This document shows positions 1-64,000 of a stretch of DNA of 64,000 nucleotides, piece after piece. Source of the stretch: Eledone cirrhosa (lineage: Eukaryota); the NCBI GenBank assembly GCA_964016885.1, contig OZ024755.1:14136001-14200000 (forward strand), given 5' to 3'. The first letter of the stretch is position 1. Each line of letters opens with the position of its first letter. Below the pieces are notes generated by a model. The model was given only the letters and a program-made list of their open reading frames with translations. It was not told the origin of the DNA and made no database searches. A program made the position numbers and the translations under genes.

Positions 1-43
1 ACAATATCCCAATAAAATGGTGTTCACACTAACATCACGCTTC

Positions 44-114
<71 letters not shown>

Positions 115-215
115 TATATATATACGCACACACACACACACACATATATATACACACACACACACACATATATATATATACACATATATATACACACACA
201 CACATATATATATAT
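44..215. repeat. Compound (TA)n/(CA)n microsatellite
   Basis: Seen directly. Confidence 0.95.
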
Positions 216-792
216 AAGTTTATTAAAACATACTAAAATATAAGCTTTCCCTTGAGAGATTTCATGAAATATTGGAGTAAGATAGCTAACAACTAAAACA
301 CCAAGAGAAATAGTGTATGTCTTGGTTGAACACTAACAAGAGCCTGTAAAAAAGGTCAGGAGGAATATAATACATTATAGATACATATTTAATTGCATGA
401 TAGATCTGCTTAATGGTATGGCAGACATGGGCATGCATTTAATGATGTGGTAGATATTGACACAGAAGGAGTGCGAGATTTGGGGTAAGTCTGTATGATT
501 GCAACAGAATAAACACCTCTAAAAACATCCAAAGGCCAAGAGGCAAGGTGAAATTTATCACCCAATAACAAGAACAGTTCTCTCTGACAAGGTTCCACAC
601 ACAGCTTTCTACAAAATTTTATTAACAAGGCCTTGGTTGAACCAAGTGTGCGGTAGAAGACATTTGCCCAAGAAACTAAAAACAACATTTAATTTTATCA
701 GTACATTGTAGGCATGTACATATGTCTAATAACCTGGTAAAGGGGCTGGGTGTGGGTGTGTGCATTTGAGAGAGAGAGAGAGATAGAAAGAG

Positions 793-1080
793 CACATACA
801 TTTAATGGCACAATAGATAGACAAACATTTAATGGGACTGTAGATATATATATAGATATACATTTAATGGGTTTTGTCAGATGTAATAGACTAGTGGTTA
901 TACAGGGACATACATTTAATGGTCTGTTATATATATAGATATTCGTTTAATGGGTCTGTAGATATACACGAGCAAACATTTAATGGGTTTGTAGATATAC
1001 ATGAATGTCCACGTATGTGGACATTCATGTGGACATACATTTAATGGAATGGTAAACACAGAACAAAGTTTAATGGGACA
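793..1080 (+). repeat. Degenerate minisatellite, ~8-9 units of 25-35 bp with a catttaatgg core
   Basis: catttaatgg or gtttaatgg recurring with gtagatata spacers. Confidence 0.75.
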
Positions 1081-2356
1081 CAGTCAATATAAACACAAAA
1101 TATTTATAAACATAGTTAAATATCACAAGAAAGAAAGACAAGTAAATAAACAATGGTGAGGTAAAATATATTACATACAATAAATACAGGTAGCAGGGTG
1201 GACAAAAACAACAAAGACAGGTATGAACAGTTAATTAATATTCAGGGATAGGTAGAAAAAGATAAAGAATATTTGGAAGAAAAGAAAAATGTTTGAAGAC
1301 ATTGACAAGAACCATTACTGTAAAAGAAAGAAGTGAAGAAACCTAAGATATTTATTTTAGATTTCTGTGCCGAAAGCCTAGATATTCTATGATAAATAAC
1401 ACAGCAATCTAATATAGTATATTGTTGGTTGAGACGAGGGAAATCTAGTATGGGAGGCAGTTAGAGTAGTAAAATTAAGACACTGCATATTGTTGTTGCA
1501 ACAAAAAGTTGACGTGAAGTTAAATATGATAAAAAAGGATGGCAAATTCTAGAAAATAACTTAAAATTCTCAATGAATGGAAATAAAAGATTAAATACTA
1601 AAATAGACTATTTTTTAACTCTTAACATCCTGTAATGATTGAACAGTAAATATCTAAAAATAGACTTATCAATTGAAATGTTTATGGTGTCTTTACTAGA
1701 AGACAGATCGTCATGAAAATTAGCAGAAAAACTAAAGTAAAGACTTTAATTTTTAATGTGATGCAATCATAATGTTGTTTCTTATTTTTCAAGAATGTCT
1801 TCCTAATCTGGTTTCTTCATGCAGTTTATTAATTCCAATGTTTATAGTATCTTTACTAGTGAACAGATCATCATGAAAATTTGCAGTAAACTAAAGTAAG
1901 ACTTTAAATTTTAATGCAATGCAATCATAAAACCATTTTGTATTTTTCTAGAATGTCTTGCTAATGCAATATTATGCAGTAGAGGATATTAAAAGTTAAA
2001 GAAAACAGATGAACAAGAGCACAAGCTATATTCTTTCTGGGCATAAAGAACTGAAGTTGATTTTTCTGGATGCAAATTAACTTTGATAACAAATTCAGCC
2101 AATGGCCAAGATAATAGATAAATAAATAAATAAAAACTATAAAATATATAAAATAAACTCATACAAAAGAAAATTTAAAACAAAAATGACACGAATAGAT
2201 GAATAAAACTAAAATGTTATGATCCGCTTTCGTGGAAAGTGCAGAATAAAATGGCGAAAAAATACACAGACAAATGTGTCATTATTAATTTATATTCCAA
2301 GAATTGTTGCTACACTAAGAAATGGTCAATAAACTTTCAGGGGGATATTAAGGACT

Positions 2357-2400
<44 letters not shown>

Positions 2401-3250
2401 TTACAAACATATTAAATAAATGTTTCTGTGAGTTTTAGAACTATACAAAGAGATTCTGACAATCAGAAAGAAAAAAACTACACAGAATCATATATACACA
2501 TATATATATATGTATATATCTTTCTATCTCTGATTCTATACAGGGGTGAGAGAGAAAGAACGAGAATACAGAGGGGACAGAGACGAAGCGGATTAAATAC
2601 ACAGAGAGATGAGAGAAATACAAGGAGAGAAATAAGGGATACAGCGAGATATAGAAATACCGATACAGATAGGCAGAAGATGAGGAAAGAAGAAGTAGCA
2701 AGTCAAAAAATAAATACAGCTGTTATTAATCATGTTGGTATTCAATATTGAAAATAAATATTCAACATGCATCCCCCCCACCTCACTCAATATTTCAGAA
2801 ATTTCCTCTTTTTTTTTTCACCTCCACCACTTTAAATACAAAATTTTTCTCCGTTTCCTGCTTACTTATTTCTAATTTATCATTTGTTAAAAAAGAATAT
2901 ACCTAAAATTGCCACCCTTGAAATACAAAGGATATCTGAAAAAAATATATATATTAAAAAAAAAAAATTAAATAAAACAACTGAGTATTTTAGAATGAAA
3001 AAGAAAAAGCAGGGGGTGGGGAGAAATCTAAAACAGATCACAGATGTTGAAAATAAAACAAAAAACATAACATAAAAGCATGCAATTACTGGTATCAATG
3101 GCTATATAGTAAATGTCTTGTCAGAAAGTTTCTGGTTTTGTTTTTGTTTTTTAAAAACAGTTATGTAATATGTATACATATATTTTGGCTCATGTATATA
3201 TGTGTGCATGCATGTTTATACATATATATATATGTAGATATGGGTATATG

Positions 3251-3291
<41 letters not shown>

Positions 3292-3747
3292 TTAGGCACA
3301 TGTATATATGTATGTGCATGCATGTTTATACAGACACAAGAACATATATATGTGTGTGTATGTTTAGATATTTATATAGTGTGTGTGTATACATACATAT
3401 AACTATATTATCTTCCATCAATATTAAATAGCACCTTTACAACAACCAGCACTGGCACCATCAGCGCTACCATCAACACCATCAGTACCACTAGTACTAG
3501 TTCTTCAGTCTATGACAATCTTCATAATGAAGAGAGAGAGAAACAGAGAGAGCGAGAGTAGGAAGGAGAGACAGAGAGTGGGAAGGAGAGAGAGCATGTG
3601 GGAAGGGAGAGAGAGCGTGGGAAGGGAGAGAGAGCGAGTGGAAAAGAGAGACAGAGAGAATGAGAAGGGGGAATGCAGAAAGGAAGAAGAAGAAGCAGAA
3701 GAAGAAGCAGAGGGGACCGGGGTGCTTCACTGAAAGTATTTTATTAC

Positions 3748-3811
3748 TCAAGGACAGCTCTGTCTTTGTTTCTCTAGACGTGATAAATTTGCGTATTCCT
3801 TTCGAAATGCC
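3748..3811 (-). CDS. ECT2: Candidate terminal coding exon of ECT2 ([20 protein letters not shown])
   Basis: Long polypyrimidine tract ttttactcttcttttatttccag; TGA at 3748-3750 followed by GTAATAAA (either a donor or an AATAAA signal). Confidence 0.55.
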
Positions 3812-6800
3812 CTGGAAATAAAAGAAGAGTAAAAATGAAATGTCTTTGGAAACTGTTTTCGTTCTTATTGAATGAAAAGAAAACAAGAAATTCAATTATG
3901 TGCAGCAAACATCTCCAAGACTCTTCTAAATATTTTCTTTTCTCCAAACACACACACACACACTAGTTAATCAATATATATTTCTGATATTGATGGAAAG
4001 GAAAAAAAATAGTGTATGTAGATATGTGTGTGTGTGTGTGTATATGTATGTGTGTGTGTATATGTGTTATATAGCTAGGATAATAAGATTGCGTGGTGAT
4101 ATGCTGTCCAAGAGACACGTCCATCTTATGCTGGTGACTATACAGAAGATAAAGAGTCTAAAGTTTCTATGTGTAAATAATAAGAGAAAATTCTTTCTCA
4201 AGTTTAGAAAAGTTGTCTTTGTCTCGGAAAAAAAAAAAATCAATGTCTTCATCATTGTTGAATTGAAGATCTGCATTTACTGAACAGAATGAGATTTTGG
4301 TCCCTCAGTTAAACATTTCGGAAGTTTGTATACTCCCAGGTATACAAAGAAGTATATGGAAAGATGTAAGTGAAGAATCATCCAATAGGTAAAAAGAAAG
4401 CTGATCATCAGATCAGACCAAAGATACTATATGTTTCCATTGGTCTTTCTATTGCTGATGCTATCTACCAGTCACAACTCCTAGCAGGAGGCAGGACCTC
4501 AGCTCAGAACTCGCACAGCTCGAACAGACATTGGAAAGCATCATGCCTGATGTTTTAGCAATTCTGCTAATTTTCCTTGTTCTACACTGGAACTTTGTTT
4601 ATCGAAGTCAAAAGAGTGAAAGGCAAAGTTGACTTCAACAAGATTTGAACTCAGAGCACAGAAAAGGCTGGAACAAATGCCAACACATTTAATCTAACAA
4701 AACAACTATGTTGAGGGATAAGACAGCAAATAAGGGTACAAGACATAAAACATATATTAAGAAGAGAAATATGAAAGCTGGCAGGGCATGAGATGTAGCA
4801 TGAACATGACAGAATGGAGAGGAAACAAAAGGTGGGTAGGGGATTACAAAGACAAAGATGACGTAGGACAAAATAGTGAGAAGAGGTGAGGTTGATAAAT
4901 GTGTGGACATTACATGGATGAGAGAGGCACAGGTAAAGCTAGCACAGTTGAAGAAGGCAGAGGAAAGAAATAGGTGAAGTTGATAAGTTTGTGGACATTA
5001 CATACATGAGAGTGGGACACAACATTAGAACCCATCTAATACATGCAAGCATGGAAAATAAATATTAAATAGTGATGATGACATTTTATGCATGCGCATA
5101 TACACACACATCTCTAACCCTTGCTAGGAAGGAAAACTGACATTAAACGATCACACACACATATACATACACACAAAAGGCTTCAGCATAACAGGTTCTG
5201 TTTACTGAATTTCACTAACAAGACATTGGTTTCAGTCTGAGGCTATAGTGGGAAACACTTGATCCTGACCCTGGTGCCACACAGTGGTGCAGGAGGGGGG
5301 GAGGACACGACACCATGTGGTTGTAAAGCTAACTTAACTTCTTAGCCACACTGCCAATATAAGGAGACAAACCAAGATGACTACACTACAAACAGCAATA
5401 AACCATTTCATGTAATGAAGAATTAAATTATTCATGATAAAACCTCAGATTGTTGTGGGTGTTTTTTTTTAATACTTTCTCACACACAAAAAAAAATAAT
5501 AAATGATGATAATAATTAACAGAATTATATTTTTTGTTTACAAATAGACGTAACATCTAGAAGACTTTATCAGCTGTGCAGTTCTTGTTTTCTCCATAAT
5601 TCTAGAAGATATAGCCGAAGTTATAATGAATTTGTTAATTATTCATAGTCTCTCATATTTTCTTTATGGCCAAAAATTAATTGAGAGTATACACACACCC
5701 ACCCACACATACATATATATTATACACATACATATTTTATATACATATATATATATATAACGGCGATGAATTAGTTTTGCGAGGTTTTTTATATGAAATC
5801 ATGTGTCGAAACAAATATTGATAAACTATATATATGTGTTTGTGTCTATATTGTATCTGTATTATTTTTGACCGTTGGTCAGTCAATGGCAACATTGAGG
5901 ACCGAATAAATTAGATTACCGATATAAAAGACACAGAAGCGAAAACCAACCAAACAGTGAGTGTGTTCTGTTATTAATTCTGGCAATATTACACAAATAT
6001 GACCCTCCCCAAGTATAACAATATATATATATATATATAATCATTAGCCTCGCTTTTACGTCGACTTTTCCATACTGGCAAGGGTTTGACAGGACATTTT
6101 GGGGCAATATTTTACAGCTGGATACCCTTCCTGACACAAACCCCTTTAGTCACTTCTTGTAACACACATGGATATGGAGTACCCATTCTAAACAAGATAT
6201 ACACAAATATAGACACAGCTATGGATATGTGGTTCTGAAGCTCACTTCCCAGCCACAGGATTTAGACGGGTTGGTAACTAAAGGGTTAATAAAAATAGAT
6301 GCAGTTCTATAATGTTGCAGTATTAGGAGGTTTGGATTTGAACTCAAAGTGAGCAGAGAACTGAAACAAACACAACAGAACATTTAATCCTACGCTCTAG
6401 CAATTATTCTTAATTAGTCTCCTCAATAACCACTACTGCTGCCATGACCAACCAGTTTCATTCATTTTATTCTAATATTAGCTACAAGCTAAATAGTAAC
6501 AGCCACCTTTATCCCCTTATTTCAACCACACCACCACTCAGCCATAACTCACATTATTAGAGAATGTAATTCACATAAAAGTCAACTACAGGCATTCAAA
6601 AGTTGATAATCTTTTTAACCCTTTTGTTATTATATTTCTAATGAAAAACACTGACTGTGATTTTCAAATAAATTTGAAAATAATAAAGTATTTGGAGACA
6701 TTTAGTGAAATAACAAGCTTTCTCATGATTCAGCTGGTGTTTGGAAGATAACTTAACAAAGGTTCTATGAAATTATGGCGGAGGGTTTTCAGATAAATAT

Positions 6801-9800
6801 AAACACTTTAAAATAAACAGTTCTTTATTTAAAAACAGGAGAGGGTCAGGTGGTTTGGTACCAAAAGGGTTAAATATATTTAAAATTGAATATGAAACAG
6901 AAAAAAAATAAAACAAAAATAAAATAATAGTATTCTCGTCAAACCAATAACAGTGGAGAATATCTGTCATCCTAGACCCTCACCCAAACAACCTCCCTAC
7001 TTAGTTCAATCAGAGTGAAGATGGTCATCTGCAGGAACGAGTACCACAAAGTTGACTCTCCCAAACCACCTCCTTACTCTGTTCTATTGGGATGGATGTG
7101 GTGGTTACCTCCAAAATCAAGCCCTAACATAATGGACTTTCAGCGAATTTTCATTGACATCCTCTAGCATAATTCATTCACCAATTTGTCCACCAAGACC
7201 ACAAAATATTTGCATGACACACTGTGATTTGCTTTGATTATATTCATGGAATGAAATTTTTCAGTAATTACACTAACTAAATCAAAAAGAAAATCAACAA
7301 ATATTTTAAAATAGAGATAATATTTCATGTGTATATGAACACAAAAAGCTTGATAACATCTTGAGAAGAAAGACCAATATCATCACCACCATCATCAGCA
7401 GCAGCAGTCAGTCAATAGACCCCAATAATGAGAATAGTCGCTTGGGTGAGGGGCAGAAGGTGGGGGGAGATGTAAGAATTCTATTTCACCTCACATCTGA
7501 TCTGTACTGATCAATTTTGATAAGTTATGCTGCTACCTCACGCAATATTTGCCAGGAATGAAATTTGAAAAACAAACAAACAAATAAATACATAAATAAA
7601 TAAAAGACAAAGAAACAAAAACAAAACAAAGAAACAAAGAATAACCAGAAAATTTGATCACATGGAAATTCTGTTAATTTTCAGTTATTTAGAGAAATAC
7701 TAGTTATATATTGATCCAAGGAATGATAGCAGCAGCAGCAACAGTAGTGTGATTGAGATCAAATGTGAAACATATTGGAACTGAAAACCATTACACTAAC
7801 CAACCTTTGCCTCTCAGAAACGTTATTATAAACTACATCATCAACATTACCATCAACTACATGAATCACCAACAACATCAACCCCATCACCAGCAAATCA
7901 GGATCATCATCATCGTCATCATCACTACCTTTGCATTCGGGTTTCAAATCCTGCAGTGGCCTACTTGGATGGTTGACTCAAACCAGTTATGGTTTTCTGA
8001 ATGGCTTGCCTAATTTCGAAATTAGCCTTGAATTTTTTTAGTTGTTTCCCACCTTACGATGAGCCACATCCAACATAGCCCACTGCTTATAAAATGTTGC
8101 CTGACTTAAACCATCACCTCGTTTAACACCACCACCTGGCCCATAGGTGCCTTTAGCAGAGACCACTCTGTTGTAAGTACTCAATTTAGATATCTAGTTT
8201 TAAAATATTCCCTTCCCTCCTCGCCCCACAAATCCTAGAGGCCCTAAAATGAGTCATGGGTACTGCCCTTCCCTCCTTGACTAATGAGTAAAACAGAATA
8301 AATTTAGACATAACTTCAAAGGGTCTCTCTCTCAAAACAAAAAAAAATAGATTGTATGATGCCAGCATATGAAATGTGATGTTGCATGGTAGTGACAGAA
8401 TTGCAGAGAATACAGAGGATATGCAGAGGCTTGGAGAGAAATAAATGGAATACGCTCCAATGGCAGTGCAATATTGGTGTGCATGAATGACATAGCTCAG
8501 ATGTGTTCGAGAGAAGAAAAAAAACTAGACATAAGAGGAATTAGATGTGATGTGCAAGAGAGAAGATTATGCTGGTATGGGGATGGGATGCGCAGAAATG
8601 ATGATCATTATGTGAAATAAGTGTCAAGAGTTCTCAGTGGAAGGAAGCTGCAGAAGAAAACCAAGAAAAAAAACTGGTCAGATATAGTGGAAGCTGACTT
8701 TAGAAAGCTAAACCTCACAGAGGTTATGACGAAGGAACACAAATAGAAGGAAGCTATGCTGGAGAAGACTGCCATCCAACCCATGCAGGGATAGAAAAAC
8801 AGATGTAAAAATGACAATATTTCGAAAACCTCTTATATCATTTCCTACTTTCAAATATTTTTCATACAGTTATCTAAATAACAAAAAAATAAATAATAAA
8901 ATAAAATAAAATAAAATAAAATAAAATAGAATTTCTCCTTGTCAATACTTTATATTTCATTATCTGTAAAATGAGAAATAGCAACAGAAGAGTGAAAAAT
9001 GAAAAGGTAACCAACTAAAGGTGACATTTCATTTAAGCAAACATACTCAATCATCTCTCTGAAACCAAACAGTTCTTCTAAAAGAAACAGGTAAATAATT
9101 ATCCTTCATATAGCTAGGAGAGTATCTTGGATAAAAAATAAAAAAAAACATGAAATGATAGTGTGTTGAAGTGACATCATATTGGCAACAGAATATACAA
9201 GTAAAAACTACTGAAATAGAAGTCTTCAACTTTGATGTAAACACCAAATGCAGCATCCCGTTATTACCACCACCACCATCATCATCATCAATAACATTAC
9301 CATCACCATCATTACCAATAATATCCTCATCATCATTCACAACAATACCCTCACCACCATCATTATCAACAGTATTGTCATCATCACAATCATTATCAAT
9401 AATATTACCACCATCATCATCAACAATATCATCATCACCATCATCAACAATATTATCATCTTTCTCTTCCTTATTAACATCATCAATATTGTCACTGACA
9501 CTGTCATCATCACCATTAATAACATCATTATCATCAGCAATATCAACAACATCAATTTAATGTATTTTCATGCGGATATTCAAAGATACTCACTAGAGAT
9601 TGAGGAGGAGTCTAGCAGTGGTCAGATTGGTATGAATTGAATCAGATAAAATATGTGGAGTATGTTTAGTGAACCATGAGGGAACACACAATCTAACATT
9701 AATTCTTTCGTGACTGCATTTCTAATGAAATACACTCTTATTTCAATTAATTAATGAAAATATTTTCCTTAAATTATTAATTATTTCATTATTAAGATAG

Positions 9801-11765
9801 TAATTATGTTAGAATTTTAATTTAAATGGGAAACCTTTAAAATGGGTGGTTTTATTTCATAGAACCAGAGCCAGTTTTGGCCTGGTGGGTAACAAAGGGG
9901 TTAACCTTTTTGAAACTGGCTGCCTGTTTTATTTTAACTCTTAATGTCCTGTACTACATGAAGCTGATACAAAACAGCACCATGCATCAAATTAAAAATT
10001 GAAGTCTTTGGTCAAATACTGCAATTTTTCACAATGATCTGTCCTTAGATATTTTCTGCTAAATCATTTCAAGACATTAAGTGTTAAATTATTCCTAACC
10101 TTATATCAGTTATATAAAAACCAGTTACTATATTTCTGAGGAAAGACACTGTCTAATGAATTTCAAATCGTTTAAAAAATAATTGAGAATTTGGAGAGGA
10201 ACATAAAATAGCAAAGATTTTTATAAAAAAAATATGATGGAAGCTTTGTAGATAAATATAAATACTTTAAACTAAACAGATTTGTATCATCAAACAAAAG
10301 CCGGTTTCAGGCAGTTTGAAATCAAAAAGGTTATATTTCAAACGTTAATCTAATAATGTAAAAGTTAGTTATTTTACTAAATCCTGTCAAATCTTTGAAA
10401 ATTAATTGAAACCCAAGCTAAAATGGCTAAGAGTCAAAAACTTCTTTAACAGAACTTTAATAAAATGTTGATTTTCCACCTCTTCATATCAAACCAACTC
10501 TAAAATACTCCACCTATTATATGTCATATTCAAATTTACCAATCTGTACACTATTTCTAATTAGAGGTGACAATTTTCTAAACTTTAAAGTATTTCTCCT
10601 TTCCAATATACTGTACAGCAATATGGGTTCCAAAGATCCAATCCTACTGGTGTCTATTTCTTCTATTATTATAAACACCAAAGATCCCTTAGCAAAAGAA
10701 AAATGAAACTTTTATTGTGATTTAGCATAGATGTCTTCCTCACAAACATGGACTAACATATTAATCATTTGATAAGGACAATTTTCTCAGACTTCCCCCT
10801 ATGTATTTTATTATATATAGCTGAAAAACTATACTGTGACTGGAGTCATGCTTAAACAGTTAAGCCACTGAAATAGCTTCAGACAAAATAAAATAACATA
10901 TCACTCACCACCCCATGTACTGAGTTTTGTTTCACCTGTTTGCTCAGCCAAACCTAGACACACAGACACACAAGAAACTTTTACCATCTTTCAGCTAAAT
11001 AGCTCTCTCATTTGTCAACCACTTTCAAATAATTTCAAAACCATTTTCTCCTTTACATCAATCAGCCTCTCAATCAGTTGTAGTCACTAACTTCAGTAAG
11101 GAAGACATGAAAATATTATTTGCCAAGTTTCTCTTTCCTACCAACACAAAGTAGTGTTTATTCACAAATTTAACAACCAGTTATTACAATTTAAACACAG
11201 CACCATCAGACATAAATAGTAAAACAAGACATCCACAACACTCAAACACACACAGAACCATCAGACATAGACAGAACCATCAAGCATACACAGAACGTTA
11301 GACACACACAGCACTATCAGATACACAACACAACCAGACATACACAGCACTCTATAGTTATTACCCTCACATACACCAAATTTATATACATACATATATA
11401 TATAAATGTAATCTGAGTTTTTCGAATATTAGCCAGTCTGCTAATATGCAAATCAGGTCAATCAGTTACTGTGTATTTTTGAAAATAGCATATATTTTCA
11501 CTAGCTTTGACAGTTTGGCAGGTGAACAGTGAGCTGTACTGATGAAGGGTGATACCCAGAAACATTAGTGTCTGCAGTTCTGTTCGCATGCCAACATAAG
11601 AGCAAGAATGAAGTGTTCATTCTACTGACATGGCTATAAAATTGAGGCTTGTTTGCATAATTGCAAACGAATCGAATGTTGTTATTAATATTCGAAAAAC
11701 TCAGATTACATTTATTGTATTCAGCCATTTAGAGCGAAATTTTCTTTTTTTTGTATATATGTATA

Positions 11766-11803
<38 letters not shown>

Positions 11804-11997
11804 AGAAAAAAACAAGGAAGTTTCGTTTACATGTATAAGATATTTATTGTGTAAATGCGCATAACAGGTCGATACACAATACATATCTTATACATATAAA
11901 CAAAACTTCCTTGTTTTTTTTCTAATATATACACTCTGCCAGTGCATAGAGTGCTTGCTTTGGTACAAACACCAGTAATTTACTGAATCACATACAC

Positions 11998-12030
<33 letters not shown>

Positions 12031-13603
12031 CAGTCGAGCATTCAATGCCAATGTGGTATTTTACATTTGGTATTGCACTGTAGTCAGTATCCTTAAGAAG
12101 CAGTGTTAATAATAATAATAAAACATTATTATTATTATTATTACATATATCTATGCATACATACTGAGTCAGGTAACAGAAACCTTAAGGACATCCTTAA
12201 GTGTGGATATGACAACAATCTACATCAACAGCAACATCATATATCAAGGAAAGTCTTGTATTATACAATCTCTCTTGTGATTCTCCAGTATAACTCTATT
12301 GGATCTTATTGTCATATGTAATCTCAGCTGGAAATACCATATATATAACATATATACACAACAGATTCATTATACTTTCACCCTTGGATGGATCATCAGA
12401 AGTTGGGATCAATTTAATCAACTTATTATTTTTATTATCATTACTATTATTATTATTATTATTTTTTTACGGGGTTGATAAAATAAAGTACCAGTAACGC
12501 ACTGCAGTGAATTTAATATACTTTCCCCTTCTCTGCAAATTGCTGGCCTTGTGCCAAATGTAGAAACAATTATTATTATAACAGTCAACTAACAGAATCA
12601 TTAGAGCATTGGAAAACATGCTTTAATGTATTTGTTCTAGTTCTTTAAATTCCGAGACCTAATCTCATAGAGATCAACTTTGCTATTCATCATTTTAGGA
12701 TCAATAGAATAAAATACCAGTCAACTACTGAGAGGGGGGGGGGGGGTCTATATAGTCAACTTTCCTTTGCCTTCAAATTACTGGCTTTTTGCCTAAATTA
12801 GGAACCAATATTATTACCAGCATTATTACTATACCCCCTCACCTAGCCACACCATATATAATTCTACCCAAATGAGCTTCTGAAATGGGGTGACTGGTTG
12901 AAAATCTGCCAGTGGAGAATATGTTGGATGGCTGAATGCCAGACGGGTAGGTAGGTAGGTAGGTAGATTAGAAGAGTAAGAGAGTGAGAGAGGTGGGGGA
13001 AGATGGCTATGCTATATCATTCTGTGGTGAATGGATGATGCTCCAAGTGATTTTTCATTGATGAAACCAGTAAATGGATCAGTAATAGAGAAGTTGGGGT
13101 GAGGAGGAAAGAGAGATATTTGCTAGCTATGAAACAAGAGCTGGAAAGTTGCCATAAAATGCAAGTCTGTAGTGTTTTAGTCTCTGTCTCTCTAGTACTT
13201 CACTGATGATGCTCACAGTAATATTAAAAAAAAGAAAAAGGTAGGCTTTCACCAAGGAGATTAATGTAGACATACAGATATACAGGCATAACATTTGTTG
13301 TTGATATACACGGACAGAGAATGACAGAGATGTTTGTTCAGTTTCACCAAACATAGATATTAAATATGTTAACTACGATATTCACTACCCTATCCCCCAC
13401 CTTCTCTCTCTCTTTCATCATGTGTTAGTATTCAAGCTAATTCTTTCTGTATCTCTTTAACACCTGTAAGACAAAATAACTACCACTATAGACATTTGTG
13501 TGTGGATGTATGTTCTTTGCAGCTTGCATATGAATTCAATTGTTCTTCCTATACACATCTCTATACATTCTCATTCTCTCTAAGATATATCCTATCAACA
13601 GCA

Positions 13604-13664
<61 letters not shown>

Positions 13665-16600
13665 AACATACATTCTGTATTGAAAAATGAACATAAAATG
13701 ATATCGAAGTAGCAAATACTTGTCTGGCAAATGACTTGATCTGAGACCTTATGTTGAAATTAAAGCAATTAAAGAGTCATTTTAGCAATTGGAAAACCCA
13801 CAAAAATTTAACATCATTTTACATTGACAGGAAATAAATGATAAATGTAACATGAAGTTAACAGTTTTGTTTTTGTGTGTTTCTGAAAGGTTAACATGAT
13901 TCTTTATCGGCGTAATTGCTATACATACATCATCATCATCATTGTTTCATATCTATTTCCCATGCTTGCAAGAGTTAGACAGGTCAAGTAACCACGTCTT
14001 GTTCATTTTCAATAGAGTTTTCTAACACTAACCACATTAAAGCATGTATTGGGAGCTTTTTCTAAGCACCAGCACTACCACTTTACAGAGTGGACTGGAT
14101 GCTTTTTGTCATGGCACAAGTACGACCACCTTACAGAGTGGTTGTGCTGGTGGCACAAAAAAACAAAACAAAACAAAGCAAAGCACACACTCCATCCTGT
14201 AAGGTGGTCCTGCTAGTGATACTAAAAAAAAGCACCCAGTCCAACCTGTAAGGTGGTCATGCTGGTGACATGGCAAAAAGCGTCCAGTCCACCTTGTAAA
14301 GTGGTCGTATGATGACATGATGTAAAAGCACCAAGTCTACTCTATTAGTTAAATAACAAAAGAAGAAAACAATAATAAAACCATGTAATAAAGTGTACTG
14401 ACCTTTGGTAGTTGAATATTTATTTAATGTGTTGGCGGCCCCAACAGATTGGTAATCGGCCAGCTTTTTACCAATATTGATAGGGAGAGTGGAGTATTTC
14501 GATGAGGTTTCATCTTCCTGCAAGATAGGCACAGTTGATCTCATTAGTGGATATCATCATCATCATTATTACCATCATAACTACCAACACCACCACCACT
14601 ACTACCATGATCATGACCATCATAACTACCATCCTCATCATGATCATCATTACTACCATCACAGCCACCATTGTGCTCATGACCATTGCTGCCATCATTA
14701 TCCTCATTACCACTATCACTACCATCAACACAACAACCACCTTTGTCATCACCACCATCATTAACACACAACCACAACTATTACCATCAACATCCTCTTC
14801 AACACCAGCACCACAACTACCACATCACCATCACCACCAACACCACCCTCACAATTACCACAACCATTACTATACACCATTATCGCTAACAACATCATCA
14901 TCACTATCCTGTGTTTCAATTTATTAAGATTCTAATTGAAATAATTTTTTTTTTCATTTTTAAATTAATTATCTTAAATACCTAATGTTCAAAATAAAAA
15001 TCCAAAGAACATTCTCTTTAAAATGCATCAAAAAAAGCTAAAGGCCTTTTTTTTTAAATCCTTATTTAAACAATAAATACTTTGGTCTCCTGACAACACA
15101 ACAATATGTGTCTCACTCTCTATGAAATGAACAGTAAAATTGAATACATGCCATCATTATCAAAATCAAACTCAATAACAAAATACACATGATCATGTGA
15201 TTTCCACAATGCTGACTTTACAGCAGGTGCAGTTATACAACCTAGAATTAATAAAGGTCAAAGGTCATATTAGAATTTGATTTTTTTGTTTAGAATACAT
15301 GAAATTTTTCCATGCATTTCCTTTTCCAGCAATTATAATATATCTGACTGAATATTCCTTTTCCATACAGCATAATATTCCTTTCTCTCTCTCTAAATGA
15401 TTGACAAGATCCCAGGCCTTATTCGCTTACTGAGTGGGGTGGAACTCATCAAATCATGCCAAGAAAACAATATTTCCATTCGTTTTATTATATACTGGTC
15501 GCAACTTCTGGTAGAAAGAGCAATGCGAAATAAAGTGTCTTGCTCAATGACATAACGCATCAGCTGGTCCGGGAATCAAACTCAAACTTCACTATTGCAA
15601 ATCCATTTCTCTAGCCACTAAGCCATGCACCTTCACAACATAATATTATATTATAGAAAGGTCAGTGAATATTATACATAAGATTTCCTCATCTATAATT
15701 AGGAGTGTGCAATATTGTAATTGTGCCACAACAAAAAACGCACCCAATTCACTCTGTAAAGAAGTCATTCTGGTGTCACAACAAAGAAGCACCCAATTCA
15801 CCCTCTAAAATGGTCATTCTGGTGCCATAACAAAAAAGCACCCAGTTCACCTTGTAAAGTGGTTATCCTAGTGCCACAACAAAAAAACACCCAGTTCACT
15901 CTGTAATGAGGTCATACTGGTGCCACAATAAAAAGCACCTAGTCCAACATGTAATGTGGTGGTAGTGCCACGAAAAAGGGTCTTAGTACATGCTGTAATG
16001 TGCTTGGCATTAAGAAGGACATCTCGCTGTAAAACACCAAGCCAGAAACAGACCATATGAGCAAAATGTGGTCACCTTTTTCCCATGCATTATAATACTA
16101 TAGACGAGTTAGTACATATATATACAATCTTAGATAGAAATAATTCAATAATTCTAAATTTTAGGAAATCCCTCTAAATTCTTCATTAAATATTTCAAAT
16201 ACAGTGTATATTATTAGAAAAATGAGTGATGCAAGGGTTAAACCCTAGACATATTTTTACTCACAGCCCCATAAATCCAAGTAACAGAATAAGCTGCCTA
16301 TCCCCACCCATGCCATTGTGCCTGCAGCAAATTATTTTTAAAAATTCACTAATAAACACCCTGAGTAAATAAAAACTTTTTAAATGTTTCAACTTTATCA
16401 ACATTTTTATATAATTGCCAGCAATAAATATGGAATGGGTGATGTTTAAGAGGCTGTAAAATAATGTTGTACACTTGAGAATATAAAATCAAATTTTTAA
16501 TAAATTATGAAATTTTTACTAAAATGAAAAACAAACAAGATATCAATATTAAGATATAAATATATATATACACACACACACACATATATATAGAGAGAGA

Positions 16601-19600
16601 GACGTTAAACGATGATGATGGTATCATTTTATATATATATATATAACTGATGAAGGACTAATTTTATTCATATATATATATGATGATGATGATATTAACC
16701 CAACAGATATAAATATATACAGCAAACAACAAATTAAAACCTTAATGGCAAAAATAAACTTAACTAAATATTTACTTCACATAGATACCAAATACATTAG
16801 CCATGAGGTATGGTTAAAAGCAATCTATACCCAAAGTGCAATTCTCTAAGACTCGTGTCATCTATCCTGTTTTTTTTGTTTTTTTTCTTTGTTCAGTTAT
16901 TACACGTTTTCTTTTCCCTGACTACCAGGCCAATGATGTGTTTTCACAATTAGAAACACTGCAAGGCAGGGAAAAAGAAAAATTATATATCTTGTATTTA
17001 AAAAAAAATCTATTCCTGTCCTATTCCTACCCAATGTTTGTGTTGATCCTGAAAACTTGGTGATATTTCTGATATAACATTCATATACTATGTGATTACA
17101 TAAATATTTTCCTCTTCAATTATATTTTCACTACTAGTGAAGCAACAGAGTTGTTACAGCATCAGATTTAAAAATAGAAAAAAAAATGCTTCCTGGAAAT
17201 TGTTCTGGCTTCTTGCACTCTGGGTTGGAACCCCACCAAGGTCCAACTTTGCCTAACATCCTTTCAGAGTCGATAGATAAAATATCACTTCAGGATGGAG
17301 AATTAACGGGATTGTTAGAACATCAGGCATAAGGCCTTACGATGGAATTTTCAGACTTTTGCATTCTGTGTTTGCCTGCAAAATTACTGGTGCCGAGCTG
17401 TATCTGCCTTTGATTTTCCCTTGGATAACATCGATGGCATGGGGAGAGATGAATCACATGTATATGAGTGACTGAACACCTTGCCAATGCTTATGCCTCA
17501 GAAAAGGAACTTAACAGTATACTGGATATATTCTATTGTGGAACCAACACTACCACTTTATAGAGTGTACTGGATGCATTTTACAATGACATCAACACTA
17601 CAACTTTATAGTAAAACCATGCCAAAACGTATAAAAAGGAAAATTACAAGGGGGAGACCCTCCCTCAACCCTGAACACATCCTACCTCCCAGCAATTAGA
17701 TAGAAATAACAATACTTACAGTGAGGGGGTAATCATCAAGACTAATTGAATCAGTATCATCTCCAAGAGCCAAGGATACTTCACTGATGTTCTTCAAAGT
17801 TGAATCAATTTCCTTCAAATGAGCAACACAAAACAATTTGTAAATTACATAATCAATAACAATACTATTAACAATCAATATTAATAATGGTTTCTGATTT
17901 AGGCACATGGACAAATATAATAATGATTTCTTTATTAACCACAAGGGTCCATATTAAAGAAAATATTAAGGACAGCACAGGTTGGTACAAAGCAAGTTTC
18001 TGCGTGTAAAGAAATATAAACAAAAACAAGGAGAAAAAATTTTAATGAAAGAAAATTTCCCAATAGTGGGGAAATCAATAGACAACAATTTAAATATAAA
18101 AATCACTACAGTGTGTAAGTACTTAATCACACAACTATCAAAATAACTATCAACATTGATTTATAATCCTATTTAGCTCCTTGATATCACACACTGTCTA
18201 TGTTACTTCTCATTCATATCCATTTTTACATTAAAATGATGGTGCTAGTGATGATGATGAGGAGGAGGGTTAATGACAATAATCACAACAATGATAGTTG
18301 TAGCAGTGATGATGGTGCTGGTAGTGTCGATGATCATCACAATGATGCTGCTGCTGTTTGTGGTTGTGTATCAAGACTTTCCTGATTATTTAATATGAAA
18401 CAGTTCTACTATGTAAAATAAAGATGCCTATAGTCTACTAACGTATTGAGTAACTTAGAGAGAAACAGACACATGTATACAGAAACAGACACACACATAT
18501 GTACACACACACTGGGGGACACAAACAGATACATTTATACAGGAACACAGACAGAAACAAAGACACACACACACACACACACACAGTGAAAAACACACAA
18601 ACATTGAAGAACAAAGTAGATAGCCAAAATCCTATTTACATTTAAATTCAGGGCACTGGCCAGCCGACGTCCAGAGAAACCATTGCCACGGCCCAAAGTG
18701 CCAACAGATGATCCTGAGCCTTCCCTTGCAAAAGGACTCAAACCATTTGCTACACTTGACAGAGTTCTTTTCAGCTGAGCTGGTGTTTTGCTAAATGAAA
18801 ATGCTCGACCAACTCTTTTCCCGATTCTGCAAATAGAAATTAGATAAAATTATGTAAATATATAAATATATTCCATTTTACTAATGAGTAGTGAAAAAAA
18901 ATAAAAGAATGATATGCAATATTCTTTAAAGAAAGAAAGGAGATTTAAATATTTTATTTCCTCTTATACAAGTTACATAACTTTTGAAATTTCCATTAAA
19001 ATATCAGAACAAAATGTGCTACACTGCAGTTTATATGTTATAAATGTGTTTCTTAGTTTATAGGTTTTGTTAGCCTCCACAACTATCTCCAGATCATCTC
19101 TCTCTTTCTCCCTATCTTTGAGTATGTCCCTCTCTCTCCTTCCATATTTTTGCCTGTTCTTCCTTATATCTCTCTTCCAGTGTTTCCCCCCTCTCTCTCT
19201 TTCTCTGTGTCTTATATCTCTCCCTGTGTTTCCTCCTCCTCTCTCTCTCTCTCTTTCTTTCTCCGTCTCTTCTGTATCTTCCATGTGTCTCTCCCTGTAT
19301 CTCCCCTCTCTCTGTATGTCTCCACCACTCTCCCTGTCGCCCCCTTTCTTTTTCTGTGTCTTTCATCTCTCTCCCTCTCTTATGTTACCAACAGTAAACC
19401 AACCATGAACAGAACAGTAGAGAGAGATAGAGATGCCAATTTGCAGGTTAAGTAGCCTGAAACCAGTCAAATGATATGCAAATTATATAATAATGCAACA
19501 TAATGCCTTTGCTACTGTATCAACTGCTGGCATTTCAATCAGTCAGTCACTGTGACTACTTCACATTTTAAAGCATAAATACATTTTAAATTGATATAAA

Positions 19601-20355
19601 TTTTCAGCTTTTCAAACAGTTTAAATGGTCGTTTCTACACAGAACCAGTCTTTCATAAAACTGCAGTCATCTATATATATATATATACATTGATGAGGTT
19701 ATAGTGAATATTTGCCATAAACCCGTTTGCTCACAATTACGCATTCAATGAGATATAGTTTGAACGTGTGTTGAACAACTCTGTTTCAGAGTGCTAACCA
19801 AGTATATTAGTCATAATGTGGCATTTGCACTTATAAGTCTGGACCCAGGGTTTCTGCTAATACAGAAAGCTTCGATAAGTAGAATTTGCAACATATATAC
19901 ATATATATATATATATATAAAAGGGTATGGATATTCCAACAGGCACTAGGTACCTATAGAAATATGCAAGGTGTTTATAATATTTGTGGTTCGATGGTAC
20001 TAATTTGAGATACCAGAACAATAAAAATGAGCGGAGCAAGCAATTTTCAAACAATTCTTTAAATAAATAAAAAAAACGATTTAAATAATCACCTGTTCTG
20101 TTGCTGTTACCGACGGTTTCACCAATCCAAAGATTGGAAACCCAGAGAATTTCCAATGAAAAGAATTAGATCTTCAGACAGCTTATTTCCATACTATAAG
20201 GTTGCTAATCTCACAGTAAGTCAATATTTCGCTTCCTGACTAACGTATGCAGTCAGGCCATTTTCCAGCCGGTAACAGCAACAGAACAGGTGATTATTTA
20301 AATCGTTTTTTAATTTATTTAAAGAATTGTTAAAAAATTGCTTGCTCTGCTCATT

Positions 20356-20386
<31 letters not shown>

Positions 20387-20931
20387 ATATATATTAAAGC
20401 TGTACGTAGATATCTCCCATCATTAATGAACCAAGACCCTGATGAATTTTTTATTATAGAGACAGGTCAGATCGATACAGATCAAAACTTCAGCTGATCA
20501 ATAGTGAAACGTGCATCACACCTGAATAAATTTAATGATGATAGTCTCACACATCGATCCTACTTATTTTTAATATTTGTTTCTACTTTTGGCACAAGGC
20601 CAGCAATTACCCAGTATATTACTGGCACTTTATTTTATTGACCGCGTAAGGATGAAAGGCAAAGTTAACCTCGACGGGATTTGAACTCAGACAGTAAAGG
20701 GACGTAACTATGCTGAAAAGCATGGCGTCTGAGCCTCTACCGATACTGCCAATTCACCGCACTTATTTTTAATATTACACTCTGCATATGAGGGAAACCA
20801 ACCATAGTTTAACACCAAATGTGTAACACCATATACAGACCCACCTACGCATCAAGTGCTCAAGTTGGTGAACCAACAGTAACATAAAGCTATATATAAA
20901 CGTGTGTGTGTGTGTGTGTGTGTGTGTATAC

Positions 20932-20978
<47 letters not shown>

Positions 20979-23900
20979 AAAAGAAATAACAAAGCCAACG
21001 AAACAGTACATTGAAGAAATATATTAGTTTAACGCTTGAAATAACAGGAAAAGTCTTCATGTTTCGTACACTTGCCCTTCATCAAAAGAGAGAGTTAGGA
21101 AAAGAAATTAAACTAGAAAGATAAAGAGAAGAGGAAGGAACGGCAGAAAAAAAGAGAAAAAAAAAGGGGGGGAGGACATGTGTATTCAGTCATTTATCAT
21201 CATCATTTCATTTTACGTCTGCTTTTTCCCTGCTTGCAAGGGTGGGACGGGAACTGATTTTGGCTTGGTTTCTACAGCTGGATGCCCTTCCTAACACCAA
21301 CCTCATTTACAGTGAGTGCTGGGTGTTTTTTTTTGCCGTGGCACCTCCACTACCACTTTACAGTGGAATGATAGGGACTCTCATTTCTACAGCTGAGTAA
21401 ACTGGAGCAATGTGAAATAAAGTGTCTTGCTCAAGGAAACAACACATCACCCGGTCTGAGAATTGAACTCACAACCTCTCGATTGCCAGCCCAATGCTCT
21501 AACCACTAAGCCATGTGCCTTATATATATATATTCACACACACATACATACATATGGAATACTCAACCATGAATAATATAATACAAGATGGACTTTAGCA
21601 GTAATTCACACGTTCAACCTTGTTACATATTGTATCATGTGCTGTTTCCATAGGAAAATTACATTAAGGGTACATGCATCTGTGGAATACTCAGCCATGT
21701 ATATTTACAATACAAGACAGACTGTAGCTATACCACCTAACTTTATAGTAAGGTAAGTGTAAAACAATAAAACCTGATAAAACTATTGATATTCACACAT
21801 TGGCAAACAGTAACAAAGAATTTAAACAATGAAATATATTTTATGCCTCGAGCAAGTTGAGAAATCTAATATATCAGACAGAACAGAAATGTAAGGTGAA
21901 GTTGATGCTGTTTAACACCAAATCTGCTCTCTAATTACCCTATATATACTCGTATATAAGCAGCGAATTGTGTAACAATAAAAAATAAAAAAAATGATGG
22001 GGATGGGAGTGTTTATATTCGAGGTCAATATTTTGCTGATTGTTACTTTCGACATATTACTCAGGTTTCCTTTTCAACATGTAAAAAGAGGAGGAGGAGG
22101 AGGAAGAAGATGAAGAAGATTGAAGGAAGGAAATATTGAGGAAGATTAAAATGAAGAAATTAATTCAATAACATCATCATCATCATACCTAGACGCTCTG
22201 CTTCGTGTCAAATCCCTTGTGTCAATATTTAGTGTCTGGCCATCAACAGTGATGAAAAATTTCTCCTGGAAACACAACAAATAATTATTTATCACATTGG
22301 TGGTACAACGCCATAAGTTTGTAGAAGACGGTAGAGGGCAGGTAGTGGTACAGTTGGCAGCTGCTCTGCACCAGCGCTACCATTAAAATCAATTAGGCAG
22401 TCACCCATGAAGCAGACATCAGACAGGCACAGACCTCAGTGAGATACATCCCTTGAGGAGGGTCAGCTCTCCATGAGGCACAGACCTTAGAAAGGTGCCC
22501 CTTGGAGAGGTGCAGACCTCAGGGAGGCACAAACCACGGGGAGGTGCAGACCTCAGAGAGGTGCATTACTGAACCTTAAAGGATCATAGCTTTATGCAAA
22601 GTTGTAGAATTAAATAAAAGATATAGAATTTTATTGTGATCAATAACTAAATCACTAAATAATTTTCAGTGTAGTAAGTAGTGATGTGGAAATATCCACA
22701 CGGTGGAGTGGGTGAGTGTGGACAGTGTAGTGGAAATGCCAGTTTTTTTTATTAGTATAACAGGAGAAAGAAAGTATATAGACCCTACATTGTCTCCAAT
22801 TTTCAAACACTTTTAGCCTCCAGTCTCACACCACATTTAATTTTAGTGTCGCAGTGCTTCTATCATGGTATATCGCCAATCAGTTTTTTTTCCTTTCATT
22901 TATTTTAGTTAACTACTCTTTACTTTTAGTTTATCATGCTCAGTGAATTCAAATCAATGGTTGACAATGTGTTTTGCCTCTGAGAAATACAGAAATACAC
23001 TTTACTCTGTAGTGTCTAAGTCTACCAAGTTGTCTGAAATAATTGTGAGCAGACAGTCTGGGAAATTGCATCAGTGATAGATCAGCCTCCTGTCCAAGAG
23101 ATTTATCTCCCACTCACATAACGCTATATAAACTACAATTAATTATTACTAACTCTATACATTTCTGGGATTTACAAACAACTTCACATATAATTCACTT
23201 ACAATCTATTCTTAATGCAACAGCTATTGCTCTGAAATCACATTTTCAAATTCAGAATACTATATACAGGGTATGGCTGTGTGGCTAAGAAATTTACTTT
23301 GCAATCACAGTTCCAGGTCTACTCCTACTGCGTGACAACTTGGACATGTGTCTTCTACTATAGCCTCAGGTTGACCAGCACCTTGTGCGAGAAATTTGGT
23401 AGACAAAAACTACGGAAACTCCTCTGTGCATGTGTGTGGTGTGTGTTTGTGGTGTGTGGTGTGTGTTTGTGATGCATGGTGTGTGTGTGTGTGCATACAC
23501 AGTAACTTAGTAGTTCAATACATAGAGAATAATGAAATGCATACCCAGACGTTAAAAAATAAGTACTGCTTATTTTAAAAAATTTATTTTTATCCAAAAA
23601 TCGTCCATCATAATTTTATGTAAGAACTGTTGTTAATTTATGCTCCAAAAACTAGCTTAGTAATAAGAAAGTTTGTTATATTACTAAATCCTGCCAAATT
23701 CTCTATTTTCAAAATTATTTCAAAATCATTCTTCCATTAGAAATATAGTAATGAAAGGGTTAAAAGGTATTAGGAGTTAAATTAGATAATTTTACTTACG
23801 TAATCGGTGCGGCACAAGGTATCAGCAATAGATCGACAAAGAAGCATCTGAAAATCACTCTTTGGAATATCACAGTCTATTTTAAAAGCATACCATTCAT

Positions 23901-26900
23901 CTTTGACACCATTGTTACAGGTGAGTCCAAAGGCATTATGACAAGCTGTGAAACAAAAAATATATCAATTCTAATGTTAATACTTCAAACAAAAAGCTTG
24001 TTCCAAACACTATCTTAATAATGAGAAAATTATTTTACTAAATCCCTCTAAATTTTTGTTTAGTTTCAAAATGATTTGAAAATTATAGGTAGTGCCTTTT
24101 ATAACAAATATGTTAACAGAAGATTTTAAAAGAAATAGAATATACTTGACAATTTAACATTTATTTCAACCTAGTTGAGTGTTACTCATAAGTCCAACAC
24201 CCTAACTCCTATGCCACATATCTTCATATTATTCTACAGAAGAATAAAAGAATAAAGAGATGAAAGAAGAAATAATTTTGAAATTAAACCAAAAGTGTGT
24301 ATCTTGAAATAGCCACTTACACTCTGTTTCCTTCATATCCAGCACAGCTTTTATAGAGTTTAATGGTAACAAAGCTAAATGTTTGAATGGTTTCTGTGGA
24401 GTTTTAAGGGTGGCAGGACTTTTAGTAACACTGTTCATGAACTTGATACGTTGTTTGCAGATCTTGAAAAAGAAAAAAAATGTGCAATTAACTGAGGGAG
24501 GAACCAGGTTTAAGAGCAATATGAGGTGGTGTGCAGGAAAGAAGACAGCATTGGTACAGACATGTAATGCGCACAGATGATTATAATGATTATAATTAAT
24601 AAAATATATTTTATTAGGTTAACATTATACAGAAAAGGACCAGCAATTGAGAGGGGACATTTTAATTTTATGTAGACAGTGTCCACTGCAGGTTAGTTTT
24701 ATGTAGTTTTATGAATATTTTACTCATTATATTTTGATATATATAGATAAACAATATTTTTCATTAAATTCCTCTCTCTCTCTCTCTTTCTATAGGGACA
24801 AGAGATCACCATCACATATCTCTCTCCCACACACAAAGTGACAGACACTTTACATCACAGAAACACCAACTTTAATATAACAGATAGGAGATCGATACTT
24901 ACAGAGAGATTATCACTAAAGAGAAAGAGAGATAAATGTTCTCCCCTGCGAATGTCAGGACTAGACAGTAGAATAACATCAACCCTCTTAAGGAAAGTTC
25001 GGTGTGAAGAAAGAAGATAAGGCTAAAAGAGAAAACACAAAAAAATATATATAATAAATACAAAATATAATAAAATACAGATAATCAATGAAAAAAATAA
25101 AATTCTAAATTTTATTGCCAGGATAAAATACACAATATACTCACTCTGAATAAAAATATACATCCAGCACACTCTGAAAAGTGGTAATGCAGGTGCCATG
25201 ATAAAACACACTTAGTACACACTGTAAAGTGGTTAGTATTAGGAAGTGCATCCAGCCATACAAACCATACCAAAATGGAACAGATGAGCAAGATGTGGTC
25301 CCCCTAACTTATATAGTCTCAGACTGTGCCAACCTGTCCAACCCATGCTAACATGGAAAACAGGAATATGATGATGATGATTCTAAGCACAAGGCCAGCA
25401 ATATGTGGAGAAGGGGAAATATCAACCCTAGTACCTGACTGGTATTTCATTTTATCAACCTCAGAAGGATGAAAGGTAGAGTTGCCTTCAGCAAGAATTG
25501 AACTCAAAATGTAAAGAGTAAGAACAAATATTTCTAAGCATTTGTCCGACACTCTAATGACTGACAATTTATAGATAAGTCTTCATCTTAGAAATTAGAA
25601 ATCCAGACATAATTAACAACTTGATTAATTAAATAAAAGAAATTAAGTGGTAATTCAAATACTTACAGGACAGCACTCGATATCGTTAAATAAGTCAAAC
25701 ATTTCCACTCTGTTTTCAGTCTTTTTCTTGTCTTCATTGATGTATCTAGGAATGGAAAATAGCCTCTAGATGTAATAATTAGCTGTAAAAATACCACTGC
25801 AAACATGGAAGATCAACTGAAGATACAACTAATCATAACACAGCCAAATTGAAATACCATCTTAACAAGAGCAGCAATGAATGAATGAATGAATGACCTT
25901 TAAATACAAATACAATGACATTTCAAAACGATTCTTAGATAATTTTCTTATACATTTATATAAAACCAACAGATTCAGAGTATTCTCCAAAACTGATTTG
26001 ACAATGGCACAATGCAACACCTTTGGAGGGGGGCACAGTCAACTAAAATGTGCTGCAATAAATACTTTAACTGAATAGTTTAACTAATAAATGTTAAATA
26101 TATACAACATAGTGTGAAATCAACAGAATTGATAAATTTTAATAGACAGTGCTGTGTGGTTGAGAATTTCACTTCACAACCATATGGTTTCAGCTTCTAT
26201 TCCACTGCTCAGCACCTACGGCAATGGTTTTACTACAATAGCTATAGCTTCAAACTGACCAATGTGATAGGGAGAAACTTTGAGGTAAAGCGGTTGGTGA
26301 TAGAAAGGGCAAGAGGACTGTTTGGGTGTGTCATAGATAGACATGACAACCTTCCCAGTCTTGGTGAAGTACATAATGAATGATCAACCAATACACTCTT
26401 GTAAAGTGGTTGGTGATAGAAAGGGAAACCATCTGCAGTAAATTTGCCAGCCAAAGGATGAGAGGACTCTACGGGCGTACCATAGACATGACAACTTTAC
26501 CAGGCACACAATAAATGATCACCCAGTGCACTGAGAGGACCCGTCAATATACATTGGCAAGCTTTCTAAAGCTGGATGCCTTTCTTAACACCACCAACCA
26601 TTTTACAGAGTGTACTGGGTGCTTTTATAAGACTTCTACAGTTTCCATCTATATCTATATAAACATTATTTAAACACACAACTATATATACAATAGTATC
26701 TAATCACACAACCATATGTATTAATACTTAAACACACAGCCATATATATATATATATATAGGACAGACTTCTACAGTTTCCATCTATATATATATATATT
26801 GAAAGAGAGAGAGAGAGAGAGATCAATATTACTTGACCACACGGCGACATATCAACATTATCTGACAACACAGTGATATATATATATACACACACAAACA

Positions 26901-29900
26901 CATACATAGAGTAACATTACTCATTCACCATGAACATCTCAATAGAGTTGAAACTGAGTTTACAATGGCACCATGCGATACCTCTGGGGCGGCCCAGTCA
27001 ACTAAAATGTGTACAATGATTCTCCAACTGAATGGTTTCACCAACAAATGTTAAACACAGACAACATGGTGTAAAATCTAAAGAAATGATAGATCTTCCA
27101 CCCCACCCCTCTCCCATTTAACCCTTAAGGATTTCATAGATTGTCTTGCAACATTTTTCTTCCTCATTCTCTCTTTCACACACACATACAACAACAAACA
27201 CTCAGAAAGATACAAACAAATGCAAATACACATCCAAACACATACACACACAAAGAGACATATTACACACACACATTCAAAGGTATACACACAAATAGAG
27301 ACATACATAAAAAACACACAAACAGATACAAACACATGCAAATACATACACGCACACACACACACACACACACATTACACAGACACGCACTCAAAAACAC
27401 ACATAAATACAGAGAAATACATACATACATACCACAATAAACACATACAAATACACACACACACACACACAATACAGACACACATAAATACAGAGACATC
27501 CATATACACATACCATGACTAACACATACACAAAGATACAAACACATGCAAATAAATACACACAAACTTATTGTATTGTTACTTTGAACATCAGTAGGGG
27601 GACGTGATATTTAAAACAAAGATATTTGCAAACACACACACACCTACATATCTTAGTGCATTGTAACTCCAGTTTTGAGAACAAGACATTTAGAACAAAA
27701 ACACCCACACATTGACACAAACTATTATATAAACTACAGTGGAACCTCGGTTCATGGACTTAATTCATTCCTGAAGGCTGTTCACCTGAAATGTTCGTAA
27801 ACTGAAACTATTTTTCCCATATGAAATATTAAGAGAGAAATACAGTGAGAGAGAGACTGTGTGTGAAAGACAGATAGATATCACCATAGCAACTAACTAC
27901 ACAGCAAGTAACACTTTCCTGCAAATACTCCAAGTTTGTTGCCAACCATTGTTGCTGGCTTGCGTGTTCGTTACTCTGTTCGTGAACCAAGACGTTTTAT
28001 GTTTGGAAAAATTGTTTGTGAACCAATTTGTTCAGGATGAGAGGGATTCGTGAACCTAGGTTCCACTATATTTTATAACATCGCCCCACATGATCAAACC
28101 ACTCTTTATATTAACTTTATTCTCCTCAGTGCTTCGTAAAAGTCTGAGAAATTAGCTACTTATAAAATGATATATTATATATGCATCCTGGTTTTTTAGA
28201 TAAAGATTAAAGAGGACAGTTTAGTCTTGCTGGATACAAGGCAACCTCTCCAGTGCCCTTCCATCACCAACTAAACAGTAAATATGTATGTCCATCAAAT
28301 TTCAGTGAGAAGATATCAGTCAACCTTAGGTTATAGTAGAAGATACTTTCTAAAAGTGTGTTGCCATTGTGGGTTTGAACCAGGAGCAAATATAGTTGTA
28401 AAGCAAACTTCTTAACTACACAGCCATATATTCAAAAATGTCTTTTAACTCACGTAAGGACTTCTTTTAATGCTTTAACAGCTTCTTCTAGTTTTTTGTG
28501 GTCAGGATTCTTTTTGGGAGTTCGTTTGAGGATTTCTGGAGAAAACAAAACAAAACAAAAAAGAAAAATAAATATTTATATATTATTATTATTATCCTCA
28601 TGTATACATTCTGAGTTGCACATCCCACCGAGATTAGCTTTGCCTTTCATCCTCACAGGGTCAATTTACTTGACTTTCTCTTCCCGCCAAAAAAATCACT
28701 GGCCAACTTTGCTTTTCATCCTTCTAGGGTTAATGAAATAAAGTACCAGTCAAATACTGGGATTATCAAATTTAACCCCCTGAATCCACCCCTGGTTCTA
28801 CAATACAAAGCTATTTGTTTACAAGTGTTTATACTTATTTTAAAACACTTTCCATAGTAATTTTATTTAATAAAATATTGTTATGTTCCAAACCACCAAC
28901 TTAAAAATTCTTAATTATTTTCAAAAAAAATTTGAAAATCATCGGCAGTGTCTTTCATTAGAAATATGGTAATGAAAGGGTTAATGATGAAAGTTACCAT
29001 GGCAATAGACAAACATGGTCTCTGACACACAAACAGCAGAGTGGAAAAAGTGGGTTTGTTTTGACTTTTCTTAAATATCATATTTGTATTAGTTGAACAT
29101 GTAGCAGGTCAAGTGAATAATAGTGATAATAAACATGATGATGATGATGATAAATATATGATGATGATAAATATGGTGGTGATGGTGGTGGTGAAATGTT
29201 CAATGATGCTGCAATATTGAAATTGATTAGATAGCATTATTTTTATGTAGCTTCAGATGTTTAAAAAATGAACAAGACAGAGGGCAAATCAATTATGTGT
29301 GTGTGTGTACATATATATATATATACATACATACATATATCCATATATATACACATACATATATATATACACACACACATACATATAACATGCTGTGTAT
29401 GTAAATATGTATCAATATGTATATATGCATGTATGTGTGTATATCCGTGTGCGAGTGTACATATCTATGTATATGTGTGATAAAAGAAAGTAATATTTTT
29501 TAATTATATCAGATTTATATTATCATGTAAGGAACAAAAATAATAACTTCCTAAGACAATATAAAGTCTTGCACTAACAGAATTGTGGTGTCTTGGTGAG
29601 AAATATACTGAATATACTGCAACAAGTGAAGAAATATAGATTAAAAAAGTATAGATTCGGCTGTAAGATAGACAGAACTATTGCCAAAATCTTAGTGACA
29701 GAAAAACAACAGAGCAAATTAAGACATATCATTGAGAGAATTGAAAAGAAAAATGTGGGCAGCAGCCAAGGAATTACAGAGTTAACTTCCTAAAATGTAG
29801 TCATTGATTTGATATAAAAATATATACTCTGCCTACTAAAAATAGTAGTGGCAGAGAAAAGATTTAACCCTTTTTGAAACCATCTCTGATTCTATGATAC

Positions 29901-32900
29901 AAAACTGTTTTCTGTTAAAAGGGTTGCATATATGGGCATTTAACTCAATACACTATATTCTTAAATATATTCAACATCTTAAATATTTTCAAAATTCTAC
30001 ACACATTGTTTTGCAAGACACAAAAAAACTTTACTGGTTGCTTTAAGCAAAGCATGACAAACCATTTTTGAGCAGTGGGCCACATAGGATGTGGTTTATC
30101 ATAAAGTGGACCGCACTACTAAAACATTCAAGACAATTTTAAATTTAGGCATGCCTTTCACAAATCCAAATGGGACACATGCCGCTCACGAGCCACAGTT
30201 TACCCACGACTGCTACAAGCACAGACAGTAAAATATCCGAAAACTGACATGCACACATATACAATGAGCTAATCTTATTGTCTGTATCAACAAAATCCCC
30301 TTACAAAACATTGTTCAACATAAAGCTTTAATTGTAAAAACATTTATCCAATGTACTGTACATTGAAATGGAACCCTAAACCATATCGTTGAGAACAGAG
30401 CTTCTAAAACCCAGTTATGACAGTGCCTACATGGTTAATTGGTTAGGGAGGGGTGAACTATTTGATGCCATAAACAGACCAACCTAATTTATACTCCACA
30501 CTACAACACAGTATATTTACATACTTTCTCATTACTGTATTTGAGGCATACTTCTAAAAGTCATTGAAATCGAACACAGTGGAATGGTTGAGGTCAAGAA
30601 CCCTTCCCAAGGCACAAAATTGTTCCTTCTGGCAAGTTTCCAACTCTGTCTCAATCTTAAGTGGTTGATATTAGTTAAAGGTCAAGACATTTACTTCAAT
30701 AATTTGTATGACAATATAAACATACACAAACATATATGTGTTTGTATGTATATTATAAATATATATAAATATATATATATATACACACTCGTGTGTATGT
30801 ATAATACACACTCACACACGTGTATGTATAATATATATAAAGACATGTATATATACATACCCACCTATATGTGTGTGTATGTATATATATATATATAAAT
30901 ATTGTATACAATATACAAATATGTGAAAATATATATATAATATACTTATATATGTAAATATATATTTCTATAAACCTAATATTTGATATATTAAGTGAAT
31001 TTAAGTTTTTATCAAATATCTTTTTACTGGTTTCAATTGATTACGATAATACTTTAAAATAATAATTTACTTTTAACAAATTGTGTTCTCATATTTTCTG
31101 ACTTATTAGACATATGGATATTTTTCTATCTGAAGTACCTCCTTTATATATATATATAGTATTAAAAAACCGGGAGGTTATATCCATAGTAAGCAGAGCA
31201 GTCAGTTGGTTCTGTTTTCAGCACAGCCATACACAGGTTGATAAGCTGCTAGGTGAAACGTGCGTTCTAGAGTATGGCTTGCTAATTTGTTGTGGAACTA
31301 ACTATATATATGTATGTATATATGTTTTTTAATATTGCATTTTGAACTTCTTTTTCATATCATCATCATCATCATTTAACATCCATCTTCCACGCTAGCA
31401 TGGGTTTGGACGGGAATTTTCCCACTTGAGGCAAGAGTGGTTGTCTTGCTCGCATAGGACTGTCTGGCGGGTTTTCTACGGCTGGATGCCCTTCCTAACA
31501 CCAACCACGTTTTCAGTGTGGACTGGGAGGTTTTTACCGTGTTACCTACACGGCCACATTACAGCGTGGACTGTGTGTTTGTTTGTCGTGACACCTACAC
31601 GACCTCATTTGTTTCGAACTGGATGTTGTGGTACCAACATAACTTTACATTTAAAGGGGTGGTGTGGATGGGGTGGGGGTAGTGGGACGGGGTGTATTTG
31701 TGTTAGAGGTGCCTACTGACTGTAGGTTTCGCTTTGTACTTAGGTAAGGCAGGTCTTCTGTATTACTGTGTAGCGCCAAAGATCTCGATCCAGTGACATT
31801 GTCTTGGAGAGGTGTAAGTGTGTGAGGTCGGAATTTATCAAGTCGTCCCAGGTTTTTCTGGGTCTGCTTACTCCGTGGTTACCGTCTATTTTTATTGCCC
31901 TGCACTTTTTTATACAGCTGTTGTCTTTCATGCGCATCACATGACCGTACCAACGTAGTTGGAAATGTGGTGATTGTTTTTCTTTTATCAACTGTGTATG
32001 TGGAGGCAGGGGAAGAGGTGTACATTTGTTTGGCACAATGTGAAGAGAAGGTATTGCATCTACTGGGGCAAGTGTCTTCTTTTTGACCAATGCCTTGTCA
32101 GCAGATTTTGTTGAACAAATAGTACAGGAGACCATTGTGTGTGTGTGTGTGTGTGTTTAATTTGTGTCTGTAAGGACCAGACCAGAAAAATAAGTACTGG
32201 GACAAATATAAAACTAAATTGAAGCAGTGCCCCAAAGTGGACATAGTCAAATATGACTAAACCCAGTCTTCTTCTTGTCATATGATATATGCACAATGGA
32301 TAGAGAGAAAGAGAGGGGGATTGTTGAATCAGTCTCAGGCCTCATTTGTCGTGTCATAGATTGCCTTCAGGCTGCCGAGAAAAGATCTGAGGGGACAATC
32401 CTGTACAACATGCAACACTGTCTGCTCAAGGTCTCCAGTCATATGCTGGGCTGTCTTTCATCTTCCATCAATGGAGATAATGGACTGTCCTAATAGTGAA
32501 AGAGGTTAATTAACCAAAGTCTCTGGTTAATTCAGAGAGGCCATGTTTTAGCCAGATTATGAGGTTGCATCAAGTGTCTTTTTTAGCATAGGACCTCCAC
32601 TCCTACCATGTCAGCATTTTTCCTTTCACCACTAAGCAGATAGACATGCAAAGTAGTAGTGGTGGTAGTAGTAGTAGTAGTGTTGGTAGTGACGCGTTTT
32701 ACTAGTAGTGATACAAGAGACTAACATACTTCAACATTAAATAATATCATGAACTGTGAAAGTTCTAAAAGGGTAGACACAATTAACCAAACTTCAGCAA
32801 CAGTAACTGTAACTAACTCAATGTCAAAAATAAAAAGACTTCATCATTTGTTTTCAACCATCTAAACCCATGCTCGCGTGGAAGATAGGTGTTAAGTGAT

Positions 32901-35900
32901 GATGATGATTGTAACGGTGGTGACAAAGATATATTACATCATCATCATCTTTGTTTAATGTCCATCTTCCACGCTAGCACGGGTTAGATGGGAGTTGTCC
33001 CACTTGAGGCAAGGCTGGTCGGGTGACTGTGTCTCGCTCATAAAGACTATCTGGCAGGTTTTCTATGGCTGGATGCCCTTCCTAACACCAACCACATTTA
33101 CACTGTAAATGTGGATGATGATGATGATGATGATGATTTGGTTAAGAGGTGTCTACTGACTGTAGCTTTCACTTTGTACACAGGCAAGGCGGGTCTTCTG
33201 TATTACTGCATAGTGTCAAAGATCTCGGTCCAGTGACATTGTCTTAGAGAGGTGCAAGTGTGTAAGGTCGGAATTTATCAAATCGTCCCAGGTTTTTCTA
33301 GGTCTACCTACTCCGTAACTTCCATCAATTTTGATTGCCCTGCACTTTTTTATACAGCTATCGTCTTTCATGCGCATCCCGTGACCATACCAACGTAGTT
33401 TCGCTCAAGTAAACAGCATCTAATCCCTCTTATTCCTAATTTCTCACTTAGTTCATTTATGCTTTGCTGTTCATGCATGCTTCGTTCCTTTCCAGTCTGC
33501 ACAGGTCCTCTGCACGCAATGCCCATGTCTCACTGCCATGTAGTATTTTGAACCATTCCTAAATAAACTACATTAGACTATTGTACAACTGAACTAAAAA
33601 TTCTACAGTCACCATTATTTCACAAGGTTAAGAACAAAACTTGGTGTTAAAATGTTGTTAATATGAAATGGTAAAATCAATTTATTCTTAACAAAAAATT
33701 TAGATAATGGACGAGCAGATATAACAATAAAATAAAAAAAAAAAAAAAGAAAAGCATATGAAAAATATAAAAGTGCTAAAATTAAAATAATGATGATACT
33801 AATGAAACTTCATTAGCATTTATTATTGTGAATCAATTATTAATTTTAATTGACCAATTTATATTTATACAGATTCCATAGTAGCTACAGAATTTTTTTT
33901 GGGATTTTTAAATGAACATTTCATGGCAGTGCTCCAGTATGGCCAAAGTCTAATGAATGGAACCAATAAAAGACTAAAAGATTAATGAATAGGAAGAGAA
34001 TGGTAAATGAATCATAGAATACTGTCTGTGAACCAGACACATAAGAATTTGACCTTTCTAATTATTTTGCCAGAGCTTTTGAGAACATGGGTAACATTGA
34101 AATTGTCTGTCAGAAGTTATATAAATGATCACAATGAAATAATAAAATAGAAAAGAATATATATATGTGTATATATATGTGTGTGTGTGTGTGTGCACAA
34201 GGCAAACAGAAATAACAAAGCAAACGACAGTACAATGAAGTATATATTAATATATATGTGTGTGTGTGTGTATACATATACATATATATATGTCCAACCC
34301 TTGCTACCAGGGAAAGCAGGTGTTAAATGATGAGGGTATGTGAGTGTGTGTGTGTATATAATCTTTTACTGGTTTCAGTGATTAGACTGTGGCCAGGATT
34401 TAGTCAATCATATCAACCCCAGTACTTATTTTATCAATTTCTTCTTTATTGAACTGCTAATTTATGAGACACGTGGGACACATGGACAGTTTCTATCTAC
34501 CTGAAGCTCATACAGTAGAAGTTGCTCAGAGTGCTGCATCATATGACTGAGTCTGAAACCACATGGTTACAAAACAAACTTAACTACACTTGAGATCATC
34601 TGCTAGATGTTATATAAAGGATAGCAATAAAAATTAAAAATAAAAGTAATAATAAACAAAAAGGAAGAAAGAAAAACAAGAGGAAAAAAGCAGAGAAAAA
34701 AAGGTAAAAATGTTAGCATTATCCTGAAATGAGGAATTCTTCTCACCGTTTAAAAGTAGAATAACACTTCCAAGGCGTTGCACAGGACGTATCATTAATT
34801 CAACTAGTGTTTGTCGACCACATTCTGGTTTGTTAAGAGATACCTGAAACATAGGAGAATGAATGAAATCTATTAAAACAAGGAATTCTTTGGAGTTAGT
34901 GTTAGTATTATTACTATGACTATTACTGCTAACTCTAACGACTACGATGATGAGTGTTTCAGTTGATCAGATCAATGGAACAGCCTGCTTGTGAAAGTAA
35001 CATGCAAGTGGTTGAGCATTCCAGACATGCGTACCCTTAAGTAGTTCTTAGGGAGATTCAGCGTGACACAGAATGTGACAAGGCTGGCCCTTCAAATTAC
35101 AGGTACAACTCATTTTTGTCAGCTGAGTGGACTGGAGCAACATGAAATAAAGTGTCTTGCTCAAGGACACACTGCATTGCAGGAAATTGAACTCATGATC
35201 TTATGATTGTGAGCCGAATACCCTAAACACAAAGCCATGCACCTTCACACTATTATTATTACTACTACTAGTACCAGTAATGCACTGGGTAATTGCTGGC
35301 CTTGTGCCTAAAGTAGAAACAATTATTATTACTACTACTACTACTAAAACTAATACTATTTCTATAGTTAATTAACTCAAGTCTCTGGTTTCAGAGAAGC
35401 CATGTTCTGACAATATTCACTTTTAGAACATTAAAAACAAAATACAACGAACACAAATAATCACAGCAGCAGAATATTAAACAATATAATTGAAAGGAAG
35501 GGGGTTAATCTTTTACTTGCTCCATGGCTGTGGCCATGCGGGGGCAACTGTCATAGGTTTTCTTTATTTTTTTCTAACGCAACAAACACACACATTGAGC
35601 TGGTAGAGATTAGGCCAAAATGCCTAGCACACACACACATCAAACTGGCAGAGCTTGTAGAGGTTAGGCCAAAATACCTAGCAGTCTTTATTTTGATGCT
35701 CTATGGTCTAAGTTAAAATACCCAATCACTCTCACACACACTCCCTCTCTCTCTCCTCAGAATATCAATTGTCTTCAAATCTGGAGAAGAATGAACTCCA
35801 TCAGATTTAAATGTCCAAGACATGTCATGACAATGCCACCCATATGACCCCATCAAGATTTTAGAGCTCGAATATACTATTTCTCCTCATTCAATACATA

Positions 35901-38900
35901 ATCAACATTATATTACTGTTCTTCTATCTTTCCTTTATTTTTATAACAGGAAATTTCTGGAAGACATTTATAACAACAATTTTCATTATAAAACTAAAAG
36001 GTAGATTGGCAGTATCAGTAGAGCATCGAACTACATGCTTTATGGCATAGAGTTATAGCTCTTTGCATTCTGAGTTCAAATTTCACTGAGGTTAGCTTTG
36101 TCTTTAGTCCTTACAGCATCTTTAAAATAAAGCACTAGTAATGCCCTGGGTTCGATTTATTTGACCTTCTCCTTTCCTGCAAATTGCTGACCTTGTGCAA
36201 AACTAAGAAGCAATTATTATAAAACTAATTTTAACACTTCAATTTCTTTCTTAATTAAATCTAATATAAAAATATTTCCGCTTTATCAATCAACAACCCA
36301 TTATTGTAAAACTATAATTGACCAACCCTTGCTAGCAGGAAGAATGTTAAATGATGATGGTGCATTATCCTTGTCATCACCAATTTTATGTCTGTTTCTC
36401 ACACTGGCATCAGTTCAACAAGAGTGACTTTACATGTTGCTCATACATTCCATATCTGGTTTGATTTCTACAGCTGGATACCCTTTTCTAATGCCAACCA
36501 CTTTACAAAGTGTACTGGATGCATTGATTTCACATGTTGCTCATACATTCCATATCTAGCATGATTTCTACAGCTGGATGCCCTTCCTAATGCCAACCAC
36601 TTTACAGAGTACTGGGCGAATTTTATCATGGCACTAATACTAGAGAAGCTGTTGTGTCCTTCACGTGACTGAAGTGCCCCTTCTACCCTTATTTCCATGA
36701 TTCCTATGGAAATACAACTTATACTAGTATTAAAATAATAATGTTTTATATTAGATGTCTCTAAAACACAATTAGCTGACCAAAAATATTAAACGACATT
36801 TACATATATTTCATATAAACAAACAATCTCAGAGGAACAATGATAGAGCAAATTAATAAGTGAGGCTGCTGTATAATAACATTATTCATGGAAAGTTCCA
36901 TCATCTAAAAGTTATGTGGGAGAAAACTGGAGAGGTTATATAAGTTGATCCAATCTCATTCAATGGAAAAAAAAAATGATGTTTTTAAAAAAAAAAAAAA
37001 GAAATCAATTACGTTTCCCTCTAGTGCCAAAAACTACTTCAATCCTAAACATGATTTAAGCAGTAAACTGACAGTCGCTTATAGTGTAGACCAAAATTGT
37101 TTGTTCTGGTTTTCTGCACAGCAAGCTCAAACCTTGTTGAGGTCAATATTGCCTTTCATTCTTTTTCAAGGTTGATAAATTTGATGGAATTGTAATAGTA
37201 TCTGATGAGATGCCTTGCTATGTTTGTTCCAGCTGTCTGTTGCACTTTGAGATCAAATCTTGCTGAGGTTAACTTTACCATTCATTCTCATCCTTTGTGA
37301 AGGTATGTACGCATGACTTAGTGGTTAGGGAATTGGATTAGCAGGCGTGAAGTTGCAAGTTCAATTCCCGAAACTGAGCAATGCATTATGTCCTTGAGCA
37401 AGACACTTTATTTCATGTTGTCCCACTGCCAGGAATTGCAACCGGTTGATAGTATCAGCAATGGAGTGACAAATTGAAATATTGTTTCCTTGTTCTGATT
37501 TGAAGAGCTTCACCTCATTCAGTAAGAGAATGAGGTTTGGGACCTTGTCAATTGATTCCTTCTTTTTCCATCCTCTCGGAGGTTGATTAAATACAATAGC
37601 AGTTCAGGGAAATGGATTGACAATTTGTTTGAACATCCGATGAGATACCTTGCATCATTTTTTCAGATTCTTTGTGTTCTTAGTTCAAATGACAACCTAT
37701 CCAACCCATTCCAGTAGGGAAAACAGACATATGATGATGATAATGTGAGATTAGTTAAAATAAAAGATGGTATTAAGCTCAATTACCTTTAAGAATGCAT
37801 GAAACCTTTGGTTTTTCTTCTCACATTCCAAAATGCTTTCTTTTGTTTTTTCGAAAAAATTCACGAATGGAGGATATGCTTTGACCAGTTTTTCAGCCTA
37901 AGAAATAAAAAAAAAAGATTGAAAAAATAAATAATAGAAACCACTTCCACCTATCCAACCCTTGCAAGGAAGGAAAGCAGACATTTTTTAATGTTTAATA
38001 CTTATCACACACACACAAACCTCCACACATGGCAGTCATCAAAATAATGACTCCGAATATAAGCCCCAAACCCCCATCCCACCCGCTACCATCGATTTTT
38101 TTTGGTCACATATTTATCTATCTAGGGCAGATAAAATTCCTGAGCTCCATGGACGAGTTCTCTCCAGTAGTCTCTGTCCTTCATCACCACCGCTATGTCC
38201 CATGTCTACTGGAGATGAGTGTCTATCCTTAGGACATCAACATATGTCATCCTCAGTCTCCGTCTTCCAGTGTGTCCTTGTAGGGGCTTCCACAGGACTA
38301 CTGAATGCAGTGTCAGCTCTGAATGTCGATGAGCGTGTCCAGCTAACCTCAGTCTCCTCTGGTCACAAATTTCTCAGCTTATATTTGAATATATATGGTA
38401 AATTAATATACTAGATTAATTCTTGATTATCTTCAAAATTGCTTGAAAATCATAAGCAGTGCATTTTGTGATAAATATGCTAACAAACTTCTTAATGTTA
38501 TTTTTAATAATCCTTGCATATGATTACGTTTAATATTCCATTATAACCTCACAGCCAATGCAATCCATCAAAGACTAGGCTAATTAAGATACTAAGGGTG
38601 TTCACAAATATCTGGTTGTCTCGTTTCCACGGAAACTAATCACTAGTGATTTACATTGATTTATTGGTAAACACTATATTGACACAGGTCTAGATTTAAT
38701 TCTATCTAAACTATACCGAATGATCACAGATTTCTGTTTTCTCTTTCACGTCAGCAACATAACACCAACTTAACAAAAGACGACGGCTGTAGAGATATGG
38801 AAGCTTTGAAATTTAAAACCAGTGTGGACACAATGATACTGAGTACAAGAGGACAACAGCATTTAATGACCACTCTGGTCAAGTAGGAGGTAAATATAGT

Positions 38901-41900
38901 ACAAAGTAATGACCATATGATCAATGAAATAATTGTGTATGCGTTGTTATGTTGAACAGAATTTAAATAAAGGAAATACATGGAAGTAGAGAAAGGGGAA
39001 GACCAAGAGAAATATAGCTAAAGATGATAGAGGAAATAAAGCTAGTGGTTTGGTGATTAACCCTTTAGCATTTAAACTAGCTGTATCCGGCCAGAATTTT
39101 CTCACCTCTTTCTGTTCAAACCAGCAGTAACTGGCCGCTCATACTGATGTTAAGGTATTGTTCTCAAAATAAATAATATCAAAATCTCATAGATTCAATA
39201 GTGTATGAGATAATTATGTGAGGTAAAGCCTTTATCATGAAAATATAATAGTAAATATAGAGTAATGTAAATGCTAAAGGGTTATGGGTGCAAGAAATAG
39301 AGAAAAATGAAGAATCTTGTAATGGGGCCTGTTAAAGCTAACGTCTGCTTTGGCAGAGTAAATCGTCATAAAATGTTTGTTGTTGCTATTATTGTTATAA
39401 TTACATGTTTGAGAGTAAAATTGCAGACACAGCACAATGTTGACAGCATTGGTCAGTACAAGAAGACAACAACATATAATGACTACTCTGGTTAAATGAG
39501 AGGTGAAAAAAAATGGATCCTCCTCCATCGGTTTCAACGACAAACATTCTGTTATTCAATCAACTGAATGACTGAATCATTAATGTGTAAACGGTTGAGT
39601 ATTCCAGACACATATATACTCTTAATGTAATTCTCAGGTAAAATCAGCAAGACACTATGTGGCAATGCTGGATGTTTGAATTACTGTACAATCCATCCGA
39701 CAGTTTCTGTCTACCTAATTCCACTGACATGTTACTAGAGCCTCAGTAAAGACAGTTGCCCAAGATAACATGCAGCGGGATCAAATCCAGGATCTTATGA
39801 TTGTGAGGCAGACTTCTTAACCACTCAGCTATGTATGTGTCTAGCAGAATGTCATGACCAATGAAATAATTGTGTATATGATGATGATGCATTGTGTGTG
39901 TGTGAAACAGAAGTAAAAGAATTACATGTTTGAGAATGACATCGCCAACCAAGGCATCCTCCTTCCAGTTGTCAATCAAATCCGACAGTTCGTCCCTTAT
40001 TTTACAATGGATGTCATAAATTGGTGGGATTTTGCCAAATATTGACTTTATCTCAAGTGGGGCCAATATGGGGCTATTGTATTGGTTTGGTTCCTCGATT
40101 TTCTCCTTAAACACCTAAAAAAGTGACATAATACAACATTACCAGAATGTTAGATTTAGAAGTTTATAGCAATAACAGAAAAAATATACAAGCAATTGAA
40201 ATGGGATTCATCTGAAGCAGGGTCTTTGGAGTAACATTACTTAACAGGGTGCATAGTTTGGAAATCAAGGAGTCCCTTATGGTAGAGCTGCTACTTCTTT
40301 AAATTGAGAGACACTATAGATATGTGGTTAGAATGTCTCAGGAAAGAATTGCTGAACATATTTTAGGGGCAAAAACCAACTGGCAAGAGACCCAGAGGTC
40401 AACTATAGACAAGATGGTTGAATAACCTCCATGAGCTTGGGTGAGGATCCAGCCAGATCAATTTGGGATGGTTGCTTCTGATATACCATACTTGAAAATA
40501 AGTATGGCTTAGCATCAGATAGAGCATCTCACAGTGGCAAAAACTACCTCAGAAAATATCATCCAACCCATGCTAACACAAAAGAGGATACGTACGTTAA
40601 GAATTGTATGCAAGATCTTCACGTAATTCCATTCTGTCTGTAACAACTCCATTGCAACTAAGCACCGCTGAGATGGTTTGATAGCACTTCTATCCTTGTT
40701 AGGTTTTTCTGGAAAATTAAGAAAAAAAAAGTTTAAAAGTTATTAAAAAATGAAATCAAAATTCAAAATTAACTGACTTCTTATGGTGAGGAATTTATTA
40801 AGGGAGGACAAAAATATACTGTTCTTTCCCAAGATTATTAACAGTGGAGGGAAGCTGCAGTAGAGGTAGACAAAGAAAGACCTGGTCTCAAATCGTTGAG
40901 ACCTACAGAAGAGGTGACGAAGGAACACATGGAGAGATGCTGTGCTGAAAAGACCCAGTCGAACCCACAAAAGCATGGAAAAACAATGATGATGATGATG
41001 ATGATAGCAGAGGGTAAGACAAAATATTTGTATGTATTGACTCGTAACTCATGGTGGAGCCATAATGGAGGCATAGTGACATACAGTGTTTCTTGGGTAT
41101 TTTAAACCTGGCAAAGTCCATCACCTTTCCAGGTCTGAACACAGCTGATTTCTTCCAGAGAAGGAGTGATAGAGAGGAGGTGAGAAAGAGATATAGAAGA
41201 AGAATTGACCCCGACACTGAGCTGTTACTTTTTTATCAACCTCGAAAATATGAAAGGCAAAGTTGACCTCAGCAGGATTTGAACTGAGAGTGCAGAGAGT
41301 CAAAACAAATAACGCAAAGCATTCTAGTCTACATTCTAACAATTCTACTAATTTACTGACATCCCCGATACATTTGTACGTATCATATAATGGTTACATA
41401 ATTGACATCAGAACATAATGAGCTGGAACAAATATTGCAAAGTATTTTGCCAATGTTCTTCCAATTTACCGCCCTTATTATATGTTATTACATCATGTAC
41501 AATTTATATAATGGCAGGTGTGTCGAAGTGGCAGACTTCGATAAAACCCATTAAACGTACAGAGAAAATAACAAGATAAAAGACATTAAAATAAAACATT
41601 GGTTGGTAGATAAAAATTTATGTAAATAACAGAAGACACCACAACCCCCACCAACCCCCTCCAAATCATTTACAATTCACATAGAGAATAAATAGCAACA
41701 CAGAAATAAAACACTAATGAAGTTGTTACTGGGACTGGCTTTCTCAATTAATTGAACATTAAATAATAGAGTTAACTTAAACACTGTTGATATATATCAT
41801 CATCATTATAATTATACAGTGAATTGGCAAAGGTATTAACTGTCATGACAGTACTTCTAACGAAATACACCCTATTTCAATTAAATAATGAAGACTTTTG

Positions 41901-44900
41901 AGGGATTTACTTAAATTATTAATTATTTATTTTGTTACAAAGATAGTAATTTAATGTCAGGTTCTTATATAAAATTATAATGATAATAATAATGAAATTA
42001 TTGTGTAGTGCTCAGGAAATCTTTAAAATGGGTGGCTTTATTTTATAGAACCAGAGCCAGTTTTAGCCCTGTTGGTAACAAAAGGGTTTAAACTAGCAGA
42101 TTTGCACCATAGAACTAAGGACAGTTTCAGGCAGTTTGGTATCAAAAGACTTAATTGAGATAATTCTTCAAATCCTACCTTCTTCACTTCTAGTTTCTAT
42201 TAAAGACTCATCCTGGCATATTTTCACAGGTGTCATATTCTTGTCGGCACAATCTTTGGAACGTCGCTTGGGACCCCAATTTGGAGTCTGCTGGTCTTTG
42301 TTGAGCCGGTCATTAATGTCTTGAAGAAGGCGCCGTTTACGATTCCTTAACGAATTGTTCAAGTAGTTTGGAGTGAATGCTTCAGGTGACTCTTTCTGGA
42401 ATAAGATGACCATTACAAAATAACAAAATGAAAAATACAAGAAACAAATAAAAATAATAATTGTTTCTACTTAAGGCACAAGGCCAGCAAATACCCAGTG
42501 CATTACTGGTACTTTATTTTATCAACCCTGTAAGGACGAAAGGCAAAGTCAACCTCGGCGGGATTTGAACTCAAAATGTAAAAGGATATAACTATATGCC
42601 ATAAAATATGTTATCTGACGCTCTACCGATTCTACTGCCAATTCAACACAATAAATTTTATTATTGCAACCTAAGTCAGGAAATCAATATTTCTTTGTGA
42701 ACCTTTAATTCTTTAAGTTATGCCAAGGACATGACAACTTCTCTAATGTAGATGCATCCCGTACACTCTGTAATGTGGTTGGTGACAGAAAGGGTATTCA
42801 GCCATAGAATACTTGCCACACAAAGGGTCAAGATGACTCTTCAATTGTGTTAAAGACATGACAACCACCATACTGATAGTGCCACAATAAAACACACCCA
42901 GTTGGAAATGCATATAAACAAGATGTAAACTCATGGCCCATCTGAGAGGTTAGTAGCTCTGAATATGTTCTGACAAGGTCTGTGACAACCCATCCCACCC
43001 TTGCTAGCAGGGAAAATGGGTGTTAAATGATGATGATAATGTAGATGATGTAGTGATGATGATGATGTAGATGATGATGATTTAGAATATTGCATTGCTT
43101 CCAAATATTTTACCAATGCAACCTAATTTAACAAATCAATAGTCCTCTGCAAACCCAAACCTTCCTTTTTATTTTATTTTATTTATTATATTTTTAAATA
43201 TATTCCAATGAGTATACTTATAATTTCATTAGTTTCTTGGGGGAAATATTCTTCAGATTCTGTCTGAAATTCTCAAATGAGGAATTATCATTATTATAAA
43301 CTAATATATTTAGTCTAATCGTGCTCATCTTTGTTGCTATAATCACAACATTTTAGCTCTCATATCCTCCAGCCTTTCTTCACAGGATTTAGCATTAGTA
43401 TAAACTAAAGTTATTCAGACTAGTGACCAATGAGTTACTTGTACCACCCCACACCTTAACCGCCACTTTAAAGTGTAGTGGTACAACTTCTTCCTCAATC
43501 TCAACAACTACAATGATTGTAGGCACAACACAAGCAATGCGAGGGAGAAAGCTGATTCCTGAGGTTACCACGTTTAATCACCTCCTTGCAACACACATGA
43601 ATATTAAGTATGAATTCTAAAAAAAAAAATTCAGGATAGAAATGCAATGCAAATATCATCGTCATCATCATCATCACTGTTTAACATCCATCTTCCATGT
43701 TATCATAGGTAAGATGAGTTGTCTCTTAACATATGGCTCTACATATAATTGTTTCTACTTTAGGCACAAGGCCAGCAATTACCCAGTACATTATTGGTAC
43801 TTTATTTTATCGACCCCGTAAGGATGAAAGGCAAAGTTAACCTCGGCGGGATTTGAACTCAGACTGTAAAGGGACGCAACTATGCTAGAAAGCATGGCGT
43901 CCAACCCTCTACCGATACTGCCAATTCACTGCCCTACATATAATGGTTTCTGTTTAAGGCACAAAGCCAACAATTTTGGAGGGGAGGAGAAAGTTGATAA
44001 AATCAACCCCATAACGTTACTGGTACTTTATTTTATTGACCCTCATAAGGATGAACTCAGAAAGTAAAAGGATGTAACTATATGACACAAAACATCTTCT
44101 CCGATGCTCAAACATTACTGCCAATCTACTGCCCTGTTTCTTACATATAATAGCAATTAGGGGGAAGAGGAAAAGTCATGTTAGTGTTGCATATATTACT
44201 AGGGTGGCTAGATGTTAGCATCTAGCCATGTACGAGATCTCTCCACTATCATAAAACAATAAACAAGTGGGGAGATGCTATACTGGAGAAGATCTATCAA
44301 ACCCATGCAAACAAGGGAAAATGGATATAAATATATAAAAAAAAAAGCTTACCCTTTCAAATAAATACATATCCTCACAGGCACAAGCATCCATTTGAAT
44401 ACTGCCCCAAAACCACTGAAATATAAATAAAACAGTATTTTTATTTGCTTCAATATAGTCCGTAAATAAATGACAGTAGCATGCATGAATGATCCTGCAG
44501 TTTCTGAAGGAGTCGTAGAGGCACCGTATAGACATACGGCATTTCTAGGGCATTTTTAAACCCGGCAGAGCCCATCTGCTCTCCAGGTCTGAATACAGCA
44601 ATTTCTTCCAGGGAAAGATAGAAAATGAGAGAATGGAAGTGAGAAAGAGGTATGAAGGAAGAATTGACCCCAGTACTAGACTAGTACTTTTTTTATCAAT
44701 CTTGAATGGATGAAAGGCAAAGTTGACCATGGTGGGATTTGAACTGAGAAAGCAGAAAGCCAGAACAAATCCACAAAGCATTCTATCCAATATTCTACCA
44801 ATTCTGCCAATTCGCTGCCTTGGTGTCAAACCCCAACAATCTAATGACAAGTTGTTGTCACCAAAGTTGTCCTTCAACAAAACTCCAGATTAGAGGTCTG

Positions 44901-47900
44901 AGGTCTGTTCACATATCAAGGACATTTGTTTGAATGGTAGACTTAACATCATCATTTGAACTTTAAGGACCAATTTTTGCAAGTATTCAGACCAGGTCTC
45001 TGGTTTAAGGAATAACTTCCTCCTTTTCTCCCACCAGTCTCGGAAACGCTGCTTTCCCCACCCACACCCCTGATGAAGGGGGTGAGAGATTTACTAGTCA
45101 TGTAAGGCCAATATATAACAAATTACTTGTTTAAGTAAATGTCCTTTTTCTCACCAGTCTTGGTGACACTGCCCCTAGCCCTACCCTTGATGAAGCAGAA
45201 GAGAGATTTACTAGTCGTGTAAAGCAGATTACATAGAAAATTGCTTGTTTGAGAAAATTTCCTCCTTTTCCCTCACCAGTCTTGGTGACACTGCTCCTCC
45301 CCTCTGATTAAGCCGAGGGGGCTAGATTTACTAGTCATGTAAAGGAAATATATAGAAAATTACTCGTGTGAGAAATAATTCTAAAATAGTTTGTAGGTTA
45401 ATTATTTACAGAACCTCAACTAACTCATAAACAATTTTTATAAATCAATACTTAACTACAAACCTACATAAATGATTTTTTAAAAACTTTGATGAGTTTT
45501 CAGAAGCCTCTAATTGCTTCCAAAAGCTTATTCATGTTAGGTTTTATAAGAAATCGATATAATATTAGTAAAATATATTTCAAGGGTGAGGTCAACAAAT
45601 AAAATGGCAGGTTTAAATCCTGGAAGTCAAAGATTCAGATCCAATGACAAAAGATATCTTATTCTATATTCCTCAATTGAATTAATAAAGAACAAATGAA
45701 GGAGGTTACACAGAGGGGGTATCTTGGGTGTTTTAATGAAAGGAAGGCAGGGGGGTTCTATCCTGAAAAGCAACATAAAATTAAGTGTTTTGCTCAAAAA
45801 TACAAGGCAGCCATATCGTAACCACACAGCCATACAGACACCCATGAAAACCAAGCCAAAAATGGAACATGTGAGCAAGACATGTTTCTTTGACCAATCT
45901 AGGCTCAGATCGTAATGATCTGTCCAACCCATGCCAACATGGATTATGATGATGATGATGGCAGCCAATCCTGTACATCCTAAACAGCCAGTCATACCGG
46001 CAATCAAATCAGTCACACTTCCATACCTCCACTGGTTCTTCAATATTAAAGTATTTTTTAAAGCATTTATATTTATTTAAAAGCCTTCCATCATAATTTT
46101 ATTTAGGAACCTTTGTTAAGTTATGCTCCAAATAGCAGCTTCATAATGAAAAAAAAGGAGTTATATTACTAAATTACTTGGAATCCATTATTCTCAGAAT
46201 TATTTTAAATATTATAGACAGTGTTTTGTATTATAAATGTGGTAATGAAAGGATTAACCATACAGCCATGTCTACACCAACCAAACAACAGAAGGGTCCA
46301 TTTTTAGATGACAAGATGTGCAGATGTAAGACTAATTATTTAGCTTCAAATATATAGATTGATGTAACAAGTTCTAGATCAATATTCATGAACATGCTTG
46401 AACACTTTATGTCCAGAGTTGATAGTATATGACAGACTTGCAGATTAGCTGAAAACTTCCTCCCCTCTTATCAACCAAGTGAAATTGTATTTGACAGTAT
46501 CAAGAGAACAGGTGGTAAAAGACAAAGACACTAACTTAACCCCTTGGATACAAACCAACTGAAACCACTCTTAGTTTTATGACACTAAGCTTATATATTT
46601 TAAAGTATTTATATCTATCTTTTCTTCTTCTTCATTGCCCACTTATTCCTGAGAGGGTTGTGGGAGCAGCCCTTCAACACTCCTTCCAACAGGTCCTGTC
46701 AGAAGCAACCATCTCCAATTGATCCGGCTGGATTCCCAAGCGAAACAAGCCGAGCTCATGGATGTTATTCAACCAACTTGCTCGGGGTCTTCCCCTGGGT
46801 CTCATGCCAGTTGGTTTTACCCATAAAATCTGTCTAGCAATTCTTCATATGCATTTTGAAGTCTGGTACTTATTTTGACAACCTTAATTTGGCAAACCGC
46901 TAGTGAATGAAACATAAATGAACAGCAAACACACACACACACACACACATATAGACACACATACAACAAAGTTTTTGATATTTTCAAAATTATAGGCAAT
47001 GTCTTTAATTAGAGGTATGGTAACAAAAGGGTAAGAGCACATATAAATGGAATGCTCAAAACTTGCATATTAGTTTCATGAGCAGGTTGTTCCAATGATC
47101 AAACAACAGAAACACTCAGCATCAAGACTGACAATACTTTACCCTTTCATGATTGCATTTATAATGAAATACAGTCTATTTTAATTAATGAAGAATTTTG
47201 AGGAATTTTCTCAAATTATTAATTATTTCATTACTAAGATAGTAACTTAATGTACGGCTCTTATATAAAATTGTTGGAAGATTTTAATTTAAATTGGAAA
47301 CCTTTAAAATGGGTGATTTTATTTCATAGAACCAAAGCCGGGTTGGTAAGTAAAGGGTTAATGCTGCCAAATGGTTAAAGAGTTTGCTTCGCAAACATTA
47401 GATCCCTACATTAACATTAGGTTCAATCCCATTGCATGGCATCATCAGTGAGTGTTATTTAGCATAGCTTAAGGTTGACACATGGGTTACGAATCAAATT
47501 GGGAGGCAAAAACTGCTTGAAAGCCCATTGGATGGACTCTAATTGTAATTCAAAGAGCCAGTCTTATGCCACACAGTTATGCTGAATCTCCCTGAGAATT
47601 TACACATTAATTTCATAGCAGCCTGTTCCATTGATGGAACATCTAGGATACTGGTCATCGAAACCAACAGTGGCATGTGTACAACAGTATAACAATGGTA
47701 ACTTAGTAGTCTTGATCTACAATCATGACTGTACTCCATACATCATCAACAATTAATTATTAACAAACTGAACAAATGAAGTAGTTAAATTACATACACA
47801 CATACAAAGAGAGAGACAGACAGACATAGATTACAGAGAGAGAGGGGGGAGAAGGGGGGAGGGGGCAAAGAGGGAATGAGAGAGAGACAAGAAAGAGTGA

Positions 47901-50900
47901 AGGAGAGAGAGAGAGAATCAGAGAAATAGAGAGGGAATCAGAGAGAGGGGGAGAGACAGAGAGAAAAGAGAGAGAGGGGGGGGGGGGGAGAAGATAGTCA
48001 CAGAGGTCACATCTATAAAACATCAACCGTTCGAATCATTTGTCATCTTTAATTCCCCAAACCTCAATCAACATAGTTGTAAATATGAACAGACGGAGCA
48101 AATCAGATTGCTGGTGCAGTACCAACGCCAAACTGTAATGAATACAACAATAATATTACCATTGTTGTTGCTGCTGCTGCCATTGTTGTTGTTGTTATAG
48201 TAGTACCAATGAGTGGACTTCTATAGAATCATTGAAACAGTTCTCTGAATGTCTCTCTTAAAACACTCCACTGTCATTAAATTTGAGAACCACATGTATT
48301 AATATTCAATAAATTATGAATACTTAAGATTAAACATCCTTTCTTTAGGCTGTGTTGAGTCGCCTGCTATTGTCTTCTCAATTTACTTCCTTTACATATA
48401 TACATATGTGTGTGAGTGTAATATATATATATATGTATATTCCATGTCTTTCTATAACAACTGTATATTTATCAGATTTCAATGCTGTAAACTATTAAAC
48501 TTCACACTGTAACATACATACACAAACATACATACATAGATAGATAGATAGGTAGAAAGAGACATATAATAGACACACAGACAAATGGTGTGTGTGTGTG
48601 TATGTATGTGTGTGTGTATATATACACACACACACACAACACATATATTATTTTATTCTTGTACTGGTTTCAGTAATTAGACTGTGGCCGTGCTAGGGCA
48701 ACCATCTTAAAGAGATTTAGGTCGATCATAATGGCCCGAGTACGTATTTTTAAGTCTGGCATTTATTTTGTCAACCTCTATTTATCAAACCGCTAGTGAA
48801 TGGAACATAAATGAACAGTAAACGCACACACACAGCTATGGACAAATACACTCTGACACGAACATCCACCCACACACACACAATAAATACCCGCACAGAT
48901 CTATCAACAAAATTTCACTCACAAGGCATAGGTCAACTCATGACAACAGTAAAAATCACTTACCCCAGGTGTTATGCAGTGTGACTGAACCCAAAAACCA
49001 CATTGTTGAGAGGCGAACTCCTTAACCACATAGCTACACCCAATGACTGACTGAATACATACATGTTCTTGCTCAAAAAAAATGTTTTTCCATTCCTTCT
49101 TTTCACTCTCTATCTTTCTATTTTATCTTTTATTTCTCATTCTATTTCCTGATGAAGGCCTAGTGTCTGAAACGTAAAGACTGTTTTCCTAGTGTTAAAC
49201 TAATATATTTCTTCATTATACTGCATTGTTTGCTTTGTTGTTTCAGTTTACTTTTTGCATACATACATATATATATATAAACCCAAGCAAGCGTGGAAGA
49301 TGGACGTTAAACGATGATGATGATGGCACACACATATGCACATACACATATATATTTGTGTGTGCGCATGCCTATGTGTGAGTGTATATATTTATATACA
49401 TTTCTATTTAATAATGTATATTTATATAATCACTGACAAGTAAATTTATGTTTCTTCTATCATGACATATCAAACTGAACATGTCTGTATTGAAAGCCTA
49501 CCCCAAGTGGAACCCAACCGAAGAGCCACCAGCTATCAACGTTAAATCAGCCATAAATACTAAGACAATGAAAGAGCTGTAGTCACGCACAGCTAGAGGA
49601 TAGGTGTTGACATGTTGGAAACCTTAGACCATGTATATACTATTACTTAGAACGAAAAGCTGGCTATACAATTTCAGTGTGCAAAGTGTGATACTGCATG
49701 GAAGTGAAACATGGGGAGCAGAGGGGGTGAATGTCCTGGACACTCCTAATCAAATAACACCCCCTCGAACAACAGTCCTGGCCCCACAAACCTAAACTGC
49801 TCTGGGCCCCCAACAAATCTGAACTGCCCCGTGCCACACCAATGTCTAAATATGGCCCTGGAAACATGGGCAGTTAAATGCAGAGAGAAATGTGTGATTC
49901 TAAAGAGCACAAAAAGCAAAGGATAGATGAGTGTGAGAGAAATCAAATGGAGTGTGCAAGAGAGAAGACTGCTGGTATGGACATGTGATACATATGGATG
50001 ATGATTGTTGGGTGAAGAAGTGCCAGAAATTCCCAGTGGAAGACCTATCCTATCCCAGGCCATCCGATGAGATGCTCCACTCATCATCCCTAGGTCAATA
50101 GAATGAATATCACGTGACTAGTTCCTCTTTTTATTTAGGAAATTCAGAAGCAATAAAGACTAATTGGGGACATAACCTAAGATTCTTGCATAAATTATGT
50201 TGGATCCTTATATATAGAAGATCCCATTAAGGGTGAAAGCAGCAATTCTTTGCTTAAACTTTAATCTGTTATTTTAATAAATATTTGCTCTAGGGTTCTT
50301 ATATATTTGATATATATTTATCCTTATCGAGCCCTCTTTGGATTTTAGTCTTCACATTTATTATTATTATTACAATATCATTTCATTTTTTTTTCATTTC
50401 ATTTTACGTCCGCTTTCTCCCTGCTTGCAAGGGTGGGACGGTAACTGATTTTGGCTTGATTTCTACAGCTGGATGCCCTTCCTAACACCAACCTCATTTA
50501 CAGTGAGTGCTGGGTGCTTTTTTGCCGTGGCACCTCCACGACCACTTTGCAGTGGAATGATAGGGACCCCAGTCCCTATCATCTCATTTCTACAGCTGAG
50601 TAAACTGGAGCAATGTGAAATAAAGTGTCTTGCTCAAGGAAACAACACATCACCCGGTCTGAGAATTGAACTCACAACCTTTCGATTGCAAGGCCAATGC
50701 TCTAACCACTACGCCATGTGCCTCCATATATATATATAAGGGCGGTGGATTGGCAGTATCGGTAGAGGGTCGGACGCCATGCTTTCCAGCATAGTTACGT
50801 TCATTTACGATCTGAGTTCAAATCCCGCCGAGGTTGACTTTGCCTTTCATCCTTACGGGGTCGATAAAATAAAGTACCAGTAATGCACTGGGTAATTGCT

Positions 50901-50929
50901 GGCCTTGTGCCTAAAGTAGAAACAATTAT

Positions 50930-50966
<37 letters not shown>

Positions 50967-53900
50967 TATAAAATTGCAAGTTTGTAGAAATCAACCATAT
51001 AAATAATCATTTAAATGAGGCTATAAGTTTAAAATGTAACTATGAAGAAATAATAGACGAATGATACAGACTATTTTCCGAGAGGAACAGTCAGATAAAA
51101 TTTATCTAGTCATTCCTTTTAGCCCGTAGAAATTAACTAGACAAATAATCAACTAAACGGAGCTAGGTCTAAAATATAAGTTAGAAGAAAAAAATGCATA
51201 TAAATTTTACCAAAATTCCTCTAGTCCCGACTGTCGACAGTTTCGCTCGTTCTTTGTGCATATATCCGATCCTGGAATTATACATGAGGCTTCGAGCTTA
51301 TCAAGAGACCAGAAATGACATATATATATATGTGTGTGTGTGACACAGAGGAGACTGAGGTTAGCTAGACATGCTCACCGACATCCAGAGTTGACATTGC
51401 ACTCAGTGCTCCTGTGGGAACCCCTACATGGACACACTCGAAGAGGAAGACCAAGGTTAACGTATGTTGATGCCCTAAGGACAGACACTGGTCTGTTGGA
51501 GACGAAAGACATGGCAGCGATCATGAGGGACAGAGACCACTGGAGAGAACTCGTCCATGGATCTCGGGAATTTTACCCGCCCTAGAATATACTTTAAAAC
51601 AGTTCTGTATTGCAGTTTAAAGTGGTCAGATATCAAAAGGGTTAAATTGGTAGTGTAGCAATGACAACTTAATGCAAGGGAAGTAATTCCAAAAGCCAAT
51701 TTTGGACAGTTTCTCTTGGTATATAACTCTCCAGTTGAAAAAGATAAAGAAAGTTACAGAAAAATGCACAGAAAAATACACCAAGATGGTTGGTTAAAGG
51801 AAAGGCATCTAGCTGTAGAAATCATGGCAAAAAAAGTTGAGAGGACCCATCAGTTGTGTCAAGAGCACAACAACCTCTCTAGTGTTGGTGACACAATAAA
51901 ATGCACCCAGTGGACTCTGTAAAGTGATTGGTGAAAGGAAAGGAATCCAGTTGTAGTAAACTTGCCAAATAAAGAATTGGGAGACCTCTTCAGTTGAGTC
52001 AAAGACATAACTTACTTAGAGCTGATGACACGATAAAATGTACCCAAGACATGCTGCTACTGGAAGTGTTATTGAAGTTGACACTATTGGTGATAGTGAC
52101 AATGGTAGTTGTGTTGACCGTGGTATTGGTGGTTGTGCTGCTGCTGGAGGTGGTGGTGTTGGTGGTGATGGTGGTGCTGTTAATGGTGGTACTGGTATTT
52201 CTGTTGATGTTGGTATTTGTGTTAGTGGTGGTGATGGTGCTACTACTGTTGGTGGTGGTGGTGGTGGTGTTACTGCTCTTGGTGGTGATGATGATGACAA
52301 TGATGACAATGATGATGATGATCTTCCAATATTCAGCTCCTATAGTGATCAACTAAACATTCCACCAGTCTGACTTCTCTGCTACTGTTAACAGAATCTA
52401 TTGCTGTTGTTTATCATTAACTCTGGCTTTGTTGGTTGGTTCATGAATTAGATGTTAATTTACATTTAGTCAACATGGGGGATTTGAAATAGCAATATCC
52501 ATTACTTTTATCTCAGCTCTTTAGCTTTAAATGTTGCCATGTATCAGGAGACATCTGAGATTAACAAACTAACCACAGTCTTATTCTACTTCACATAAAC
52601 ATGGATACTTTCCTAGCGAAAAGCAATATCCTCTTTTTATCTTTCCCCCCTTCTGTCCCCTCTCCTCTCCTTCTACCCTGTACATCCCCCTCTCTCTCTC
52701 ACTCCCTTCCTCTCTCAGGCAGCATATTTCCTTGAAGTATTTGTTCCAGCTTTCTGCACTGTAAATTCAAATAGTGTAGCAGTCAACTTTGTATTTCGTT
52801 CTTTTGGAGTTGATAAAACTAAGATCCAGTACCGAGCGAGGGATTGGCAGAATTGTGAGAACATCGGACAAGATATCCAAGAGGACTTGTTCCAGCTCTT
52901 TGCATTCTGGGATCAAGTCTTATTGTAGCCTATTTGGTGGTAGATTTTATCCATTGCCCAGTTTAACATAACCACCTGGCCCTTTAGTACCATTAGGAAA
53001 ATCCACCAGCTGGATCCCCAAACAGGACCAGACAGCAAATAGATGTTGTCCAACTACCTTGCTCAGGGTCTACCCCTGGGTCTCCTGCCACCTGGTTTAG
53101 CCCATAAAATCTGTCCAGCAATTCTTTCCTGAGACATTCTAAGCACATGCCCATAGAGACATCAGGGCAACAAGAAGCTGTACATCGATCCCATTTCCCT
53201 TCCTGAAAAAAATAACAAAAAAAAGGCACCCAGAAACACACAACATGAATACTCACTTCAGTTCTTACAATGAACCCGTCAGGGTTACTGATGGCAGGGA
53301 CATGGTCAGTAATTTGGTCATCAATCACCAAATGAGTAGCCCTTTCATCATTGCACTTGACATAGGTACCACCTGAAATTGAAAACAATTCCTTATTGAC
53401 ACATAACTGCTCAAGTTACAATTTCAGAACTACTTTTACCATATTTCTAAAGAAAGACACTGCCTATGATTTTCAAATCATTCTAAAAAGAATAAAAAAT
53501 TTGGAGGATTTATAGAATTTTCTCATTATTAAGCTGGTATTTGAAACATAAATGTTCTTACACAAAATTTTGGTGGAAGGTTTTTTGATATATATAAACA
53601 CTTTAAACCTTTCATTGCCATATTTCTAATGAAAGACACTACCTATGATTTTCAAATAGTTTTGTAAATAATGAAGGATTTGGTGGGATTTATAAATAGA
53701 ACTAACTTTCTTCTTAATAAGCAGGTATTTGAAACAGAACACAACAAAATGTTCTTACATAAAATTATGATGGAAGGGTTTTCAATATATATAAACACTT
53801 TAAACCTTCCATTACCATATTTCTAATGATAGACACTGCCTATGATTTACAAATAATTTTGTAAATAAGAATTTGGTGGGATTTATAAATATAACTTTCT

Positions 53901-56900
53901 CATTATTAAGCTAATCTTTGAAACAAAGGTTCTTACATAAAATCATGATGGAAGGTTTTTAGATAAATATAAACACTTTACAATAAAGAGCTTAATACTA
54001 TAGAATCAAGGATGGTTTCGGGTGGTTTGGCATCAAAAGGTTAAAACAAATTTGTGCAAATATAAAACCAATATATATATATATATGACATTGAAAAAAA
54101 TTTATAACAAAGTTATAAAAATAAAATTCAAATCACAATGGATATTTCAGAAAATATGAAAGACTGCAATTTAAATGTTCTAAATCAATAAAAAGTGGAT
54201 TTTGATAACCAAAATATCTTAAAGATTTCATATCTATAAACAAATGAGATGTATGGAGAGGTGCTGAACAACACATTTGTGCAAAATATATCAGTGAAGA
54301 AAAGTAGATGTTAAGTTGTTGTTGATGATAGTGGTGGTGATGATGATTATGATGGTGGTAGTAGTGGTGGTGGTGGTGATGAAGATTGTGATGGTTGTGG
54401 TGATGTTAGTGAGGTTGATGTCAAAGATGGCAATGCTGAAAATGATAAAGATGATAAAAATGGTGACGGTGGTGTTAGTGGAGAAGATGGTGGCAGTGAA
54501 GGTGGTGGCAATGGTGACATTGATGGTGGCAGTGATGCTGGTGATGGTGGTGGCGGTGTTGGAAGTGATTATGATGAAGCAATAATACTTAAACCAAGAA
54601 GAGTCGGAATATCAATGAAGGAGAGATCTATAATTAGCTGTAAGTTAAGTTAATTTAATGCAAAGATAAATTTTTGGAAAAAATTCTTGAAATACCAAAT
54701 ATTGATTTGATAAAGAAGTGTATCTTGTTAAGAATTATGAAAAACAACAAACGCAGCATTAAAAAACACAAACTACATCGTAAGAATATATTGAAATACT
54801 GAACAACTATTAATTATTTTACTAAGTATAATAAATATGCTTTGAAGAACAGAGTATTCCTCACATACTAGATCACATCTAAGAAACACTTATCTGTTAA
54901 TACGTGATGATGATCGCAGTAATGATGAAGATGATGATGAAAATGATGATGAAACATTTAATAATAAATACATGTCTGTAAGATATAAGAACCATACCAT
55001 TTTCTGAAGTAAGTTTTTCCATTTGTTTCTGATCTTCATCTTTAAACCCATAGAAACTCAGGTAACAAAATTCAAAAGGTTTCAAACGAAAACTCATCTG
55101 AAACAGATAAAAAATTTAAAACAACAAATTGATATGAAATTAGCTTTAAAATGCACCCAGTAAGCTCTGTAATATGAATGGTGATAGGATGGTCAACTAG
55201 CTGTAGAAAACTTGCCAAACAAAGAGTCTGGAGAATTCTTCACTTATGTTAAAGACATGACAACTTCTCTAGTGTTGATGACATTATAAAATGCTCTTGG
55301 TACTCTCCATAAAGTGCAGAAATGTATATAAGCAAGATGCACACCCCCTCTCAGCCCATCTGAGAGGTCAGTAGCCCTCAATAAGTATTGAAAAGGTCTG
55401 TGGTGGCCCGTCCAGCCCCATGCAAGCAGGGAAAATGGTGATTGTTAAGTCAACGACAATTAGTCAAAAGGAAAGTTTAATAAGTATATTTGTTGTGGCG
55501 AGCAGGCTAGGACAGAGGTGTGTGTATGTACGGGATGGGGATAACTTATTATTAGAGTTGAGCGCCTATATCTCATATCAAGGCCTATTACTAGTTTTGA
55601 GGGCCTACATTTCATATCTAGTCTGAACCTATTACCAGCTTTCAGAGCCCTACATTTCACATTTTAGCAAAGTTTATTACTAATTTTCTGGGTTTATATT
55701 TTATATGTGGCCTGCTATTACCAGTTTTGCAAAGGTCTAGTGAAGAGTGTAGGGGGTAAATATTTAGGGACTTTTGCCATTTGCTTGAATATGAAGAAAA
55801 CGATGAAAAATACTGTTGTTGCTTGGACAATGCCTCTCCATTTCTTAGCTTCTACTACTGTATGCCCTCCCTAATACCACCATTTTACAGTGTGTACTGG
55901 GTACATTTTATCATGGCTGGCTCCAGCATTACTACAGAATTTATTCATTTATTGGAAAAAAAAAAAAAAATCACTGATACAGTAATTGTGGCAAAGTTGA
56001 GACATTGAATAATTGCAACAAGAATTAGATGACAAAAATGAACAGGCTCAGAGATATTTATATATTTTCATACTTACAAAATGTTGTTCATCAGCACGAG
56101 TGACTATACTGTCACGATGTTCCCAAGTTTCCATAATCCAGTCTACTTTCATAATAGGTATACCGTAGTTGACAGAAAACTAGATCAGATTATAAAAAGA
56201 AAAAAAAATGTTTTCATTAGTATATTTGCATGGCACATCAGAAATAAAAAGAAAACAAAAACACAATAAAGAGAGTCACTTTCCACCTCCTCCCATCTCC
56301 AAGTGCATACATAATACAGTGATACAGATATTGTGAGCTGGTTTTATCATGGCTAGCTATAAAGCTGGTGTCTATCAAACTATAGAATTGTCACATATCA
56401 AGATAAAGCTTTCAGCACCATAGCTGTCATCTAAACCAGCCTGTTGTTCTCTAAGTTCATTTTTTTCCCTATCAACAATTGCAAATTATATATATATATG
56501 TGTATGTCTATATATATATACATATATATATATATACACATACATACAGAGAGAGAGAGTGTGGACTTGCACTAGTTTGGCAAGTGACTTCATCTAAGAC
56601 TGTGTGTTGAAACTGGAACAATTACATTGTGGAAGAGTTGTTTTAGCTATTTCAATAACACACACACAAAAAAGAAAAAACAACTTATATTCACTTTCTA
56701 TTTATTTTCTTAACTTTTTCATTACCATATATTCTAATGAAAGACACTGCCCATGATTTTCACATAATTTTGAAAATACTCGTGAATTTAAACGGATTTA
56801 GTAATATAGCTATTTTATCATTATTATGCCAATGATGAAAGGTTTTCAGGTAAACATAAACACTTTTAAACAAAGAGTTTTATATCATAGAATCAGAAGC

Positions 56901-59790
56901 AGTTTCAGGTAGTTTAGCATCAAACTCTTAACATCCTGTATCACATTAGTAAAACATTTTTGAAAAGTATAAAACAGCACTATGGCATCACATTAAAAAT
57001 TAAAGACTTTATTTTAGTCTATTGCCAATTTTCACAAGGATATGTCAACTAGTAAAATACTATAAACATCTGAATTAATAAACTTGTTTTTAGATATTTT
57101 CTACTAAATCATTAAAGGATGTTAAGAGTAAATAGTACTGTTTATTATAAAATCATAAACAGTTTGAATACACTTCAGCGAACTGGAAACTGACATGATT
57201 CCAATTTTTGAAATACCACGGAATTTGCTTCCAATGCTTTCATATTTTACTTGTTTGTTTTTATTTATTTTTTTTGCTTTTATTACTTTCACATTTAAAT
57301 TCACCTTGATCATAGTACAAAGGTTGGCTGAAAAGTTCATAGGCTGACTATGAAGGAATGATGCTAGAGCTGTGAGATCTTGCATGCATTAATTTCAACT
57401 CTTCTTAATAATAGCTGCATGGACTATAGTAGTTCCAGGGACTATGTTGAAAAATATAATTCATTTGGTCATTCCTTGAGAGTATCTTGGTCAGCCTATG
57501 AACATCTCAGTGTATGAACTTTACAGCCGACCCTAATAAAATAAGATTCTTTTTTTACCCTGTTCTTACTTTCGCTTCTATGTAAAGTGGTTGGTGTTAA
57601 GAAGGGCAACTAGTCACGAAATGCCTGCCAAACAAATGGTTGAAAGGAATCTTCAATTGAATCCTGGACATGACAACCGTGCCAGTGCTAGTCTCACAAT
57701 AAAATTTACCCAGCACTCTATAAAGTGAATGGCATTAAAGACGGCTGTAGAAAACATTATGATGATTATGGTGATGATGATTATGGTGATGATGATGATG
57801 ATGATGATGACAGTGATGATAACAATGGTTGTGATTATGGTGAGGATGATTATGGTGGTAGTAATGATGATGATGATGATAGCAATTCCTTCTGTTGGCA
57901 ATTATAACATTCTTTTTTGTTCAATCAATCATCACTATTTATGTAAACCAAGATAAAATAGTTTTAACTAATGTAATATAGATACGATAAACATCAAGGC
58001 CGGTACAGTAATAACAGATTATTATTGTTTGTAGTAATAAAACAGTACATAAGGAAAAGAAAACAAATATAAAGTACATTGTAGCATTTGTCATCATTGG
58101 TAATAATAATAATAATAATGATTGCTGCCATCATCATCATAATCATCACTGTTATTAATTAATCAAATTGTCTACTCTGAAATAATTTACGACCAAAAAA
58201 TACATCATCATTATTATCATCATTGCCAAGTCCACCACCACCACAACTACTATTATTGTTGTTATTATCATTATTATTTAATAGTTGCCCCATCAAAAAT
58301 TATCTAATGAGGAATTTATCAGAATAAAATCAAGCCAACCAGATAATCATATCCCACACACTTCATTTATGTGTGTGTGTGTGTGTGTGTGCATGTAGCA
58401 CAGACAAAGACGGGAGAGTATTTGGTGAGGTTTCTTTATATTATTAGGGTCAAAACCTTACATCTTTGTAATATTTTAACCCTTTAGCATTTAAAGCAGC
58501 CTTATCCGGCCAGAATTCTATCACCTCTTTCTGTTCAAACCAGCTGTAACTAGCCACTCATATAGATGTTATGGAAATGTTTTTAAAATAAATAATAACA
58601 TCATCAAAATCTTGTAGATTCGATATGGTATTTTATTTTATCGACCCCGTACAGATGAAAGGCAAAGATAACCTCAGCAAAATTTGTGCTGAGAATGTAA
58701 AGAGCCATAACTATATGCTGCAAAGCATGTTGTCCAATGCTCTACTGATTCTGCCAATCCACCGTAATAATAACAACAGAATTGAAATGTAAAAGCTAAA
58801 TGAGGATTAAATAATACATACTTGATATTTATCATTTCCACAGCAATTAGCCACTAAATGAGTGACTTTTGGTGAAATTTCCTTTTTAACCATTCCGTAC
58901 ATGTGATGGACTAGTTTTAACTGAAATAAAAATAGTAACAGAATAGAATACTTTAGAATGAGAATTACTCTCTGGTCCTAAATAATGGAGGTGGGGTTGG
59001 AATAAAATAGTGGGCTAGAAAATCGTTAATTTTTCTAGGTTGTCTCCATTGATTTTTTAAAAAAAAACCAGAATTAGTCGTTTAGTTTACATATTGAGAT
59101 GTCAACCCATCTTATTTATTTTATAACATATCAGATTTCTAGTAATGTATCTTTTTATTTTTTTGCCACGTATAATGTTTTTTTAATGTCTAAATAAAAT
59201 TGTCGCAGGAATGCTACCACTAAAGATGAAATTTCATCGGCGATAGATTAACAAAATTTATTGGGGGAGAATCTGAAAAATTAGGGGGGAGGCTTGATAC
59301 TCAGGAGTAACTAAATAACTGTTTTGCAGGGCTTTTATAAAATAGCCTTAATAAAACTGAAAATATGTTTAACGAATAATACCAAAAAAAATCAATAAAT
59401 TAGGTATAAACATGGCTGGTGTGATGGAGGCATGTGGCCTAATGGTAAGGGTATTGGACTTACAATCAGACTGCTGTGAGTTCAATTAAATCAACTCTAG
59501 TACTTGATTGGTACTCTATTTTATCAACTCCAAAAGGATGAAAGGCAAAGTCGACCTTGGTGGGATTTAAACTCAGAATATAAAAAGCTGATAACAAACA
59601 CTGCAAAGCAACTGGCCAATGCTTTAATTCTGCCAACCAACCACCTTCACCACCTTTGAAATAATTATAATAATAAAAGGGGGAAAAAAAACCAGCTCAC
59701 CATTTTCTCTTTCCGTTTTACACCAGTAATACACAGAATTAATCCACTCATTAAAAAACAGTACAGTGGCCGTCCATATTTAGGAAGAGG
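3748..59790 (-). CDS. ECT2: ECT2/pebble RhoGEF (tandem BRCT, DH, PH), 5'-incomplete, 23 coding exons joined
   Basis: Hand-spliced minus-strand exons give one frame with ECT2 signature peptides: [93 protein letters not shown]. All introns are GT-AG with matching phases. Similarity to human ECT2 is recalled, not searched. Confidence 0.96.
6619..6869. mobile_element. piggyBac-like non-autonomous MITE
   Basis: TTAA|CCCTTTTG ... CAAAAGGG|TTAA termini; AT-rich body recurs at ~9700-9903, 23540-23763, 28775-28984, 41835-42090, 45985-46258, 47140-47361, 53430-54044, 56710-56930, 60830-61045. Confidence 0.75.
8385..8815 (+). mobile_element. Decayed RTE-like LINE 3' fragment
   Basis: gtgcaagagagaagattatgctggtatgg ([10 protein letters not shown])...gaagaaaaccaagaaaaaaactgg, tail ccaacccatgc; similar remnant at ~49860-50040. 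Confidence 0.65.
9047..9077 (-). CDS. ECT2: Candidate 31-nt ECT2 microexon ([11 protein letters not shown]), phase 1/2
   Basis: tttcttttag acceptor (tandem TAG-AAG), gtatgt donor; joins in frame to the 3748-3811 exon. Confidence 0.5.
9268..9555. repeat. Degenerate (CAT/CAC/AAT)n trinucleotide tract
   Basis: Seen directly; similar tracts at 14553-14905, 52060-52321, 54315-54575, 57758-57880. Confidence 0.9.
10909..10953 (-). CDS. ECT2: Candidate small ECT2 exon ([15 protein letters not shown]), symmetric phase 1/1
   Basis: gtctag acceptor, strong gtgagt donor, 45 nt, open. Confidence 0.55.
11515..11594 (+). ncRNA. Type I hammerhead ribozyme (putative Penelope-like or retrozyme terminus)
   Basis: Stem I gagctgta (11531-38) / tgcagttc (11573-80), extended by gaaca/tgttc and ttggca/tgccaa; CTGATGA 11539-45; stem II gggt-gat-accc; GAAA 11559-62; stem III cat-ta-gtg; GTC triplet, cleavage after 11572. 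Confidence 0.85.
11804..11923. repeat. ~50-bp-arm hairpin (inverted repeat) with ~20-nt loop
   Basis: agaaaaaaacaaggaagtttcgtttacatgtataagatatttattgtgta versus tacacaatacatatcttatacatataaacaaaacttccttgttttttttct. Confidence 0.85.
14403..14517 (-). CDS. ECT2: Probable ECT2 C-tail exon ([38 protein letters not shown])
   Basis: cttgcag / gtcagt, 115 nt, phase 0/1; unique complex sequence between repeats. Confidence 0.72.
15722..15975 (+). repeat. Minisatellite, ~5 x 49 bp, derived from a retroposon tail
   Basis: Unit gtgccacaacaaaaaagcacccagttcactctgtaaagtggtcattctg; related array at ~14110-14335. Confidence 0.8.
17720..17812 (-). CDS. ECT2: Probable ECT2 C-tail exon ([31 protein letters not shown])
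   Basis: ttgaag acceptor, gtaagt donor, 93 nt, phase 0/0, open in frame; no recalled homology. Confidence 0.75.
18640..18826 (-). CDS. ECT2: ECT2 exon, polybasic cluster ([24 protein letters not shown]...[10 protein letters not shown])
   Basis: ttgcag / gtaaat, 187 nt, phase 2/0; conserved RAFSFSKTP. Confidence 0.93.
20025..20356. mobile_element. Element with an ~88-bp inverted repeat and a degenerate minus-strand hammerhead core (Penelope-like inverted pLTR layout)
   Basis: Arms 20025-20112 and 20270-20356 are near-perfect reverse complements; minus strand has CTGAAGA (20177-71)...GAAA CCG TC (20120-12); flanked by (TA)n. Confidence 0.6.
20577..20760 (-). mobile_element. SINE family A copy
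   Basis: Reverse complement matches 50741-50930; other copies at ~12590-12810, 25383-25560, 36005-36215, 41210-41360, 42460-42645, 44665-44815, 58625-58765, 59500-59640. Confidence 0.82.
21205..21520 (-). mobile_element. SINE family B copy
   Basis: Nearly identical to 50395-50723; related heads at ~15510-15635, 35110-35250, 37310-37425. Confidence 0.8.
22189..22265 (-). CDS. ECT2: ECT2 exon, C-tail ([26 protein letters not shown])
   Basis: ttccag / gtatga, 77 nt, phase 0/2; resembles human NTKDMDSTLSRASR. Confidence 0.92.
22420..22565 (+). repeat. GC-rich degenerate minisatellite (gg(c/t)(a/g)cagacctcag)
   Basis: About five copies of cagacct(c/t)ag or variants. Confidence 0.6.
23272..23430 (+). 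mobile_element. tRNA-like SINE (family C) copy
   Basis: atggctgtgtggctaagaa...ttggacatgtgtcttctactatagcctcaggttgacca...ccttgtg..gaaatttggtagac; inverted copies at ~5190-5355, 28290-28430, 39700-39835, 48900-49040. Confidence 0.7.
23800..23945 (-). CDS. ECT2: ECT2 exon, PH end ([13 protein letters not shown]...[16 protein letters not shown])
   Basis: tcacag / gtaagt, 146 nt, phase 1/0. Confidence 0.94.
24321..24462 (-). CDS. ECT2: ECT2 exon, PH ([47 protein letters not shown])
   Basis: polypyrimidine + caag / gtaagt, 142 nt, phase 0/1. Confidence 0.92.
24903..25022 (-). CDS. ECT2: ECT2 exon, PH ([40 protein letters not shown])
   Basis: ttttag / gtaagt, 120 nt, phase 0/0; LFLFxD PH motif. 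Confidence 0.95.
25667..25745 (-). CDS. ECT2: ECT2 exon, DH end and linker ([26 protein letters not shown])
   Basis: tcctag / gtaagt, 79 nt, phase 2/0; INEDK motif. Confidence 0.95.
27170..27565. repeat. Degenerate (CA)-rich low-complexity tract
   Basis: Seen directly. Confidence 0.9.
27737..28068. mobile_element. pogo/Tigger-like (Tc1-mariner superfamily) MITE
   Basis: TA|CAGTGGAACCTCGGTTCATG ... CGTGAACCTAGGTTCCACTA|TA terminal inverted repeats. Confidence 0.75.
28454..28535 (-). CDS. ECT2: ECT2 exon, DH ([28 protein letters not shown])
   Basis: ctccag / gtgagt, 82 nt, phase 1/2. Confidence 0.94.
31220..31283 (+). ncRNA. Type I hammerhead ribozyme candidate with U3-A8 core
   Basis: agccatac-aca-gg TTGATAA gct-gcta-ggt GAAA cgtgcg TT ct-aga-gtatggct; 8-bp distal stem I; weak GU-rich stem II; inside a (TA)n-flanked insert. 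Confidence 0.6.
31360..31962 (-). mobile_element. RTE-clade LINE 3' fragment (ORF2 C-terminus, 3' UTR and (GAT)n tail)
   Basis: [10 protein letters not shown]...CIKKC...G...RPRKTW...DRDLWR, typical of RTE ORF2 C-termini; ends in gttaaatgatgatgat. Confidence 0.82.
32937..33543 (-). mobile_element. Second copy of the same RTE LINE 3' fragment, extending further 5'
   Basis: 33150-33400 closely matches 31700-31962; same tail. Confidence 0.82.
34747..34843 (-). CDS. ECT2: ECT2 exon, DH CR3 ([32 protein letters not shown])
   Basis: tttcag / gtgaga, 97 nt, phase 0/1; PVQR DH motif. Confidence 0.96.
37787..37897 (-). CDS. ECT2: ECT2 exon, DH ([37 protein letters not shown])
   Basis: cttag / gtaatt, 111 nt, phase 0/0. 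Confidence 0.95.
39926..40114 (-). CDS. ECT2: ECT2 exon, DH (VFKEKIEE...[12 protein letters not shown]...VGDVILKH)
   Basis: ttttag / gtaatt, 189 nt, phase 0/0. Confidence 0.95.
40596..40708 (-). CDS. ECT2: ECT2 exon, DH start ([38 protein letters not shown])
   Basis: ttccag / gtacgt, 113 nt, phase 1/0; DH CR1 motif ELxxTExxYV. Confidence 0.95.
42179..42395 (-). CDS. ECT2: ECT2 exon, S region with basic NLS-like clusters (RNRKRR, PKRR) and S/T-P sites
   Basis: ttccag / gtagga, 217 nt, phase 0/1; [11 protein letters not shown]...RNRKRRLL...GPKRRS...MTPVK. Confidence 0.9.
43750..43933 (-). mobile_element. SINE family A copy (a second, degenerate copy follows at ~43945-44135)
   Basis: Near-identical reverse complement of 50741-50930. 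Confidence 0.85.
44353..44415 (-). CDS. ECT2: ECT2 exon, BRCT2 end ([21 protein letters not shown])
   Basis: tttcag / gtaagc, 63 nt, phase 0/0; [10 protein letters not shown] is an ECT2 hallmark. Confidence 0.95.
45015..45378 (+). repeat. Tandem repeat, 3 x ~120 bp
   Basis: Recurring caccagtct..., tgat(g/t)aag, agatttactagtc, aa(a)tt(a/g)ct blocks. Confidence 0.85.
49141..49260 (+). mobile_element. Penelope-like terminal fragment with a minimal hammerhead core
   Basis: CTGATGA (49149-55) aggc-ctagt-gtct GAAA (49169-72) CG TA; the downstream tail recurs inverted at ~20975-21090 and partly at ~34200-34250. Confidence 0.55.
50395..50723 (-). mobile_element. tRNA-derived SINE (family B) with CORE-like central domain and LINE-like tail
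   Basis: Minus strand: TGGCGTAGTGG A box, GAGTTCAATTCTC B box, tccttgagcaagacacttt, tail ggcatccagctgtagaaa...cccttgcaagcaggga...gacgtaaaatgaaatga; near-identical copy at 21205-21520. Confidence 0.8.
50741..50930 (+). mobile_element. tRNA-derived SINE (family A), apparently full length
   Basis: A-box-like TGGCAGTATCGGT, B box GAGTTCAAATCCC (50814-26), body gcctttcatccttacggggtcgataaaataaagtacc, tail ggccttgtgcctaaagtagaaacaattatt; more than 10 related copies in the window. Confidence 0.85.
51220..51313 (-). ncRNA. Type I hammerhead ribozyme with U3-A8 core, sense to the ECT2 pre-mRNA
   Basis: Minus strand reads tctggtctc TTGATAA gctcg...cgagc GAAA ctgtcgacag TC gggactaga; all three stems pair; cleavage between 51229 and 51228. 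Confidence 0.85.
51341..51585 (+). mobile_element. RTE-like LINE 3' fragment, second family
   Basis: [14 protein letters not shown]...[24 protein letters not shown]...DRDHWRELV; decayed inverted copy at ~38121-38375. Confidence 0.8.
53257..53372 (-). CDS. ECT2: ECT2 exon, BRCT2 ([39 protein letters not shown])
   Basis: tttcag / gtgagt, 116 nt, phase 1/0; GG and THLV motifs. Confidence 0.93.
53436..54044 (+). repeat. Tandem triplication (~180 bp) of the piggyBac-like MITE body
   Basis: ccatatttctaa(a/t)ga(a/t)agacact(g/a)cctatgattt at ~53440, 53618 and 53815; single aaaaggttaa end. Confidence 0.8.
54998..55097 (-). CDS. ECT2: ECT2 exon, BRCT2 start ([34 protein letters not shown])
   Basis: tttcag / gtatgg, 100 nt, phase 0/1. 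Confidence 0.93.
56078..56179 (-). CDS. ECT2: ECT2 exon, BRCT1 end ([34 protein letters not shown])
   Basis: ctag / gtaagt, 102 nt, phase 0/0; PIMKxxWI BRCT Trp motif. Confidence 0.93.
57316..57535. mobile_element. mariner-like MITE
   Basis: aggttggctgaaaagttcataggctgac versus gtcagcctatgaac...gaactttacagccgaccct. Confidence 0.65.
58822..58920 (-). CDS. ECT2: ECT2 exon, BRCT1 ([33 protein letters not shown])
   Basis: tttcag / gtatgt, 99 nt, phase 0/0; VTHLVA BRCT motif. Confidence 0.93.
59701..59790 (-). CDS. ECT2: ECT2 exon, BRCT1 start ([30 protein letters not shown])
   Basis: ttttcag acceptor, gtgagc donor, 90 nt, phase 0/0; resembles human PLPFSCRPLYCTSMMNLVLCFTGF. Confidence 0.93.
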
Positions 59791-60411
59791 CTGAAAATAA
59801 AAACATTACAAGTTAAAGAAACATTTTCATTTCGAGGATAGTAATAATTTCTACAAGGCAGAAACAATTATTTTGATATGCTGTGAAAAGAACGAAGTGT
59901 AAACACACCTTCTACTATCCTCTCTATACACAGAAAAACATAAGCAATTATCTTGTTTTACAGATTGTTATATCAAAATTATAGGGGTGGTTATCTCTGT
60001 AAAGTGGTAGTGCTGGTGCCATGACAAAAACAACCAGTCCATTCTATAAAGTGACAGTGCTGGTGCCATGAAAATTGCTCCCAGTACACACAGTAAAGTG
60101 GTTGGCATTAGGATAGGCATCCAGCAACAGAATCCAAGTTTAAAAATGGAACATATGATTAGGAAGGTGTTATCACTTGACCAATCTGGTCTCAGAACGT
60201 GACAACCCATCTATCACAGACAAGCATGGAAAATAGAGGTTAAACGATGATGATGATGATGGTCATGCCTGTACTTATCACACAATATACAATATTTACA
60301 ACTGTATTTTACACCCCTTCAATATCCAGCCATTATTTCACACTAACATGATAGCCAAGTCTGCTACAAGCAATATTTAATCAACGTTTTATATTTTAAG
60401 AAGCTCAAATA

Positions 60412-60438
60412 CCCCCCCCCCCCCCCCCCCCCCCCCCC
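60412..60438. repeat. C27 homopolymer (G27 on the ECT2 transcript strand)
   Basis: Seen directly. Confidence 0.9.
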
Positions 60439-63400
60439 AAAAAAATAATAACCATTATTTCCAGTAAGTCTGGGAGACACAGCCACACCATAAAAGTTCT
60501 ATTGTAATAGAATTTTATGCAAAAAGATAACAAAAGACAAATTTAATAAAATTTAGAAAGCATTATAGAAAATTAAAAAGTTTTCCTTGTCTGTTGCTGA
60601 AAACTAATCATTTCTTAAGTTGCTTAAATTCACTTTAATACTACATATATTCCTCAGTCACAGAAGAGAAAAAGATTTCTTCAAAATATGGTCAACAGTT
60701 TCTTAAACACTAGCTAAAAACCAGAAATACTAGCTGATCTTCATCGGTTTCATGTCCAATTTTCCATACTGACATGGGTCAGATGAAAGATTTTGTGGTA
60801 GTATACCCCATAACAGTGAAATGTACCAACTTAACCCTTTTGTTAACATAGTTCTAATGAAAGACACTGCTTATGATTTTCAAATCATTTTGAAAATAAT
60901 CAAGAATTTTAAGAGAATCATTTTTAATCTGGTATTTGAAAGATAACAAAATGTTCTTAGATAAAATTATGATGGATGGTTTATGTTTAAATTTAAATAT
61001 GAACACTTAAAAAATGGCTTTGGAGGCAGTTTAGTATCAGAAGCATTATGGTAATGATTTACAGCAAGGTGAACTGGAGTGTTAAAAGAGAAGTGCTTTT
61101 GAAAATGGCACCTTATTCCTTCAGCAAGGATCTCACCTTTATTTAGATAACTAAAACTCAAGACTATTTCTCCGTTTGAATAGAACAAAGGAATCTAGTT
61201 GTAAAATAACTTTCTCAAAGATATCTAGATTTTTAATAATCTTCTAATCCAGGCTTACAGATATAAAAGAATATAAAACCATTAGAGAAAGATAAAGAGC
61301 TTAGTAGATATGGCTCCTGACCCAAATAAGAGGACATTAACTCTAAATAAGAACTGACTGTTTGTAACAACACATCCAACCTACTCCAGAATGGAACAAC
61401 GAGCATAAAACGACAATGATAATGATGGTGATATTGGTGACAGTGATGTTGATGATCCAATACAAACACAACAACAAACATTATACTTTAAGGCAGAACC
61501 AAAACACAATCTTATTTACACTAAAGTAAACAATAAACTAATGACAGGTTGTGTCAGCAATTAGCATGTATAAACTGTTCACACAGTGGAATAAATTGGT
61601 TTACATTGAGGAAGAGGAAAAGTCTATTTTCAAAAGGTGGGAGGAGCTAACACGCCCACTTCATGGCTGAGTGATTTCATTCAGGAAACTTAGTCAAATG
61701 TTCAATAATTACAGGTTCCTCCCTCCCCTACTTCACAACCACAGCTTCTTCTGAAAACAATTTACACACTATACATACAGAATCACTATTTTTTCAAAAG
61801 ACCAGTTTTGTCACATACTGTTATGTTGTTAAATCTACCTGAGCATTACAATAAAGGTACACATATCTGTGGAATACTCAGCCACTTATGTATTAATTTA
61901 ACAAGCAGGCCAAGCCATTCCATTGACCGATCAACTGGAACGTTACTGTCAAAACCAATGAAGATCCATTCATCTTTAAAATGAAAAAGAGTTGCCACTT
62001 TTACATTCATTTTTCCCCCATGCTTTCACAGGTTGGGTAAAGGCTGGAGTTTACTCTGTTTTAATGTATTATTAAGCAACAGAGAGTACAAGATTCCTTT
62101 CTGGACAAGATACTAGTCCATTGCAGGTCTAATGTCCAGTTGCTAACCCTAACCCTAACACTTCCAGCTGAGCAAACTAAAGTAATGTGAAATGAAGTGC
62201 CTTGTTCAAGAATCTCCCAAGTCCTAACATTCCACCTCTTTGCATACGTCCTTAGATTTACATCCCCAATCCCCACACACCTCTCCCCACCCAACCTACA
62301 CTGTAAAGTGAACATGATGATGACACAACAAAAATTGCCCAGCCTACACTGTAAAGTGGTTGTATAGGTGACTCAACAAAAAGCGCTTAGCCTACACAGT
62401 AAAATGGTTGTGTAGGTATCATGACAAAAAGCACTTAGGAAGGGCATTCAGCCTTAGAAACCAAGGCAGAATCTGTTCTGCATGGGCAAGACATGGTCAT
62501 CTGACCTGGCTTGTCTCAATGGGACAACTTGTCTAACCTATGCTAGCGTGGAAAAATGGACGTTAAACAGTGATGATGATGATGATAAATCTTTCATTTG
62601 AACATTTCAGTGACAAGTCTATTTGAGAACCCATTCAACCCGTGCCAGAATAGAAAATGGATTTTGATATAAAGTCTGAGTGAGTTTATAGTAAATAAAA
62701 GCTTTGATATTTTTAATTGGTCAACAGTCCAAAAAAATTTATTAGCTTATAAAGTAGTGTGGTTTGTCCAAATGGTGACAGCTTTTTCACTGAATAGACA
62801 ATGCCTAGTGTTAACCTAAATTTCAATAATCTATCTGCCTGCCTTACTCTGTCTTCACTCTGTCTACTCTCTCTCTCTTGGTGCCAACCCTTTTAGCCAC
62901 TTCATACAACACACAGGGATATAGTATACCTATTCTAAACCAGATAAATACAGTATGAGAATGAATGATGAGAAGTAATGGTTAAAAGGTGGAATAATAG
63001 AGTATGATTTAAGTGTGAGACTGATATTGTAAAATGGATATACACTATATATTTTTTAAATCACACAGAACAAAAATGGTAATCTGTCTTATTGGTAATG
63101 TTTGGTTTCTTATAAAACTAATACAAGTGATTTAAGGCCATTTCCCCTCCACCCCTACTAAAACAAGGATTCAAATTGTGGGTCACAAAAAAGGCTTCAT
63201 GCTCATCATGCGGTCCTTTCTGAAGCAATAAATTTATGGAAGGATGTCCTTCCTGGTGTCATCAACCTTTGTAGTCCCATTTTCCAACACACATAGAGAT
63301 ACAATGTACCTATTCTTATTAAATTAATAATAGACCGAAACTAGCTTGATTAATGACTACATGGAATTATCTAGCAGCAGCAAATATATTTTCTTTATCT

Positions 63401-64000
63401 TTTCTGATACAATTTTAGAGTGAGTGACCTTGTTTAATTATTTTGAGGAGACACATTATTCAAAAATAGACTTCACAGATGCTGAAACAGATTGGAATTG
63501 GAATTAATTACCCAGCTCCAATTAAAGCAGCCATTTCAAAATCTATGGAATCAAAAGCTAAAAGCTAATAAGAACTCAAAAGATAAAGTAAATAAGTAAC
63601 AAATAAAGTAAATAAGCTTTAACCATTAAATAGATTAAAAGCCAAACTATGTTCAAAATGTATCCCTTGATGATAAAAAAGTGGCACAACCTATGAAAAT
63701 ATAAGTCAGATGGGAATTCTCAAATAATTTTTTTTTACACAAATCTTTAATAATGGAACTCTTTAGAGCACTAACGATATGTTTAATTAGAGTAAAATAT
63801 GTTTACAAATCTAAGGTCAATAATTTGATACCATACAAATCTATAGAACACTGCCAAAATTACAACAATAAACATACATTACAGAGAGTATCATCATCAT
63901 CATTTAATATCTGTTTTCCCTGCTAGCAAGGGTTGGCCAAGTCTTCACAGACCAAGTCAGTACTGAAGCGAGGCTTCTGACCTCCCAGACAGATCGAGGG

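Follow-up and report, generated by a model that had tools for sequence, protein, structure and literature searches.

The closest described relatives of the sequence analysed here are the metazoan non-LTR retrozymes (PMC7229834), the hammerhead ribozymes of Penelope-like elements (PMC4209133) and the pseudoknot-stabilised hammerheads (Perreault et al. 2011, PMC3088659). In Schistosoma mansoni, about 1,300 U3-A8 motifs have been described in Penelope-associated hammerheads (PMC4209133). Natural U3-A8 cores were also reported in PMC3088659, where a pseudoknot contact is predicted for approximately 40% of hammerheads. Hammerheads form part of the annotation of the giant squid genome (PMC6962438). 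In the open literature, as distinct from supplements and subscription papers, we found no description of a long-unit family in octopus or of its retrozyme pseudoknot, and our literature search returned no measured cleavage rate for a U3-A8 core.

Here we analyse a hammerhead within a 64,000-nt stretch of the Eledone cirrhosa genome, referred to as the window. An earlier note, made from the bare sequence, had described it as an intact-looking U3-A8 ribozyme on the ECT2 pre-mRNA strand that could cut nascent ECT2 RNA and affect its splicing or level. This hammerhead resides on a truncated copy of a non-coding repeat, likely a retrozyme that Penelope-type enzymes pasted into a (TA)n run of an ECT2 intron, and we consider it probable that it is a tolerated passenger predicted to cut slowly. 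The coordinates of the features are collected in Table 1.

Table 1. Features of the hammerhead insert and its host intron, in window coordinates.
Feature	Position	Strand	Remark
ECT2 exon 5' of the host intron (BRCT region)	53257..53372	-	
Host intron, 8,841 nt	44416..53256	-	splice sites inferred from GT/AG and frame
ECT2 exon 3' of the host intron	44353..44415	-	continues the reading frame of the upstream exon
(CA)n(TA)n run bordering the insert on its 5' side	51319..51342	.	
Truncated, doubly deleted copy of the ~710-bp ORF-less hammerhead repeat, subfamily A	50970..51318	-	
(TA)n microsatellite bordering the insert on its 3' side, likely target	50933..50970	.	
Hammerhead fold	51218..51315	-	type I; stem I = 51315-51305 with 51228-51218
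Stem I, 5' strand	51313-51305	-	
Core positions 3-9, UUGAUAA, U3-A8 variant	51298..51304	-	variant is family-wide
Stem II, 5 bp, closing the 43-nt loop II with its distal hairpin	51245..51297	-	
Stem II strands	51297-51293 with 51249-51245	-	
CCUCA in loop II, the remaining strand of the pseudoknot	51285..51289	-	partner deleted in the ECT2 copy
GAAA of the core and stem III, a perfect 12-nt palindrome	51230..51244	-	
GAAA	51244-51241	-	
Stem III palindrome, 12 nt	51241-51230	-	
GUC triplet	51231-51229	-	feature 51228..51231; predicted cut 51229/51228
Junction of the 39-nt deletion, private to the ECT2 copy	51309..51310	-	1 genome match at <=1 mismatch
Junction of the second deletion, ~45-47 nt, near the 3' end	50983..50984	-	absent from the 29 other loci compared

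The hammerhead fold and its host gene

All elements of the type I hammerhead that the earlier note had described on the minus strand are in place between 51313 and 51220. Three helices surround the core and the open end lies in stem I, which gives the type I topology. U4, G5, A6 and A9, G12, A13 and A14, the A15.1-U16.1 pair, H17 and a Watson-Crick 3-8 pair are all present, with U3-A8 replacing C3-G8. The hammerhead is the minimum-energy fold (−28.8 kcal/mol, z-score −1.9, with 8 of 200 shuffles equally stable) and, apart from the A15.1-U16.1 pair, also the centroid fold. Stem I comprises 10 bp in the minimum-energy fold, or 11 if a further G-U pair is added. Of the stem pairings quoted previously, every element could be located, whereas the distal part of stem II deviates from the family form by two substitutions. 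Stem III, rightly called palindromic, reads as a perfect 12-nt palindrome which, by its computed energies, pairs far better between molecules than within one (self-duplex −19.3 versus hairpin −1.4 kcal/mol).

Rfam, whose Hammerhead_1 model had been suggested as a check, yielded no hammerhead at the gathering score in the window and none at E≤10 in the region 50900-51500; the U3-A8 core and the 43-nt loop II offer a plausible reason for this. A structural descriptor demanding the core, at least 5 pairs in stems I and II and at least 4 in stem III, with thresholds chosen once the motif was known, matched once in the window and never in 40 shuffled windows. A fold arisen by chance, without ribozyme ancestry, would sit well with the missing Rfam match and the modest z-score, but it would explain neither the empty shuffled windows nor the covariation of the stems, the palindrome, the 3-8 pair and the pseudoknot across subfamilies (see below), and we regard such an origin as hardly conceivable.

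The exon at 40114-39926 matches the solved human ECT2 protein (E-value 6.7e-17), with a Pfam RhoGEF match below the cut-off, and the exon at 53372-53257 matched ECT2 entries exclusively, if weakly (4 of 4 hits, E-values 0.05-0.37). Together with the GT/AG splice sites and the reading frame, these matches agree with the earlier placement: the hammerhead appears to lie on the sense strand of the ECT2 intron 53256-44416, with 2,027 nt between donor and cut site and 6,812 nt between cut site and acceptor.

A second hammerhead is found on the same strand as the ECT2 motif, the minus strand, at window positions 20190-20095 (core at 20177). It belongs to an unrelated repeat with 1,810 first-look candidates, a tandem spacing of ~468 bp and an inverted arm at 20360-20270. 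It has a C3-G8 core, a GUA triplet and a hairpin in loop II; its 5' strand, like that of the main family, is complementary to loop II, and folding gave no clean hammerhead fold. The probable location of this motif is a 3' intron of ECT2. The exons on either side, which we take to be ECT2 by their likeness to it, had no match in searches that included Pfam. Because a second, unrelated hammerhead repeat is present on the same strand, hammerhead insertions seem to be commonplace here.

The insert as a copy of a mobile repeat

The insert of ~350 bp (~50970-51320) that had been thought to be bounded by (TA)n was recovered at 51318-50970, between a (CA)n(TA)n run and a (TA)n run. As a genome query, its 346 bp yielded 2,090 first-look candidates, and among the 44 matches listed were 41 long ones with 91-100% identity. 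A 16-mer of the core had 135 exact genome matches and a 25-mer of stem III had 401 at ≤2 mismatches, with none for the reversed control in either case. The genome-wide copy count proposed in the earlier note thus gives at least 401 copies, that is, a multi-copy repeat, and the hammerhead in the intron is a member of this mobile repeat and no ECT2-specific element.

The ECT2 copy spans approximately unit positions 280-288 and 329-652 as well as the 3' end, and differs from the subfamily A majority in 10 of 325 bases (~3%). It is solitary: the window contains no second hammerhead of the same family with which it could form a dimer in cis.

Two repeats of very high copy number adjoin the insert, at window positions 51346-51590 and 50730-50930, with summed contig depths of ~1e6 and ~1e7, respectively, against ~10 in unique sequence. 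The repeat at 51346-51590 has a frame on the plus strand (51319-51582) that looks like a reverse transcriptase terminus.

Unit anatomy and the connection to Penelope-like elements

The full unit of subfamily A is ~710 bp long, and its longest open frame has 50 codons. We compared the ECT2 copy to 29 other loci, two of which overlap and all of which were chosen for containing the queried part. In these, the 5' starts are scattered over unit positions 1-308 and the 3' ends fall at positions 698-708, followed by (TA)n or by the next unit. In several loci, the sequence extends into the next unit as far as its position ~143, and in several an inverted piece is found 5'-terminally. The units thus show the partial tandem, the inverted 5' piece, the short 3' extension and the microsatellite target of Penelope-mobilised sequences, and the arrangement described for Penelope-like elements (PMC8557442) matches the footprints of unit A. 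The Penelope connection drawn earlier from the palindrome is upheld by these insertion footprints. In 3 of 3 loci, there was neither a tRNA gene nor a tRNA-derived head.

At the level of the family, each non-coding repeated unit carries one type I hammerhead, and copies stand head to tail, as partial tandems in subfamily A and as dimers and a long array in subfamilies B/E. The unit size of 660-710 bp is outside the 300-400 bp expected for a metazoan non-LTR retrozyme. Alternatively, the unit could be a pseudo-LTR, a terminal repeat that has become separated from an autonomous Penelope-like element, the ECT2 copy still being a passenger. Penelope pseudo-LTRs do bear type I hammerheads and are mostly solo copies in Schistosoma mansoni (PMC4209133), and the partial tandems, the inverted arms and the Penelope-type frames near several loci would be consistent with such an origin. 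However, in those loci with a homologous upstream neighbour, this neighbour is the unit's own 3' end and not a coding frame, a sister unit forms a long, pure tandem array, and the nearby Penelope frames are set off by microsatellite and have unrelated ends. Within the fetched loci, which included 1.5 kb of flank each and came from the 40 top-ranked candidates scored in each search, no frame with reverse transcriptase (RT) and GIY-YIG domains was found between terminal repeats. We consider a derivation from a pseudo-LTR unlikely and continue with that of a retrozyme-like unit mobilised in trans.

The Penelope-type frames adjoining the copies L008 and L017, examined over 10 kb, were discarded as candidate partners: they are members of other families, microsatellite lies between and the ends are unrelated. 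Broken Penelope-type elements share (TA)n runs with family copies at L031:3207-5860, where the element has inverted ends of ~470 bp, and at L032:6900-8050. From their motifs, we presume their frames, with RT, a GIY-YIG-like domain and a Cys-rich linker, to be of Penelope type; Pfam searches with the Penelope-type frames (RT, GIY-YIG-like, Cys linker) gave no match. Such neighbouring frames may represent the mobilising enzymes of the family.

The 3' half of unit A contains an internal repeat at ~75% identity, and segments at unit positions ~408, ~510 and ~650 (window 51228, the 51120 region and the deleted 3' part) start like the sequence that follows the cut site. This suggests that the cleavage site served as an anchor for duplications long ago. 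Other repeats adjoining fetched family copies contain further hammerhead-like motifs, which are AT-rich and combine a C3-G8 core with an AUA triplet (L005:2026-2513, L089:2723, L110:1848).

Subfamilies and covariation

The compensatory U3-A8 core pointed out in the earlier note is genuine and inherited from the family: it is present in 47 of the 51 parsed copies of subfamily A, the other 4 having U3-G8 (2 of 53 copies were unparsed), and a C3-G8 version of the 16-mer had no genome match. One stem III pair of this subfamily is G-C in 28 of 47 copies and A-U in 12, with the palindrome kept, and this switch probably reflects a single inherited event. By eye count, 93 of the 100 exact 25-mer matches listed keep either the G-C or the A-U form of stem III.

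Related subfamilies were found adjoining copies of subfamily A. Subfamily B has units of 660 bp that are 96-99% alike and a C3-G8 core, whereas subfamily C is older and has a U3-A8 core. A pattern search, with 1,199 matches versus 168 in the control, yielded subfamilies E-I, although some of its rows are unrelated background. Subfamilies A and C have U-A as their 3-8 pair; in B, E, F, G and H the pair is C-G. Stem III is palindromic in A, B/E, C, G and H yet divergent in sequence, and more generally the sequences of stem I, stem II and the palindrome change between subfamilies while their pairing is kept.

Tandem copies of a sister subfamily, 34 among the matches listed, extend over 27.7 kb at a spacing of ~660 bp, and the array at C1:92,985,700-93,015,700 (L116, L118) contains ~43 hammerhead units of ~660 bp. 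This array begins with an inverted copy and ends in (TA)n, and a recurring variation of stem II is seen in many of its units.

RNAalifold, applied to 47 copies, recovered stem II and an unrelated hairpin and nothing else; we therefore counted structure against a named fold. A covariance model of subfamily A gave scores of 19-42 bits for C copies and 17-25 bits for B copies, which is too weak for reliable alignment. Judging from the pairing kept between subfamilies, the hammerhead structure is under selection at the level of the family. Within 50 genomic copies, core positions change at 3.5%, compared to 3.8% in the 3' flank, and the core is still intact in 33 of the 50. Since cores decay at the neutral rate, an intact core in a given copy is not a sign of selection.

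A pseudoknot between the stem I flank and loop II

In subfamilies A, B, C, E, F, G and H, a complementarity of 5-7 bp links the 5' side of loop II to the strand that directly precedes stem I; this strand abuts stem I, or nearly so. The paired strands are UGAGG/CCUCA in A and C, UUGAGUU/AACUCAA in B and E, CGAGUUU/AAACUCG in H, UGAGAA/UUCUCA in G and UUGAGC/GCUCAA in F. Over 47 copies of subfamily A, 92.7% of the pseudoknot cells are paired, and no two-sided change was seen among them.

For a comparison across the family, we counted pairing at the two free inner pseudoknot positions of eight representatives. Pairing was present in 12 of the 16 cases, the permutation mean being 4.9, and 36 of 40,320 permutations reached as high a value, in a test that ignores kinship, omitted three near-duplicate rows and the ECT2 copy, retained one mis-registered row (L114) and took four of its eight rows from a pattern that fixes the outer bases. 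The results point to a covarying pseudoknot that is common to the subfamilies and would be new here.

Deletions in the ECT2 copy and their predicted effect

The 39-nt deletion, whose junction is read from the assembly, fuses upstream sequence to stem I and removes both the pseudoknot strand and a competing strand; by chance, stem I has thereby grown from 6 to 10-11 bp. The long stem I of the ECT2 copy is thus a deletion scar and no mark of an intact ribozyme. In a fixed register, the ECT2 copy retains 1 of 5 pseudoknot pairs, whereas 4 or 5 are preserved in 43 of 53 copies. The description of the ribozyme as intact-looking is therefore not supported, the family's pseudoknot strand being missing from this copy. 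All 11 core positions are unchanged, and the sole private substitution inside the ribozyme, at 51259, turns a mismatch of the distal stem into a U-G pair. Another private substitution is located at 51081.

In the family, the removed competing strand pairs with the 3' half of stem I. Because the deletion also removed this strand, the bare fold of the ECT2 copy is predicted to form well. Its nested-fold probability is 0.48 with short flanks, which ranks fourth of 51 copies (family median 0.001), and 0.21 with 120-nt flanks, which ranks second of 51; two copies were unparsed. The values for the family are underestimates, since the program cannot score pseudoknots.

Published measurements on other hammerheads give an idea of what the loss of the pseudoknot could mean. 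In another pseudoknotted hammerhead, shortening the pseudoknot lowered the rate 20- to >100-fold at 0.5 mM Mg2+, and the addition of two pairs to stem I also slowed cleavage, while the human C10 hammerhead is reported to be inactive without its 5-bp pseudoknot (PMC3088659). By analogy, a large loss of rate would be predicted for the ECT2 copy at low Mg2+, although some contact may substitute for the deleted pseudoknot. The ECT2 copy is likely too slow to regulate the gene because it has lost the helper helix that its relatives kept.

The same deletion could also be read in the opposite way, which gives the idea of the earlier note its strongest form: rid of the competing strand and endowed with an 11-bp stem I, the ribozyme would have been unlocked, and it would cut nascent ECT2 RNA so often that the mRNA is lowered or tuned. 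The sense orientation with 6,812 nt to the next acceptor, the unchanged core and the position of the ECT2 copy in the best-folding tier of 51 copies would all agree with this, as would the reported in vitro activity of U3-A8 (PMC3088659), the precedent of the intronic CPEB3 ribozyme (PMC10919898) and a fungal Penelope hammerhead that shows no recognisable tertiary contacts and cleaves at 0.16 per minute in 1 mM Mg2+ (PMC4209133). Yet the covarying pseudoknot is lost, an intact core is expected by chance (33 of 50 copies), the insertion is recent, at 3% from the family majority, and the ECT2 copy has no sign of site-specific conservation. Frequent cutting of ECT2 RNA is, in our view, improbable. 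We give equally little credence to the more far-reaching proposal that the 39-nt deletion freed a braced, partly self-masked hammerhead and so created a young ribozyme cutting ECT2 pre-mRNA, with an undescribed superfamily of long retrozymes as its parent, in which the 3-8 pair and the pseudoknot covary. If true, this superfamily would offer a natural series for testing the spread of such elements.

The importance for ECT2 suggested by the earlier note is thus unsupported, given a mobile repeat of at least 401 copies, the loss of the pseudoknot strand, the lack of a partner in the window and the neutral decay of the core.

A possible route into ECT2

The reading we prefer, that of a slow-cutting passenger, can be put as a series of steps. 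Tandem units of the family would be transcribed and cut once per unit by their hammerheads, acting as pseudoknot-braced monomers or as palindrome-joined dimers. The unit RNA would then probably be circularised, and target-primed reverse transcription by a Penelope-like RT/endonuclease would place a copy in (TA)n. The ECT2 copy, in turn, would be passively transcribed with ECT2 and fold as a bare U3-A8 hammerhead without the brace between stem I and stem II, and it would seldom cut in the few minutes before the intron is completed and spliced, remaining a tolerated passenger. At mammalian polymerase speed (scaled from PMC10919898), the acceptor would be reached in roughly two minutes; in a cold-water animal, the time is likely longer. 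Slow intronic ribozymes are reported to leave splicing unaffected, with only fast ones disturbing it (Fong 2009, cited in PMC10919898).

For ECT2 itself, the insertion is most likely irrelevant, but it shows that hammerhead repeats often land in genes here and are tolerated.

Comparison with known systems

The human hammerheads of C10orf118 and RECK (PMC3088659) and the CPEB3 ribozyme (PMC10919898) are, like the ECT2 copy, located on the sense strand of introns, kilobases before the next exon. According to the same sources, these ribozymes are single-copy, conserved across mammals or amniotes, and active, whereas the ECT2 copy belongs to a repeat family and was inserted recently. The ECT2 motif, being multi-copy, does not fall among conserved regulatory intronic ribozymes, for which a single copy conserved at the orthologous site is expected.

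With the pseudoknot-stabilised hammerheads (Perreault et al. 2011, PMC3088659), the family shares the base-paired contact between stem I and stem II. In the parts of that study on which we draw, no animal retrozyme family with a pseudoknot appears, whereas here the pseudoknot varies across the subfamilies of one genome. In this context, the ECT2 copy represents a natural pseudoknot-deletion mutant.

The hammerheads of Penelope-like elements, including those of Cercyon in Schistosoma mansoni (PMC4209133), share with the family the type I topology and the U3-A8 covariation, and likewise the palindromic helix III and many solo and opposite-strand copies. As described there, they are minimal, with little or no helix III, whereas here helix III can form 4 bp; their helix II has 7-8 bp, compared to 5 bp and a long insert here, and they have an extra base after A9, which subfamily A lacks. 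The repeats described in PMC4209133 flank an RT-endonuclease frame, while within the fetched loci none was found with the unit described here.

The units of the metazoan non-LTR retrozymes (PMC7229834) are likewise AT-rich and non-coding and contain a single type I hammerhead; they range from dimers to long tandem arrays and have Penelope-like elements proposed as their mobilising partner, as is the case here. The differences lie in the unit size, 660-710 bp here versus 330-390 bp in axolotl and mussel, in the 40-50-nt insert of loop II, and in the Watson-Crick pseudoknot, which here replaces the loop 1-loop 2 contacts. Unlike those retrozymes, the family comprises both C3-G8 and U3-A8 subfamilies, and it is known from DNA alone. 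With retrozyme-like units of 660-710 bp, both core variants and Penelope-type footprints, it should be of moderate interest to specialists in ribozymes and transposons. The U3-A8 core of Penelope-associated hammerheads is already published, and the putative covarying pseudoknot in long units would add a modest novelty to it.
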